The notes under the pieces are model-generated. The model searched no databases. It saw nothing but the letters and a program-made list of their open reading frames with translations, and was not told where the DNA came from. Made by a program: the position numbers and the translations under genes. Below are positions 1 through 64,000 of a stretch of 64,000 nt of DNA, piece by piece; the first letter of the stretch is position 1, and each line of letters begins with the position of its first letter. Source of the DNA: an uncultured Clostridia bacterium (GTDB lineage: Bacteria; Bacillota; Clostridia; Christensenellales; UBA1242). Location: assembly GCA_934754475.1 (NCBI GenBank), contig CAKVHV010000001.1, positions 420,228-484,227 of the forward strand, in the 5' to 3' direction.

Positions 1-288
1 ATTCTATCAATTGTAGTTTCATTAGGATTTATGCTCCCTATACTATTTAATCCAAACGAACACAAACTGAATAGTTTTAAGTTGAAATATGCAGTGGTCT
101 TTGGAATATTGACATTCTTAATATCTATTATATTAGTTTATTGTTTTAATTCACTTGCTGGATTTGAACTAGATAACTTCAAATACTTTGCAGTTAAACT
201 AATTTTGCCATTAATACTAACCTTTAATTTTGTTATACTTCCACCTTTGTATGGTGCAATTATTAAATCAAAAAAATTCTATGACTAA
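1..288 (+). CDS. C-terminal part of a hydrophobic membrane protein (5' end outside window), family not recognised
   Basis: Frame is open from nt 1 to the TAA at 286-288 (track ORF 31..288). Translation is mostly hydrophobic helices (YAVVFGILTFLISIILVYCF, LILPLILTFNFVILPPLYGAII). Confidence 0.4.
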   Translation: MLSIVVSLGFMLPILFNPNEHKLNSFKLKYAVVFGILTFLISIILVYCFNSLAGFELDNFKYFAVKLILPLILTFNFVILPPLYGAIIKSKKFYD

Positions 289-291
289 TAT

Positions 292-1191
292 TTATGAGTT
301 GGATTTTTGCTTTTTTGACTTTTTTCGCTTAAATATTTTGTTTAGTATAAATTCTTGCATTTTGTCTTGATATTTATATGTAACAAATATTGCAGCGACA
401 ACCAGAACAAGTATTACAATCCAAACATACACTCCCCAACCCGTAAACGGAATAACATAACCGCTTCCAAAGAATGACATACAAATTACACCAATAGGTC
501 TAGTGATAGCTGTGACCCAAGCGAATGTCTTAAATTTCATATTAGTAATGCCAGCGATTAAACACAAAATATCGTCGGGAAACATTGGGAGCAAAAATGC
601 AATTGCCAAAAAGAATGCACCACGTTTTCTTAAAATTTCTGAGTACTTATCCGTATTTTCTTTGCCGGCAATCCATGCAACAATTTTGTAACCGAATGTT
701 TTGCCAATAAAGAAAGAAATAAAAGAGCCAATAAGTATTCCGATAGAACAATACAACCCCCCAAGCAATGGTCCGTATATAAGACTGCCAACAACACATA
801 TTATGGCGGCTGGAACTGGAAGAATTACTACTTGCGCTGTTTGGATTAAAATATAAATATAAACACCTTTTTCCTTGGTTGAAAGAATATAGTTTTTCAA
901 ACTCTCAACCGAAGAAATAGTCGAAATTATATTATATTTAAATAGAATTGTATACCCTATTATCGAAAGTGACAAAGTAATATATAAAACAAATAATATT
1001 TTGCTAGTTTTTTGCATTTTGAACCATTTGAAAACTATAGACAAAAAATAAATTATATTAGTTCCAAGAAGCAATATTACTTTCATAGTAGGACTAATAG
1101 TATCTACTTTAATAAACGTTAAACAAACAAAAACTGCTGTCAAAAGCAATGAATTAAAAAGGAAAAACAATATTTTTTTAGTCATATTCAC
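292..1191 (-). CDS. TVP38/TMEM64 (DedA superfamily, SNARE-associated) integral membrane protein
   Basis: 299-aa polytopic ORF. Family-typical segments VILPVPAAIICVVGSLIYGP..GSFISFFIGKTFG and FLLPMFPDDILCLIAGITNMKFKTF. AGGTGA Shine-Dalgarno upstream of the ATG. Confidence 0.75.
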   Translation of the reverse strand: MNMTKKILFFLFNSLLLTAVFVCLTFIKVDTISPTMKVILLLGTNIIYFLSIVFKWFKMQKTSKILFVLYITLSLSIIGYTILFKYNIISTISSVESLKNYILSTKEKGVYIYILIQTAQVVILPVPAAIICVVGSLIYGPLLGGLYCSIGILIGSFISFFIGKTFGYKIVAWIAGKENTDKYSEILRKRGAFFLAIAFLLPMFPDDILCLIAGITNMKFKTFAWVTAITRPIGVICMSFFGSGYVIPFTGWGVYVWIVILVLVVAAIFVTYKYQDKMQEFILNKIFKRKKSKKQKSNS

Positions 1192-1252
1192 CTGCTAAAT
1201 TTAATCTAATAATAATATATTGCAAGCATAATTTGATTATAACTAAAATGGA

Positions 1253-2209
1253 ATGAAAAAAGGAGAAAATATTTTGAAAGTTGTGCTAGATGTATCCAAT
1301 GTCACCAAGGCATTTGGAAATAGAGTCGCCGTTAATAACGTTTCATTTACCTTGCACGAAGGCGAAATTTTTGGTTTTCTTGGTCCCAACGGAGCGGGAA
1401 AAACAACAACCATGAAGATGATATGTGGACTTTGTGGAATAACAAAAGGAACGATTAGAATTTGCGGATTTGATATGCCAAAAGACAAAGAAAAAGCACT
1501 CGCTAATGTTGGCGCTTTGATTGAAAATCCCCTAATGTATCCAAACATGACCGGGCTTGACAATCTAAAATATTACGCAAGTCTCTATAAAAATATCAAA
1601 CTCGACGATATTATGAAATATTCAAGAGTTGTAGGACTTGAGCATAGACTCAAAGACAAAGTCAAAACATACTCACTAGGAATGAAACAACGTTTGGGAA
1701 TTGCTCAAGCGCTGTTACACTCACCAAAACTTCTAATCTTGGATGAGCCTTTGAGCGGACTTGACCCTAATGGTGTTAAGGAAATGAGAGACTTTTTGAA
1801 AACTCTTGCCAAAGAATTTAATATTGCAATTTTAATATCTAGCCATATGCTTAGCGATATGGAACAAATATGCGACACTATTGGAATAATAAATAACGGA
1901 CAACTTTTGGAAATAAAATCAATGAATTCTCTCAAAGAGAGTATCGAAGGCACTAGTCGTATTCAAATCAAAGTAGATTATCCTAACTTTGCAGGCAAGA
2001 TAATTGTTAATGAATTACAATTAAAATGTGAACTTGCTGGAAACAAAGTGTTGGTTTATGCTGATGAAAGCAGAATTAACGATATAACATCAAGGCTTGT
2101 TAATTATGGCATATCTATCTTTGGAATTGAATTAGTATCCAAATCACTTGAACAAATTTTCTTAGATATTATTAACTCAAAATCCAAAGGAAAAACAAGT
2201 ATTATATAA
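1253..2209 (+). CDS. ABC transporter ATP-binding protein (ABC-2 exporter type)
   Basis: Walker A GPNGAGKTT, signature-like YSLGMKQRLGIAQAL, Walker B LLILDEPLSGLD, H-loop SSHML. An AAAGGAG inside the first codons followed by TTG at 1274 suggests the real start may be 1274. Confidence 0.9.
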   Translation: MKKGENILKVVLDVSNVTKAFGNRVAVNNVSFTLHEGEIFGFLGPNGAGKTTTMKMICGLCGITKGTIRICGFDMPKDKEKALANVGALIENPLMYPNMTGLDNLKYYASLYKNIKLDDIMKYSRVVGLEHRLKDKVKTYSLGMKQRLGIAQALLHSPKLLILDEPLSGLDPNGVKEMRDFLKTLAKEFNIAILISSHMLSDMEQICDTIGIINNGQLLEIKSMNSLKESIEGTSRIQIKVDYPNFAGKIIVNELQLKCELAGNKVLVYADESRINDITSRLVNYGISIFGIELVSKSLEQIFLDIINSKSKGKTSII

Positions 2210-2220
2210 AGGAGAAAGAA

Positions 2221-4341
2221 ATGACTAGTACATTTAGATTAACTAGAGCTGAATTTAAAAAGATATTCAAACGAGCTAGTGTTTATATCATGGCATTACT
2301 CTTACTTGTTGCAGTACTTATTTCAATGTACTTATTTAGTCCCATTGAAAAAGTCGATAACTTGGTTAGTTATGGCGAAAATTTAACAGTCGAAAATTAC
2401 TATAATAATTTCTTTTCGTCCGACCTACCCCAAAGCAAACAAGCTATAGACAAGTCTTTTGATGACACCAACTCAATTTTAAATTATTATGAGATTAATC
2501 TTGATAGAGACACAAAACTTAATCAAAATTATATTGATGTTGTAAATTCATTTGATGAACTAAAAAATACAAATGAACCAACTATCAAAGAACAAAAATA
2601 CACCAATCTCAAAACTAATTTGCAGTCAATGCTCAATAATATTTCTAATTTTGATGACCTTGAAATTTATGAGTATGTTGAGTTTATGAAAAATGGAACA
2701 ACTTATATCAAAGACGGAAATACATTCAAAACTTACAAATTATCTGATTTGTATTTGGATAATTATACTAGTAGTACAAAGTCTTTGCTAAATAAAACAA
2801 CAACTTTTAATAGCACTCAAATAATCGAAACATACGAAACAAATGATTTCAAAAAATTATTGCAAAACGAAATAAATGCTAGTATTGATTATATTCCACG
2901 AACAATTTATATTTTGTCAAAAGATATAAAAGACCAATATGATTATTTCAATCAAGAATATGCCAAAGGTTCAAGCAATATAGATAGATGCGAAATAACC
3001 CGAAAAAATTTACTTAATAGTTGCAAAAATTTAAAAGATTATCTAAGTATCGTTTTTGATAATGATTTCCCAATAGTTCTTATAAACAAACAACTAAAAA
3101 GCGAAATATTTAATCAACTAGATAATGCTATAGAAAATCTTACTTCGGGATTTACAGGAACTACCAAAACAATTTCACACTACAAAACACTAAATGATAA
3201 TTTAACAAGCATCAATCTTCCTAATTACTTTAAATCCACTTTTGATGTATCAAAAAACAATGTTTTTCAAGTAAAACTCAAAACCACTACTCTCGAAGAA
3301 TTTAATAAAGTTAAACAAAAAGTTGAAAGCAATAGAGAAGAACTTATCAAAGTTATCAAAAAATATCGTAGTGACGAAAGCATACGAAATATTCAAATCA
3401 AAATAACCGATTATAATTTGCTTGCAAATAGTTACAAGACATACTTTATTGATACAATTCTATTAAATCTAAGCAAAAATTATCGAAGTACCGACTTTGC
3501 TAATTTATATAATTATCAACTAAACGAATTTAATAGTTATCAAACTCAAGAGAGAATTACTGCAAACAAATATTATATCAATAATAACATTTATTCTGAT
3601 TCGTTCTTGACAAATTTCTCGTTTGAACAAAATAGCGGAAAAACAACTAATGCTATGGACTTTATGTACTTTTCAATGGAAATCTGTACAGTACTTATTA
3701 CAATATTTGCCATGATGTTAGTATGTAATTTAATTACACAAGAAACAGAAAGCGGAACGATTAAATTATTGCTTACAAGACCATACAAACGTTCAAAAAT
3801 TATTACTGCCAAATTATTTGCTACAATATTCTTTGTAATTAGTTTTGTAGTATTCTCAGCACTAATTAGTTTTGTGGGTGGATACTTTGTATTTGGACTT
3901 GATAATACAAATATTCTTATGATATTCAATTCAACTACAGCCTGTGTAATTTCTCCACTACTACTAATGTTTATTAATATTTTAAGTTTGACACTTGATA
4001 TAATTTTCTATGTAATAATTGCCTTAATGATTTCAATAATATTCAAAAATTATGCCGGGTCAATATCTTTCTGCTTTGTAATACTTTTGGTTACTTATAC
4101 CCTTAATATTTTGTTTGCTGGCTCATTCTGGTATTCACTACTTCCGGGAATGAATTTGCACTTGTTTAAATACTTTGGAAATTCGTTTGCTTCAATCAAT
4201 GAAAACTCAGTACTCAAAAATATTCTCATAACCCCTATTCAAAGTTCAATGAATATTGTATTTAGTTTTTTAATTACTTGTGCATACTCACTTATCTCAC
4301 TTGCAATTTCATATTCTGTATTTAACAAACGTGATTTCTAA
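2221..4341 (+). CDS. ABC-2 family permease with a ~440-aa extracytoplasmic insert between TM1 and the C-terminal TM bundle
   Basis: AAGGAG RBS. Starts 12 nt after the ATPase stop. N-terminal TM (VYIMALLLLVAVLISMYLF), a long N/D/K/Y-rich loop, then about 5 TM helices (aa ~480-700) typical of ABC-2 permeases. Confidence 0.7.
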   Translation: MTSTFRLTRAEFKKIFKRASVYIMALLLLVAVLISMYLFSPIEKVDNLVSYGENLTVENYYNNFFSSDLPQSKQAIDKSFDDTNSILNYYEINLDRDTKLNQNYIDVVNSFDELKNTNEPTIKEQKYTNLKTNLQSMLNNISNFDDLEIYEYVEFMKNGTTYIKDGNTFKTYKLSDLYLDNYTSSTKSLLNKTTTFNSTQIIETYETNDFKKLLQNEINASIDYIPRTIYILSKDIKDQYDYFNQEYAKGSSNIDRCEITRKNLLNSCKNLKDYLSIVFDNDFPIVLINKQLKSEIFNQLDNAIENLTSGFTGTTKTISHYKTLNDNLTSINLPNYFKSTFDVSKNNVFQVKLKTTTLEEFNKVKQKVESNREELIKVIKKYRSDESIRNIQIKITDYNLLANSYKTYFIDTILLNLSKNYRSTDFANLYNYQLNEFNSYQTQERITANKYYINNNIYSDSFLTNFSFEQNSGKTTNAMDFMYFSMEICTVLITIFAMMLVCNLITQETESGTIKLLLTRPYKRSKIITAKLFATIFFVISFVVFSALISFVGGYFVFGLDNTNILMIFNSTTACVISPLLLMFINILSLTLDIIFYVIIALMISIIFKNYAGSISFCFVILLVTYTLNILFAGSFWYSLLPGMNLHLFKYFGNSFASINENSVLKNILITPIQSSMNIVFSFLITCAYSLISLAISYSVFNKRDF

Positions 4342-4351
4342 AATTTAACTT

Positions 4352-4407
4352 ATTAGTTTTGTGAGTGTATACTTAATATTTGGACTTGGTAACACAAATA
4401 TTCTTAT
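4352..4407. repeat. Degenerate 56-bp copy of an internal segment of the permease gene (3865..3920)
   Basis: attagttttgtgagtgtatacttaatatttggacttggtaacacaaatattcttat aligns without gaps to attagttttgtgggtggatactttgtatttggacttgataatacaaatattcttat, about 50 of 56 identical by hand. It lies just after the permease stop. Confidence 0.6.
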
Positions 4408-4416
4408 TTAGATTAT

Positions 4417-4457
4417 AAAAAAACTGATAGACATATTAAATCTATCAGTTTTTTTAT
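4417..4457 (+). terminator. Rho-independent terminator of the ABC operon (A-run upstream, so potentially bidirectional)
   Basis: Perfect 11-bp stem aaactgataga/tctatcagttt (4421-4431 / 4441-4451), 9-nt loop, then a T-run. Confidence 0.75.
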
Positions 4458-4488
4458 TAAAAAATCATATTGTATTTAAAATAAATGC

Positions 4489-4523
4489 AAAAAACTAATG
4501 GAGTAAGAAACTTACTTCATTAG
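4489..4523 (-). terminator. Rho-independent terminator of the giant gene
   Basis: 13-bp stem ctaatggagtaag/cttacttcattag (one G-U) at 4495-4523, 8 nt downstream of the TAA. On the minus strand it is followed by a T-run (plus-strand A-run 4489-4494). Confidence 0.75.
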
Positions 4524-4531
4524 TTTTTTTG

Positions 4532-7500
4532 TTACATATTGGTAGCACTTTCGTGTAACCAATATTCATAAGGTTTGTTTAGAGTTATACTAATTTCAAC
4601 ATCACGTGTAATAGTATCCAAATTAAACGAACCAAAAGCATTAATGCTACAATTTTGTGTATTGATAGTATCAATTGTTGTGTATTGAGTGTAACTTGCT
4701 ATCAAGTAGTTTGCATTGAGTGTTGGGTTATGCGAAACGTTTTGATTCAAAGTTACATACGAATGTGCCGAAGAGTTCAAATAGAACATTGGATAGAATA
4801 CATAGATTTCATAAGTTCCATAACTATCAGTAGTCATGTCCCTACCGTCATTTTGACTTACAATATCATATTCACCGTTGTAGATATTTTCAAAGGTGTA
4901 AGATTGATTGTTTCTCAAATTAATTGAGTAAGCATGGTCAACTTCACCAGCACTATTTTTGTGAACTAATAGAACTGTCATATAGTCACTATCTTGAACA
5001 CCATCAGTTCCAACATCCGCCGTAAGCGTAGAGTTAATTGTTACATTAAATACTCTTTCGTTAAATGTGATAACCAAACCATAAGTAACTTTGTCAATAG
5101 TTTGAGAAATTATAATGTCAGCATTATCGAGAGTATCAGCATATTCTTGATAATTAGTTTGGTCTTCGGTTAGTGTTACTCCACCAACTTCAGTACCCGC
5201 TTTTTGCAATTCCCCAAATAATGTTGAAGTTATAAGTCCAGTAGATGTATTAGAAATTATGAAATTACCAACTTCGTCTGTGATAATAGAATAAGTAAAC
5301 TTAAGTTCGGTTGTATCACTAAATTCTGTTGAATTTTCAATATTTCCATAAATAGATTCTACTTTGTTATCAGAGTTTTTGAATAATATATCGTTATTAT
5401 CAAGATTCAAATTACCTAATTGATTTGTATCATCTGAATATTTGTGTGGATTATAGATAGTTACTTCAATATCTGTTGTGTCCCCACCATAAATTGCACG
5501 CAATACTGGATAATCCCAGTTGATGTGATTGATATAAATCCAAATATCATCAAAGTCCCAAGTACTATCATTTTTGAATGTCTTTTGATTACATAAGTTA
5601 CTACTTGAAATTTGAATAACATTTGAAGCCACTGTACCACTCATGCCAGAAGGTGTGCCTTGAATACCTTGTCCAATCTTAGGAGTGCTAGAACTATCTA
5701 CCAAGTAATAGTTTTTGGATACATTGTATCCCGAAGCACTACCATTAATTGCGCCTAGTACATAAGCATTTCCACTAGTCAAATTTAAGTCAAGTGCGAC
5801 GTAGTTATTAATAACATTTGCACCGCCATAAATTTCATTTACAAGACCAGAAATATTGTTATTTGCATAGTGGCTAATAATCTTGCCTTTGACATAGTTA
5901 TTTTGAACTGAACCATATAGATAATTTACATATCCACTATGCGAATTATCTGTATTGTAAATTTCAATTGTTCCATTGAAATATGATTCTTCCAAAACAG
6001 CATTGTCGTTGACACTAGATACCATACCACTAGCATAAACATTATTATTAAGAGCAGATATATTACCGCCAAGGTCGTTGCCAAATTCATAACTTTCATG
6101 CAATACTTGAGTTCCGTTTACATATCCAGTAACCGTACTTGCACTAATATTAGTTGTATCCTTAATAATTCCAACAAGACCCGAAATCAATGTATTTCTC
6201 TCGGTTATTTGTTTGTTGTTATAACCAAAGATGTTTCCGCTAATATAATTACAATTAGTTATCTTTGATGTTCCACTAACTAGTCCCGAAATAACTGCAC
6301 TAGAATTGAATGTCAATATGTCTACATTTTCAAAATCTAATCCACGAATAGTTGAATTTGAAATTGTATTTATAAATGCACTATAAATTAAATTTTCGTT
6401 CATGCTAGCATTATAAATTCCAGCATAAGAATTACTTTCAATTGTAAGTCCACTAATCTTGACGTTTTCAATATCAGCATCTTCTAATAAGTCAGAAGCA
6501 AGAATATCATCTTTGTTCTTTGCAATTCCAATTATATTAAATGAATTGTTGTATCCACTATTAATTGGAGTAAAGTATCTTCCACTCAAATCAATTGGTG
6601 TAGCACTTGCAATAACAAATGTTTTTCCTTGAATTTCGGCATTATTATATGTTGTTGCTCTTGATAGCCAGGCTAAATGTAAAGCATTTTCCAAAATATA
6701 ATAATCGCTAGTTCCAATAGTCTTTTTCAAACTACTTAGAGTAATACTTTCAACACCTGCTTTTTCAATCCACAAACCAAAGTCTGTGACAGTTGTTGAA
6801 GATGAATAATCGTTAATACCAAGTGTTGCATAACCTAGAGTCTTATCCGAAATAAATTCTGGATAATCAGCAGTAGAATAAGCATTTAGAACATTTCCAA
6901 CATTATTACAAATTACGTTAGTGCTTGTAGTGTTACTAATTGTACCTAGACTTACAACGTTGTAAACCAAAACATCTTTTGCATTAGTATCAATGTTAAA
7001 CGAAATGCCTTGAATTAACTTATCCTTGTCAGCAACAAAGTTAAGAGAATTTTTGATATAACTCAAAGAACCAAAGTTCTTAGTATTAATAATTTGTCCA
7101 TAGTTTGCTCCAGCAATTCCGCCAAACTGAGTAATTGACTGATTGTTAGAACTATTATCAATTGAATAGTTAAGTGTTGCATTGTTAATTGAATTGCTAA
7201 TAATTCCTTTGTTTACACCAGCAATTCCACCAAAAGCAACTGTGTATGCGCCCGATGCACTACTCAAACTAGGATTGTTTTCAATCAAATACAATGACGA
7301 ATTATCTGCATCACTTAGTATTTGAATGTTGTCAAGTTTTCCATTATTTTCAGCAATCAATGATACTGTAGATTTGTTTGAACCAAAATTATTGTTTTCG
7401 GATGCAATAATATTTACTCCAGCAAATTTAAGTCCAGTAATTAATCCCGAAGTTTCAAGAGTATTAATCAAGCCATACTTGGTTGTCCTTGTAGTTGAAT

Positions 7501-10500
7501 CAAACTCAGACATTCCATAAGTATACTCAGAATCTTGAGCCACTCCACTTGCATGACGAGTTGTAATTCCTAAGTTTCTATGTGAGTCAAGTACAATATT
7601 ATTAAATGTATATCCATTACCGAAGATATTTCCTGCAAATTTATTTAGTGTTGGAGTAAATCTACTTGCAAAATCAATATCGTTAGTAACCATGAAATAT
7701 TTATCTTTGTAATATTCATTTGAAGCATTAGAAGTATTAACTATATACCCCCAATCACTTGCCTTAGAAATTCTATAAGGATTTGTCTTAGTTCCGCCAC
7801 CTTGCAAAGTTGAAGTTGTTGGTTCATCATTCCAGTAATATCTTACATAGTTTACATGAATTTCAATGTTTCCAACTACGTTGTCAATCTTGAGTTCATA
7901 ACTATAGTTTGTATCACCAGTTGTTGCACCATTAGATTCGACATTATATGTGGTTTCCAATGTCTTAAGTGTTGTCTTGTTATCTGCTAATACTCCATTT
8001 ACATACTTTTGAACTACTGGCAAATAGTTGTCTGTGATGTTTTGAGTATTTGATTCCCAAGTTGAGTTGGATTGATTGTAGTAAATTCTAGTAGTTGTAC
8101 CATTGTTTTCTACATCCTTATAAACATAATATCTTATGCAACATTTGTCATAAACATATTTGTTATCTGGAAGTAGAGATATTGTGATATTTGTTCCATG
8201 TCTAACTTCACTAGTTATGTCAGTTCCAGTAAGTGTTGTTGTGCTTGACGAATTTGGAACTTCGCTTGGAGCAGATACAACACCATTTTCTGTATTATAT
8301 TCAAGTTCGCCACCCTTATCTACAATTGTATTGATATAGTGTTTGCTTGGAATATAATTAGCAACTATCATACTATCGCCATAGAAAGCATTAGTAAGAG
8401 CGTCTATTCTATAAGTATATAGTTCAAGTGATTCGCCACCAACAACAATTGTGTTAGTTACATTCGAAAGACTTACATCATTTGAACCAGACTTTGTAGT
8501 AAATCCAGTAAATGTATAGGTTTCTTTTGAATAAGTACTAAAGTTTATACTTGCATTATGGTCAACAAACATTTTGGTTATGAATGTTGTATTCATATAA
8601 TCTTTGTTTGTTAGATTGTCGGTGTCGTTGTAGTTATAATTTGTACTTTCCTTTTGATAAATACCAGCATCCAATAATCTTGTAGTTAGTACTCCATTAC
8701 TATAAGCATAGTAATTTAAATTATAACTTTGAGTTGAAATTGTATTGTTGTTATCCTTATCACCTAAGTTCTTTTGATTAATCTGATAAGCAGATTTGAC
8801 TTGTGAGTCTCCAGTTTCAAGTATTGCTTTTTCGACAGCAGAAACATTTTCATAACCATTTACATAAGCAATTGGATAATCAAATCCTATATCAGTATTA
8901 ACCTTAAACTTAACTTGTACAAGCCATTGTTTGATAAGAGATATTACATAATTACCACTAGTTTCAGCAGTTGCCACAAAGTCAATACTAATTTTTCCAC
9001 TAGATATATTGTATTCGCTAGTATTGGTTGAGCCATTTGTTTCAAACATAGTGTAATTTGCTTTGTTATATAGTTTGTCAAGTTCAAACTTATTATCGTT
9101 TGTTTCCAAACTATTAACAATTGTCTTATTGTCTAACAAATAGTTATAACCCGTATTATCAGTTAGAATATTATCAACTTCAAGCATCCAATAGTCTACT
9201 CTTATATTTGTATATTCATCTCTAATAATATCAGGATTTAGACTTAGTTCAATCTTAACTCTACTTCCATGTGGAATACTTTGTAGAGTTGGATTTGTAT
9301 TTGAAGCACTCTTATTATTTGTAGTATCAGATATAGTAATCTTGTCTATTAGTCTTCTTACACTTGTATCATCGGTTGTTTCAAGTGCTTCGGCTGAAAT
9401 ATCATAAGTATCTATATCTTCGGTGATATTAACAAAATAATCAAATCTATTTCTATCATACATATCAAGGACACTAGCAGATGGCAACATATCAAATCTT
9501 ACACCAAGTTTTTTGCCTGTATAATTTTTGGTTGTATTGCTACCCAAGTATTCGTCTTTGTCTTGAACATCGTCCGTTCTTGAATAAGTATTTGTTATAT
9601 TTTCGATTTGAGAACTTTCATGTCCCAAAGTAATAGTTGTTACATGTCTATAAATTATTGATGTAACTCTAAGTGTAACAGTTGCACCTTTGTAAATATA
9701 AATCGTTCCGTCTTCGTTTATTACTACTTCTCTAAGATTTATAATCATAGATTGCAAACCAGTTTCTTGAATGTTAGTTTCACTATTATCAATATCTACA
9801 ATATAGTTTTCGTGAATCATAACACGTGTGTTTTTATCTGGTCTTACATAAGTAAAGTATCTATCTAATAAATCGTCCGAATAGCCAATTGAATGATTTG
9901 CATCATGTGGAAGTTTGACGATGTAGTCATTAAATTGTTTGAATACAGGAAGACCACCATTTATATCGGTGTAAACACTCCAAACATTGACATAATCCCA
10001 TGTAGTGTCTGGGAATGTAGAAGATAATCTAATAATTTCATTAGAAGCCTTGCTTGATACACTTTCCAAAGTTGTAGTGCCAGTTGTAACCACTGCTTTG
10101 TCAGTTGAGTAAGCGGTGCTACCCAAGTTGTCTATAACACTAGATAGCCATACAGAATTGCCAAGAATAACATTTCCGCCAGCATAACTAATTACAAGTG
10201 GAGCAACTTTGATAGTTGGAGTAGCAACATTCGAAATAAGTTTGATTGAACCACTAATATAGATATTAGAAATAGTCAAACTTGCGTTAGTGCTAGAATT
10301 AATAACACCAGCAACACTTTGAGTTGAACTTCCGTCATCAGAAATCATAAGTGTGCCGACATTGTACATATCTTTCAAAACATTAATTGTTTCAGCACTT
10401 GCAATTACACCACCAATGTGTTTGTAACCTAGGATGTTTGCATAATTTCCAAGTGTTGTGCTTTTAGAACCCGTTGTACTCTTTCCAACAACACCCGAAA

Positions 10501-13500
10501 CATATTCAAGTCCTAGTATATTACCATCAGATATTAGTGTCGAAACTTTGCTAGTATTGATTGCAACAACTCCGGTTGTGTATTCAGAAGTAGAAATTAT
10601 ATCTGCAACAACTGATACGTTTCGAACTAGTCCAGAATTTGTATTTCTTGCAACCAAAGCACTTGTACCATATGTATCATTATTTGAAACATACAAGTTT
10701 GAATTGACGATGTGGAAGTCTACCACAAACAAGTTTTCAATCTTTCCTTGATTTTCAAGTATCAAAGCACTATCAAAATATGTTTGACCATTAATTGTTA
10801 GTCCCATATCTGAATACAAATAGAAGCCCGAAATCTTGTGATTGTTACCATCCAAATTAGCCTTGAATAGAATAATTGGATTTATGTATTTTCCACTCAA
10901 ATCAATATCTGCTGTGAGTTTGTAATAAACAGCATTGGTATTATTACTATTGCTATTCATATTGTTTACAAATAGTACAAAGTCTTGAGTGTTTTGAATT
11001 AAGTATGGATTATAAATAGTACCTTTGTTTGTGGCTTCAGTTGTACTAAGTGAAGTACTTGTTGTACTCATATCAAATGCAGTTGAAATAAGTTTCAATG
11101 TACCCCTTGAGTCAGTATTGTCTGAATTGTTAGCCCAAACACGTGAGTCTAATTTATTTAGAGTTGTGATATTTACATTAGCACTTGCAACACTTGTTGC
11201 ATCCGCTACAGTCTTAGTTCCAACCAAATAGTTGAATTCTTTGTTGTCTAAAATGTTTCCGTTTGCAAACATCAAGTCTGAATTTGCTACACCTGAATTT
11301 ACAAAGTGAACGTTATTTTTGAGAACAACATTATTAGCATTTACAAATTTAATAGTTGGATTAGAAGTTGTAATTCCAGTATTTGATTTGTAAGTAGTAA
11401 TTCTATTTACAAAAGCATAAGTATTGTAAATTTTACCAAAGTAATCGCTAGCACCAACTACTGCACTCACATTATTGTGATTTGTTGCAAAGTCGACACC
11501 GGTTATCTCAGTTTGATTGACAGCAAACATATAATTTGCTCTACCAACCAAACCACCTACAGCAATTGAATCGGAAGTGTTAGAATTTTTGATGTTACAA
11601 ATAACTGAATTTCTAACATTTATGTTATCAAAGTAACTTGAGTTAGCAAGTCCAACCAAATTACCAATGCTTACAGCCAAATCAGTATTAATGTCAAAAT
11701 TATTAAGAGTAAGTCCTATAAACTTAGCATTATTTGACTTAGCAATCAAACCTACATGATTTGAATTGATGTCATTTGTTGTATCAAACGAACCTGTAAC
11801 ATTACTTGCAATAATATCAATTTTAATATTATTTATGCTTCCACTATCCAAAGCATCATTTAGGCTAAACATAACGCCATCAAATTGAGTTATTGGTAGC
11901 CAGAATTTGCTAGACATATCCAAGTTATTTGAAATCTTGTAATAAGCATCTTTGAACTTATAAGATACTCCGTTAACTTTGTATGTCTCATCTGGATTGT
12001 TATTAAGCATATGAGCAAGCCAGCCGAGTTTGTATGATGAATTAATTGTAAATGCGGTATTCTTGGTTAATCCATCTTCACCCGATGTAATATTGCTATC
12101 CTTGGTTGCAAATTGGATAGAACTCAATATTTCACTTAGTGTTGGTTGACCACTTGAAATAATTGGAGTTGTGTTATTAAACTTGGCTGAAGCAGTCGTA
12201 CTTCCACTCAAATTATTTGTGTAATAATTAGGAATATTGGTATCAATTCCAAATTGGTCAAAGTACGAGTAATAGTCTTTGGCAAATTTAATATCCAAGT
12301 CAACTTTTTCGTCAATTATAGTTACTGTTCCATAATCATAAGTATAAGTCTTGGTTGATGTTCCCGAAACCAAATTAAATGCCAAATTATATGACAAATA
12401 TGCTTTGTCTCTAATTCCAAGTTTGTCAGTTTCGGTATGACTAACATCTTGATAACTAGTGTATTTAATTTGATTAGTTACATCTTTGTTTGTCATTCTT
12501 GCGACAATGCTATCATTTTGGTCAGTGAGCCTATAAGAATCTAGGGTTGTACTAATAAGTTTTGCAACATGTCCGTCTGGCATTTGAGATGTAATAATTA
12601 CATTATTGCCACTTAGCATTACGCTAACTTTGAGTGTTCTACCCATAACACTTACAAGTTTTGAAACCATTGTGCTAGGAATATTTACGTAGTTATTTTC
12701 ACTACCGAATGAATATTTAAGTACACCATTGTCGTTTTTGATAGAAATTGCATTTCCAAATACACTTTCTTTCGAAATTTCCAAATGGGTCTCAGACATT
12801 CTATCTGCATCGAAAATATTGAATGTAAAGTCATACAATTTTTCAATCATATAGAAGGCATATTCACCATCAGTATTCACAGGCGAGTTAACATTTGTTG
12901 TGCTTCGTGTCAAAGTAAATTCAATTCTTGTTTGATATTCTTTTGACCCATCAATAGTTACTAGTCTTGAGTTGCTAACATCAAATATTCCGTTTGCTTC
13001 GTCGACATAAGAACTATCAAAATAAACTTTCTCATAACTGATTGAGCCATCACTCTTTCGTGTCTCATTTAGCTTGTAAATTGCTTTGATGTATTGTTCT
13101 TCAATTTCGTAGTAATAGATTTGCAATGAATTTGTAGAAGTATCATAGAATCTTCTTGCAAACTTGCCGATAAGCGAACCTTGTTTTTCATTTTGGATTT
13201 GTATTCTTACTCTACTACCTTCACTTAAGATGTCTCCCGGAGTAATATCCGAACTAGTATCAACATTTTGGATTGTTACGTTATTTGAATTTAGACAAGT
13301 ATTTCCACCTGTAGTACAAGTATTTGTATAATCAAATGGATGTGAAACATCGTCGTCACAAATAAGTTCGCCATTAGAATTATAACAACTATCTAAGTGG
13401 TTGTGATAATGCAAAGCGGTAACAACCGAAGATGTGTAGATGTATTCAACTACTGGATAATAATATCCGTCAGTAACTTTGTCGGAAGTAACGGATAGAG

Positions 13501-16500
13501 TTGCTTTGGTGATGTACTTCGAAGAAACCTTTCCATTAGACATTCCAATTTCGCTTGTTTGAATTGTTGAAGAATTAATATCAATAAACCCTGTAATATT
13601 CTTTGCATAATTCAAAGTATCATTATTTGAAACAATCTCATAACCGATTGTTCCATCTCCATTAAATTTGTATTTAATTAGAGATGCGTTTTTGATAGTA
13701 TCCCAATTTCTATCACTAGAATTTGCACTAGCATAGGTCTCATAAACCCAACCAATTAGTCTAGTTGCAATATATGAGTTTTTGTCACCTACTCTTGGTG
13801 TTGCTTCAAAGGTGAATGTTACCAAACTATTTGCACTATTTGGAGAATTTAAACCACTAGTATTTTGATAGTAGTAGTCATGTAATTCTTCAGGCAAGTA
13901 CCAAGTAGAATAATTTGTATTATCTACACTATGGTTGTAATAGCCGGAATTGCCTTTGAGCATGTTTGTTTTTCCATTACTTGTTGTACCAGAAACTGTC
14001 AAAGTGCCATATTCGTTACTTATAGTATTAGTAATACTATCTCGTGACATTTTTGTACCATTTATTCCAGTACCCAAGAAATTAAAGTTTTTGCTTAGAA
14101 CAATCTTGAGAGTATGATTATTTGTTCTAGCATATGTCTTTTGGTCTCCAGAATAATTAGAATTTGACGAAATCAAATTTAAATAATCTGTAGATATAGC
14201 ACTTGTTGATGATGTTGGATTTCTACGATAATTGTAATTTAGGAATGGCACACCATCAAGAACAATGCTAACAATATGATAATTAGTTTTTGGAGTAATT
14301 TTGATACGATTACTTGTTTTGTTTGCATCAATAGAATCACTATGCAAAACTTGAACGTAATAATCTATAGCATTCTTTGTGCTAGTAGTATCAGTATGTT
14401 CGTCTTTGACACCATAAATGATTTGTTCATAGCCATAATCATTAGTTAACTCAAATACCGAAGTGATGTTTTCGTCGGTGAAATCAATACCTTCAACCGA
14501 AAGTTCTACCTTGACATCATGAGTATTTTTGTTGCCAATTAGCATTGGATATGGATATGTGTGAATCTCATCAGTAGTCTGATAATACCAAACATTATCA
14601 AAATCAAATCCGTTTAGACCAGTTTTGTTTTTGAGATTTGCATCACTTATGCCATTGGTGATATTTGTAGGAACAGAACTAAATGTGCCATTGAGCATAT
14701 AAATTCCATTTCCAGAACTTGTACCACTTGTCACTCCGTTAGCCGAAGCCAAACTGAAGTTTGCACTTGAATAGAAATAATTAATCTCAAGTCCAGTACC
14801 AGTACCACTCAAAGCATATGCTTTGGAATTTGATGTCTTTTCAAACTCGTTAATACTTGCTACATACTCACTATTTGCATAATTTCCATAGTAAGAATTA
14901 TTTACACTAATATTTGTGTGCTTTCCAACAAGTCCACCAAAGTACGATGAATTATTTACTCTTGTCTTGTTTCCATAAGTATTAATAGTTGCAGACGAGT
15001 GAACTTTGCTAAGTGACCCACCATTCATGTATCCTACGATACCACCAACATATTTTGGTGATGTAGTGTTCTTTCCAAATGCACCAATACTTATATTTCC
15101 AACAAATTCAAGTTCGTACAAGGCTTGAGAGTTTGTTCCAATCAAACCACCAATATATACTTCGTTAGAATCAGAATTATTAATATTTGCATCAATTGTT
15201 CCTTGAACACTAGTAGATAGAATTTCGCCTGTGTTGTTAGAAACAATCAAAGCATAGTTGCTTGGCTTGTATGTTGCAAATACACCTACTGACATATAGA
15301 TATTTTCTACATACAAGTTTTTGATAACCCCTGCGTTAGTTCCAAACATCGCATAACTATTTGTGTCTCTACTATAGTTATTAAGAACAATATTCGAAAT
15401 CTTGTAACCAGCACCATTGAAAGTATATCCACTTGAAATATCCACTGTTGGCCATACAGAGTATCCAAAGTCAATATCTTGGGTTAGTCTTAGTTCTACA
15501 TAAGATTTTGAACTGTCTATATTACTTAGATGTCCAAGTAAGTCATTTTTGCTTGAAATAGCATAGATTTTTGGGCTATTTGCAGATGTGCCACCGGTGT
15601 GGTTGTCTACATTTGTAAATGTTGAATATGTGCTGTCAATCTTGAGTTTGCGTGTAGTTGTAGTTGGGTTTGACCAACGAATAGCAAAGTTGCTAGTTTG
15701 ATTACTTGACACAAATTCAGTATCTGTATTTGTCGCAAGGAATGTTTTGGAGAATATCGAATGATATACAAAAGTTGTATTAGTTGTCAAATCACTATTA
15801 GATATAGGATTTGTAGTTGCTGGCTTGTCACCTGTTACTTCAAAGTAAATATCATGAGCATATGCACTACTTGAAGTGTAATTAGAAATAAGTCCAGCAA
15901 GTTTTAGATTAGTTCCACCAGAAACCCTATTGCCAGTTCCAGTGATACTAATATTTGACAAATATTCATTCGTGCTTATTCCGTTGTCAGTAACAATTGG
16001 CTTGTCACTACTATTACAGTTGCTTTGACCAATTACAAACGAAGCACTAATATTTTCACCAGTTATTGTACATACAAAACTTCCGGTAGATTTGGAGTTT
16101 CTAATAACATTGTAGCCATTAGTTGTTCCTATAAACTTAGCAAAATAGTAATTGCTAGATAATGCTAACGAAGAAACTGATGTATATGTTACATTGTTAA
16201 TTTCAACATCCAAAATTGTAGTGTTTGTCGAACTACCGATAATAGAACCATTGAATTTATTTTTGGAATTGTAATAAGTTCCTACAAAATCATCAATTAC
16301 AAGTCCTTCGATAGTAGCACCATTAGTAGTATCCAATAGTGACATTGAACTATCAACATTATAGTTGTAATATGCAGTGTTACCCGAACTAGTATAAGTA
16401 AACTCGTCATTATATGAATTAATATAACTTGGAGTACTATTAGTTCCGTCAATAGTCAAAGAACTATTAAGCATAATGTTTGCTTGTCCGGTTGTACGAA

Positions 16501-19500
16501 GTCCACTAATTTTGTATTTTTCCGAAATGATTTGACCACGGAAGTCAATCATTGGAAGCCATAGATGTGCCGACATATTTATATCACTATCAATATAAAT
16601 AATTGTATTTTCACTAGCACTTCCTTGAGAAATACTTGGTGTACTTGCAATATAAGCAAGTTGACTAGCGGTTGTTACATGATAACCAACCTTAGAAATT
16701 CCATTTTTTGTAATTGTAGTAGAAGAAATAGAAGTATGATAGTTTGGATTTCTCCAAGTATCAGATGTAAATACCAAAGTAATTTCGGTATTATATTGCA
16801 TGTAGTTGACGTCACTACCTGGTGTCCAGTCTCTAATAGAATAAACAAATACATTGTTTTCACTACTAAAGTAAATATCGTCTTCGGCAGTTGCACTATT
16901 TTGACCACTCTTTGAGAAGTACATATTCGAAGCATTAGTATACTTAGCACTAACGGAAGCAAAGGTTGAATGTTCTTGTGGATAAGCTTTGATAACCAAA
17001 TACTTAGCACCATTAGTTATAAGTGAATTAGTCGCTCTGAAAATATCATTTGTCTCATTAGCATACTTGTTTTGGTCAAACAAAGTATAATTTGTCGATG
17101 CACTTAGAGCATCAGTTGAAGTTGAATATCCAAATTGGAAGTATCCGTTTCCATAAATATTAATCTTGTCTACGTTGTCTGAGTTCAAAGTATAGTCAGC
17201 AACAATATTGTAAGAAGCGCCATCCGAATCACTAGGAACAGATATTGAGTACTCATACATTCCGTTTTTGGTAGCCAATGCAGAAGCCAAAACCAAATAA
17301 GTACTAGTTCCCGCAATCTTAAAGCCCTTGAAGTCGTAAGATGTTGTTGCCGAAATATCTTGAGCATATAGAGTGAGAGTTGTAAAATCAGTTTTAGTCG
17401 CTTGAACGGTGGCGGAAATAGTTTTTGGCTTGCTAGAAATATTATTTGAAACATAAATATTCTTGCCTTTGTATTCCCCGCTTGTTAGACTAGTGGACTT
17501 AAACGAGCCATAAGTCAATTTTTCCGTTGGAGTTGTTGCCCCTACTGGGTCAATGGTTTTTTGTCCCATCTCAATTATAGGTTGAGTAGAAACGTCCAAA
17601 TATTCTGGATTGACAGTTAATGTCACATTTCTCTTTTCCATGAAACGCAATGTTTCAATCCACTTGTCAGATGTTTGTGCAACTTTTTCTTTTCCAGTAG
17701 TAGCATCAACATTGCTTGACGAGAAGTAAACGGTTTTTTCAAATTTAATCTGATTTTGACTAGCATTATTTACACTATAATAGGTTGTATTGCCTTGACC
17801 GGCGATATATCCTATGTTTTGAGTATTGCTAGTGACTACATTACTATCATAGATTTGAGTTTGATTATACAAGTTATCAAATTTGTCATCATCCCAGAGA
17901 ACTTGAACTGTAGTTTCTTCATTTTCTAGAACGTGAACATTCTTGTAATAAATATCTCCGCCTGTAGTTGTAGTTGGAATAGTATAAGTACTAGTTCCAA
18001 TCTTCAAAATTACACTAGCAGGTGTTCCATCTGAAGCATTAGACAAATATGTTGAAAATTCAATTGTATATTCTCTAGCAAATGATGGAGTAACAGAATT
18101 TTTGTCTTGATATATATTATTGTCCGAAACGGTCAATGTGTTAGACGAATAATAACTTTCTCTAAGCGATTTATCAATCAAAGCATTGTTATAAACACCA
18201 CTTGAAAGGTTTTCGTAATCGACATATTTTTCGGTATTATTGTCCGTTATCTTTACTTGGAAATGTGCAGTATTTTGAGTTGTATTGTTTGTATAAGATA
18301 CTTCGTGTGGAATATATCTCTCACTAGTTTCAATTGCACTAGTATTTTCAATATAAGGAGTTAGAGTTGTCTTATAATAAAGTCCATTGTCACCATTTCC
18401 ATGATATACAACAAATACATAAGTATTCCCCGTAGATTCATGATTTATTTCAAAAATATTAGATATACTAGTATCCCTATTAATAGTTCCAGTTGAAATC
18501 GAATTAGTAGCATTATAAACCATTGAATATGATTGCGAAGAAGTTCCGTTTGAACCGCCCGTCCAACCATCAGGATACACAACTTGAGAATATAATGGTT
18601 TGATTTTTACCAAATTTTTTTCCACATTACGTTTAAAGGAATAAAATTCAGTTGTTGCAGTACCCTTGCCGACTGAGTTGTGACCAGCAACACCATTAGG
18701 TTTTTCAAGTGTAACAAGAACGACAGGATTATATAACAATGTAATTTCTTCGCTAGCAGTAATATTTGAAATTGTCAAACTATAAGTAGTTCCACCTTGG
18801 TCTGCAGTAGTTTTAATTGTTGAACTTCCCAACCTAGAAATATTTTCGTAAACATAGCCCGGAACATAATTATCTACACTAGTAGATGTAAATGAAGGCT
18901 CAACAACAGCATCGAATGTTTCACCACTGATTGTTCCATTATAAGGAACAACAAATGTCTTAAAATAAACTTTGTTATCTGAAGTTGTATAACCATCTGC
19001 AACACCAAACTTAGATTTGAAAGTTCCATTTGTTAGATTAAACGCATCATTTCTAGTTGAAGCAAACTTGATTGTAACCTTATTGGTATAAGTAAAGTAA
19101 GCAGATACACGAATCTCTTTGTTGTCTTGTTGATTTGTACTTGAATTAACGGAAGGATGTTCAGATGTTTTGTTTGTAAGTTTTAGTGTGCCTTCAAAAC
19201 TTCCTGAGCCGTTCATAAGTTCGGTCTTATTATAGCCAATTTCCAAACCATTGTGAGAATATCCGTAAATTATGTTTGTAATACCTTCATATGGATTGTA
19301 ATTATTAACATTGTGTGTTCTAAATTTGTAACTACTATCTTGATTAACCGAAGTTACAAATGTTACTGACCCAAAGTAGCCAATATAATTTTTGTTGCCT
19401 TCCATAGCGAGAATTTCGCTCAAAGGCTTGCCAGTAAACTTGGTATCAGTACTTAAGTTATCGTTAGTAACCAAAGTCTTAAGTCCTTGATTATTCTTTA

Positions 19501-22500
19501 GTGCAGCCAATTTGAATTGATTGCCATCAGGTCTTACATCATCAGTAAATACATTTCCATTAAGGTCACATATTCCGTAGAAGACATTATATGTAGTCTT
19601 TTTCTCAGTTACATATAGCACAATTGGATTTCCATTGGTAGAATTAATATGGCTTTCATTAGCAATGAATGTATAATTGCCATAACCTTGTTTTACAAGA
19701 TTCTCGCTTGTAAATCCAGCAAAGCATTCTTTCATTCCCGCAGAATTTGGTTTGTATTCTTCAAAGCCTTGGTCAAACGAAAGTGTCATTCTTACTTGGT
19801 CAAATCTATCTACAAAGTTTGCAGTCTCGTTTACTTTCGAAGCATTGCTCTTGTCTTTGGCAATAATACCAATATAAATTCCATCTTTTACTTCATAGAT
19901 TCCATTATCTTTTACTTTAGTAACTGGATTAGTATCATTGCCAAATGCAATTGAGCCACCAGTTACACCACTAAAGTTGTTTTGACCATTTTCAGAAATA
20001 AATGATTTATTGGTTGCACCAGTATCTAGTCTAATCATTTCTACCAAGTCGATATAGTATGTTCCAGCAGTCGCACTAGTGATAGTAAATGTGCTAGTAG
20101 CATTATTAAATCCATTGTTGTTGATAGTAAACGAAGGAACTGAAGATACACCATTGGTTGCAATTTTGGCAATTCTGAATGGTGCAATGTAAGAATCAAC
20201 ATTTTCAAAAGGAACATAAGCATCAATAGTAATGCTTTGACCACTTATAAATTTCTTTTGATAGGACGAACCAAATGTAGTAAATTTGTCGGTTGCATAT
20301 TCGCCCGCATAACCCAAATACAAATCTGCCTTATTTTTGGTATCAAAATCTTCATAAGCATTCAAACTTGTTCTAATTCTATACTTAATAGTTACTTCAT
20401 ATAGTCTATTTAGATTTACTTGACCTATAGTATGATTTTTGAAACTACCCTGCAATTTATCATTAACATAAGTAGTGTCAAATGGTATGCCAGTAGTATT
20501 TATATAGAAACTATCCGAGTTTGAAGTATCAAGCGAAACAAACGAGCACGATGTACCAGAGTGTGCATCATTATGTTTAGTCATATCCTTGAATGAATAA
20601 TTTACAAGACCAGATGTGTCGTACTTAACAAAGATATTAAAACTATCAATAAAGTTTCTGTTTGTTCCAGTGCCACAACCAACTATCATATATCCATCAC
20701 TGCGAAGTGGAAGTGGTTTGGAGCATGCACTATCTTGGAATAGAGATACTTGTCCATAAATATTATCAGCACCAATATCAAAAGTATTTTTTGTACTATT
20801 TGTAAGTATTGTTGCAACTTTGGTTACAGCACCGTTATCATAAGTATTAATTTCAAGTTGAACTGGTTTTGCTTGTGAATAGAAAGCAGTATAATAAATG
20901 TTTTCGTTGTTTGCATTAGTAATCTGAACATTATTTACAGTAAATGGAGTATTTGTAGATACTGCAGTAGTTATTGGAGTAGAAACATTCGTGTAATAGG
21001 TGGAATAACCCGAATTTTTGTACCAACTATCTTGGGCAGTATAATCTGTTCCGCTTACATAAGAATTTGTGCCTTTAAGCAAGCCAAATACATAGAATTT
21101 ATCTTTGGAGAATGGAGTGTTTGTGTTCTCGTTAATTTGGTCACTAGCACTAAGTTTAAAATACTCACCTTCTCTTAGATAAATAGATGCATAGTTTCCG
21201 ATACTACTCTCAGTTAGTTCTTGTTTGTTATTCGCTTTTTCGATTTGAGTTACAGAAATTGCACCATTCGCTTTGGAAGCAGCTGCATTTGTTACATTAA
21301 CTCTATCTAGGAATACTTGGTGATAATAATCAAATACAGTTTTTATTTCAATATTATCACAATAATTAACTGTTGTAGTAGATTTTTTGTCAAGTGTATA
21401 AGTTATCGTACCACCAGTTGTAGGGTCAACCCTACCACCGGCATTTGCTACCCATGTAGACGACGATTCAATCGAACAATTGTCATAATTACTAATAGCC
21501 TGTGCGGTCAATTTACTTCCTGCGGTATTCAAAGTTTTTGTAGTTGAACCCGCTGTTATTTGTCCCATATTAATAGCATACGGCATTGTTGTATTGTCTG
21601 AATAAGTAATAATTACCTTAGCACCAGCAACAACTCTAAGAGTATATGTTCCGGCACTAAACTTGCCATCGATATTAGCAGATATAGTTCCAATAACCTT
21701 AGCACCATGCTTAATTTGATAAGTAACGTCTGAACTTGTTTGGTTAGATTTCTCAATTACAAGTGCTTCTTTGAAGGCATTGGTATCAGTATTAAATCTA
21801 TTAACTTCGCCTAACAACGAAATTTGGAAAGATCCATCAAATTTGTGTCTAAAGTTAACTGAATATGTGCTTGGAATATCTACATTTAGACCATCTTTGA
21901 TAGCATACTCAATCCAGTCGCTATAGAAATCAGGTTTAAAGTTAATTGTAGTTGTTATCGTGCCACTATTTAGATAAGTATAGTTTGCATATAGAGACTG
22001 ATTTGGTTTATCAGAAGTAGCACTATTATCTACAACTATCCACGAATTAGTATAGATGTTGACATCGTTACTCTTGGCGATTAGATATAGTTTTGTAAAG
22101 TACCCTACTGTAATTTTGGTGTACTTAATGTCAGGCAGGTCAGCATACATAGCCATTCCATTATAGGTACTTCGTTTGCTCGCATCAATATCACTAACAG
22201 ATGTAGGAATTTGTGAACTAATATTTGTAGCAGTACCAGTGCTTGCATTAGTATCAAATCTACGAGCAGATTCAGCCGCTTTTAGTTCTATTAGAGCAGA
22301 ATTTGCATTGCTTCCCGAAATTGTAGTAGCACTTGCACCATTTTGAGAAAGAGTTGTATAAACATCAATTGTTCCAGCATAACAGCTTGTACAACTTGAA
22401 TTGTTACAACCATGTCCAACGGTGTGTGTAAATTGTTTTTCGGCTATATTTATTCTAATAGTAAATATCTTAAATGTATTAGCACTTGAATTTCTAAAAT

Positions 22501-25500
22501 TACCCGAAAGTGTTGTATTGTTAGCGTCAACCGATACTACCGAACAATCCGAAGTACTAGCAGTAGCACTACCTTCAAGAATAGTCATACCCTTGTATTC
22601 CCAACCACGCATGCTAGTATTATTCAAAACACCAGTATTAAAGTTGAATTTATAAGCATTTGCATTAGTCTTTGAATTTTCACTAGAGAAATATCTATAT
22701 GCCCCATATTGGCTAGCATTTGGAGTGTTTTGGTTAGAATTTCCCGAAGAATCATGTGTAATTCCGCCTAGAATTGTGTTAATTTGGTCTTTAGTCATTG
22801 AAGCATTAGCAGAATAATATGTAACATATACATTATATTTATTACCAGATATAGTACTAGCGGTATAGTACCTTTGAGCATATGCGGTGTTTGTAGTATT
22901 TGAAATAACCGCATGAGTTTGGATATGGTTAGAACCATTTAATTTGGATACATAACTATAACTATCTGTAATGAGTCTAATTCCACTAACTTGAGTACTC
23001 TTAACTTGGCTACCAGTGTAACCAACCATAAGTTCAACAGCCGAAGTATCGCTCAAAGCATTGTTTGTGCTGATTTGAATGTTTACACTAAAGTTAGCAT
23101 TAAATTCATTCAAAATATTGCTACTACCCGAAGTTCTTTGGAAGAATAACCCCATATACTTGGCAGAACTTGATGCAGTAATTGTTTGGATATATTGGTA
23201 ATCCGAATTAGTGTCAACTTGGGCTAAGTTTTCATTAAATGTTACAAGTTTAACTTTGTAGTCAGCCATATTGCTACTAACTCTGTATGTTTTTCCGCTA
23301 ACAATTGGGAAATATCCGTCAACATTAGGCACTATCAACTGATTTCCCGAATTTGTATACGACTTAAAGTTATCCAAATTCAAACCATAATCGGCTACAA
23401 AGTCAATAACGTATGGCGAAGTGCTACTAGCAGTAACCGCCCCGTCAACATATGAGTCATAGATTGTGTACCAGGTAGAATTGTCTGTACTTAAGTACAA
23501 TGCATTAAATGCACCATTAATCGAAATCCTAGTAATATTTTTGTTTCCGCCCAAATTTAGCGTTGGACTTGACGAAGTAGTACTAGTTCCGTCGTAGTAA
23601 ACGGTGTAACTAGGCATAGTACCAGCACTAAACTTCAAGTATCTAGCACTAATTGTATTAGATGCCCACTTCAAAGCCACCGGACTAGCACCCGAACTAG
23701 CCGAAATTGTCTTGGCAGTTTCGCACATAACTGGCTCAACCAAAATATTACTACAAGAGCCATAATAGTTACTCTTTTCGCTGTTTACTAAATAGTTAAG
23801 TGCAAGTGTTACATTATTTGAATTTCTAGCAATCGTTGCAGTAAAGTTTTGTTCCAATGAATTTCCGGTATATGTATATTGCTTTGGAACTTTCAAATTA
23901 CTAGAACCCGAAGAAATTGTGTATAAAGTATAAGGAGTACTTTGAGTTGTACTAGTATCCCCAGTTGTTTTGTATACATAAATTTTAAAGTACTTGAGAG
24001 AATAACCACTTGCAGGAGTTAATGTATATGTTGTTCCCGAATATGATGTCTCTGTCCCATTTGAAATTGTAAAACTATTTACCCCTTGACCAACATTTGA
24101 ACTAGCATCACGAGTTATCATCTGCGGACTAATTCTATTTGTTCGGTGCAAAGTTATTCCCACAAACTGAGCCGAAATATTAAACGTCGTGCCGGTATTA
24201 TAAGTTCCTTTGAGATTTGTGTTGGCTGTATCATACCATGTCAATGGGTCTTGAGCATAAGTACCATTAGTAAGTCCATTAACTTGAGCATATTGTCTAT
24301 AAAAGTTTGAAGCATTAGTAAACTTAACTTCCAAGTTAGTATAGTAATAAATATTAAGAGTACTTATGCTAAGTGTATAATTAGTACCACTAGTATTAGT
24401 TAGCGACAAAGTTGAATTATTGCCATAAGTATTGTTATACTTGTCTTTGATATCAATAGTTCCACGACCATAGATTGTAACCGATGTATTCTTGCCAACA
24501 GAAGTACCATCTTCGTATGTACCAAAAGTTTGTTTTTCGACTAAATATGGAGTATAAGCCGAAACGATAGTAATAGTATCACTATCCAAATAACTAGACT
24601 TGTTAAGCTCAATTTCAATTTTAAGAGTTTTGCAATCAATAAGATAAGTGCTTCCTGATGCAGTAAGTGTCACCTTGTAATTAGTTACATCATCAGCATC
24701 ATTTGTACTAATATATTCTGAATAAGGCGCTTTTGTAGTCTTTAAATTTGTTGCGGCAGCAAAAAGTCTATAACTTCCAAATACAAGTCGGCTTAATTCA
24801 AATCCGTCATCAATGGTCATAGTTGCAGTGACTATTAAGTTAACACCAGACGAAGTTGACGCAAGGTCATAAGTAATTTCCTTTGTGCCATTAGTTCTAG
24901 CCGCTGCAAAGGTTGAACCATTTAGTTTTGCACTAATACTAATACTCTTAATTCCGTCAACCGATTCGCCTTGTTTAGATTTTGCATCATCAACACTATT
25001 AAAGTTAAGAGTAACATAAGGCGCATAAGTAAAGATTATCGAAGAATTTCCGTCCTTCAAATATCCTTTCAAGGTATATTTTTGGTCTTTCTTTCCATCA
25101 ATTGTAATTGTACTTGGATTTAGATTTTGGAAAAAGTCTTTTTGAGTTTGACTACTACTATTTGTAACATTTGGGTAGCCACTATCCGAAGATTCCAAAC
25201 TAATAAGGATGTTTCTGTCAGCCACAGTTGCAATACTATCCTTGTCACCCCTAGTAAACTCAAAGTAGTTTCCATAAACAGATGTCAAAACATATGTGTA
25301 TTTACCAGTCGAGCCATAAGTGGTACTTCCCGATGCTTGCAAAGTCACATTGGCTAGCAAATTAGAACTATAATTGATTGTATTTGCACCAATTGACGAT
25401 GTGTTGTTTTTGGCAAGTTTTACTAATGTTCCGTTTTCACTGCTAGATGTTAGATGAACAGGATCAGGACTACGTCCAGTAGATGTATAAGTATAAAAAC

Positions 25501-28500
25501 TTACATAAGGTATTAATCTGTAGAAATAATCATGTCTTGAGTTGTTGTATTGCAAGCCAGGGTTCTCGATATAAATACCTATAGACTTGGAAATCTGTTG
25601 AACTTTGCTTAGACTAATTGTAACATCACTAGTTACATTTGTACTAGACTTAGAGTTTGTGCTAGGAATACTAAATAGATTATCAAGACTAAACGATTGT
25701 CCTGAAAGTGTTAGAGTTCCGTTGTCTTGGGAATAAGTATATTTACCACCATAGTCTACATAGTACAAGTTGCTATTGTTGTGTAAAATTTTTGAACCAT
25801 TAGCAGTAACAGTTGTGCTATCGCTAAATGAATTTGCACCATTAGATGCATAAGATGTATTACGTGAAATACTAATTTGGTGAATTACTCTAGCACCCAA
25901 ATTACTAAATAATGCCGAATAATATGTGTTTGAGTATACGTTTGAATCATTAGTATCAACCGCAATCTTTTCCTGTTCAATTAAATATAGATAAATTGTA
26001 TAAGGATTAGTCTGAACGGCACCTGACGAGTATCCATCGTTTCCTTCCGAACTAGCAGTTGTATTTGAACCACTTGTGTTCCAATACATACGATATATAT
26101 GACTGCCAAAGTTAAATGCTGAATATCCAGAAGTATCGGTAGTATTCTTAGATAAAATACCCGAACCATATTTAGCTTGTACTTTAAGAGCGGTACCAAT
26201 TACAACTTGACTAAATTTGGTCGAATAAGTATAAAGATTACCACTAGTACTAGATAACGACAAATCATTGCTTGTCTTGGCGGATGTTTTATCATATATT
26301 TTGAAATTAGATAATTCGGTATCGCTAAATTGTGTACCCAATAACTTGACATAAATAGGCACATCTACAGCGGATAATTTTGGATTGACAACAATCGCAA
26401 CAACCGCAGTAGGACTCGCTCCCGCTTGAACCGCATGCCATAACAAGTTACCATCTGACGAATTGGTGTTTGTGACGGTTGTCGTACCATACTTAACAGT
26501 AGGTTTGGTATTATATCCAGTTGAAGCAATTGATAGAGTAACGTTATCATACTCGCTAGAATTAACATAAGTGCTACTACCCATAGTAACTTTGTTTATT
26601 CTATAAGTACTGCTTCCGTCTGTAATATTTATGGTGTACGAATAATGATTGTTTGTATCATAAAGCAAATATTTTGTAGTCGCTGTCGATTCAAGTTTAT
26701 CTCCAAAACTAATTGCGCTACTTCCACCAGTAATACTTCCCGTAAATCCACTAGGTGCAGGACTATCAATTTTCATACTAGTAGTGACGTAATAGTTATT
26801 AATACTAATAGCCAATGCCGATGTCGATGCCGATGTGAATGGGAATATTACAGTCTTGTTGGATGCAGTAAATGAATAAGACCCACTTGTTGCATTTTGG
26901 TAAGCACCACTTGTACTATTGAATGTTGTAAGTGTTGTACTACTTCCAAACTTAATTTGACCAAAATTAATAGCGCCATAATTTTTAGTAATATTAAAGC
27001 TAAGTGTATCATTTAAGAAACAATTGTATGTATTTCCGCTACTTTTATAGCAATAATACGAACTTGCTAGTGTATTTCCAAAAGCAGATATTGCAATCTG
27101 TTGGGATATGGTTACTGCAACAGTTGAGCAGTAAATATTTATTGCAAAACTATTAGAAGTTGGTTTAAGACTAATTGAAAAGGATTTATCTGTACTATCG
27201 TTATACGAACCAAACGAATAATTTGATGGCATAACTGAAGTATTTCCAAGTTTAACATCCGTAATAAATGCCCTAGCATTTTTTGCCACTGTAATTGTAT
27301 AAGACTCAGTCTCGCCCTGCAAAATTGATATATTATTGTTAATAGAAGCAATAAATGAGTCATTTACAGAACTAGACTCTTCATTAAACATCAATGCAGA
27401 AAATGTAGATAAATTTGCTACAAACACAATGTTTGAATTACTTGTTGAAGTAATTGGGGAATTATTTAGATAATAATTAATTGAACCAACGTTATAAAAG
27501 CTTTGAGTGTAATTAATAAGTGGATAACCACGATTGTATTGATAATCTATGTTGGTGTTCAATCCACTTTGAGTAATAAACCAACCATCTTCACCAAATG
27601 TAAAGCCATTGAAGTTAGATTTGTCTTTCATTTGAGATTCACTAGTTCTGCGAGTACCATAACTAGATGTACCCAAAGTTCCCGAGCCTATGTAATAATA
27701 AGCATTGCCAACCGAACCACTACCCGAAACTTTGACAGGGTACATTTTACCAACCCCATGGGATACAAAGTAAACATTTTTTATACTTCCCGAATTAGTA
27801 TTTGTAAGTCCAATATTTTTTCCACTAGTACCACTAGCCACAACAAAATATGAATTTTGAAGATTGCCTGAATTTGAATTAATCAAAAAGAAACTATCAT
27901 CTACGCCAGCATCAAGGCTTACAAACCTAACATATTTTCCACTATTATTTGTACCAACAAAACTAGCATAGCCACTTGTATTTCCGTCTAATCCACAATA
28001 TTCAATAGTTCCACTATTTGTTTGGCAAAGCATGGCTTTTCCACTAACACTACATGTACCACTTCCAACAAATAGATTAGATATTTTTCCATTATTTGTT
28101 TGAACTATTGCTGTACCAGAACTAGTAGATATCACCATATTACTTAAAGTATAATATTTCCCGTCAAGTGTTCCTGAACTCGACAACGAACTAAACCCTA
28201 CAAAGTCATAGTCCATTGTATAAGTATAAGTTGTGCCACCTATTGTCAATGAACTAGGGCTAAAGTCAATATCTGCACCAATTGTATAATTTGTTGTTGG
28301 GTTATTAACAAAGTATGCAAATTGAAGCGGTGTTGTAATATTAGTAGCACTTGAACTAGTTAAATTAGAATTTCTGCATTTTGCTACATCAGTCCAAGTT
28401 AACTTAATATATTTAATATTAATGCTAACAGTTGAACTAGCATTTCCCATTATTGTTTTAATACTATCCGCCAACATTGTGAAGTTGTTTGTTGTTGGTG

Positions 28501-31489
28501 CAGAGCCACGACCTGTAGCTGTCGTATTAATTAGTGTACCATTGCTTACTACATAATAATTCCCTGCACTATTACCATTTGTAATTGTAACTTGAGCATA
28601 ATATGTTTTGCTAGGGAAAGTTAAATTTAGTTTATTATATTCACGGGAACCTTTGACACTAACTGCGGTGGTGCTTGAACCCGAACCCCTTTGATTATTA
28701 GCACCATCTACAAAGGTCCATGAACCACTAGTCGAATCTCCCGAACTATCTATTTTAATACTAAAGTCATATGTATAGTCCAAATCCCAAGTTAATGTAA
28801 TAGTTCTCGGGGTTGTAAGACTTGACGTCACCTTGTTGGTAAGTTTCATGTTGGCTTGAGCAGTATTATGGTCATATTTTTTATTATCTATAATAGTCGA
28901 GCCATATTTAAGTACACCCGTCAAAGAGTCTCCTTCAGCATAATTTCCACCAATATAGAAATACGAAGAAGAACTACTCAAATCGCAGTATAAACTACTT
29001 ACACTACTAGAATAATTGCTACTATTGTAGTAGAATGTAAAGTTTCCGCCAGTAGAAGTAACTTTTGTCAAAACTTTACCTGGGTCACCGGAATAAGCCA
29101 TTATGATTTCCGGCATTGAACTAGTACTATCTGACTCACCAAAGTAACTTGAACTAGACAAAGTAAATGTCACAACTTTGTCTTTTGCAGTTCCGGAGTT
29201 TGAAATTGCAGTAACCGAACCTGTATTACTACCTTTCAGATAGTTGTTTTGATAGTACTTCAGATAATTGCAAGAATACGAGCCAATCGCTACAAAATAA
29301 TTACTACTAATTACTGCATTACTCCAAGTAATCTTAATAGTATCTGATGCCGAATATCCCGAGACTTTGTACACCCAGCCAATTCCCGCATTAACCGAGA
29401 CTTCCGAAGTAGTCGCACTCATAGGTGAACTCGAGCTATTCAAATAAACTAGTGGCGCATCCAAATTCATCGAATTATATGCATAACTATCCAATACGAC
29501 CATAAAGTAAGCATCGTTATTTGCCCAACTATATGTAATATATCTTCGTGTAGTCTCATTAGTAGATGTTCCGCTAGACGAGATTCTATTTGAACAATCT
29601 AGTTTTACTCCCGACGAACTTGTGCTAGATACACTATGTACAACAGTTCCCGTAGCACTGCCATATCTTAGTTCGGCAGTTAATTTCATATTTGCTTTGT
29701 AACCACTACTTACATCAAACCAAATTGTAGTTGTGCCAGTATCCCCCAAATAACAGAATAAATCGTTTGTAAGACTTGAACTTGTGCTAGAGTTGTAATA
29801 GTACTTAAACTTATTTGAACTAACCGCAGATGTTACACGGGTGAGTGTTCTTCCACCAGTACCAAATGTGTATACAGGCATAGTTTCCATATTTTCGACA
29901 TATCCATCAGTACGTGTAGCTGTTTCGTAACCTGACAAATGTAGAATTTCATCAGTACTAATTAGTGGCAAATCTTGTACATTTATTTGTATTAAATATC
30001 CATCTACAGCTGAACTTTCAAAATCCTTATACACTTCATAAGTCAAATCTTCACCAGCTGAGCTAGCACCACCACACGAAGCATATGTTGTAATTAGATA
30101 GTTACCAGGGAAATAAATATAATTCCAAGAACTATATTCTGAGTACGCACTCACTGAAAGATTAGTTAATGAACTGCCAGTACCATACATATTATGAGCG
30201 CTTGAAAAATTAACTGACAATGTGGCTGCTGATTCATTAGAATATTCTTGATTGACTTGATACAAATAACATGTACCTAAATTAAACTCGGCATAATTAT
30301 GCCCTTCATATTTAAATTGAAAAGTTTTGTATAAAGTTAGATAAGTACTATCCGAATACATAATCCAAGGTGTAATGCCTGTAGGACATATAATACCTAG
30401 CCAACGATAGTTATTTCCACTTGCCTTTTGACACAATCCAATACAGTGACCTTCTGAGTGATAAGCAGGAACAGGTACTTGACCGCAATACACACATGTT
30501 GCATATTCTGTTGAAGAGTTGTCATATGTAGTATTACAATGTGGGCAAGTATAACTTGAAGGGTCTGCATTAGGTGTATTAGCCTTGTAACTAACATGCA
30601 CATCTCTGGAAAAAACAACTGAAAAATTTATCATTGAGTGCCATTTTTCATAACTATTAATATTCCCTTCCCATTCATCAGAACCCAAAGGAAGAACAGT
30701 TTCTGAAATAGTTATTTTTCGAACATTTGCAAATATATTATCCCAAGACACACTCCATGAACCACCACCACTATTACTGTTATTTGAATAAGTAAAACCC
30801 GAACCTAAATTCGACGATGCTAAGCTCATAGGAGTTGATGCAATAAAAGTATCACTTGCATCATAAAAATAAACAAGAAGATCGTCATCACAATTATCTT
30901 CATTAGCCGTATTTAAATCGATACCTTCTTGAAGTGCAAAATCAATGCCTGTAATATTACTACTAGTCCAGCTTATATCCATAGCAAATTCTGCCCCAAT
31001 ACTAATAACATCAGGGTCTGAACTTCCATGTGGAGCATTCTCAAGATAATAAATTTCAAAGTTAAAGAGAGAAGAAGTACCAGAGCCATCAGCTGAATAT
31101 CCGCCTTGACTAATATCTGGATCTCCACCACCAAGTGATGCTAGAATTCCAATATCTGAACTACAGCCTTCAGTAGAAATTGTAACTGAATCATAACTTG
31201 ACGGCGGGTTTAAACATTGCCCAGTACAATGTACTCCGTGAAAGTCTGCTAAGCTATTGTAATACTCATGACAATATGAACATGTGCCACCAGGACCGCC
31301 AGTATCAAACGTCACACCGCAATCAGGACATGTCTCAGACCATGCCATAACATGATTTTGCGAGATTTCATTTATCATTACCGCAGAAAAAATTCCTGAG
31401 AACAGCATAACTATTCCCAAAAGGATAACTTTTATTAAATACGAATAAGGATGTTTTACTTTTAATTCTGAATTAACACTTTTTCGCAT
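4532..31489 (-). CDS. Giant (8,985-aa) N-terminally anchored S/T/N/Y/G-rich surface protein with GLUG-motif beta-helix modules; putative fibrillar adhesin, function unknown
   Basis: Single open frame of 26,958 nt. AGGAG sits 7 nt upstream of the ATG and a terminator follows the TAA. The N-terminus is a basic stretch plus one hydrophobic helix (LIKVILLGIVMLFSGIFSAVMI). Repeated GGLVG/GGIAG/GGVIA GLUG-like motifs. The longest alternative-frame ORFs inside it in the supplied track are 116 aa. Confidence 0.92.
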   Translation of the reverse strand: MRKSVNSELKVKHPYSYLIKVILLGIVMLFSGIFSAVMINEISQNHVMAWSETCPDCGVTFDTGGPGGTCSYCHEYYNSLADFHGVHCTGQCLNPPSSYDSVTISTEGCSSDIGILASLGGGDPDISQGGYSADGSGTSSLFNFEIYYLENAPHGSSDPDVISIGAEFAMDISWTSSNITGIDFALQEGIDLNTANEDNCDDDLLVYFYDASDTFIASTPMSLASSNLGSGFTYSNNSNSGGGSWSVSWDNIFANVRKITISETVLPLGSDEWEGNINSYEKWHSMINFSVVFSRDVHVSYKANTPNADPSSYTCPHCNTTYDNSSTEYATCVYCGQVPVPAYHSEGHCIGLCQKASGNNYRWLGIICPTGITPWIMYSDSTYLTLYKTFQFKYEGHNYAEFNLGTCYLYQVNQEYSNESAATLSVNFSSAHNMYGTGSSLTNLSVSAYSEYSSWNYIYFPGNYLITTYASCGGASSAGEDLTYEVYKDFESSAVDGYLIQINVQDLPLISTDEILHLSGYETATRTDGYVENMETMPVYTFGTGGRTLTRVTSAVSSNKFKYYYNSSTSSSLTNDLFCYLGDTGTTTIWFDVSSGYKANMKLTAELRYGSATGTVVHSVSSTSSSGVKLDCSNRISSSGTSTNETTRRYITYSWANNDAYFMVVLDSYAYNSMNLDAPLVYLNSSSSPMSATTSEVSVNAGIGWVYKVSGYSASDTIKITWSNAVISSNYFVAIGSYSCNYLKYYQNNYLKGSNTGSVTAISNSGTAKDKVVTFTLSSSSYFGESDSTSSMPEIIMAYSGDPGKVLTKVTSTGGNFTFYYNSSNYSSSVSSLYCDLSSSSSYFYIGGNYAEGDSLTGVLKYGSTIIDNKKYDHNTAQANMKLTNKVTSSLTTPRTITLTWDLDYTYDFSIKIDSSGDSTSGSWTFVDGANNQRGSGSSTTAVSVKGSREYNKLNLTFPSKTYYAQVTITNGNSAGNYYVVSNGTLINTTATGRGSAPTTNNFTMLADSIKTIMGNASSTVSINIKYIKLTWTDVAKCRNSNLTSSSATNITTPLQFAYFVNNPTTNYTIGADIDFSPSSLTIGGTTYTYTMDYDFVGFSSLSSSGTLDGKYYTLSNMVISTSSGTAIVQTNNGKISNLFVGSGTCSVSGKAMLCQTNSGTIEYCGLDGNTSGYASFVGTNNSGKYVRFVSLDAGVDDSFFLINSNSGNLQNSYFVVASGTSGKNIGLTNTNSGSIKNVYFVSHGVGKMYPVKVSGSGSVGNAYYYIGSGTLGTSSYGTRRTSESQMKDKSNFNGFTFGEDGWFITQSGLNTNIDYQYNRGYPLINYTQSFYNVGSINYYLNNSPITSTSNSNIVFVANLSTFSALMFNEESSSVNDSFIASINNNISILQGETESYTITVAKNARAFITDVKLGNTSVMPSNYSFGSYNDSTDKSFSISLKPTSNSFAINIYCSTVAVTISQQIAISAFGNTLASSYYCYKSSGNTYNCFLNDTLSFNITKNYGAINFGQIKFGSSTTLTTFNSTSGAYQNATSGSYSFTASNKTVIFPFTSASTSALAISINNYYVTTSMKIDSPAPSGFTGSITGGSSAISFGDKLESTATTKYLLYDTNNHYSYTINITDGSSTYRINKVTMGSSTYVNSSEYDNVTLSIASTGYNTKPTVKYGTTTVTNTNSSDGNLLWHAVQAGASPTAVVAIVVNPKLSAVDVPIYVKLLGTQFSDTELSNFKIYDKTSAKTSNDLSLSSTSGNLYTYSTKFSQVVIGTALKVQAKYGSGILSKNTTDTSGYSAFNFGSHIYRMYWNTSGSNTTASSEGNDGYSSGAVQTNPYTIYLYLIEQEKIAVDTNDSNVYSNTYYSALFSNLGARVIHQISISRNTSYASNGANSFSDSTTVTANGSKILHNNSNLYYVDYGGKYTYSQDNGTLTLSGQSFSLDNLFSIPSTNSKSSTNVTSDVTISLSKVQQISKSIGIYIENPGLQYNNSRHDYFYRLIPYVSFYTYTSTGRSPDPVHLTSSSENGTLVKLAKNNTSSIGANTINYSSNLLANVTLQASGSTTYGSTGKYTYVLTSVYGNYFEFTRGDKDSIATVADRNILISLESSDSGYPNVTNSSSQTQKDFFQNLNPSTITIDGKKDQKYTLKGYLKDGNSSIIFTYAPYVTLNFNSVDDAKSKQGESVDGIKSISISAKLNGSTFAAARTNGTKEITYDLASTSSGVNLIVTATMTIDDGFELSRLVFGSYRLFAAATNLKTTKAPYSEYISTNDADDVTNYKVTLTASGSTYLIDCKTLKIEIELNKSSYLDSDTITIVSAYTPYLVEKQTFGTYEDGTSVGKNTSVTIYGRGTIDIKDKYNNTYGNNSTLSLTNTSGTNYTLSISTLNIYYYTNLEVKFTNASNFYRQYAQVNGLTNGTYAQDPLTWYDTANTNLKGTYNTGTTFNISAQFVGITLHRTNRISPQMITRDASSNVGQGVNSFTISNGTETSYSGTTYTLTPASGYSLKYFKIYVYKTTGDTSTTQSTPYTLYTISSGSSNLKVPKQYTYTGNSLEQNFTATIARNSNNVTLALNYLVNSEKSNYYGSCSNILVEPVMCETAKTISASSGASPVALKWASNTISARYLKFSAGTMPSYTVYYDGTSTTSSSPTLNLGGNKNITRISINGAFNALYLSTDNSTWYTIYDSYVDGAVTASSTSPYVIDFVADYGLNLDNFKSYTNSGNQLIVPNVDGYFPIVSGKTYRVSSNMADYKVKLVTFNENLAQVDTNSDYQYIQTITASSSAKYMGLFFQRTSGSSNILNEFNANFSVNIQISTNNALSDTSAVELMVGYTGSQVKSTQVSGIRLITDSYSYVSKLNGSNHIQTHAVISNTTNTAYAQRYYTASTISGNKYNVYVTYYSANASMTKDQINTILGGITHDSSGNSNQNTPNASQYGAYRYFSSENSKTNANAYKFNFNTGVLNNTSMRGWEYKGMTILEGSATASTSDCSVVSVDANNTTLSGNFRNSSANTFKIFTIRINIAEKQFTHTVGHGCNNSSCTSCYAGTIDVYTTLSQNGASATTISGSNANSALIELKAAESARRFDTNASTGTATNISSQIPTSVSDIDASKRSTYNGMAMYADLPDIKYTKITVGYFTKLYLIAKSNDVNIYTNSWIVVDNSATSDKPNQSLYANYTYLNSGTITTTINFKPDFYSDWIEYAIKDGLNVDIPSTYSVNFRHKFDGSFQISLLGEVNRFNTDTNAFKEALVIEKSNQTSSDVTYQIKHGAKVIGTISANIDGKFSAGTYTLRVVAGAKVIITYSDNTTMPYAINMGQITAGSTTKTLNTAGSKLTAQAISNYDNCSIESSSTWVANAGGRVDPTTGGTITYTLDKKSTTTVNYCDNIEIKTVFDYYHQVFLDRVNVTNAAASKANGAISVTQIEKANNKQELTESSIGNYASIYLREGEYFKLSASDQINENTNTPFSKDKFYVFGLLKGTNSYVSGTDYTAQDSWYKNSGYSTYYTNVSTPITTAVSTNTPFTVNNVQITNANNENIYYTAFYSQAKPVQLEINTYDNGAVTKVATILTNSTKNTFDIGADNIYGQVSLFQDSACSKPLPLRSDGYMIVGCGTGTNRNFIDSFNIFVKYDTSGLVNYSFKDMTKHNDAHSGTSCSFVSLDTSNSDSFYINTTGIPFDTTYVNDKLQGSFKNHTIGQVNLNRLYEVTIKYRIRTSLNAYEDFDTKNKADLYLGYAGEYATDKFTTFGSSYQKKFISGQSITIDAYVPFENVDSYIAPFRIAKIATNGVSSVPSFTINNNGFNNATSTFTITSATAGTYYIDLVEMIRLDTGATNKSFISENGQNNFSGVTGGSIAFGNDTNPVTKVKDNGIYEVKDGIYIGIIAKDKSNASKVNETANFVDRFDQVRMTLSFDQGFEEYKPNSAGMKECFAGFTSENLVKQGYGNYTFIANESHINSTNGNPIVLYVTEKKTTYNVFYGICDLNGNVFTDDVRPDGNQFKLAALKNNQGLKTLVTNDNLSTDTKFTGKPLSEILAMEGNKNYIGYFGSVTFVTSVNQDSSYKFRTHNVNNYNPYEGITNIIYGYSHNGLEIGYNKTELMNGSGSFEGTLKLTNKTSEHPSVNSSTNQQDNKEIRVSAYFTYTNKVTIKFASTRNDAFNLTNGTFKSKFGVADGYTTSDNKVYFKTFVVPYNGTISGETFDAVVEPSFTSTSVDNYVPGYVYENISRLGSSTIKTTADQGGTTYSLTISNITASEEITLLYNPVVLVTLEKPNGVAGHNSVGKGTATTEFYSFKRNVEKNLVKIKPLYSQVVYPDGWTGGSNGTSSQSYSMVYNATNSISTGTINRDTSISNIFEINHESTGNTYVFVVYHGNGDNGLYYKTTLTPYIENTSAIETSERYIPHEVSYTNNTTQNTAHFQVKITDNNTEKYVDYENLSSGVYNNALIDKSLRESYYSSNTLTVSDNNIYQDKNSVTPSFAREYTIEFSTYLSNASDGTPASVILKIGTSTYTIPTTTTGGDIYYKNVHVLENEETTVQVLWDDDKFDNLYNQTQIYDSNVVTSNTQNIGYIAGQGNTTYYSVNNASQNQIKFEKTVYFSSSNVDATTGKEKVAQTSDKWIETLRFMEKRNVTLTVNPEYLDVSTQPIIEMGQKTIDPVGATTPTEKLTYGSFKSTSLTSGEYKGKNIYVSNNISSKPKTISATVQATKTDFTTLTLYAQDISATTSYDFKGFKIAGTSTYLVLASALATKNGMYEYSISVPSDSDGASYNIVADYTLNSDNVDKINIYGNGYFQFGYSTSTDALSASTNYTLFDQNKYANETNDIFRATNSLITNGAKYLVIKAYPQEHSTFASVSAKYTNASNMYFSKSGQNSATAEDDIYFSSENNVFVYSIRDWTPGSDVNYMQYNTEITLVFTSDTWRNPNYHTSISSTTITKNGISKVGYHVTTASQLAYIASTPSISQGSASENTIIYIDSDINMSAHLWLPMIDFRGQIISEKYKISGLRTTGQANIMLNSSLTIDGTNSTPSYINSYNDEFTYTSSGNTAYYNYNVDSSMSLLDTTNGATIEGLVIDDFVGTYYNSKNKFNGSIIGSSTNTTILDVEINNVTYTSVSSLALSSNYYFAKFIGTTNGYNVIRNSKSTGSFVCTITGENISASFVIGQSNCNSSDKPIVTDNGISTNEYLSNISITGTGNRVSGGTNLKLAGLISNYTSSSAYAHDIYFEVTGDKPATTNPISNSDLTTNTTFVYHSIFSKTFLATNTDTEFVSSNQTSNFAIRWSNPTTTTRKLKIDSTYSTFTNVDNHTGGTSANSPKIYAISSKNDLLGHLSNIDSSKSYVELRLTQDIDFGYSVWPTVDISSGYTFNGAGYKISNIVLNNYSRDTNSYAMFGTNAGVIKNLYVENIYMSVGVFATYKPSNYALIVSNNTGEILSTSVQGTIDANINNSDSNEVYIGGLIGTNSQALYELEFVGNISIGAFGKNTTSPKYVGGIVGYMNGGSLSKVHSSATINTYGNKTRVNNSSYFGGLVGKHTNISVNNSYYGNYANSEYVASINEFEKTSNSKAYALSGTGTGLEINYFYSSANFSLASANGVTSGTSSGNGIYMLNGTFSSVPTNITNGISDANLKNKTGLNGFDFDNVWYYQTTDEIHTYPYPMLIGNKNTHDVKVELSVEGIDFTDENITSVFELTNDYGYEQIIYGVKDEHTDTTSTKNAIDYYVQVLHSDSIDANKTSNRIKITPKTNYHIVSIVLDGVPFLNYNYRRNPTSSTSAISTDYLNLISSNSNYSGDQKTYARTNNHTLKIVLSKNFNFLGTGINGTKMSRDSITNTISNEYGTLTVSGTTSNGKTNMLKGNSGYYNHSVDNTNYSTWYLPEELHDYYYQNTSGLNSPNSANSLVTFTFEATPRVGDKNSYIATRLIGWVYETYASANSSDRNWDTIKNASLIKYKFNGDGTIGYEIVSNNDTLNYAKNITGFIDINSSTIQTSEIGMSNGKVSSKYITKATLSVTSDKVTDGYYYPVVEYIYTSSVVTALHYHNHLDSCYNSNGELICDDDVSHPFDYTNTCTTGGNTCLNSNNVTIQNVDTSSDITPGDILSEGSRVRIQIQNEKQGSLIGKFARRFYDTSTNSLQIYYYEIEEQYIKAIYKLNETRKSDGSISYEKVYFDSSYVDEANGIFDVSNSRLVTIDGSKEYQTRIEFTLTRSTTNVNSPVNTDGEYAFYMIEKLYDFTFNIFDADRMSETHLEISKESVFGNAISIKNDNGVLKYSFGSENNYVNIPSTMVSKLVSVMGRTLKVSVMLSGNNVIITSQMPDGHVAKLISTTLDSYRLTDQNDSIVARMTNKDVTNQIKYTSYQDVSHTETDKLGIRDKAYLSYNLAFNLVSGTSTKTYTYDYGTVTIIDEKVDLDIKFAKDYYSYFDQFGIDTNIPNYYTNNLSGSTTASAKFNNTTPIISSGQPTLSEILSSIQFATKDSNITSGEDGLTKNTAFTINSSYKLGWLAHMLNNNPDETYKVNGVSYKFKDAYYKISNNLDMSSKFWLPITQFDGVMFSLNDALDSGSINNIKIDIIASNVTGSFDTTNDINSNHVGLIAKSNNAKFIGLTLNNFDINTDLAVSIGNLVGLANSSYFDNINVRNSVICNIKNSNTSDSIAVGGLVGRANYMFAVNQTEITGVDFATNHNNVSAVVGASDYFGKIYNTYAFVNRITTYKSNTGITTSNPTIKFVNANNVVLKNNVHFVNSGVANSDLMFANGNILDNKEFNYLVGTKTVADATSVASANVNITTLNKLDSRVWANNSDNTDSRGTLKLISTAFDMSTTSTSLSTTEATNKGTIYNPYLIQNTQDFVLFVNNMNSNSNNTNAVYYKLTADIDLSGKYINPIILFKANLDGNNHKISGFYLYSDMGLTINGQTYFDSALILENQGKIENLFVVDFHIVNSNLYVSNNDTYGTSALVARNTNSGLVRNVSVVADIISTSEYTTGVVAINTSKVSTLISDGNILGLEYVSGVVGKSTTGSKSTTLGNYANILGYKHIGGVIASAETINVLKDMYNVGTLMISDDGSSTQSVAGVINSSTNASLTISNIYISGSIKLISNVATPTIKVAPLVISYAGGNVILGNSVWLSSVIDNLGSTAYSTDKAVVTTGTTTLESVSSKASNEIIRLSSTFPDTTWDYVNVWSVYTDINGGLPVFKQFNDYIVKLPHDANHSIGYSDDLLDRYFTYVRPDKNTRVMIHENYIVDIDNSETNIQETGLQSMIINLREVVINEDGTIYIYKGATVTLRVTSIIYRHVTTITLGHESSQIENITNTYSRTDDVQDKDEYLGSNTTKNYTGKKLGVRFDMLPSASVLDMYDRNRFDYFVNITEDIDTYDISAEALETTDDTSVRRLIDKITISDTTNNKSASNTNPTLQSIPHGSRVKIELSLNPDIIRDEYTNIRVDYWMLEVDNILTDNTGYNYLLDNKTIVNSLETNDNKFELDKLYNKANYTMFETNGSTNTSEYNISSGKISIDFVATAETSGNYVISLIKQWLVQVKFKVNTDIGFDYPIAYVNGYENVSAVEKAILETGDSQVKSAYQINQKNLGDKDNNNTISTQSYNLNYYAYSNGVLTTRLLDAGIYQKESTNYNYNDTDNLTNKDYMNTTFITKMFVDHNASINFSTYSKETYTFTGFTTKSGSNDVSLSNVTNTIVVGGESLELYTYRIDALTNAFYGDSMIVANYIPSKHYINTIVDKGGELEYNTENGVVSAPSEVPNSSSTTTLTGTDITSEVRHGTNITISLLPDNKYVYDKCCIRYYVYKDVENNGTTTRIYYNQSNSTWESNTQNITDNYLPVVQKYVNGVLADNKTTLKTLETTYNVESNGATTGDTNYSYELKIDNVVGNIEIHVNYVRYYWNDEPTTSTLQGGGTKTNPYRISKASDWGYIVNTSNASNEYYKDKYFMVTNDIDFASRFTPTLNKFAGNIFGNGYTFNNIVLDSHRNLGITTRHASGVAQDSEYTYGMSEFDSTTRTTKYGLINTLETSGLITGLKFAGVNIIASENNNFGSNKSTVSLIAENNGKLDNIQILSDADNSSLYLIENNPSLSSASGAYTVAFGGIAGVNKGIISNSINNATLNYSIDNSSNNQSITQFGGIAGANYGQIINTKNFGSLSYIKNSLNFVADKDKLIQGISFNIDTNAKDVLVYNVVSLGTISNTTSTNVICNNVGNVLNAYSTADYPEFISDKTLGYATLGINDYSSSTTVTDFGLWIEKAGVESITLSSLKKTIGTSDYYILENALHLAWLSRATTYNNAEIQGKTFVIASATPIDLSGRYFTPINSGYNNSFNIIGIAKNKDDILASDLLEDADIENVKISGLTIESNSYAGIYNASMNENLIYSAFINTISNSTIRGLDFENVDILTFNSSAVISGLVSGTSKITNCNYISGNIFGYNNKQITERNTLISGLVGIIKDTTNISASTVTGYVNGTQVLHESYEFGNDLGGNISALNNNVYASGMVSSVNDNAVLEESYFNGTIEIYNTDNSHSGYVNYLYGSVQNNYVKGKIISHYANNNISGLVNEIYGGANVINNYVALDLNLTSGNAYVLGAINGSASGYNVSKNYYLVDSSSTPKIGQGIQGTPSGMSGTVASNVIQISSSNLCNQKTFKNDSTWDFDDIWIYINHINWDYPVLRAIYGGDTTDIEVTIYNPHKYSDDTNQLGNLNLDNNDILFKNSDNKVESIYGNIENSTEFSDTTELKFTYSIITDEVGNFIISNTSTGLITSTLFGELQKAGTEVGGVTLTEDQTNYQEYADTLDNADIIISQTIDKVTYGLVITFNERVFNVTINSTLTADVGTDGVQDSDYMTVLLVHKNSAGEVDHAYSINLRNNQSYTFENIYNGEYDIVSQNDGRDMTTDSYGTYEIYVFYPMFYLNSSAHSYVTLNQNVSHNPTLNANYLIASYTQYTTIDTINTQNCSINAFGSFNLDTITRDVEISITLNKPYEYWLHESATNM
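5486..6715 (-). repeat. GLUG-type beta-helix module G of the giant protein (aa ~8259-8668)
   Basis: Opens GTSDYYILENALHLAWLS..IASATPIDLSGRYFTPI. Contains ISGLVGIIKDTTNISASTVTGYVNG. Closes DSTWDFDDIWIYINHINWDYPVLRAIYG. Confidence 0.65.
6740..7801 (-). repeat. GLUG-type beta-helix module F (aa ~7897-8250)
   Basis: Opens GGGTKTNPYRISKASDWGYIVN..FMVTNDIDFASRFTPTL. Contains FGGIAGVNKGIISNSINNATLNY and FGGIAGANYGQIINTKNFGSL. Confidence 0.65.
9932..11023 (-). repeat. GLUG-type beta-helix module E (aa ~6823-7186)
   Basis: Opens GTIYNPYLIQNTQDFVLFVNN..YKLTADIDLSGKYINPI. Contains YVSGVVGKSTTG and HIGGVIASAETI. Closes TTWDYVNVWSVYTDINGGLPVFKQF. Confidence 0.65.
11060..12070 (-). repeat. GLUG-type beta-helix module D (aa ~6474-6810)
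   Basis: Opens LTKNTAFTINSSYKLGWLAHML..YYKISNNLDMSSKFWLPITQFDG. Contains AVGGLVGRANYMFAVNQ. Closes LDSRVWANNSDNTDSRGTLKL. Confidence 0.6.
14534..15577 (-). repeat. GLUG-type beta-helix module C (aa ~5305-5652)
   Basis: Opens SPKIYAISSKNDLLGHL..RLTQDIDFGYSVWPTV. Contains YIGGLIGTNSQ, YVGGIVGYMNGGSLSKV and YFGGLVGKHTNISVNNSYYG. Closes GLNGFDFDNVWYYQTTDEIHTYPYPMLIG. Confidence 0.7.
15590..16690 (-). repeat. beta-helix module B (aa ~4934-5300), first member of the B-C pair
   Basis: Opens VGYHVTTASQLAYIASTPS..IIYIDSDINMSAHLWLPMIDFRGQI, the same cap pattern as the other modules. GLUG motifs are degenerate here (LAGLISNYTSS). Ends with FAIRWSNPTTTTRKLKI. Confidence 0.5.
27512..28342 (-). repeat. 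Solitary beta-helix module A (aa ~1050-1326)
   Basis: Opens NITTPLQFAYFVNNPTTNYTIGADIDF. Has short G-x-S/N rungs (NNGKISNLFVGSG, NSGTIEYCGLDG, NSGSIKNVYFVSHG). Closes SNFNGFTFGEDGWFI..YQYNRGYPLINY. Confidence 0.5.
30431..30553 (-). other. Cys6His2 knuckle motif, copy 2 (aa 313-353 of the giant protein)
   Basis: YTCPHCNTTYDNSSTEYATCVYCGQVPVPAYHSEGHCIGLC has the same Cys/His pattern as copy 1. Confidence 0.6.
31214..31339 (-). other. Cys6His2 knuckle motif, copy 1 (aa 51-92), immediately after the N-terminal membrane helix
   Basis: SETCPDCGVTFDTGGPGGTCSYCHEYYNSLADFHGVHCTGQC: CxxC-x12-CxxC-x14-CxxxC with conserved His residues. Confidence 0.6.
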
Positions 31490-31519
31490 GGTTTTCTCCT
31501 AAAATTATTATTTGTAAAA

Positions 31520-31547
31520 AATATAATTTGTTGCATATTATTTTCAA
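31520..31547 (-). promoter_or_regulatory. Candidate sigma-A-type promoter of the giant gene
   Basis: Minus strand reads TTGAAA, 16 nt, TATATT, about 30 nt upstream of the AGGAG/ATG. The AT-rich context makes chance matches likely. Confidence 0.3.
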
Positions 31548-31560
31548 ATGTATTTGATTA

Positions 31561-31586
31561 CTTAAGCTAACTTAAGACAACCTAAG
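31561..31586. promoter_or_regulatory. Three CTTAAG-type hexamers phased at exactly 10 bp (candidate transcription-factor site array)
   Basis: cttaagctaa cttaagacaa cctaag: palindromic hexamers start at 31561, 31571 and 31581, just upstream of the candidate -35. Confidence 0.3.
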
Positions 31587-31736
31587 TATTTTTGGGTGGC
31601 GGAATTGTAAGTTTATCGTTTAGACATATAGTCAACTACTTTGAATAGTTGAAATTTATATTCCCTAGCCAAACTCAATTTATTCCGACACTATCCAGCA
31701 CTACATAGATTTAAGTGTAAGATAATTATTAAACTT

Positions 31737-31782
31737 ACGTGCATATACACACATAGCCCGTGTACACATACACGCACGCATG
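31737..31782. other. Two alternating purine-pyrimidine tracts (18 and 22 bp), Z-DNA-prone
   Basis: acgtgcatatacacacat (31737-31754) and tgtacacatacacgcacgcatg (31761-31782) alternate R/Y strictly. A TA-alternating stretch follows at about 31797-31822. Confidence 0.5.
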
Positions 31783-31872
31783 AAAGTAAATTTTTCCATA
31801 TATAATTATATATAATATAATTAAGCCCGTCAAACAAAAATCGACAAAAACTTTTGAAAAACTATTAAATTT

Positions 31873-31909
31873 AAAAAAAACCTAAACTTGGGTACAAACT
31901 AAATTTAGG
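31873..31909 (-). terminator. Rho-independent terminator downstream of rnhA
   Basis: On the minus strand, a cctaaattt/aagtttagg stem (one G-U) is followed by T8 (plus-strand A-run 31873-31880). Confidence 0.6.
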
Positions 31910-31920
31910 CGTGTAATATA

Positions 31921-31996
31921 CTTTAAAAACTTCCCAAAGTCAAGAAGTTTTCAATGTGTATTTTGAAAACTTTGTCAAAATGGGAAGTTTTTAAAG
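31921..31996. repeat. 76-nt AT-rich hairpin / inverted repeat with perfect 16-bp outer arms
   Basis: ctttaaaaacttccca (31921-36) is the exact reverse complement of tgggaagtttttaaag (31981-96). A second inner 10-bp pair is aagttttcaa (31945-54) / ttgaaaactt (31963-72). Confidence 0.7.
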
Positions 31997-32051
31997 TGAA
32001 AATGCTAATTTTTTTTGAATTTATAAATTAGATAAGACCTTGTGAAACGTG

Positions 32052-32504
32052 TCAGTTATCCGAGTGCTTTGCAATTTCGCCCGTTGCGAGTTTGTCGCAA
32101 CGATTGTTGTATACATTATCCGCATGACCTTTGACTTTGTGCCAAGTAACTTTGTGTGGACGTATGAGTTCAAGTAATTCCTGCCAAAGCTCAACATTTT
32201 GGACTGGTTTTTTGCCGGCAGTACGCCAATTATTCTTTGTCCAATTTTCTATCCAGCCTTCCAAAAAAGCATTGACGGTGTAAGCACTATCCGAATAAAT
32301 GTCTATTTCAACGGGTTCTTTGAGCATTTTGAGACCCATAATAACTGCTGTCAATTCCATGCGGTTATTTGTAGTATTTTCGGCAAAACCGCTATATTCT
32401 TTTTCTATCCCCTTGTATATGAGAATCCCACCATATCCGCCTTTCCCGGGATTTCCGCTACAAGCGCCATCAGTATAAAGTTCGACTTTTTTGAGTTCTG
32501 CCAT
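32052..32504 (-). CDS. rnhA: Ribonuclease HI
   Basis: 150 aa. Catalytic-core motifs LYTDGACSGNPG, NNRMELTAVIMGL, IYSDSAYTVN and WHKVKGHADNVYNNRCDKLA. GGAG RBS. Confidence 0.9.
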   Translation of the reverse strand: MAELKKVELYTDGACSGNPGKGGYGGILIYKGIEKEYSGFAENTTNNRMELTAVIMGLKMLKEPVEIDIYSDSAYTVNAFLEGWIENWTKNNWRTAGKKPVQNVELWQELLELIRPHKVTWHKVKGHADNVYNNRCDKLATGEIAKHSDN

Positions 32505-32525
32505 TTCTCACTCCGATTTTATTTT

Positions 32526-32543
32526 TTAACATATATATGTTAA
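32526..32543. promoter_or_regulatory. Perfect 18-bp palindrome upstream of rnhA (operator-like)
   Basis: ttaacatatatatgttaa is fully self-complementary and lies 22 bp upstream of the rnhA ATG. Confidence 0.35.
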
Positions 32544-32596
32544 CAAAAAACAATTTTGTTGGCAAGAAAATTTTTGGCGAAAATTTGGATTATTGC

Positions 32597-32626
32597 TTGA
32601 CAATAATGTTTAAATTGTTATACAAT
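32597..32626 (+). promoter_or_regulatory. Sigma-A-type promoter of tRNA-Trp
   Basis: TTGACA (32597-32602), 18 nt, TACAAT (32621-32626). The tRNA starts at 32645. Confidence 0.55.
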
Positions 32627-32644
32627 AGCATTGTTATTTTATTT

Positions 32645-32719
32645 AGGGGTGTGGCTCAATGGTAGAGTAGCGGTCTCCAAAACCGTAGGTTGTGGGTTCG
32701 AGTCCTACCACCCCTGCCA
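32645..32719 (+). tRNA. tRNA-Trp (anticodon CCA), CCA end encoded
   Basis: AGGGGTG acceptor pairs with CACCCCT. Anticodon loop CTCCAAA. T-arm GTGGG-TTCGAGT-CCTAC. Terminal GCCA. Confidence 0.92.
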
Positions 32720-32896
32720 AAACATTCAAATAAATTTATTTTTTGCCAAGGGTGGTAGGAAGTATGCTTTGCATACCCAACAAAAACCCTTGGTTTTTTG
32801 TTGCTCGAACCGGTGACGTTCGCTTATTTGTGCTAGCACACGCTCACTAATTTGATTACTTCGTAATCTGCACCGCGTCGCAACCACCCCTGCCAA
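32720..32896 (+). other. 177-bp G+C-enriched tRNA-Trp trailer bounded by a 14-bp direct repeat of the tRNA 3' end; contains an antisense copy of the tRNA 3' strand and nested hairpins
   Basis: accacccctgccaa occurs at 32707-32720 and again at 32883-32896. gggtggtagga (32750-60) is the reverse complement of tRNA nt 32703-13. There is a ccaaggg..cccttgg stem plus T6, with an inner gtatgc-ttt-gcatac hairpin. Confidence 0.5.
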
Positions 32897-32942
32897 GTAA
32901 ACAAAAAGAAAGTCTTATTTTGAGACTTTCTTTTTTGTTTAC
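32897..32942. terminator. Bidirectional rho-independent terminator between the tRNA-Trp unit and rny
   Basis: Long inverted repeat gtaaacaaaaagaaagtct / agactttcttttttgtttac, with A/T runs on both sides. Confidence 0.8.
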
Positions 32943-33010
32943 AATGATATTTCCTAACGGAAATGATATTCGTTTCACGAATGATATTTTGCTATTTTAA
33001 CCCCAAAGGT

Positions 33011-34600
33011 TTATTTTGCATAGTCAACGTTACGAGTTTCTCTAATGACATTAACCTTAATTTGACCTGGATATTCCATTTCTTTTTCAATCTTTTGAGC
33101 AATATCTTTAGCCATAAACAAAGCTTGTTCATCGGTTACTTCGTTCGGTTTAACAATAATTCTAATTTCTCTACCGGCTTGGATAGCATAACTTGTATCT
33201 ACACCCTTGAAACTATTTGCAATTTCTTCGAGTTGAGTTAGACGTTTGATATATGCTTCCAAAGTCTCACGTCTTGCACCTGGCCTACTACTACTGATTG
33301 CATCGGCAGTTTGAACAAGTATTGCTTCCAAACTTTCAAACTCAACATTTCCGTGGTGAGCAGCGATACAATGGATAACTTCCTTGCTTTCTTTGTATTT
33401 TGTAGCCAAATCTACACCGATTGTAACGTGTGTTCCTTCGGTTTCGTGGTCAATTGCCTTGCCAATATCGTGGAGCAAACCACCCCTTTTGGCGATTTGA
33501 ACATTAGCACCAACTTCGGCAGCAAGAAGTCCAGCCAAATAACATACTTCCAAACTATGTTTAAGTACGTTTTGACCATAACTTGTACGATATTTAAGTC
33601 TACCAAGAAGTTTGATAAGTTCAGGGTGCATACCATGAATACCCGCATCAAAAACAGCGGCTTCGCCTTCTTCCTTGATAGTATTTTCTATATCTTTGGT
33701 TACTTTATCCACCATTTCTTCGATTCTAGCTGGATGAATACGTCCATCTAATATGAGTTTTTCAAGAGAAATTCTCGCAATTTCCCTTCTAACTGGGTCA
33801 AACGAAGATAGAACAACTGCTTCGGGAGTATCGTCGATAATCAAATCAACCCCAGTTGCAGCTTCCAAGGCACGAATATTACGACCTTCTCTACCAATAA
33901 TTCTACCCTTAACTTCATCATTAGGAAGTGGAACTGTCGAAACAGTTACTTCGCTAGTATGGTCAACAGCAGTTTTTTGAATAGCAAGTGTAACAATTTC
34001 CTTAGCCTTTTTGTTTGCTTCGTCTTTTGCTTGGTTTTCTATATTTCTAACAAGGATTGCTGCATCTTTTTTTGCATCTTCTTCGTATTTAGAAATAAGT
34101 TCCTTTTTTGCTTCTTCTTTTGTTAGTTTTGATATTCTCTCAAGTTCTTTGGTCATTTTTTCGGTTATTGCATTTTGTTCGTCTTGAGATTTTTTGAGCA
34201 TCGCTTCTTTTTCCGCCAAATCTTCTTTAATCTTTTCGATTTGGTCGTTTTTCTTTTCGATTAACTCTTCTTTTTTGTCCAAAAATTCTTCTCTTTGGTT
34301 AATTCTGTTTTCTGCTTTTTGCATTTCTGCACGACGAGTTTTGAGTTCTTGGTCACATTCGCTTGTTAGTCTAAAGGCTTCTTCTTTTGCTTCCAAAACC
34401 GCTTCTTTTTTTAGGTTTTTGGCTTCAGCCTTTGCTTCTTCTAACAAACTTTTTGCACTGGTTTTATCTTTTTCAGCCTTGTCTTTTTGCACTTTTCTTA
34501 GCACAAAGAATGTACTAGGAGTAGCAACAGCAAGTCCAATCAAAACACCAATTAGACCAGTAACCCAACCCGACATAAGCATCATACTTATGTTTAACAT
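33011..34600 (-). CDS. rny: Ribonuclease Y
   Basis: N-terminal TM helix, long K/E-rich coiled coil, KH domain ([26 protein letters not shown]), HD domain (GLLHDIGKA). AAAGGAG RBS. Confidence 0.95.
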
Positions 34601-34697
34601 TTAGGTTACTCCTTTCATAAAAAATATAATCTTATATAATATTAAAGTTGTGCAAAACGAAAATTGCACACACTACTGATTGTATTATACGATTTTG

Positions 34698-34726
34698 ATT
34701 ATATACCAAATTTAGTCTTTGGTCAA
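34698..34726 (-). promoter_or_regulatory. Near-consensus sigma-A promoter of rny
   Basis: Minus strand reads TTGACC (34721-26), exactly 17 nt, TATAAT (34698-34703), about 95 nt upstream of the rny ATG. Confidence 0.7.
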
Positions 34727-34788
34727 ACTATTTTGAAATGTAATTTTCAAAATCTACAAGTATTTTGTCATAAACTTTTTTCAAGTAA

Positions 34789-34812
34789 CAAAAAAACCGC
34801 CAATTTAGGCGG
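34789..34812 (-). terminator. Rho-independent terminator closing the thiI / structured-element transcript
   Basis: Minus strand reads ccgcc-taaatt-ggcgg followed by T7-8. Confidence 0.7.
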
Positions 34813-34925
34813 AAATTTTGAAAATATCTATTATTAATTTATAAAATACATATATAAACAAACCAAATTATTAAAAATTTTGTCTGAAAGCGACGAAGTC
34901 ATTTTCAAGCAAAACTGATGTTTAT

Positions 34926-34982
34926 TCAATCTATGTGACCACGATTTTATCGTGGCATTTGCGGTAGCAAATTGGTTTGTGA
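34926..34982. repeat. 57-bp direct repeat, copy 1
   Basis: ttcaatctatgtGaccacgattttatcgtggcatttgcggtagcaaattggtttgtga; differs from copy 2 at one position. Confidence 0.85.
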
Positions 34983-35075
34983 GCAAGGTTAACACACAAT
35001 ATCACATGGATTATAATCTAGGAAGATTAAGCAAAGTAGTCCGCAAGGACACCTTGATTTAATCTGACGACGTTT

Positions 35076-35132
35076 TCAATCTATGTAACCACGATTTTAT
35101 CGTGGCATTTGCGGTAGCAAATTGGTTTGTGA
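35076..35132. repeat. 57-bp direct repeat, copy 2 (150-bp period)
   Basis: ttcaatctatgtAaccacgattttatcgtggcatttgcggtagcaaattggtttgtga. Confidence 0.85.
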
Positions 35133-35161
35133 ATGCAATGAACAAACCAACATTACATAGA

Positions 35162-36370
35162 TTAAATTTCAACAACTTCGATATTTTCCATTGCTTCACT
35201 AATAAGGGCTTCAATATCCAGTTTACTCTCTTCTTTCAAGCATTTTTCAAGTTTTGGTTTGATTACTGGATGCTTTGGCAAGAATACTGTACAACAATCT
35301 TCGTATGGAAGAATTGATGTCTCAAAAGTTCCAATTTTTTGAGCAACCCTAGAAATATCTTCTTTGTCAAACGAAATAAGTGGTCTAAAGATAGGAAGGT
35401 CATTAACGACTGCATTTGTAACAGTCATGCTTTCAACCGTCTGACTAGCGACTTGACCCAAGTTCTCACCAGTTATAATCGACTGATAATTATTTTGTTT
35501 AGCCAAACGTTCAGCAATTCTATACATAATTCTACGCATAAGAGTTATCATAAAGTCCCCGTCACAAAACTTGTGAATACTCTCTTGAATATGAGTAAAG
35601 GAAACGATATGTAGTTTGAAACCACCAGTGTATTTTTTCATGATTTTAGCAAGCTCAATAACCTTATCTTTTGCATTTTGACTAGTATAAGGATAACTAT
35701 GGAAATGCAAAGCATTAATAGTCATACCACGTCTAGCCATCATATAACCAGCTACTGGACTATCTATACCGCCCGACAAAAGCAACAATCCACTACCGCT
35801 AGTTCCAACCGGCATACCACCAGACATTTCGATAACATCAGTGTAAACAAGAGTGTATCCACTCTCTCTAATGTCAACATAAATAGTCACTTCGGGATTA
35901 TGCAAATCAACTTTTAAACTTGGATTGTTTTTGAGTACCAACCCGCCAAGAGATTTTGAGTAATCAATTGATGTCATTGGAAATCTTTTGTCAGCACGAT
36001 TTACAGTTACTCTAAATGTATTACACTTCAATTTGAGTGAAGCAACATAATCATCAATAGCCTTTAAATCAGTATCAAGCATAACAGCAACACTGATAGA
36101 ACATATACCAAAAACAGTCTTTAAGATTTCAATAATTTTCTTTTCTTTTTTCTCTTCAAAATTCTCAACCAAAAATCTTTTGTTTGTTCTTTTTACTTCA
36201 GCCAAACCTTCTAATTTTTCGGAGATATTACTAAGCAATTTCTTTTCAAAAAATCCAAAATTTTTTCCTTTCAAAAATATCTCACTATACCTAACAACTA
36301 TTACTTTTTTTAAGTCTTCCATACGTATATCCTTTTTTAATTTCATTCGTTTTACTAAATCATTTTTCAT
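35162..36370 (-). CDS. thiI: tRNA 4-thiouridine(8) synthase ThiI
   Basis: THUMP-type N-terminal half and PP-loop SGGIDSPVAGYMMARRG. The likely true start is the ATG at 36322 (MEDLKKVIVVRYSEIFLKGKN), which has AAGGA 8 nt upstream; the track start at 36370 is probably an extension. Confidence 0.9.
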   Translation of the reverse strand: MKNDLVKRMKLKKDIRMEDLKKVIVVRYSEIFLKGKNFGFFEKKLLSNISEKLEGLAEVKRTNKRFLVENFEEKKEKKIIEILKTVFGICSISVAVMLDTDLKAIDDYVASLKLKCNTFRVTVNRADKRFPMTSIDYSKSLGGLVLKNNPSLKVDLHNPEVTIYVDIRESGYTLVYTDVIEMSGGMPVGTSGSGLLLLSGGIDSPVAGYMMARRGMTINALHFHSYPYTSQNAKDKVIELAKIMKKYTGGFKLHIVSFTHIQESIHKFCDGDFMITLMRRIMYRIAERLAKQNNYQSIITGENLGQVASQTVESMTVTNAVVNDLPIFRPLISFDKEDISRVAQKIGTFETSILPYEDCCTVFLPKHPVIKPKLEKCLKEESKLDIEALISEAMENIEVVEI

Positions 36371-36602
36371 TCGTCTTATAAAATCATTCTTTGCAAAATG
36401 ACAACTTAAATTCTTTTGCTACGAATTTTCTATTGCAAAAAAATTTATACAAAAATTATCGTTTTTTTAATAAATAATTTTCAGTGTATCACACGTCACT
36501 TATTGACAGAAACATCTATATTATTGTCACAAAATACTATCATATTCACCAAAAGTACACAAATAAATGACAATTTTAAAAATAAAATTACAACTCAATT
36601 AT

Positions 36603-37769
36603 TTATTGTTTAACATCGTATTTTAAATAAGTATTAACACGCTCAGTTAATTTTTCAACTAAATACTCAACTTCTTCCGGGATATTATATAGACCAAAAC
36701 TTATTCGCAAATTGCCTTCGATTTCAGACTTTGGAACACCCATATTTTCAAGCACTCTATTACCACTTTTTTTGGCTGAGCATGCCGAACCATTACCAAC
36801 ATAAATGTTATCAAAATCACTAAGCATATTTAGCAGTGTTTCAGCTCTACATTTATCAAAACTAACCGACACAATATATGGCGAATTATCTTCGAATGAA
36901 TGTAAAGTATATTTCAAATTTGTTTGACTAAGTTTATCCAAAAACAACTTTTTAAGACTCATAATTTTTTTGTAATTAGTTTCAAGATTACTTGTTACAA
37001 TTTGACTAGCACGATACAACGTATAAATACCAAGCATGTTTTCCGTTCCACTTCGCAAACCAGATTCTTGACCACCACCAAAAATTATTGGCTTAAGAGA
37101 AATTGTATTTTTAAGATACAAAGCACCGACACCTTTGCTTCCATAAATCTTGTGAGCGGATATAGTATACATATCCACTCCTAAGTCGTCAACATCAACA
37201 TCAATTTTTCCAAAGGCTTGAACACCGTCACAATGGAATATAACTTTGGGATTAACCGACTTTGCAATCTCAACTAGACTTGGAATATCGTTAATAGCAC
37301 CAGTTTCGTTGCTTACATGCATAATTGATACCAAGTCAACATCGGAAGTCATCTTACTTTCAAAATCTTCAATATCAACCTTGCCTGTCTTATCAAGATT
37401 TACAAACTCAACATTGTATCCCCGATTTTTCAATTCCAATGCGGAATTATATACACTAGGATGTTCACCCATAGATACAAGAATTTTTCTAGTATTCTTT
37501 TTGACCGACCCAAAGAGTGCTAGATTGCTAGCTTCTGTTGCCGACCCAGTAAAGATAAGTTTTCCGTTTTCACCACCCAAGCACTCAAGCAAACTCTTAC
37601 GCATTTTTTCTAGTGTTGGTTTATTGCTATCGTCCTTTCTGTATAGATTATTATACAAAGCACTTGGATTTAAATAATAATTATTATTAAAGTAGGACAA
37701 CTCATCCACTATCTCAGGCATTATCTTAGTTGTGCTAGCATTATCAAAAAATACAGTATCAAAAGTCAT
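36603..37769 (-). CDS. iscS: Cysteine desulfurase (class V aminotransferase, NifS/NifZ/IscS-like), partner of ThiI
   Basis: PLP-lysine context SAHKIYGSKGVGALY. Active-site Cys loop GNGSACSAK. HVSNETG motif. Adjacent to thiI, like the nifZ-thiI pair in Bacillus. Confidence 0.85.
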   Translation of the reverse strand: MTFDTVFFDNASTTKIMPEIVDELSYFNNNYYLNPSALYNNLYRKDDSNKPTLEKMRKSLLECLGGENGKLIFTGSATEASNLALFGSVKKNTRKILVSMGEHPSVYNSALELKNRGYNVEFVNLDKTGKVDIEDFESKMTSDVDLVSIMHVSNETGAINDIPSLVEIAKSVNPKVIFHCDGVQAFGKIDVDVDDLGVDMYTISAHKIYGSKGVGALYLKNTISLKPIIFGGGQESGLRSGTENMLGIYTLYRASQIVTSNLETNYKKIMSLKKLFLDKLSQTNLKYTLHSFEDNSPYIVSVSFDKCRAETLLNMLSDFDNIYVGNGSACSAKKSGNRVLENMGVPKSEIEGNLRISFGLYNIPEEVEYLVEKLTERVNTYLKYDVKQ

Positions 37770-38005
37770 ACTTATCTCCTAAACTAATTTTACTATCAGT
37801 TTAGTCTACCACAAAATGCCAAAAAATTCAATATTTTATGCTTATGTTTAATAATAAATTATTTATCAAATATAAGCACACTTAAACATTTTTACAAATA
37901 ATCATTAGTCAAAACATTTATGCAATCACACAAACAAAAATTAATTAAATATTCATACAATAGGACTTTAAGTACACAAAAATATTTTTTGTATAAAAAT
38001 ACATA

Positions 38006-38686
38006 TTAGTACGGAACAAAGTTAAGCAAAGTATCCAAAGTATCCGAATACAAATAAACTTCTGGAACTTGTCCAACAATAACACTTTCGCTAATCAGAA
38101 CTTCTTGTTCTGCAGAAAAACTACGACTACTTAGTGGCATTACAACACCGACGTTCGCCCTAATATTGACATAGATTTTATGTATAGTTTGGTTGATACC
38201 AGCCGACTCAAAGTGAGACACAAACTTACACATAACACTTCCAATTGGAGTCATTCTGACATTCACCCTAGGACCACGACCCACAAGCAAAGGAATGCCC
38301 GTAAAAGTTCCTAGCGGAATTGCCACACCACTCTTACCATAGTCTTGTATTCGTGCTTCACACGTTTGCGCCAAATCTTTGCTTAAGTTGTTAATTTCCA
38401 AAGAATTGGCTTGAATCATGCTAATATTTCCAAACTCGTCGCTTATAATATTGACCAAATCATCATAGACTATCGAATTCATTACAACATCGGCAATAGA
38501 ACTATTCATCGCTCTTGTTGCTAGTGCCTTAGATTTAAGTTCGACAGTATCCATTATAACCGGATTAATCATATATGCAAAAATTACAAAAATAAAAGCA
38601 ATTATACTAAAAATCACTAATATTTTTGTAACTTTCTTTTTACTTAATTTTAAAATTTTATTTATATTAACAAAAAAATTTTTCAC
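38006..38686 (-). CDS. yunB: Sporulation protein YunB
   Basis: N-terminal TM, then YunB-like segments IPLGTFTGIPLLVGRGPRVNVRMTPIGSV, FESAGINQTIHKIYVNI and VLISESVIVGQVPEVY. It starts with GTG and has no clear Shine-Dalgarno, so the start is uncertain. Confidence 0.65.
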   Translation of the reverse strand: MKNFFVNINKILKLSKKKVTKILVIFSIIAFIFVIFAYMINPVIMDTVELKSKALATRAMNSSIADVVMNSIVYDDLVNIISDEFGNISMIQANSLEINNLSKDLAQTCEARIQDYGKSGVAIPLGTFTGIPLLVGRGPRVNVRMTPIGSVMCKFVSHFESAGINQTIHKIYVNIRANVGVVMPLSSRSFSAEQEVLISESVIVGQVPEVYLYSDTLDTLLNFVPY

Positions 38687-38991
38687 ATAACATTATATGC
38701 CTAAGTCGCCTTAAATTATGTTATTGTAGCACACAAATTAATTAACTAATTTTGAAAGAATTATTAAATCTAAGACAAAAAACCGAAGCACTAAAACTAG
38801 CATCATTAATTTTAAAATTATTTTCGCCTTAAATTATTTAGCAAAACCAAAACGTCTCAATTTCACCATAAACAAATATCATGAATAAATATTTATATTT
38901 GTAAATAAATATTAAAATTAATAATTTTTTAGTGAAAATACAATTTTGTATAAATATTTAATTTTATAAATAATTATAATATCTACAAAAA

Positions 38992-39357
38992 TTAATATTT
39001 TTTAGTTCTACTACTAAATATTAATGCAAAGATGTATGCAAATATAACTGCTGCCGTTATACCCCCTGCTGTTGCTGTCAACCCACCAGTCAAAACTCCT
39101 AGAAATCCTTTTTCTTTGATACTTTCAATTGCGCCCTTGGCAAGGCTTCGACCAAATCCCGTAATCGGCACAGTCGCACCAGCAGAAGCGAAATTTACAA
39201 TTGGGTCATACAGTCCAAACGCTTCCATAACCGCCCCGATACAGACAAACAAAACCAAAATTCTCGAACTCGTCATATTGGTTTTGATTATGAGTATTTG
39301 ACCAAGCATACATATAAATCCACCAACCAAAAAAACTTTTAAATAAGTTAAAAACAT
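38992..39357 (-). CDS. spoVAE: Stage V sporulation protein AE (SpoVAEB-type)
   Basis: 121-aa membrane protein (LVGGFICMLGQILI..PITGFGRSLAKGA) at the last position of a spoVAC-AD-AE cluster. Confidence 0.85.
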   Translation of the reverse strand: MFLTYLKVFLVGGFICMLGQILIIKTNMTSSRILVLFVCIGAVMEAFGLYDPIVNFASAGATVPITGFGRSLAKGAIESIKEKGFLGVLTGGLTATAGGITAAVIFAYIFALIFSSRTKKY

Positions 39358-39369
39358 AAATTTACCCCA

Positions 39370-40389
39370 TTATTTCTCAGATTTTCTAATTTCAACCGCA
39401 TGACAAATCCCCGGAATAGTATCCCCTTGTTGACTACTAAGAGTACTAAGCAATGCTCCAGTTGCGGCAAATAATACACGTTTATACTTGCCTTCATTCA
39501 TTTTTTGCATAACATAGGAATTTAGTATAACAGCACTACATCCAGCACCGCTTCCGCCTTGATAACTTTTTTGGTTATTATTAAATATCATTTGCCCGCA
39601 GTCATTATAGTTACTTTTGAGTTTATACCCCTTGTTTTCCATCAAGTCCATAAGAATTTCACTTCCAAGTTTTCCCAAGTCACCAGTTAATATCAAATCA
39701 TAATCATCGGGAGTTGTTTTTGTGTCTTCAAAGTGAGCAATCAGCGTACTCATAGCCGCTGGAGCCATTGCTGCACCCATATTGTTTACATCATTTATCC
39801 CAAAATCGGTCACTTTTCCAAACGTTGCATTAACAATTTCTTTGTCACCACCTTTGTCTCCAAGGATAGTACAACCAGACCCAGTTACAGTCCATTGACT
39901 TACTGGCGGACGTTGGTTTCCTAGTTCCAAAGGAAATCTATATTGTCTTTCAGCACTACTAAAGTGACTACCTGTCGCACATGCAACTTTGGAAACATAA
40001 CCCGCATTAATCAGTGCCGACCCGACCGACAAAGTTTCCGCCATTGTGCTACAAGCCCCGTACAAACCCAGGAAAGGAATATCCAATTCTCTAGCGGTAA
40101 AACTCGAAGAGATTATCTGATTAAGCAAGTCACCACATACAAGCAAATCCAAATCTTTGCTATCCAGCCCCGCATTATTTATCGCATTAATAACCGCATG
40201 TTCAAGCATTTTTCTTTCTGCCTTTTCAAAGGTTTTTTCGCCAAATAAATCGTTTTTTAAAACATAATCAAAGTAATCTTTGAAATTACTATTACCTTCT
40301 TTCTGTCCAACAATCGTATAATTTCCGATTATTTTTGGTGCATTTTTAAAGTATATTGTCTGATTTCTTTTTTTCATATAATCACCCAT
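39370..40389 (-). CDS. spoVAD: Stage V sporulation protein AD (thiolase-fold)
   Basis: 339 aa. GQKEGNSNF..FGEKTFEKAERKM..GLYGACSTMAE..ATGSHFSSAERQYRFPLELG are typical of SpoVAD. Confidence 0.9.
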   Translation of the reverse strand: MGDYMKKRNQTIYFKNAPKIIGNYTIVGQKEGNSNFKDYFDYVLKNDLFGEKTFEKAERKMLEHAVINAINNAGLDSKDLDLLVCGDLLNQIISSSFTARELDIPFLGLYGACSTMAETLSVGSALINAGYVSKVACATGSHFSSAERQYRFPLELGNQRPPVSQWTVTGSGCTILGDKGGDKEIVNATFGKVTDFGINDVNNMGAAMAPAAMSTLIAHFEDTKTTPDDYDLILTGDLGKLGSEILMDLMENKGYKLKSNYNDCGQMIFNNNQKSYQGGSGAGCSAVILNSYVMQKMNEGKYKRVLFAATGALLSTLSSQQGDTIPGICHAVEIRKSEK

Positions 40390-40579
40390 TAAATTTATTA
40401 CTAGTCACTCAAAGTTCAAATGCAATCTAAATTAGTACTGGATATATAAATACCAAATATATAAAATTTAAATACCATTATTTAAAGTAAACACTTTAAA
40501 AAAGTATTAATAACAAAAATCCATTTTAACTTTCATAGCGACTGAACTTATCTTAATTCAATCTAAGATTTTGAGAAAA

Positions 40580-41026
40580 TCACAAAAACAAATAAATAAT
40601 TCCCACAATTACAGATATTGCAAGACCATTTACAATTACTGGACCTGCCACTGTAAACATCTTAACACAAAGCCCAAAGATTATACCTTCTTTTTTAAAC
40701 TCCATAGCAGGACTGGTTATAGAATTAGAAAATCCAGTGATTGGAACAATTGAACCCGCTCCAGCAAAAACACCAATTCTATCATAAACACCGATTGCAG
40801 TAAGAAAACTAGCAAGGAAGATAAGAATAATTAACATCCATGCTCCAGCACTTTCAACACTCATAGTTGGAAAAATCGCAAGCAAAGCATCCTGAATCCC
40901 TTGACCTATCATACAGATAAGCCCACCTACCAAATAAGCATAAATCAGTGTCGGAAAATTTTTTGTCTGTGGTTTCTTAGCATCGACGTATTCATTATAT
41001 TTTTTGTTTCTTAATTTCGCATCCAT
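40580..41026 (-). CDS. spoVAC: Stage V sporulation protein AC
   Basis: 148 aa. YAYLVGGLICMIGQGI..GAGSIVPITGFSNSI are typical of SpoVAC. Confidence 0.9.
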   Translation of the reverse strand: MDAKLRNKKYNEYVDAKKPQTKNFPTLIYAYLVGGLICMIGQGIQDALLAIFPTMSVESAGAWMLIILIFLASFLTAIGVYDRIGVFAGAGSIVPITGFSNSITSPAMEFKKEGIIFGLCVKMFTVAGPVIVNGLAISVIVGIIYLFL

Positions 41027-41158
41027 TACACTTCTCCATAATTAAACATATTTAAATATTTCACAAAAAAAAATTTTTAAACAAATTTTAAATAAAAAAT
41101 AAATAATTTTTAATTTTCTTCGCAAAATACAATTAATAAAAAATTTTAGGAGATAAAC

Positions 41159-43804
41159 ATGAAAAAAACATTTATTATAATTACTAGTTTGCTACTCATT
41201 TGTGTGATGTTAATTGGATGCAATTCAACCGACGCAACTATTCAAGCTAGTAAGGAATTAAATAAAAACTTAAACTTATTATATAATACCGTTAATAGAC
41301 TAGACACTGTTGACAATGAATATCTTGTTAGCAATGATATTTATGAATTAAACAAAATTAACGCAAGCAATGTGCCATCACCAAACAAAACCAGAACAAG
41401 AGTTTTGGCAAAGAGTAATTTAAATGAACCACAAGTTAGTTATACAACCATACAAGAAATTCCAGATAGTTTGCAAGACACAAAGGTTAAACTAACTTCA
41501 ACTGAAGATTTAAAAGCCGACGAAATCAGTCTGAAGGACGACTTAACTCAAGCACTCAAAAATGAACTTATTAATAGACTATATTGTGACAGCAACGGAA
41601 ATTGTAAGCTTTGCAAAAACAAATATACGTGTTCAGACAATGGTGTATGCAATAGCTGTAATCAAACAGTAATCTGCGATAGCAATGGAAACTGTACTTC
41701 ATGCAAAAACACTTTGGTATTGGATAACAACAATAATTGTTCATCTTGCAAAAAATCTTGTGTAACAACTACTCCAAATACAAATCTTAATTCTCAAACA
41801 AAAAGTTGTTTGCAAAAAATTTCAGCTAACAATCAAAAGTTAGATGTCGAATTATTATCTACAAATAATAACGATTTAGTTGTTAAAAATGATAGCGACA
41901 AAGTTGACACATTGACTGATACAAATATTAATATTCATGACACAAACAATAATGTTATTGACAATAACACTATAGTAAAAAACAATAATGTAAATAATAT
42001 TGACACAAACAATACAGATAACAATATTACAAATTATGATAATAATACTATTAAAAACACAATAGATTTGCCTAAAGAAGAAATAATTGTTACTACAGAT
42101 TCTACTGACACATCAAACAATGTAGACAATCAGATTATAACTAAAACCGAAAGGCCAGTAGTAATTAGCGATTCAAATCTTTCAAATTCAGACAACACAA
42201 TGAACAATAACTCAACAGATACTGATGTTGTTTTAGATGATAGTACTAATAACAAAAATACTAATACAGATAGCATTGTTAGATTTGAACCATACAAAGT
42301 TATCTATTATAGTGAAAGTTCATTTACTCCAGATTTACTAAAATACAATCCTAGATTTATAAATTCAATTAATTATGATAGTGCAAATAATACACTTAGC
42401 AAATATGTAGAAAAACTCCAAAAGTTGTATACAATGACCGCTGATGTAGTCGAAGCAAACAACACTTTGGCAAACTACAAAGTTGTAATACTTGAAAATA
42501 TTCATGATGCCAAAGAATTAAACGAATGTGTCCTAAATGGAAATTGCACACCAAATGCAAATCAAGTATCCGCTCTTAATAATTACATTGAAGACATCAA
42601 AACAACAATTAAAAATCTAAGAAATACTAATGGTACTCTTACAAATGAAATTAACAAAATTTCATCAAACAACACAGGACTTGCACAAAGCATAGATATT
42701 GCAAATAGCAATTATCTAAAAATCCTAAATCAAATTGACACTAGAATTTCTTATCACGAAAATGCAATTGCAACTTTGGAACAAATTAAATATTTGTTGC
42801 AAGATGCACAAAACAATAATGGTGTAACAGTTGTAGAAAACTTGAATAACAACACAAATGTTACAACTGACATTAATCGTTCTAATGATACACTTGACAA
42901 CACAAAAGTTGAAACTATTATTGACGACAAAAATATTATAGTTGAAGACAATAGCAATATAACCCCTGTTACTCCAAACAATGATGTTAAAAAAGAAGAA
43001 AAAGTAACAACTACAAATGAATTAGTTGAAGTTGAAAAAACTATAGACGAAAATGGCAACGTTGTTGTTGACAAAAAAATTATCACACCCGATAATTCAA
43101 TTATAACAAACATTGAAGAAGATAATAACGAAATTATAACAAACAACGATAGTCTAAACGATAGCACTATCGTCAAAGAAACAATAGTCACTGAAAATAA
43201 TGATAATTTAAATTCAAACGAAGAATTTAATAACGATAGTTTTCTTGATAAAAAAACTTTTAGTAATGTCGACACATATAATCAAAATCTAAAAAATGTT
43301 GATACTTACAAAAAGGAAGTAGTTTTAAACGACGCAACTAATCAAGTTCAAGAAAACAACGATAATATTGTAATTAACGATAATATCGACACAAATAACA
43401 ATTCAGAAATTGTGAATAATAATGATAATCTAAATACAACAAATGAAGCAGTTACAGACAACAACGACACAATCATTAATCCAAATAACACTCCACAAAT
43501 GGTAGATAATACTAATAACTTTGGTGTTACTGGAAACAATTATAACAACGGACTAAACAATGGTTACAACAATACAATTATTAGTCAAAATAATCTAGAC
43601 AACAACGACCTTGGAAATAATAGTTATAGATATGACGGAAATGGCTCATTATACAACAACACAAATGGTTATAATAATGGTGCTATCAACAACGTTAATG
43701 AAAGAAATAACAATGTTAACACCTACAAATATAACACACTAATAGATAGTATTAATCGTGGAACAGTAAATAACGGCATCAATACTCTCAAAGTTTCTGC
43801 ATAA
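41159..43804 (+). CDS. Asn-rich lipoprotein with a triple Cys-repeat and a central helical region; function unknown
   Basis: Signal peptide with lipobox (LLLICVMLIGC). AGGAG RBS. 881-aa open frame in AT-rich DNA. Long N/D/T low-complexity tracts. Confidence 0.6.
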   Translation: MKKTFIIITSLLLICVMLIGCNSTDATIQASKELNKNLNLLYNTVNRLDTVDNEYLVSNDIYELNKINASNVPSPNKTRTRVLAKSNLNEPQVSYTTIQEIPDSLQDTKVKLTSTEDLKADEISLKDDLTQALKNELINRLYCDSNGNCKLCKNKYTCSDNGVCNSCNQTVICDSNGNCTSCKNTLVLDNNNNCSSCKKSCVTTTPNTNLNSQTKSCLQKISANNQKLDVELLSTNNNDLVVKNDSDKVDTLTDTNINIHDTNNNVIDNNTIVKNNNVNNIDTNNTDNNITNYDNNTIKNTIDLPKEEIIVTTDSTDTSNNVDNQIITKTERPVVISDSNLSNSDNTMNNNSTDTDVVLDDSTNNKNTNTDSIVRFEPYKVIYYSESSFTPDLLKYNPRFINSINYDSANNTLSKYVEKLQKLYTMTADVVEANNTLANYKVVILENIHDAKELNECVLNGNCTPNANQVSALNNYIEDIKTTIKNLRNTNGTLTNEINKISSNNTGLAQSIDIANSNYLKILNQIDTRISYHENAIATLEQIKYLLQDAQNNNGVTVVENLNNNTNVTTDINRSNDTLDNTKVETIIDDKNIIVEDNSNITPVTPNNDVKKEEKVTTTNELVEVEKTIDENGNVVVDKKIITPDNSIITNIEEDNNEIITNNDSLNDSTIVKETIVTENNDNLNSNEEFNNDSFLDKKTFSNVDTYNQNLKNVDTYKKEVVLNDATNQVQENNDNIVINDNIDTNNNSEIVNNNDNLNTTNEAVTDNNDTIINPNNTPQMVDNTNNFGVTGNNYNNGLNNGYNNTIISQNNLDNNDLGNNSYRYDGNGSLYNNTNGYNNGAINNVNERNNNVNTYKYNTLIDSINRGTVNNGINTLKVSA

Positions 43805-43810
43805 AAATTT

Positions 43811-43860
43811 AAAAAAAGACCTACAAATCAAGTTTTAATTTGAATTGTTGGTCTATTTTT
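43811..43860. terminator. Bidirectional terminator between the lipoprotein gene and sigF
   Basis: Imperfect 15-bp stem agacctacaaatcaa/ttgaattgttggtct (2 mismatches), flanked by an A-run and a T-run. Confidence 0.55.
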
Positions 43861-44582
43861 TATGTCAATTTATCTTTTAACTTAGCCAAAATCTTGCTTT
43901 CTAGCCTACTTACTTGCACTTGAGAAACACCAAGTTCGAGTGCTATATCTTTTTGAGTTTTATCTCTAAAATATCTAAGGATTATAATCTTTTTTTCTCT
44001 AACTGGCAATTCTTTGATAATTTTGTATAATAGTTCATTATCTAGTTGACTATCTATTGGCTTGTCGTCTTCAATTTTGTCTATCAAATATTGTTCTTTT
44101 CCATTTTCATCTCCCACTAGTGAATACAAAGAAATTGGCTTGATTGAACTATCCATAGCATAAACCACTTCTGTATCCGGGATTCCAAATTGTTTGGCAA
44201 TTTCGGAAGTTGTTGGAGTTTTATGATTCTTTGAAATATATTCTTCAATAAATCTATTTATGTGAAGATTAAGTTGCTTTGTACTACGCGAAACCTTGAT
44301 AATTCCATTATCTCTTATAAACCTTTTGATTTCACCAGCAATCATTGGAACAGCATATGTTGAAAATTTTACACCAAAACTTTCATCAAAGTTACTAATC
44401 GCTTTCAAAAATCCCAAGCTTCCCAACTGATACAAATCGTCAAATTCAATCCCTTTGCCCATGTACTTTTTTATTACACTCTTAATAAGCGGAGAATTTT
44501 CGGTGATTAAAGTTTCTTTGGCTTTTTCATCACCATTTTTTGCAAGAACAATAAGACTATTTGTCGTCTCTAAATCCAGCAT
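43860..44582 (-). CDS. sigF: RNA polymerase sporulation sigma factor SigF
   Basis: 240 aa. Sigma-70 regions 2 to 4 (DLYQLGSLGFLKAISNFD, FSTYAVPMIAGEIKRFIRD, QKDIALELGVSQVQVSRLE). Third gene after spoIIAA-spoIIAB. Confidence 0.9.
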   Translation of the reverse strand: MLDLETTNSLIVLAKNGDEKAKETLITENSPLIKSVIKKYMGKGIEFDDLYQLGSLGFLKAISNFDESFGVKFSTYAVPMIAGEIKRFIRDNGIIKVSRSTKQLNLHINRFIEEYISKNHKTPTTSEIAKQFGIPDTEVVYAMDSSIKPISLYSLVGDENGKEQYLIDKIEDDKPIDSQLDNELLYKIIKELPVREKKIIILRYFRDKTQKDIALELGVSQVQVSRLESKILAKLKDKLT

Positions 44583-44591
44583 ATTATCTCC

Positions 44592-45017
44592 TTATTTCTT
44601 TATATTTTTGATAAGTGTAACCTTAGTACCTTTTCCAAAAGATGATTTAACATCCATTTTGTCCATAAAACCTTCCATAACAGTAAATCCCATTCCACTA
44701 CGTTCTTTGTCAGGCTTTGTTGTAAAAAATGGTGTTAATGCTTTTTCCACATCATCAATACCTTTGCCAGTATCAATAATCTCTATTTTTACATGGTCTG
44801 GATATATCTCACAATCAATTTCAATTTCACCCATAGTTCCGTCATAACCATGAACAATAGCATTAGTAACCCCTTCGCTTACAGCAGTTTTTATGTCTGA
44901 GATTTCTTCGACATCAAACGGAATATTAGAACAAAAACTAGCCACCGCCAGCCTTGCAAAACTTTCATTCTCACCTTTTGACCAAAATTTTAAATTCATT
45001 TTATTTATTATTTCCAT
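44592..45017 (-). CDS. spoIIAB: Anti-sigma F factor / serine kinase SpoIIAB
   Basis: 141 aa. HATPase_c motifs EGVTNAIVHGY, DTGKGI and GMGFTVME. Confidence 0.9.
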   Translation of the reverse strand: MEIINKMNLKFWSKGENESFARLAVASFCSNIPFDVEEISDIKTAVSEGVTNAIVHGYDGTMGEIEIDCEIYPDHVKIEIIDTGKGIDDVEKALTPFFTTKPDKERSGMGFTVMEGFMDKMDVKSSFGKGTKVTLIKNIKK

Positions 45018-45029
45018 AATTTCTCTCCA

Positions 45030-45338
45030 TTAAGATATTTTGGGCATTATTTCAAAAATACCCGACATTCTAAATATTTTATCAACCGTATTTGTGGGAT
45101 TACTTATATAAATATTTTTATTTTTGTTTTTTAGATATTTATATCTTCCAATAAGCACCCCAATTCCCGTACTATCCATAAAATTAAGCTCTGACATATC
45201 AAAAACAACATCGTCATAATTATACTTACGCAGAGCATCATCAAGAATCTGCCTAACAAAACTCGCACTACAATCATCAAGCTCGCCTATTAGCATGACT
45301 CTTAATGTCCCATTACTCAAACTAAACTTAACATCCAT
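45030..45338 (-). CDS. spoIIAA: Anti-sigma F factor antagonist SpoIIAA (STAS domain)
   Basis: 102 aa. LRVMLIGELDDCSA..FMDSTGIGVLIGRYK, including the phosphorylatable Ser in DSTGIG. Confidence 0.9.
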   Translation of the reverse strand: MDVKFSLSNGTLRVMLIGELDDCSASFVRQILDDALRKYNYDDVVFDMSELNFMDSTGIGVLIGRYKYLKNKNKNIYISNPTNTVDKIFRMSGIFEIMPKIS

Positions 45339-45498
45339 ATCATTCTCCTATAATACTTAAAACAAAAAGCAATTAACTAATTTTGCTTTAATTATTTTAA
45401 CACCTATAACATTGCAAAAAATTAGAACATAACTCACATAGTTTGTTTTTTTGTAGAAAAAATTTTTGTTAGATAATTTAGCAATTGAAATTATTTAC

Positions 45499-45549
45499 AA
45501 AAAAAAGACCTTATCATGAAGTGATTTAGTTTATCACTACATGATAAGG
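45499..45549 (-). terminator. Rho-independent terminator (minus strand) downstream of the structured-RNA candidate
   Basis: 17-bp stem with one mismatch (45509-25 / 45533-49), followed on the minus strand by T8 (plus-strand A-run 45499-45506). Confidence 0.7.
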
Positions 45550-45550
45550 C

Positions 45551-45691
45551 ACTTAACAATATTAATATTGAATTAGTATAGTAACCATATTTGTCGGGTG
45601 GCAGTGCAACTGACGGGTCCCCGACTACCCTTGATGGTTCATATGGCGTTAGCCATTGCATGCACTAGCATGCAGAATCCATCCCAAGCAC
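45551..45691. ncRNA. Unassigned G+C-enriched structured RNA candidate bracketed by two terminators
   Basis: Markedly more G+C than its surroundings. Hairpins tgcatgc-acta-gcatgca (45656-73), atggc-gtta-gccat (45643-56) and gtcggg..cccgac (45593-98 / 45619-24), plus aaccat/atggtt. No ORF. I could not match it to SRP, 6S, tmRNA or a riboswitch by eye. Confidence 0.35.
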
Positions 45692-45720
45692 AAAAAAATG
45701 ACCTTTGATAGGTCATTTTT
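45692..45720. terminator. Bidirectional terminator immediately after tRNA-Tyr
   Basis: Perfect 9-bp stem aaatgacct/aggtcattt with an A-run upstream and a T-run downstream. It abuts the tRNA-Tyr CCA end at 45721. Confidence 0.75.
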
Positions 45721-45805
45721 TGGTGGGAGGGGATGGATTCGAACCATCGAAGTCTGAGACGACGGATTTACAGTCCGTTGCATTTGACCGCTCTGCAACC
45801 CTCCC
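45721..45805 (-). tRNA. tRNA-Tyr (anticodon GTA), long variable arm, CCA encoded
   Basis: Reverse complement is GGGAGGGTTGCAGAGCGGTCAAATGCAACGGACTGTAAATCCGTCGTCTCAGACTTCGATGGTTCGAATCCATCCCCTCCCACCA. Confidence 0.92.
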
Positions 45806-45808
45806 GCA

Positions 45809-45883
45809 TGGAGCTGGTGATAGGAATCGAACCTACAACCTGCTGATTACAAGTCAGCTGCTCTACCGTTGAGCCACACCAGC
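45809..45883 (-). tRNA. tRNA-Thr (anticodon TGT)
   Basis: Reverse complement is GCTGGTGTGGCTCAACGGTAGAGCAGCTGACTTGTAATCAGCAGGTTGTAGGTTCGATTCCTATCACCAGCTCCA. Only 3 nt separate it from tRNA-Tyr. Confidence 0.92.
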
Positions 45884-45944
45884 ATATACAGTGTTGCCTC
45901 GCTATAGTTTCGGTAGACTATAGGGAAAACAACATAAATTAATA

Positions 45945-46020
45945 TGGTGCCTTGGGGCGGAATCGAACCACCGACACAAGGATTTTCAGTCCTCCGCTCT
46001 ACCGACTGAGCTACCGAGGC
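45945..46020 (-). tRNA. tRNA-Phe (anticodon GAA)
   Basis: Reverse complement is GCCTCGGTAGCTCAGTCGGTAGAGCGGAGGACTGAAAATCCTTGTGTCGGTGGTTCGATTCCGCCCCAAGGCACCA. Confidence 0.92.
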
Positions 46021-46030
46021 ATACATATAA

Positions 46031-46107
46031 TGGCGACCTGGATGGGACTCGAACCCACGACCTCTAGCGTGACAGGCTAGCGTTCTAACCAGCTGAACTA
46101 CCAGGCC
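46031..46107 (-). tRNA. tRNA-Asp (anticodon GTC)
   Basis: Reverse complement is GGCCTGGTAGTTCAGCTGGTTAGAACGCTAGCCTGTCACGCTAGAGGTCGTGGGTTCGAGTCCCATCCAGGTCGCCA. Confidence 0.92.
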
Positions 46108-46139
46108 AAATATAAATATATATGTTAAGGGGAGAAAAG

Positions 46140-46216
46140 TGGTGGGCCTTCAGGGACTTGAACCCCGGACAAACCGGTTATGAGCCGGTTGCTCTAACCA
46201 ACTGAGCTAAAGGCCC
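46140..46216 (-). tRNA. tRNA with anticodon CAT; the body resembles tRNA-Ile2 (lysidine type) more than elongator or initiator Met
   Basis: Reverse complement is GGGCCTTTAGCTCAGTTGGTTAGAGCAACCGGCTCATAACCGGTTTGTCCGGGGTTCAAGTCCCTGAAGGCCCACCA. The GGxCCTTTAGCTCAGTTGGTTAGAGC 5' half is Ile-like. Confidence 0.85.
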
Positions 46217-46230
46217 ATTATAAGTAATAA

Positions 46231-46307
46231 TGGTCGGGGTGAAGAGACTCGAACTCCCGGCCCCTTGATCCCAAATCAAGTGCGCTACCAAACTGCGCTA
46301 CACCCCG
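46231..46307 (-). tRNA. tRNA-Pro (anticodon TGG)
   Basis: Reverse complement is CGGGGTGTAGCGCAGTTTGGTAGCGCACTTGATTTGGGATCAAGGGGCCGGGAGTTCGAGTCTCTTCACCCCGACCA. Confidence 0.92.
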
Positions 46308-46336
46308 TTACTCACTTTCAAACGATTAACAAACTA

Positions 46337-46365
46337 ATTTTACTATAAAATAATATGATTGTCAA
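46337..46365 (-). promoter_or_regulatory. Strong sigma-A promoter of the six-tRNA operon
   Basis: Minus strand reads TTGACA (46360-65), exactly 17 nt, TAAAAT (46337-42), about 30 nt upstream of tRNA-Pro. Confidence 0.7.
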
Positions 46366-46512
46366 CAATTTTGTTAAAAAATAATAAAATTTTTTTGTAT
46401 GTCTCAAGTGAGTTTCATTTGTTAAATATATTTGAATTTAATTGATTAAATCGGTTTTTTATATTTAAATTATGAAGTAAACCTACTTTTTTGTAAGTTT
46501 ACTTCACGATTA

Positions 46513-47187
46513 TTATTTGGCTTTTTTAGACTTTTTAATCTGCTTTAATTCTTTTTTGTATTCTTTATAATCTATTTTGTATTGTTTGATAGAAATATTC
46601 TTTAGATACATTATCTTGTCTTGCAAAACTTGTGATGCTTTATCAAGAAGTTCTTTGTCCATTTTTTTGTCTTTGAATTCGGACATCTCAGATAGTTTAA
46701 ATGGTCTTCCAATTAGATATGTATTAAATACAAATGGCATGGTTATTTTTCTAAAATAAGTTGGCACTATATAACTATCTGTTTTGAGTGCAAACATCAC
46801 AGCACCATTTTTGACATCCATCGCTTCGGCATTCTTGACTCTTGTGCCTTCTGGAAACAAAAGTAGCGTCTTATTTGCCTTGAGAAGTTTGAGTGTATAT
46901 TTGATAGCATTTATATCGTTTCCACCCCTATCCACTGGATAAGCACCATACTTTTTGAGAATTAATCCGCCAAGTTTACATTTAAACAAAGATTTTTTAG
47001 CCATTATTTTGGCATTTGGCACAACACGCGCTTTCAAAATCACAGCATCATTATTAGTTTGATGATTGGCACAAACTATTTTTGATTGTCCTTTTGTAAT
47101 CTTGAAATACTTTCTGCCCATAACTCTAAGCGGAAACAACAAAAACACAAAAGGCACTGCTATTATCCAACAAATCCAATAAAACAT
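46513..47187 (-). CDS. plsC: 1-acyl-sn-glycerol-3-phosphate acyltransferase
   Basis: HX4D motif (CANHQTNNDAVIL) and the FPEGTR motif. N-terminal TM. Confidence 0.85.
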   Translation of the reverse strand: MFYWICWIIAVPFVFLLFPLRVMGRKYFKITKGQSKIVCANHQTNNDAVILKARVVPNAKIMAKKSLFKCKLGGLILKKYGAYPVDRGGNDINAIKYTLKLLKANKTLLLFPEGTRVKNAEAMDVKNGAVMFALKTDSYIVPTYFRKITMPFVFNTYLIGRPFKLSEMSEFKDKKMDKELLDKASQVLQDKIMYLKNISIKQYKIDYKEYKKELKQIKKSKKAK

Positions 47188-47847
47188 TTAGTTCTCCTTA
47201 ATTGTCCTATAAAGCAAATCTACTTCTTCGTCAATAGTCATATCTGAATTATCTATATAAATCGTTCCTTCGGTCAAAATGAGTGGAGACAACTCACGTT
47301 CTCTATCTCTTCGGTCTCTCTCCACCAAATCCGCTTTGATTTCTTCCAAAGAAACTTTTTGATTTTTGGAAATTAATTCATCATATCTGCGTTTTGCTCT
47401 AACATCAATACTTGCATCCAAGAAAAATCTAAATTTTGCATCAGGCAATACATGTGAAGTAATATCCCTGCCTTCCATAATTAAATCAATTTCTCTAGCC
47501 GAATTACGTTGAATATTAAGCACAAATTCTCGACACTTAGGATATGGTGCAATTATAGAACAAATATCACTCACTTTGTTTAGTCTAATTTTGGTTGAAA
47601 CATCTTCACCATTTAATATGGTGATTTGTTCACCATTATTATGTTTGAGTGTAATATTAATATCTTTAAGTGATTTTTCAACTTCGCTTTCATTATACGG
47701 GTCAATATTATTATCCATTACATACACTCCAAGCGCTCTATAAATAGCACCTGTGTCAAAGTGTACAACCCCTAACTTTTGAGCAAGTTTTGTACAAACA
47801 ATTCCCTTTCCCGACGATGATGTTCCATCAATTGCGATTGTTAACAT
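47188..47847 (-). CDS. cmk: Cytidylate kinase
   Basis: P-loop IAIDGTSSSGKG, then FDTGAIYRA and GRDITSHVLPDA. Confidence 0.9.
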   Translation of the reverse strand: MLTIAIDGTSSSGKGIVCTKLAQKLGVVHFDTGAIYRALGVYVMDNNIDPYNESEVEKSLKDINITLKHNNGEQITILNGEDVSTKIRLNKVSDICSIIAPYPKCREFVLNIQRNSAREIDLIMEGRDITSHVLPDAKFRFFLDASIDVRAKRRYDELISKNQKVSLEEIKADLVERDRRDRERELSPLILTEGTIYIDNSDMTIDEEVDLLYRTIKEN

Positions 47848-48554
47848 AAATCCCCCTTAAAAACCAAATCTTTTTGTTTATCGTCTAAAAATACATACTT
47901 TCCTTCTTGTAAATCACCAAGTTTCAAACAGCCAATCGAAAGTCTTTTTAGAGCATAGACAGTAACCTTCATGCTCTCAAATATCTTTCTTATCTCTCTA
48001 TTTTTACCTTCCATAATAGTTATATGATAATAGTAATAATCTTCGTCATTATGGCTTAATTCAATTTTGGCTGGCAAGTATTTAATGTTATCTATTATCA
48101 TGCCTTTTCTAATAGAATTTAATTCTTTGTTTGTAAGAATTACTTTGAGTTTAACTTCGTATGTTTTGTAAATATGTTTTGAAGGATGAATTATATTGTT
48201 TGCCCAGTCACCATCGTTTGTAAGCAAAAGCAACCCTTGAGTATTATAATCAAGTCTTCCTACAGGAAAAACTTTTTCCTTGACATTTTTTAATAAATCA
48301 GTAACTACTTTTCTATCTTTTTCATCTTTTAGAGATGTTATATAACAACGTGGCTTGTTAAGCATTATATAAAGTTTTTTGCTAGCAGGTTTAACAATTT
48401 TGCCATCAAAGGAAACAATATCTTCGTCACCTACATCATATGCCAAATTCTTGATAACTTTGTTATTAACACTAATTCTTCCCGAAGTTACAAACTCTTC
48501 AACATGTCTTCGACTTCCAAGTTCGCAACTTGCCAAAAATTTATTTATTCTCAT
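47841..48554 (-). CDS. rluB: Pseudouridine synthase, RsuA/RluB family (S4 domain plus catalytic GRLD)
   Basis: MRINKFLASCELGSRR (S4 domain) and VGRLDYNTQGLLLLTNDG, which carries the catalytic Asp. Confidence 0.85.
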   Translation of the reverse strand: MRINKFLASCELGSRRHVEEFVTSGRISVNNKVIKNLAYDVGDEDIVSFDGKIVKPASKKLYIMLNKPRCYITSLKDEKDRKVVTDLLKNVKEKVFPVGRLDYNTQGLLLLTNDGDWANNIIHPSKHIYKTYEVKLKVILTNKELNSIRKGMIIDNIKYLPAKIELSHNDEDYYYYHITIMEGKNREIRKIFESMKVTVYALKRLSIGCLKLGDLQEGKYVFLDDKQKDLVFKGDLC

Positions 48555-48721
48555 ATTTTCACCTAAATATATTTTACTCTATTTTATATAATTAATCAAT
48601 CAATATTTATCCTTTTGTAATTTTGTAAATACATTAAAACAAAAAACATACTAGACCTAAGCATCTAATATGTTTATTAAAATTTTTAATTAATTTGTTA
48701 TCAAAATAAACTTAAAAATTA

Positions 48722-49852
48722 TTAAAACCATTTGTCGATTATATTATCAAAAAGATATTTCATATCGTTGTTTTGAGCGCCTTCAATTGTTATTAATTCG
48801 CCTTCATAAATAACATCGCCTTTATACAAAACTTGAACACTGCCAACCCCTTGATTAAGTTCAATTGGGGCTACTAATCTATCTGGCATAATATATTTAA
48901 CTTCGTATTCATTCTCTTCCGATTTCAAAATAGGTTTTTTAAAGCCAGCAACTGTTATAATTCCAATCTCAGACTTAGGAGACTTGTCTATTTCAATATT
49001 ACTTACAAAATTGTATGGTAGTACAAATTCTTTCATCATGTATTCACTCATTGCAAGTTTTGTTAGTCTATCACATTCTTCAAACATAGGTTGACAATTA
49101 AGAACAACCGAAATTATTTGAAGACCATTTTCTTCGTGTGCATTAACCAAACATCTTCCAGCATTATCCGTAAAACCAGTTTTGACACCTATGCAATTTT
49201 CATCAGTAAACAACAATCTGTTTTTATGCTTTAAATATCTAGCCTGATATAAATCATTCTTTTCAATAACCATACGTTCAGTAGAAACTATTTCTCTAAA
49301 TATTGGGTTTCTAAGAGCGTAAGCGGTCATCATGCCCAAATCATAAGCCGAAGTGTAATGTCCGTCTTCGTCAAGCCCATGTGGATTTTTAAAACTTGTA
49401 TGCTCAAGTCCTAAGTTACTTGCAAATTGATTCATAAGCCCTACAAAGTTATCTAGTCCACCAATATGCTCAGCAATTGCAACCGCACAATCGTTTCCAC
49501 TAGCCAAAATTAGTCCATACAACAATTCTCTTAGGCTTAACTTTTCACCGCTTTTTAGATAAATACTTGTGCCTTCGATTCCAATCGCTTTCTCACTTAC
49601 GACAAACTTTTCGTCCAAGTCACTTGCATTTTCAATTGCAACAATCGCTGTAACAATTTTGGTTGTACTAGCCATAGGAAGTTCTAAGTTTTCATTTTTT
49701 GAATATAGCACTTCGCCCGAATTGCCTTCGATTACAACCATGCCTTTGGCACTAGAAGATATTTCTTTTGCCATAACATTCATTTTGAAACTACTCAAAA
49801 AAATTGCAATTAGTATAAATATCAAACTCAATATCTTATTCTTTTTCATCAT
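48722..49852 (-). CDS. dacB: D-alanyl-D-alanine carboxypeptidase (sporulation DacB-like, serine type)
   Basis: Signal peptide. SxxK (ASTTK), SGN and KTG (VKTGFT) motifs. Lies downstream of scpA-scpB, as dacB does in Bacillus and Clostridium. Confidence 0.8.
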   Translation of the reverse strand: MMKKNKILSLIFILIAIFLSSFKMNVMAKEISSSAKGMVVIEGNSGEVLYSKNENLELPMASTTKIVTAIVAIENASDLDEKFVVSEKAIGIEGTSIYLKSGEKLSLRELLYGLILASGNDCAVAIAEHIGGLDNFVGLMNQFASNLGLEHTSFKNPHGLDEDGHYTSAYDLGMMTAYALRNPIFREIVSTERMVIEKNDLYQARYLKHKNRLLFTDENCIGVKTGFTDNAGRCLVNAHEENGLQIISVVLNCQPMFEECDRLTKLAMSEYMMKEFVLPYNFVSNIEIDKSPKSEIGIITVAGFKKPILKSEENEYEVKYIMPDRLVAPIELNQGVGSVQVLYKGDVIYEGELITIEGAQNNDMKYLFDNIIDKWF

Positions 49853-50231
49853 TTATGTCCTTTTTGTTAGCTACATAATTTTCATAAAATTTAAACATCA
49901 TATCCAAAATATTTTTTGACATATCTCCAGTTGTGTTTACTGGCATAAATTTAAAGTCTAAATTTGACACCGCAATAAATCCAATTGGAACTATATTAAA
50001 TCCCGTTCCACTTCCGGCACTTACATTTTGTTCCTTGCCTTTTGGCATAGAACCACCGCCCGAAATAAGTCCGACACTAATTTTGCTTACGGGAATTAAA
50101 TACATGTTTTTGCCAATCTCAATAATTTTGCCTACAACAGTATTGGCATCAACAATATCTTTGATATGTTCAAAAGTATTTTCAATAATATTATCTATTT
50201 GAGATTTTTCTTCTTTTTCTTTTTTTGACAT
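49836..50231 (-). CDS. ytfJ: Sporulation protein YtfJ/GerW family
   Basis: 131 aa. VVGKIIEIGKNMYLIPVSKISVGLISGGG..GSGTGFNIVPIGFIAV. Confidence 0.85.
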   Translation of the reverse strand: MSKKEKEEKSQIDNIIENTFEHIKDIVDANTVVGKIIEIGKNMYLIPVSKISVGLISGGGSMPKGKEQNVSAGSGTGFNIVPIGFIAVSNLDFKFMPVNTTGDMSKNILDMMFKFYENYVANKKDINDEKE

Positions 50232-50766
50232 ATTTATTTCTCCTATAAAAACTTAAAATAATTGAAAATAACAAATCAAACAAAGTAAAATACACCTTTA
50301 AATCCAAATTAAAGATGATATTATTATTCAAAAAATCCATCGTATTCAAATAACTAAAACTTAAATCTTTGTTTGAATATTTCAACTTATTTTTTGCAAA
50401 AAAACAAATATTATTAAGGATGCTTACAAAAATTACACTTGAACTCGAATTAACTATTCCCAGTTTAGAAAATAAACTTATGTCATCAAAATAAAGTTTA
50501 TCTACAATATTTTTTTTGATTTCCATAGCCAAGTACTCACTTTTTTTGTCAAACAAAACACTTAGAGTTTTGAGTTTCTTTTTGTTGTTAATTTGAATGT
50601 ACAAGCCAATAAGACTAATACTAATTGACACTAATTTTATTCCAAAAAGTTTAATTGTAATATCTATAGAATTTGAATACAAATCAAAAATTATATTGAT
50701 TTTAAAAACCAACATAACACTCAAAAACACAATCAAAAGAGACAAAAAAATAATAGTACTATTCAT
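50191..50766 (-). CDS. Membrane protein, probably YtfI-like (DUF2953); call is mainly positional
   Basis: 191 aa with an N-terminal TM and a basic C-terminus. It sits directly upstream of ytfJ, like ytfI. Sequence similarity was not verifiable by eye. Confidence 0.45.
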   Translation of the reverse strand: MNSTIIFLSLLIVFLSVMLVFKINIIFDLYSNSIDITIKLFGIKLVSISISLIGLYIQINNKKKLKTLSVLFDKKSEYLAMEIKKNIVDKLYFDDISLFSKLGIVNSSSSVIFVSILNNICFFAKNKLKYSNKDLSFSYLNTMDFLNNNIIFNLDLKVYFTLFDLLFSIILSFYRRNKYVKKRKRRKISNR

Positions 50767-50801
50767 ACTACTATTTTTTTCAAAATTATTTATTATATGT
50801 A

Positions 50802-51554
50802 TTAATTGTCTTCGGCATTAATGTCGATTGTAGGAATATTTGACAAATCGTCACTAAACTTTCCAAGTATATCATCAAGACGATTTCTATCTTCCATAAT
50901 TTCTTCTTTTGTCTCTTTGATGCCTTTGATAATCTGTTCTGCTTCTTCGTCAGACATATTCTTTGCAATATCTTCTTCTTCGGGAATTTCTCTAAAGTCA
51001 AACAATGAATTGTCGCTCTCTTCGTGTAGAACTTTGATTCTTTCGAGAAGTTGTTCATAATCTGGCAAATCTTGAAGACTGGAAATATTGAATTTTTTAA
51101 GGAATGTGTCAGTAGTTCCAAACAAAAGCGGTTTACCCACTGCATCCTTTCTTCCAACTACTTCAATAAGGTTGTTTTCAAGCAAAGTATTAATTGCATA
51201 GTCGCAATTTGCTCCACCCCTAATATTTTCAATTTCAAGTCTTGTAATTGGCTGTTTGTAAGCAATTATCCCACACACTTCCAAAACAATCTTAGTGAGC
51301 ATTTTTTCTTTAATAGGATTAAGCACAATAGATATAGTATCTGCAAAGTTTTTGTTAGAACATAGTTGTGCTTTTTCGTTGTAAATAATTACTTGAATTC
51401 CGTCGTTATTTTCTTGTCTTTGTTTTTGGAGTTCCTTAACTGCATCTTCAACTTCAGACTTGTCAATTTCAAGTTTTTCGGCTATATCCAAAAAAGACAC
51501 ACCTTCGCCCGCAACAAATAGTATTCCTTCAATTATCTTAGATAAGTTCTCCAT
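50802..51554 (-). CDS. scpB: Segregation and condensation protein B
   Basis: IEGILFVAGEGVS..IAYKQPITRLEIENIRGGANCDYAINTLLENNLIEVVGRKDAVGKPLLFGTTDTFLKKF. Acidic C-terminal tail. Confidence 0.9.
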   Translation of the reverse strand: MENLSKIIEGILFVAGEGVSFLDIAEKLEIDKSEVEDAVKELQKQRQENNDGIQVIIYNEKAQLCSNKNFADTISIVLNPIKEKMLTKIVLEVCGIIAYKQPITRLEIENIRGGANCDYAINTLLENNLIEVVGRKDAVGKPLLFGTTDTFLKKFNISSLQDLPDYEQLLERIKVLHEESDNSLFDFREIPEEEDIAKNMSDEEAEQIIKGIKETKEEIMEDRNRLDDILGKFSDDLSNIPTIDINAEDN

Positions 51555-52365
51555 TCATTTCATCTCCCGTTTTTTCTATTTGAATATCCGAAAACAAGTC
51601 ATCTTGAGATACTCTAATCACTTGCATCTTAATAAGTTCAAGTAGCGCCATAAAAGTAGTAATTACTTCGTCTCTACTTGATGTCTCCAAGAATAGTTCG
51701 CTAAATTTAAGTTTACTGCGTGAAATCAAGGTGTCTTTGATAGACGAAATCTTTTGCTCAACAGTAAAAGTTTCCTTGACAATCTCCTTGCTTTCCTTAC
51801 TCTTTTCAATCTTGTTAACTTTGTGCATAATTCCAACAAAAGCATCAAGAAGTTTGTCAAGTTCCATGTCCTTAATTACAATTCTAAATTTGTTCGCTTC
51901 TTTTTCGGGCGCTTTGTAGAACTTGTCATTACTTTCAAGTTTTCCTAACTTTTCATTGACTTCCTTAAACATCTGATACTCTCTAAGTCTGAGTTTCAAA
52001 ATATATTCAGGGTCTAGTTCGTCTTCGTCATTCTCAACAATCTTAGGAAGCAACTTTTTGCTTTTGATTTCAATTAGTAATGCCGCATATTCAATAAACT
52101 CGCTAGCAACTTCCATATCTACTTTGGATATATCTTTCATAATCTCCAAATACTGCTCAGTCAAGTCACTAATTTGAATATCTTCGATGTCAAGCTTGCT
52201 TTTTTTGATAAGTGTAAGCAACAAGTCAAGTGGTCCACTGAAATTTTCCAACTTAAATGTTAGTTTAAATTCACTATCATTTTCATTTTGTGTTTGACTT
52301 TCAATATTATCTGCCAACACATCACTATCTATATTAGATTCTATATTTTTCTCTTCTTCAATCAT
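51538..52365 (-). CDS. scpA: Segregation and condensation protein A
   Basis: FKLENFSGPLDLLLTLIKKSKLDIEDIQISDLTEQYLEIM plus the C-terminal FMALLELIK motif. Overlaps the scpB start. Confidence 0.9.
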   Translation of the reverse strand: MIEEEKNIESNIDSDVLADNIESQTQNENDSEFKLTFKLENFSGPLDLLLTLIKKSKLDIEDIQISDLTEQYLEIMKDISKVDMEVASEFIEYAALLIEIKSKKLLPKIVENDEDELDPEYILKLRLREYQMFKEVNEKLGKLESNDKFYKAPEKEANKFRIVIKDMELDKLLDAFVGIMHKVNKIEKSKESKEIVKETFTVEQKISSIKDTLISRSKLKFSELFLETSSRDEVITTFMALLELIKMQVIRVSQDDLFSDIQIEKTGDEMNGELI

Positions 52366-52440
52366 AAATTTTTTCCATAAATTTAGTTTTACATAGTACT
52401 ATGCAATATTTTTAATTTCGCCAAATTTCTGACATTTTTA

Positions 52441-53088
52441 TCAAAAGAACAATCTCCAAAACAACTCAATTGGAGTAGATATTAGAGCAATTAAATTAAA
52501 TAGTATTCTGTCTAAGAACAATAAAACTACAAGCAAAATAATTGAGCCATATCTATACATAAATTTAACATAAGGATTGTCATACTTTGTGTAATTTTCA
52601 ACAAGTTTAAATCCATCCAAAGGATAAATTGGAAGCAAATTAAACACTGCTAGACTTATGTTTATAAAGTACAAAAAGTAAAAGAATTGTTGTAAAAATA
52701 AGACAAATACACTAGTGGATTTAATAAGCATGGTTAAATAAAAAAATCCACAGCCAAAAAATCCAAGTATCAAATTTACAAGAATTCCGGCTACACTTGT
52801 TAACCCAATTCCCTTTTTGATATTCCTAAAATTATCTGGATTAGATTGAACTGGTTTAGCCCAACCAAATCCAAAAACCGCACAAGAAATAAAGCCAATT
52901 GTATCAATGTGCTTGAGCGGATTTAAACTTACTCTTCCCTGCATCTTTGGAGTCATATCGCCACATTTGTAAGCAACATACGCATGCCCAAATTCATGCA
53001 AACTAAGAGACAAAAGTATTACTAAAATATAAGCAAGTGAGACAATAACAAAGTCCCAGCCTTGATAAGAATTAATAAAAAATAACAT
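52441..53088 (-). CDS. Site-2 protease family (peptidase M50) membrane metalloprotease
   Basis: HEFGHAYVA (HExxH) in a TM helix, and NLLPIYPLDGFKL (NxxPxxxLDG). Confidence 0.8.
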   Translation of the reverse strand: MLFFINSYQGWDFVIVSLAYILVILLSLSLHEFGHAYVAYKCGDMTPKMQGRVSLNPLKHIDTIGFISCAVFGFGWAKPVQSNPDNFRNIKKGIGLTSVAGILVNLILGFFGCGFFYLTMLIKSTSVFVLFLQQFFYFLYFINISLAVFNLLPIYPLDGFKLVENYTKYDNPYVKFMYRYGSIILLVVLLFLDRILFNLIALISTPIELFWRLFF

Positions 53089-53150
53089 AAAAACCTTTTT
53101 AATTTATAAGTATTTTAACAAATATAAATATTTTTGACAATTTATTATCT

Positions 53151-53843
53151 TTATTTCATGTAAATAATTCTATGGCATTGTTCACAAACAATAGTGCCTT
53201 CGTTTTTGAGTTTGTTAACTCTTGCGGTTGGAATTTCTACTCTACAACCCGAACAATGACCATTGTCAAAACTAACATAAACTGGGAAGATTTTGTCCGC
53301 TTTCATAGTCTTGTATTTGTTTAATAGTTGACTATCTATTTCCCCTTCCAAAGCCTTCATTTTGTCTTCGATTTCTTTGATTTTTGGTTCAACTAATTTC
53401 ATAGATTTTTCATAAGCAACTTTGAATTCGTTATACTTAGTTCTAGCCTTAATCATATTATTTTTTGTTGTCTCAAAATCTTTTAGACTAGATTTTATTT
53501 TGGTAATAATTATATTAATATTTCTTTCTAACAAGAATAATTCGCTACTAAGTGAATTGATTGTAGACAAGATATTATCTACATCATCAAGTTCAACTGT
53601 GTTTAAATCTTTGTTAATTAGTTTTTGGATTTTTTGAGAATTAGAGTCATATTGTTTTTTTAGATTTTCATAGTCTTTGAGCAAATCACTTGCATCATTT
53701 TCAAGTTTGACACCTTTGTCGTGTGCTTCTACTATAAAACCTTTGAGTTTGTTCATATTACTCTTTTCAACACTATTCAAATTGGATTTTTTGAGTTTGT
53801 TTAGTTCCAAATCTAATTTTTGATATTCTAGTATTTTATTCAT
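53151..53843 (-). CDS. Coiled-coil protein with a C-terminal C4 zinc ribbon (COG1579/DUF164-like)
   Basis: A long heptad-rich region, then HCSGCRVEIP..IVCEQCHRIIY. Confidence 0.7.
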   Translation of the reverse strand: MNKILEYQKLDLELNKLKKSNLNSVEKSNMNKLKGFIVEAHDKGVKLENDASDLLKDYENLKKQYDSNSQKIQKLINKDLNTVELDDVDNILSTINSLSSELFLLERNINIIITKIKSSLKDFETTKNNMIKARTKYNEFKVAYEKSMKLVEPKIKEIEDKMKALEGEIDSQLLNKYKTMKADKIFPVYVSFDNGHCSGCRVEIPTARVNKLKNEGTIVCEQCHRIIYMK

Positions 53844-54498
53844 AATTCAATTCCTTTTTTGCTTTTTCAAAAAGCATTATACTCTTTTCCACTTTTGCAT
53901 CTATTGTTTTTTGATTTTGCTTGATTAAATATAATTTTTTTAGATTGCTTTTGACATAATCATTGATAGCACTTTCGTTGTTTTCAAAATTATCTTTTCC
54001 AAACCATAGTTCAAATTCAGACAATTTGTCTACATTATCGCATTTTTCACATTTAATTATATTATAGAACTTATTTTTGTCTTTGATAATAATATCAAAA
54101 GTAATTTTGTAGTGATTATTAATTAAATATTCTTTGAGAACAATATTGTCATGCTGTGGTGCTAAGATAAATTTTTGAATATCCACTTTTGAATTTTTGA
54201 TTATATTCAAAATTTCATATCCACCCATTCCAGCAATAGCACATTCACCGATTATAGAGTCATCATATCCACTAAGTCCATCGCAACAAATTGCTTTGAT
54301 TTTATCCTTTTTGTCGGCTAATAAATCAACCGCTTTTTGAAGACTACTGCTACTTATATCCGAAACATATGCAAAATCAATTTTATTTTCGTCAAAAAGC
54401 TTACGAACCAATTTTCCATGGTCACAACCAACATCCGCTATAATTCTTTCGTCTACAAGACTTGAAATAAATTCTAGTCTAAAAGATAGTTTATTCAT
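53836..54498 (-). CDS. trmK: tRNA (adenine22-N1)-methyltransferase TrmK
   Basis: [36 protein letters not shown]. Sits downstream of sigA, like yqfN in Bacillus. Confidence 0.8.
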
Positions 54499-55546
54499 AA
54501 AAATCTTGCAACTTTTTGCTACGATTTGGATGTCTAAGTTTTCTTAGGGCTTTGGCTTCGATTTGACGAATTCTTTCTCGTGTAACATTAAATTCTTTGC
54601 CGACTTCTTCCAAAGTTCTAGGATGACTATCGTCTAGTCCGTATCTAAGTCTTATAACCTTTTGTTCTCTTGGAGTCAAAGTCTCAATTACTTGCAAAAG
54701 TTGTGCTTTCAAAATATCTTGGGCTGCATTGTCTGTTGGAGACTTGATACTTTCGTCTTCGACAAAGTCACTAATTCTGCTCTCGTCTTCTTCGCCTACT
54801 GGACTCTCAAGCGATACTGGGTCTTGAGCAATTTTTTGAATTTCAATTACTCTATTTTCACTTAGTCCCATACGTTCGGCAATCTCTGCATTTGTTGGGT
54901 CTCTGCCAAGTTCTTGCATAAGTTGTTTGCTAACACGAGAAAGTCTATGTATAGTTTCAACCATATGAACAGGAATTCTAATAGTTCTTGCTTGGTCGGC
55001 AATCGCTCTGGTTATTGATTGTCTAATCCACCAAGTTGCATAGGTCGAAAATCTAAATCCTTTGGTGTAATCAAACTTTTCAACTGCTTTGAGAAGTCCT
55101 AAGTTTCCTTCTTGAATAAGGTCAAGAAATTGCATAGAACTACGATTAACATACTTTTTTGCAATACTAACTACTAGTTTTAGGTTTCTTTCGGACAATT
55201 CTTTTTTGGCTCTTTCGTCGCCTTCAATTATTTTTTTGGCAAGTTCTACTTCTTGTTCGGGAGTAAGTAGTTGGGCTTGTCCAATATCCTTAAGATACAT
55301 TTTAACCGGGTCATCAACTTTGACATCACTAATTAGACTTTTGAGTTCTTCGTCCTTAATTACTTCGTCAACTGGTGGCTCAACTGTTATTCCTTCGTCT
55401 TCTAGTCTATCTTTGACTTCCTTGAGTTCTTCGGCAGAAAGTTCAAAGTTAATAAGTTTTGCTCCCAAATCTTCTTCGGTTATTGTGTTTCCGTCCTTGC
55501 TTGCATCTTTTATAATCTTCTCAATTTCTTCATCTAAATTATTCAT
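54491..55546 (-). CDS. sigA: Primary RNA polymerase sigma factor SigA/RpoD
   Basis: Regions 1.2 to 4.2: [83 protein letters not shown]. Confidence 0.95.
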
Positions 55547-57327
55547 TATTTTCCCCTATTGTTTTTTTCTGCGATTAATTTTTTGATTTCTTGCATTATT
55601 TCCATTCTTTCATTGTTATCGCTTACTTTGGCTAGTTTGGCGGTCAAACTATCTATCTGACTACTAAGCCCAGTCTTAATAAGAATATTCAAGCAATCTT
55701 CAAAGTGCTTGTCGTTATCGTCACCAGCAACAAAGTTGTAGTTGACAATATCATATATATCAGATGTATTTTCAACATCAAACATATCAAATAGTTTGCT
55801 TACTATTGGTTTGCGGTTGTTTTGGTATTCATTTTCTATGTACTTATAAATCTTGACATAATCGGAATTATATAGGTTGGATATAATTCTATCGTCGAGT
55901 TTGGCATAATCTTTTTTGTAAAGCAGTGATGCTATAATAAACTTAACAGATTTGACATAAGAATTTTCTTTTAGGTTTATCTTGTTGTCAACAGTTTCAA
56001 CTATGTCTTCTTGAGTTACGTTTTGAGTTCCAAGTTTGGTTAAATCACTCTTGAGAACACTGATATTAATGTTAGTCATTTGTTGAACCATTTTGAGATA
56101 AATCTCTTGTTCACTTTCGCTTCCAAGTGACTTAATAACATTAAGTGCATCGGCTATAAATTTCGTCTTTTGTTCGGGCTTGCTCAAATCATAATTACTT
56201 GCAAAGTCCTTTATCAAAAATTCCACCCAATAGAGTGCATTACTTAGCATTTCATCCCAAGCGGACTTTCCAAAAGCATTTACAAATTCGTCTGGGTCTC
56301 TACCATCTGGAATTGTTACAACATACACAAGCAGTCCGGCGTTTACTAGTATCTCAATGCTTCTGAGTGTTGCCTTTTTACCCGCGTTATCCCCGTCAAA
56401 ACAAAGAATTACTTTGTCGGCAAAACGTTTCAAATTTTTGGCATGACTGGCTGTTAATGCTGTTCCCATACAAGCAACCGCATTTTGAACACCGCTCTTG
56501 TATAGAGATATGACATCCATTTGACCTTCAACTATTACAATCTCTTTGAGTTCACCTTGTTTTTTGGCTTTTTTGATTTCATTTATTCCATAAATCAAAC
56601 TACTTTTGTCAAACACAAGAGTCTGAGCGGTATTTTTGTATTTTGCAAAATCCGCCTTTCCAATAACTCTGCCGCTAAATCCTACAACATTTCCCATTAA
56701 ATTGAATATTGGAAATATTATTCGCTTTCCATAAGCATCAGATATTTTGCCGGGTTCGTATCTGTCACAAACACCCGCATCAATCATTTCGTCTTCGGTA
56801 TATCCAAGACTCTTTAAATGCGTAACAATATCATGCCAACCTATGCTATAACCAATTCCATATTCCTTGATAATACTCATATCAAGTTTTCGTGATGCCA
56901 AGTATTCAAGTGCTGGAGCCGCTTCGGGTTTTTTGAGATTACCATAATAATACTTTGCCGCATCAACCAACAAGTTATAAATTCTATCACGTTTTTTCTT
57001 AAGTTTAATCAAGTTTTCGTCGTTATGGTATTCCGGAAGTTCCATGTTAGCATATTCAGCAAGTTTTTTGCACGCATCATAAAAATCAAGTGATTCATAT
57101 TTGCAAACAAAGTTAATAACATCCCCACTCGCACCACAACCAAAACAATGGTAGTATTGTTCTATTTCGTTAATTGCAAAAGATGGTGTTTTTTCAAAGT
57201 GAAAAGGACAACAAGCCCACCAAGTTTTGCCCTTGCGAGTAAGATTTATGTACTTAGAAATAGTAGTAACTATGTCGTTATTTTGCTTTAATTTTTCTAT
57301 AAAATCTTGAGAAAAACCTTTATCCAA
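55546..57327 (-). CDS. dnaG: DNA primase
   Basis: Zinc-binding [30 protein letters not shown] and a TOPRIM domain ([18 protein letters not shown]). Its stop overlaps the sigA ATG (TAATG). Confidence 0.95.
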
Positions 57328-57413
57328 TCGTACACCTCACAAAAATTCTACTAATATATACGTCAAAATTTGTTAATTTCCTTTTTTTATTTAAAAGTTT
57401 TTTTAAAATTAAA

Positions 57414-57441
57414 CAAAAAAATTAACTAGCCACCCGCTAGT
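57414..57441 (-). terminator. Terminator after the small membrane-protein gene
   Basis: Minus strand reads actagc-gggtg-gctagt followed by a T-rich run. Confidence 0.5.
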
Positions 57442-57457
57442 CAACTTTTCATTTTGA

Positions 57458-57712
57458 TTATTTGCTTGAAGATTTGTCTTTTTTATCTTCAGTTTTGTCT
57501 TCAGTTTTTGGTGTTTCAGTATGCAAATTTGCATATGTATTAATAGAAATTGATACAATACCACAAACAATTCCACTACAAGGAATAACAATCCAAGTTG
57601 GGTGCCAAATATTTGCAAAAATTCCAACTAAAATAAACACAAGAATTGAAGCAAGCATAAGTATACCACAAATAGCATCGCAAATAATTTGTGCTTTAGA
57701 TTTTTTGTACAT
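57458..57712 (-). CDS. Small two-TM membrane protein with a K/E/D-rich tail; function unknown
   Basis: 84 aa. AGGGGG Shine-Dalgarno 8 nt upstream of the ATG. Two hydrophobic helices. Confidence 0.55.
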   Translation of the reverse strand: MYKKSKAQIICDAICGILMLASILVFILVGIFANIWHPTWIVIPCSGIVCGIVSISINTYANLHTETPKTEDKTEDKKDKSSSK

Positions 57713-57840
57713 AACATTTCCCCCTAATCTAATAACTAATTATATTATATCAAATAAAAATTTGTTTAACAAATATTTTGCATTAAGTTTAAATAATTAA
57801 TTAACGATTAATTATTTTAAAACAAAGCCCCAGTTTATCT

Positions 57841-57874
57841 AAAAAACAAAAAAAGTCCAAAATTTTTTTGGACT
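57841..57874 (-). terminator. Terminator of the WG-repeat gene
   Basis: Perfect 9-bp stem agtccaaaa/ttttggact, followed by a long T-run on the minus strand. Confidence 0.7.
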
Positions 57875-57881
57875 TTTATCA

Positions 57882-58802
57882 TTATTTGTTTAAACCTAAT
57901 TCATCTAACAAATTTTTCTTTTTCCCATTAAATTCTTGTTGTGCCTGTTGTAATTCTTTAGCTTGTTGTTTTAAAAAATAAGCGCGAGACAAAACATTTT
58001 CCATAATTTCCAAATAGTAATCTTTTGTTTGTTCCAATTGTTCTTCGTTTTCTGCTAAATCAATACATTGAGTAGTCATGTTCTTTGTTTTGTTAATTAT
58101 GTAATCAACAAACCCTGGCGCTTTTATATCTTTATCATCAAGGTCAACAGCATCAATTTTGTCATTAAAATATGCACCGGCATTACTAGTTGGAAATGGC
58201 TCATTGGTTAGATTTCCGAACATATCTCTATAAAACCATTCACCACTATCATTTTTTACAGGTGCAAAGCTAGCATAATCTCCACATATGTAAGAACCAG
58301 CACTCTCGTATTCTTCGCTCAAATTTCCCTTCATATCTCTGTATGCATATTTTCCATTATCCTTTTTAACTAAAGCTAATCCATTCACGTAACTTGATGC
58401 ATGCTCATATTCTTCACTCAAATTCCCATTCATGTCTCTAAATGCGTATTTGCCATTATTCTTTTCAACTAAAGCAAACCCATTCGAATATTTGTATGCA
58501 TACTTATATTCTTCACTTAAATTTCCTTTGGTATCTCTAAAAGCATATTTCTCACTATCCTTTTCAACTATAGCAATACCATTCGAATAACTTGATGCAC
58601 ACCAATATTCTTCACTCAAATTTCCTTCCATATCTCTGAATGCATAATTTCTATTTGGTAGTTGAACTAATCCATAACCATTAACATAATCCCATGCATT
58701 CCTAAAAGTTTCACTTCTTTCATTAGTATATACATTGCGATAATAATAACCTTTTTTTGCTGGTCCCTTTTCAAGGACCCATTTGTTTTCTGTATTATTC
58801 AT
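57882..58802 (-). CDS. WG-repeat (KWG-like) protein with about five 33-aa repeats
   Basis: Repeats of YAFRDxxGNLSEEYxxAxxYSNGxALVEKxxGK. The likely start is the ATG at 58802, with AAGGTGG 9 nt upstream; the track starts two codons earlier at a TTG (58808). Confidence 0.7.
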   Translation of the reverse strand: MNNTENKWVLEKGPAKKGYYYRNVYTNERSETFRNAWDYVNGYGLVQLPNRNYAFRDMEGNLSEEYWCASSYSNGIAIVEKDSEKYAFRDTKGNLSEEYKYAYKYSNGFALVEKNNGKYAFRDMNGNLSEEYEHASSYVNGLALVKKDNGKYAYRDMKGNLSEEYESAGSYICGDYASFAPVKNDSGEWFYRDMFGNLTNEPFPTSNAGAYFNDKIDAVDLDDKDIKAPGFVDYIINKTKNMTTQCIDLAENEEQLEQTKDYYLEIMENVLSRAYFLKQQAKELQQAQQEFNGKKKNLLDELGLNK

Positions 58803-58954
58803 AAACAATAATCCACCTTTATTTTTTATGTAAGTATTATATCATACAAATTTTTACATTTCAATACCCTTTTGAAAATTTGACTATTTATAAATTTTGA
58901 AGTATTTTTAAACTCTTTAAAACATATATTAATATTCCATTTTTCGCTTTACAG

Positions 58955-58983
58955 AAAAAATAGCCAAGCAAAAGCTTGACTAT
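58955..58983 (-). terminator. Terminator of ppdK
   Basis: 10-bp stem with one mismatch, atagccaagc/gcttgactat, then T6 on the minus strand. Confidence 0.65.
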
Positions 58984-58992
58984 TTATATTAA

Positions 58993-61632
58993 TTATTTAT
59001 TTCTGATTGCTGCTTGAGCGGCTGCAAGTCTAGCGATAGGTACTCTATATGGAGAGCAACTTACATAGTCAAGACCAATCTTGTGACAGAATTCAATAGA
59101 ACTTGGGTCACCACCATGTTCACCACAAATACCGCAGTGAAGTTGTGGACGAGTGCCTTTGCCTAGCTTAACTGCCATATCCATAAGTTTGCCAACACCA
59201 ACAGTGTCAAGTCTAGCAAATGGGTCAGATTCGTAAATCTTGTTTGCATAGTAAGATGGCAAGAATTTGCCAGCATCATCACGGCTGAAACCAAATGTCA
59301 TTTGAGTCAAGTCGTTTGTACCAAAGCAGAAGAATTCAGCTTCTTTTGCAATTTCGTCTGCAGTAAGAGCAGCACGTGGAATTTCAATCATTGTACCAAC
59401 ATGGTATTTAAGTTCAACACCGCTAGCTTTGATAATTGCATCAGCAGTTTCAACAACTGTCTTTTTAACAAATGCAAGTTCTTTAACTTCGCCAACAAGT
59501 GGAATCATGATTTCTGGAACTACGTTCCAATCTGGATGATTCTTTTGAACATTGATAGCAGCTTTGATTACTGCTTTTGTTTGCATAACAGCGATTTCTG
59601 GATAAGTAACAGTAAGTCTACATCCACGGTGTCCCATCATTGGGTTAACTTCATGAAGGTCTGTGATATATTGTTTGATTTGAGCAACAGTTTTGCCTTT
59701 TGCTTTTGCCAATGCTTCAATATCTTGAGCTTCGGTTGGAACGAACTCATGAAGTGGTGGGTCTAGGAATCTGATACAAACTGGCATACCTTTGAGTGCT
59801 TCCATCAAAGCTTCAAAGTCTGCTTGTTGCATAGGTTCGATTTTGTTTAGAGCAACTTCTCTTTCTTCCTTAGTATCTGAACAAATCATTTCTCTGAATG
59901 CACCGATTCTTTGTGGGTCAAAGAACATATGCTCAGTACGACATAGACCAATACCTTGAGCGCCTAGTTCTTCGGCACGTTTAGCATCGTTTGGTGTATC
60001 TGCGTTAGTTCTAACACCAAGTTTTTTGTACTTGTCAGCAAGTCTCATAATTCTTCCAAAGTAACCACTATTTGGGTCAGCTGGAACAGTCTTGATTTCA
60101 CAATTGTAAATTTTACCAGTTGTACCATCAAGAGAGATATAGTCTCCTTCGTGGAAAGTTTGACCACTTAGAGTAAATTGTTTGTTTTCTTCGTCCATCT
60201 TGATGTCTCCACAACCAGAAACACAACATGTACCCATACCACGAGCAACAACTGCTGCGTGAGATGTTTGACCGCCACGAACAGTAAGAATACCTTGAGC
60301 ATATTTCATACCTTCAATATCTTCTGGGCTAGTTTCAAGTCTAACAAGAACAACTTTTTCTTTGTTTTTGCCATGAACAACAGCATCTTCAGCTGTGAAC
60401 ACGATTTTACCAGTTGCAGCACCTGGAGATGCAGCAATACCCTTGCCTACAACATTTTCTTTGTCTGCATTTTTAAGAGCAACTGTGTCAAATTGTGGGT
60501 GAAGAAGCATATCAAGAGATTTAGCATCAATTTGCATCAAAGCTTCTTCTTCAGAAATCATTCCTTCATCAATCAAATCACAAGCGATTCTGATAGCAGC
60601 AGCAGCTGTTCTCTTACCATTTCTTGTTTGAAGCATGTATAGATGTCTATCTTCGATAGTAAATTCCATATCTTGCATATCTCTATAATGACTTTCTAGT
60701 TTGTTACAGATTTCCAAGAATTGGTCATAAACATCAGGCATTATTTCAGCCATTTTTGAAATAGGCATAGGAGTTCTAACACCAGCAACAACGTCTTCAC
60801 CTTGTGCATTCATCAAAAATTCGCCCATAAGACCTTTTTCACCAGTAGCAGGATTACGAGTAAACGCAACACCAGTACCAGAAGTTTCACCCATGTTACC
60901 AAAAGCCATCATTTGAACGTTTACAGCAGTTCCCCAAGAATAAGGAATGTCGTGGTCCATACGATAGATATTAGCACGTGGATTATCCCAAGAACGGAAT
61001 ACAGCCTTGATAGCTTCAAATAATTGTTCCTTAGGGTCATTAGGGAAATCTTTTCCTAATTGATTTTTGTATTCTTGCTTAAATTCATAAGCTAGTTCTT
61101 TTAAATCGTCAGCAGTTAAATCTACGTCGTAAACTACACCCTTTCTTTCTTTCATTTGGTCGATAAGTTTTTCGAAGTATTTTTTGCCAACTTCCATAAC
61201 AACGTCACTGAACATTTGAATAAATCTTCTGTAACAGTCCCAAGCCCATCTTGGATTACCGGATTTAGCTGAAATAACTTCAACAACATCTTCGTTAAGA
61301 CCCAAGTTAAGGATTGTATCCATCATTCCTGGCATAGATGCTCTAGCACCAGACCTTACTGATACAAGAAGTGGATTTTCCTTGTCACCGAACTTTTTGC
61401 CAGTGATTTTTTCCATCTTTTCGATATTTTCCATTATTTCTCTTTGAATATCTGCATTAATTTGTCTACCATCTTCGTAGTATTGAGTGCAGGCTTCAGT
61501 AGAAATAGTGAAACCTTGTGGAACAGGCAAGCCTAAGTTAGTCATTTCTGCCAAGTTAGCACCTTTTCCGCCAAGTAGTTCTCTCATTTTAGCGTTACCT
61601 TCGCTAAATAAATAAACATATTTCTTTTGCAT
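58993..61632 (-). CDS. ppdK: Pyruvate, phosphate dikinase
   Basis: GGKGANLAEM, the phospho-His loop GGQTSHAAVVARG and the PEP-utilizing C-terminal domain (GLCRTEHMF, FFCFGTNDLTQ). The start is set at the ATG at 61632 (MQKKYVYLF), which has AAGGAGA upstream; the track ORF carries 16 extra codons. Confidence 0.95.
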   Translation of the reverse strand: MQKKYVYLFSEGNAKMRELLGGKGANLAEMTNLGLPVPQGFTISTEACTQYYEDGRQINADIQREIMENIEKMEKITGKKFGDKENPLLVSVRSGARASMPGMMDTILNLGLNEDVVEVISAKSGNPRWAWDCYRRFIQMFSDVVMEVGKKYFEKLIDQMKERKGVVYDVDLTADDLKELAYEFKQEYKNQLGKDFPNDPKEQLFEAIKAVFRSWDNPRANIYRMDHDIPYSWGTAVNVQMMAFGNMGETSGTGVAFTRNPATGEKGLMGEFLMNAQGEDVVAGVRTPMPISKMAEIMPDVYDQFLEICNKLESHYRDMQDMEFTIEDRHLYMLQTRNGKRTAAAAIRIACDLIDEGMISEEEALMQIDAKSLDMLLHPQFDTVALKNADKENVVGKGIAASPGAATGKIVFTAEDAVVHGKNKEKVVLVRLETSPEDIEGMKYAQGILTVRGGQTSHAAVVARGMGTCCVSGCGDIKMDEENKQFTLSGQTFHEGDYISLDGTTGKIYNCEIKTVPADPNSGYFGRIMRLADKYKKLGVRTNADTPNDAKRAEELGAQGIGLCRTEHMFFDPQRIGAFREMICSDTKEEREVALNKIEPMQQADFEALMEALKGMPVCIRFLDPPLHEFVPTEAQDIEALAKAKGKTVAQIKQYITDLHEVNPMMGHRGCRLTVTYPEIAVMQTKAVIKAAINVQKNHPDWNVVPEIMIPLVGEVKELAFVKKTVVETADAIIKASGVELKYHVGTMIEIPRAALTADEIAKEAEFFCFGTNDLTQMTFGFSRDDAGKFLPSYYANKIYESDPFARLDTVGVGKLMDMAVKLGKGTRPQLHCGICGEHGGDPSSIEFCHKIGLDYVSCSPYRVPIARLAAAQAAIRNK

Positions 61633-61843
61633 ATTTTCTCCTTTATGTAAAACTACTCCACTAGTATATATTTTTTGCACAAATCTTGCAAGTAAATCTG
61701 TAAAAAAGTTTAAAAAATTTGTAAGAATTATCTAAAAATAAAGCCATTTTGCATAAATATACAAAATGACTTATAATTATTTATTGAGTGTAATTTATTA
61801 GTTAATAATATAACTTAAATGTCTTGTAAATAGAATTAAAACA

Positions 61844-62563
61844 TTAATCTTTCAATGACTTAAACTTGTAATTTAGCCTATTTGACAAATCCATAGTACA
61901 CAATTCAAAAATTCTATCTTGGCAATCCACCGATACTTTGACAGAATTTAATTTTTCCAAACTTGTATTTTGAATAATCTTGAGAGTTACAAAATCTTGT
62001 TTTGAGACAATCACCCCACCCGAACAGTTTGAACATCTAAATGTTCCTGTGTAGACATCAAACTTAATATCTCCCATAAATTTTAGTCCACAGTTATCGC
62101 ATGTATCAAAGTTAAGCTCATATCCAATAATTTTAAGAACTATTAGCATAAACTTTATAACACTAAGTTTGGTATTAACATTCTCGGAATAAACAATATT
62201 TTGAAGAGTTTTGAGAAGTGTCAAAAACAAACTCTCCGAAATAATATTTGGTTTCATAATAACTTTGCAAATTTCAAGCATAAGACTACATAGTTTGTAA
62301 GAGTCATAGTCGCTGGTCAAATCAAAAAATGTGTCAATAAGGTCAGCCCCCTTGACAACATAAAAATCTTTTGCTTTGACTAAATCGAATTTTCCAAAAC
62401 AAAAAGGTTGAGATGCAAATTTAAGTTTTGAATTCGGTGCAGAAACTCCTTTGAGTATTCCCGTAATAACCCCTAATTCAACACTAAATATGTGAACCAA
62501 TTTGTCTTTGTCTTTGTATGGCATCGAACTTAAAACAATACCAGTAACCGATAGTTCTTCCAA
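61844..62563 (-). CDS. recO: DNA repair protein RecO
   Basis: OB-fold N-terminus (GIVLSSMPYKDKDKLVHIFS) and a zinc finger CDNCG..CSNC. TTG start abutting the yqzL stop. Confidence 0.85.
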   Translation of the reverse strand: MEELSVTGIVLSSMPYKDKDKLVHIFSVELGVITGILKGVSAPNSKLKFASQPFCFGKFDLVKAKDFYVVKGADLIDTFFDLTSDYDSYKLCSLMLEICKVIMKPNIISESLFLTLLKTLQNIVYSENVNTKLSVIKFMLIVLKIIGYELNFDTCDNCGLKFMGDIKFDVYTGTFRCSNCSGGVIVSKQDFVTLKIIQNTSLEKLNSVKVSVDCQDRIFELCTMDLSNRLNYKFKSLKD

Positions 62564-62650
62564 TTATTTTTTCCTTTTTAACGCACTATACAACAAGTAA
62601 TAGTTTATCTGTCCAGTTTTTTCAAATAGTTTCCAACATAAATCTTCCAT
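62564..62650 (-). CDS. yqzL: YqzL-family micro-protein (28 aa), absent from the ORF track
   Basis: MEDLCWKLFEKTGQINYYLLYSALKRKK. AAGGGG Shine-Dalgarno upstream. It sits in the conserved era-yqzL-recO position, and the W-x-x-F-x-x-TG-x-I-x-x-Y-L-L pattern matches Bacillus YqzL as I recall it. Confidence 0.6.
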   Translation of the reverse strand: MEDLCWKLFEKTGQINYYLLYSALKRKK

Positions 62651-62801
62651 GACAACCCCTTATAAAGTGTTTTTTATATTTTATGTGAGTAATCTAAGTT
62701 TATGCTAGTTTTTAAATAAACAAATATTTTTAAATTGAATAATTATTTAATATTCTAAATATTTATTCTTAAGTAATCATTTAAAATTAAAACATTATAT
62801 T

Positions 62802-63686
62802 TTACAAATCATCTTGGCTATATCCAAGCGATTTGACAGTACTAGTTGAGTTTCGCCAGTCTTCCCTAACCTTAACAAATAGTTTGAGCATGACTTTTCT
62901 ATCTAGCAATTTTTCTATATCTAGTCTGGATTTTGTGCCAATACTTTTGAGCATTGCCCCATTCTTTCCAATTACAATAGATTTGTGGCTGGCTTTTTCC
63001 AAAATTATATCTGCATCAATCTCCACTACTGGGTTTGACTCATCAAATCTGGCTATTTCAATAGCAATTCCGTGTGGAAGTTCATCTTGCAAAAGCCACA
63101 ACGTTTTTTCTCTTATAATTTCGCCTACCAAAAATTTGATTGATTTGTCTGTATATACATCATCGTCAAAATACTTAACATCTTCGTGCAAGTACGATTT
63201 GATTACTTTGATAAGTTCTTCCAAATTCTTTGATTTCAAAGCAGAAACCGGCACAATGTCTTTGATATTATTAAGTGAATTACACTTAGTAAGTTCGGGA
63301 TAAAGTTTGACATATGTTGTATCGTCAATTTTGTTTACGACCAAAACAACATTAGCATTCCCCGTATATTTATTCAGATTATCCAAAGTTTTTTCGGTTA
63401 TCTTTTTTGACCCGTCTATTACATACAAAATTACATCAACATCTGTTTTTGCTGTTGTAATTGCTTTTGACATATAGTCATCTAGTTTATTTTTTGATTT
63501 ATGAATTCCGGGAGTATCAATAAAAACGATTTGACTTTCTTCGTCGTTGTAAATTCCAAGTATTTTATTTCGTGTTGTTTGTGGTTTTGGTGATACAATA
63601 GAAACTTTTTCTTTCAAAATCGAATTTAAAAGTGTACTCTTCCCCACATTAGGCTCACCCAAAATTGCAACAAATCCTGACTTCAT
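62802..63686 (-). CDS. era: GTPase Era
   Basis: G1 GEPNVGKST, G3 DTPG, G4 NKID, and a C-terminal KH domain (VIGKNGAMLKSIG). Confidence 0.95.
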   Translation of the reverse strand: MKSGFVAILGEPNVGKSTLLNSILKEKVSIVSPKPQTTRNKILGIYNDEESQIVFIDTPGIHKSKNKLDDYMSKAITTAKTDVDVILYVIDGSKKITEKTLDNLNKYTGNANVVLVVNKIDDTTYVKLYPELTKCNSLNNIKDIVPVSALKSKNLEELIKVIKSYLHEDVKYFDDDVYTDKSIKFLVGEIIREKTLWLLQDELPHGIAIEIARFDESNPVVEIDADIILEKASHKSIVIGKNGAMLKSIGTKSRLDIEKLLDRKVMLKLFVKVREDWRNSTSTVKSLGYSQDDL

Positions 63687-64000
63687 TATTTTCTCTCCAA
63701 GTTAACTTTTTTCATAATTTTTTCTTCCATTTCACGCATTACAGGCTTGTCGTCATCTTTCATATGGTCATATCCCAACAAGTGTAGCAATCCGTGTACT
63801 GCCATGTAAGTCATTTCTCTAAGTTTAGTATTTCCATATTCTTTGGCATGTTTATAAACAATTGGCTTACAAATACAAATATCCCCTACAAAAATTGCAT
63901 TAGTGTCTGGATTAATTTCGCTTTTGAAATTTTCCCTTGTTAGTTTGTCTATAATTAACTGCATATCTGTCTTTCCTTGTTCTAACAAATTTGGAAAAGA
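63686..64000 (-). CDS. ybeY: rRNA maturation endoribonuclease YbeY (N-terminus outside window)
   Basis: HGLLHLLGYDH zinc-binding motif. The frame is still open at the window edge. Its stop overlaps the era start. Confidence 0.9.
   Translation of the reverse strand, partial: SFPNLLEQGKTDMQLIIDKLTRENFKSEINPDTNAIFVGDICICKPIVYKHAKEYGNTKLREMTYMAVHGLLHLLGYDHMKDDDKPVMREMEEKIMKKVNLERK

Follow-up and report, generated by a model that had tools for sequence, protein, structure and literature searches.

The G+C-rich segment that follows the gene for tRNA-Tyr(GUA) in the stretch of clostridial DNA analyzed here (64 kb in length, hereafter the window) is, judged from its sequence, a 3'-truncated copy of a repeat family linked to tRNA genes, and not a unique small RNA (sRNA) gene. 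A covariance model built without the window copy, from 41 other copies of the repeat, matches positions 45583-45633 of the minus strand with 61.7 bits (E = 2.6e-19); nothing else in the 64-kb window is matched, so that a chance patch of high G+C can hardly explain the segment. A BLAST search of its own 1.36-Mb genome recovers the central 41 nt four further times, and in relatives BLAST finds the repeat in tandem, with periods of 183-211 nt. An earlier, sequence-only reading of this DNA had suggested such a comparison with related genomes as a check on a candidate RNA; in these it recurs in tandem, as a repeat rather than as a unique gene.

Composition, folding and flanks of the segment

The segment lies behind a tRNA operon, Pro-Met-Asp-Phe-Thr-Tyr, that occupies positions 46307-45721 of the minus strand (ARAGORN, Rfam). 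Between 45550 and 45699 the G+C fraction is 0.42-0.50 per 100 nt, as against 0.20-0.27 in flanking intergenic DNA, which bears out the enrichment described in the sequence-only reading; the G+C-rich stretch 3' of tRNA-Tyr spans ~110 nt (45583-45691). The four hairpins that had been named by eye are all present, and comparison of 45583-45691 with dinucleotide shuffles gives folding z-scores of -2.5 (minus strand) and -2.8 (plus strand; -2.6 to -2.8 with a 150-nt version included). The placement of the segment between two terminators beside the operon likewise holds. The hairpin of the proximal terminator, T1, folds with -13.0 kcal/mol (z -5.3) on the minus strand and -13.5 kcal/mol (z -4.4) on the plus strand, and the distal one, T2, has a 17-bp stem followed by U8 on the minus strand (-22.1 kcal/mol, z -7.3); neither is called by a simple terminator scan. 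It was probably at T2 that the tRNA operon originally ended. The individual parts of the locus, in the order in which they are met on the tRNA strand, are as follows.

45721..45805, minus strand: tRNA-Tyr(GUA), last gene of the operon (ARAGORN; Rfam tRNA, 59.3 bits)
45692..45720, no strand assigned: terminator T1, with A7, a 7-bp stem (45698-45704 with 45710-45716) and a T-run; symmetric
45675..45691, minus strand: inverted copy of the T-loop 3' half, the T-stem 3' strand and the start of the acceptor 3' strand (from sequence)
45657..45674, minus strand: hairpin hpA, UGCAUGC-UAGU-GCAUGCA, the first of two hairpins within the inverted T-loop
45643..45656, minus strand: hairpin hpB, AUGGC-UAAC-GCCAU (from the fold; retained in orthologues)
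45626..45642, minus strand: inverted T-loop 5' half with T-stem 5' strand (AUGAACCAUC), followed by the conserved linker AAGGGUA (from sequence)
45593..45625, minus strand: core hairpin, GUCGGG-GACCC-G UCAGU UGC ACUGC C-A-CCCGAC (from pattern, covariation and covariance-model match)
45585..45592, minus strand: remnant of the 5' arm of hairpin hpD (AAAUAUGG); homology to full-length orthologues ends here
45551..45584, no strand assigned: A+T-rich filler found in this genome only (absent from the related genomes G025 and G013)
45499..45550, minus strand: terminator T2 (from the fold and from comparison with locus L034 of G025)

The 3' end of tRNA-Tyr is the template for the arms of the element. 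On the minus strand the inverted copy at 45675-45691 reads GUGCUUGGGAUGGAUUC, and its 11-nt portion GGGAUGGAUUC (45675-45685) is the exact complement of the tRNA-Tyr positions at 45730-45740; an inverted block of this type is present in all full copies of the repeat. T1, which from its symmetry could act in both directions, forms the centre of a decayed long palindrome made up of the tRNA 3' end and the inverted arm. A chance alignment with MIR6459 displays the pairing across T1. Within the body of the element, hpA is retained with changed sequence in the G013 and G062 orthologues, GAACCAUC-NNAGGUAG is conserved across four tRNA-Tyr orthologues, and the linker AAGGGUA is included in the covariance model (R1). 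The core consists of an outer stem of 6-7 bp, an asymmetric bulge of 5 nt and an inner stem, in which a U.C mismatch usually takes the place of the second pair. The filler contains a sigma-70-like match on the plus strand (TTAACA at 45553-45558, an 18-nt spacer and TATAGT at 45577-45582; 10 of 12 positions matching), which counts as weak evidence of a promoter since the scan yields 14 such sites per 1.6 kb against 6.7 +/- 2.8 in shuffles.

One element of the earlier description has to be corrected, namely that the segment holds no open reading frame: an ATG-initiated frame of 56 amino acids runs from 45491 to 45661 on the minus strand and overlaps it. Because this frame crosses T2, has no Pfam match and has its 3' half in DNA that is absent from the orthologous loci, it is very unlikely, on these sequence grounds, to be a real gene; with the frame unconserved, we rejected a coding origin of the segment. 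The inability of the sequence-only reading to match SRP RNA, tmRNA, RNase P or riboswitches is upheld by Rfam 15, which returns no family for the segment, neither at the gathering score nor at E <= 10. Known RNA families (SRP, 6S, tmRNA, RNase P, riboswitches, RtT and YrlA) were accordingly discarded, since Rfam matched neither the segment nor full units.

Truncation of the window copy

Similarity between the window and the corresponding loci of G025 and G013, as traced by BLAST, stops at 45582-45585, within the 5' arm of hpD. The window copy, a single unit at its locus, begins 29 nt past tRNA-Tyr and retains the inverted arm (45675-45691), hpA, hpB, the block at 45626-45642, the core (45593-45625) and 8 nt of hpD; missing from it are the hpD 3' arm, the direct repeat of the tRNA 3' end (21 nt, CCA included) and the repeated T1. 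The complete units of G025 (L034) and G013 (L035/L091) run on to ...CAUAUUGAC-GAAUCGCAUCCCAUCCACCA, and full units stand at the tRNA-Tyr site of both G013 and G062. At the syntenic site of G025, two full units ending in GAAUCGCAUCCCAUCCACCA are followed by a third that is cut inside hpA, and behind this truncated last unit only the 3' half of T2 (..CUAUGAUAAG-U9) is kept. Distal to the truncation, the window carries A+T-rich DNA unique to its genome and then T2. From these alignments, we regard the window copy as a truncated relic.

Plan and copy number of the repeat family

The genome holds ~10 copies of the core, all but one of them behind a tRNA. Across the genus, a strict core pattern gives 65 matches in 18 of 41 genomes, with none for the reversed-pattern control, and most of the cores either follow a tRNA on the same strand, 92-135 nt past its 3' end, or belong to arrays whose period is 175-215 nt. 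A full unit is 150-200 nt long and protein-less, without a conserved open reading frame. Units occur singly or in tandem on the tRNA strand behind tRNAs of at least 15 anticodon types, the hosts in the genus being Tyr, Arg-ACG/UCG, Glu-CUC/UUC, Ile, Leu-GAG/UAG/CAA, Asn, Thr, three Ser, Trp and Gln.

Read along the tRNA strand, the arrangement starts with the tRNA, its T-arm, acceptor 3' strand and CCA leading into a terminator, after which come the inverted acceptor 3' strand and T-stem 3' strand and then the variable hairpins hpA and hpB. Next are the inverted T-stem 5' strand and variable region, often a short loop with a direct copy of the T-stem 5' strand, the linker (A/G)AGGUA or a variant of it, and the conserved core, S-UCGGG-RACYC-G[stem-loop]C-A-CCCGA-S. 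The unit closes with hpD, which finishes in AUUGAC, AUAGAC or AAUGC, followed by a direct copy of the tRNA and by the terminator again. The direct copy most often measures 21 nt and extends from C56 to CCA; the inverted copy preserves exact words of 7-14 nt, in blocks that correspond to nt 8-22 and 20-33 counted from the tRNA 3' end. In both copies the break falls in the T-loop, between positions 55 and 56. Arrays of two to at least four units are found in G000 (Arg, Leu-UAG), G025 (Tyr), G012 (Arg) and others, and some units end in the 3' end of another tRNA (L046, L047, L068).

Covariation in the core

Within the aligned cores, 92.1% of the pair cells are standard, compared with 77.2% in shuffles, and 68 cells are changed on both sides, compared with 17.4 +/- 3.4 (a value reached by 0 of 500 shuffles), though part of this covariation tracks subfamilies, such that the independent events are fewer than the cells. 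In slid controls, the paired fraction drops to 34-48%. The closing pair of the core is C-G in 18 sequences, U-A in 12 and G-C in 11, and inner pairs take up to four Watson-Crick types; one-sided (G-U) changes do not occur in the core at all. The three other hairpins, hpA, hpB and hpD, retain their form with sequences that differ both between loci and between orthologues. The strong covariation of the core and its retention in six genera suggest some selection or a copying mechanism, and the lack of G-U intermediates would fit a copying process at the DNA level that keeps the two arms complementary. Simple unequal crossing-over does not account for the presence of both an inverted and a direct copy that match each new tRNA.

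Distribution and turnover

Of 121 genomes sampled from the bacterial family, 10, in 6 of 58 genera, contain the core according to the covariance model, and these copies are tRNA-linked. Among 380 genomes of other families in the order, the model gives no match at E <= 1e-4, and the strict pattern gives a single match (G056), which equals the rate of the reversed-pattern control; none is convincing. Inspection of the tRNA-Tyr locus within the genus reveals a clean empty site in ~19 genomes, including G032, with 97% identity in the tRNA region. The core is reduced to a plain hairpin in G014, G005 and G028, units of another type occupy the locus in G020 and G024, and canonical units are present elsewhere.

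Copies of the terminator are identical inside one genome and differ between genomes, the pattern that concerted evolution or recent duplication would leave. Three of the four Tyr orthologues (G000, G013, G062) have a decayed inverted acceptor arm, and the identity between G000 and G025 is 91% in the element and 87% in neighbouring intergenic DNA. Judged from the decayed arm and from an identity near the intergenic level, the element may be under weak constraint.

Conflicting indications of the active strand

The sequence-only reading had called the strand of the segment uncertain, a caution that is justified in that indicators drawn from the sequences conflict between the tRNA strand and its opposite. 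The tRNA strand is pointed to by the orientation of the units, which agrees with that of the tRNA every time, by the encoded CCA, by terminators that often work one way only, in the tRNA direction, by G.U pairs in the closing helix of some units and by the precedent of the tRNA-linked repeats (TLRs) of Escherichia coli (see below). Other indicators favor the opposite strand. When folds are restricted to Watson-Crick pairs, A.C mismatches on the tRNA strand number 65 and G.U mismatches 14. Loops on the tRNA strand are C/U-rich in several hairpins (UCCC, CUCC, UUCC), and its unpaired bases are G-poor (0.11) and C-rich (0.29). On the opposite strand the loops are GAA, AAA, GUA, GGA or GNRA, with GNRA accounting for 9 of 43 tetraloops as compared with none on the tRNA strand; the unpaired bases there comprise A 0.32, G 0.29, U 0.28 and C 0.11, a composition typical of structured RNAs. 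The opposite strand also gives the more stable fold in 42 of 47 units. This comparison of minimum free energies is right for the tRNAs of this genome and wrong for three of the four E. coli TLR units, and because of these misassignments it is weak and was not relied on.

Candidate enzymes and rejected origins

A reverse transcriptase-dependent (retron-like, tRNA-primed) origin was rejected, as this genome lacks PF00078 and the occurrence of that domain within the genus shows no correlation with the element: it is present in 5 of 18 carrier and 5 of 23 non-carrier genomes, and it is absent from the unit-rich G000, G025, G010, G012, G018 and G001. The same applies to an origin as a REP/RAYT or IS200/IS605 PATE element, since PF01797 (Y1) is absent from this genome (G000) and shows no correlation with the element; the 9 of 41 genus genomes that have this domain carry it in plain IS200 copies, the ends of which are unrelated to the element. 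A palindromic "rolling-hairpin" unit, in which the inverted-arm hairpins would be a diverged inverted core and hpD, was likewise dismissed, given no similarity beyond that of shuffles.

A phage origin was also set aside, the sole two matches of the pattern to viral contigs being chance matches in G+C-rich coding DNA. Among the matches listed, the pattern scans of viral and of genome and metagenome contigs contain no protein-linked autonomous version of the element; those from genome and metagenome contigs are, among the matches listed, mostly chance matches from G+C-rich genomes. Also among the matches listed, the genuine low-G+C metagenome matches with enough upstream sequence are tRNA-linked, and three lie too near a contig start for their linkage to be judged. 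No integrase is adjacent to the units at the ~90 loci inspected.

Origin and fate of the segment

On balance, the segment is probably a decayed, truncated TLR-type unit, that is, a recombination-driven and largely neutral or selfish repeat that is passively transcribed as a trailer between T1 and T2. We regard the family as a whole as a self-perpetuating or neutral repeat and not as a regulator with a dedicated target. The locus should be recombinogenic because of its direct repeats of ~50 bp, which comprise the tRNA 3' end and the terminator. Unequal crossing-over between copies would expand and shrink arrays and homogenize copies within a genome, and could also delete the element cleanly to leave an empty site, and recombination in the conserved T-arm region would shift modules between tRNA loci. 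In the window, an illegitimate deletion may have taken the distal third of a single unit.

At the RNA level, the most likely fate of the unit is passive transcription as an operon trailer: polymerase running past the weak T1 would transcribe it behind the Pro-Met-Asp-Phe-Thr-Tyr operon and halt at the strong T2, as for the E. coli TLRs. Because the ends of full units form an acceptor/T-type helix with a 3' CCA, such units would be trimmed like a tRNA, a 3' trimming signal that the window copy would have lost. The sequence-only reading had inferred either an sRNA or RNA that is read through from the tRNA operon and then processed. Its read-through part is favored by the position between a weak T1 and a strong T2 on the tRNA strand and by the precedent of the E. 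coli TLRs; its notion of a stand-alone sRNA gene gives way to that of a truncated member of a multi-copy repeat tied to many tRNA genes.

Four other accounts of the segment can be set against this one. The family might encode a functional, trans-acting sRNA on the tRNA strand, transcribed together with the tRNA, excised by RNase P and 3' trimming on account of ends that mimic an acceptor/T minihelix with CCA, and working, for example, as a decoy of tRNA ends or through its C/U-rich loops; the allele in the window would then be defective or altered and would end at T2. The site between two terminators, the tRNA-like 3' end with CCA in full copies, the covarying core and hairpins, the retention in six genera and the pyrimidine-rich loops would all agree with such a function, for which RttR and RrA/B/F provide precedents in E. 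coli. Loops rich in C and U resemble the anti-Shine-Dalgarno loops of Firmicute sRNAs such as RsaE/RoxS. We nonetheless consider this account unlikely, while according it a real chance: the family is patchy, with clean empty sites and replaced cores at one locus, the closing helix has decayed in orthologues, and conservation does not exceed that of neighbouring intergenic DNA. Moreover, the covarying stems are without G-U pairs, A.C mismatches outnumber G.U on the tRNA strand, and by eye no promoter of its own is seen in the copies read, the promoter scan having covered the window only. A structured RNA or single-stranded DNA form on the strand opposite the tRNA would, in the window, correspond to a plus-strand sRNA of ~130 nt, starting near 45590 (~7 nt past TATAGT) and ending in the T-run of T1 (45716-45720); this sRNA would be convergent with the tRNA operon and T-arm-like in its 3' part, with an expanded loop. 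Such a transcript would accord with the promoter-like site at 45553-45582, the symmetry of T1, the plus-strand z-scores (-2.6 to -2.8), the 65:14 excess of A.C, the GNRA/GNA loops and the RNA-like unpaired composition. It is improbable all the same, as the promoter-like site lies within filler that is unique to this genome and arose with the truncation, A+T-rich DNA commonly yields such matches, and full units show by eye no promoter in that orientation; the terminators behind units often work only in the tRNA direction, some closing helices have G.U pairs on the tRNA strand, and the free-energy test that prefers the opposite strand misassigns the E. coli TLRs.

The units might instead be miniature integrative elements, or att scars, produced by a tyrosine integrase that acts in trans and crosses over within the T-loop of the tRNA, in which case the direct copy would serve as the att core. 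A body flanked by directly repeated tRNA 3' ends, a junction at T-loop position 55/56 in both copies and the patchy occupation of loci speak for this account; yet one integrase would need at least 15 tRNA sequences as att sites, an inverted copy plus a direct copy split by the core are unlike the products of Campbell-type integration, the repeat takes in the whole terminator, and no unit at the loci inspected is linked to an integrase, all of which leave this account with a poor prospect. Finally, the segment lies upstream of, and on the same strand as, an operon for a STAS protein, an anti-sigma kinase and a sigma factor (45338-43860, minus strand), for which it could be a cis-regulatory leader. 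We reject this account, which has next to no probability, because the strong T2 intervenes and because of the distribution of the family, which follows tRNAs whatever lies downstream; many genomes of the genus, in addition, are without the element behind tRNA-Tyr.

Comparison with known systems

Several mobile or repetitive elements share individual features with the family. Like genomic islands, prophages and their derivatives without an integrase that are integrated into tRNA genes (the T-loop class of tyrosine integrases), the units combine a direct repeat of the tRNA 3' part with an intact tRNA, a junction in the T-loop and variable presence; unlike these, they are gene-less, measure 150-200 nt, have an extra inverted copy, use many tRNAs, occur in tandem and repeat the terminator. 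With REP/BIME-RAYT systems, IS200/IS605 PATEs and MITEs (Correia, RUP, BOX) they have in common that they are short, hairpin-rich, multi-copy, intergenic and protein-less, and a GTAG/GTAC-like motif just 5' of the core palindrome recalls REPs. Unlike all of these, the family is confined to tRNA 3' ends, and its arms are copied from the local tRNA rather than being fixed terminal repeats.

The closest known kind, we think from the shared layout, is the TLR of E. coli. [quoted passage not shown] In E. coli K-12 (NC_000913), the units at tyrT and tyrV are each 178 nt long and contain a 19-nt direct copy of the tRNA-Tyr 3' end, AATCCTTCCCCCACCACCA, as well as a 10-nt inverted copy, GGGGAAGGAT, upstream of the hairpin set; the inverted copy is an observation made here and stands outside the published definition of TLRs. 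RttR (Rfam RtT, RF00391), the RNA to which the tyrT/tyrV repeats give rise, is annotated on the tRNA strand behind tyrV.

Units of the clostridial family, like TLRs, lie directly behind a tRNA on the same strand, singly or in short tandem arrays, and full units end in the exact last ~19-21 nt of the tRNA, CCA included; in both systems, an upstream inverted copy can pair with the direct copy, with several hairpins between. The window copy shares the position directly downstream of a tRNA on the same strand and has an internal inverted copy of the tRNA 3' end (11 nt), and the arrays of the family fall within the one to five tandem units by which TLRs are recognized. It ends at 45585, however, and does not repeat the last ~18-19 nt of the tRNA with CCA at its 3' end; for want of this direct copy, which full members carry, the window copy is a defective TLR member. 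The clostridial units show no sequence or covariance-model similarity to those of E. coli: on nine full-unit loci, Rfam 15 (including RtT, RF00391) matches only over the true tRNAs. The clostridial family further differs in having its own conserved core hairpin, common to the units behind at least 15 tRNAs, in an inverted copy that is longer, extends to the variable region and the 5' strand of the T-stem and is interrupted, precisely in the T-loop, by two hairpins, and in repeating the whole terminator with each unit. The strand with purine-rich hairpin loops is that of the tRNA in E. coli TLRs but its opposite in the Clostridia.

Since TLRs became known in E. coli in 1978, no origin or function has gained acceptance for them, and the clostridial family shares their ground plan in a distant phylum. 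The family has a covarying core and dozens of copies, some of them decayed, behind tRNAs of at least 15 species, and sister species show empty sites; this indicates that the plan is not an enterobacterial oddity, and the family provides comparative material on how TLR units arise and on whether functional RNAs result. A bolder proposition, which we put forward as speculative and rather unlikely, is that TLR-type modules, here the clostridial family together with the E. coli TLRs, represent a widespread, unrecognized class of protein-less, self-retargeting elements. If so, the folded core would move as single-stranded DNA or RNA and enter behind any tRNA at the near-palindromic T-loop sequence TT^CGA, and templated copying would rebuild the inverted and direct copies of the 3' part of each tRNA, which would explain both the Watson-Crick-only covariation and the strand-asymmetric loop signature. 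As a practical matter, G+C-rich "orphan sRNA" candidates beside tRNA operons in A+T-rich genomes should be checked first for TLR architecture.

Repeat units behind other tRNA genes

The architecture of the tRNA-linked repeat (TLR), in which a unit behind a tRNA gene carries inverted and direct copies of the tRNA 3' part, recurs in the window behind tRNA-Trp, and related units and modules lie elsewhere in the same genome (G000) and in metagenomic DNA.

Units, modules and neighbouring features
Window 32720-32896, plus strand: TLR-architecture unit behind tRNA-Trp, same plan as the family of the tRNA-Tyr copy
G000 contig C2:1-360 (locus L259), contig start: two tandem TLR-like units of a further subtype
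G000 C2:288790-288960: core-bearing unit with no upstream tRNA, the only tRNA-less one in G000
Metagenome locus L319, on the minus strand at about 2530-2690: three head-to-tail core + hpD modules behind tRNA-Leu(UAA)
L091 (genome G013, same genus): IS200 left-end-type hairpin about 60 nt past the tRNA-Tyr unit
L043 (genome G025, same genus): IS200 left-end-type hairpin past the Ile unit
Window 45338-43860, minus strand: three-gene operon downstream of the tRNA-Tyr repeat copy

The tRNA-Trp unit runs from an inverted copy, CCAAGGGTGGTAGGA, through hairpins and CTCGAACC to a direct copy, ACCACCCCTGCCA; it lacks the UCGGG...CCCGA motif, and its core differs from that of the family. Its fold reaches -56.7 kcal/mol on the strand opposite the tRNA versus -45.0 kcal/mol on the tRNA strand, repeating the pattern of the core-bearing units.

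In each L259 unit a terminator is followed by an inverted arm that has decayed (GCTCCTTTCGGACACTC), then by hairpins and finally by an uninterrupted T-arm and acceptor copy (GGGTTCGAGTCCCCGAGGGAGCACCA); in these units ARAGORN found no tRNA and Rfam gave no match. Upstream of the tRNA-less core-bearing unit lies only a fragment with the end GACTCCGCCA. Because a near-identical counterpart on a gut metagenome contig (L341) directly adjoins tRNA-Ser(CGA), this unit looks, from sequence comparison, to have been displaced or to have lost its own tRNA. At L319, the core and hpD (the hairpin 3' of it) repeat with a period of 58 nt, with no tRNA-derived arms between the three copies.

Neighbouring elements and genes

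At L091 and L043, the IS200-type hairpin (ACCCCCAGATAGTCTGGGGG) stands directly 3' of the unit's trailing terminator, which suggests adjoining IS200 insertions or their remnants. The operon beyond the window's tRNA-Tyr copy is of the SpoIIAA/SpoIIAB/SigF partner-switching type, here in a 1.36-Mb genome; its products are a 102-aa protein with a STAS domain, a 141-aa HATPase_c_2 kinase and a 240-aa member of the sigma-70 family.

Comparison with E. coli

A 10-nt inverted copy of the tRNA-Tyr 3' end (GGGGAAGGAT), of which the TLR passages of PMC8144298 make no mention, is present in every tyrT/tyrV TLR unit of E. coli K-12 (NC_000913 1286600-1287640, L248), on top of the textbook 19-nt direct copy.
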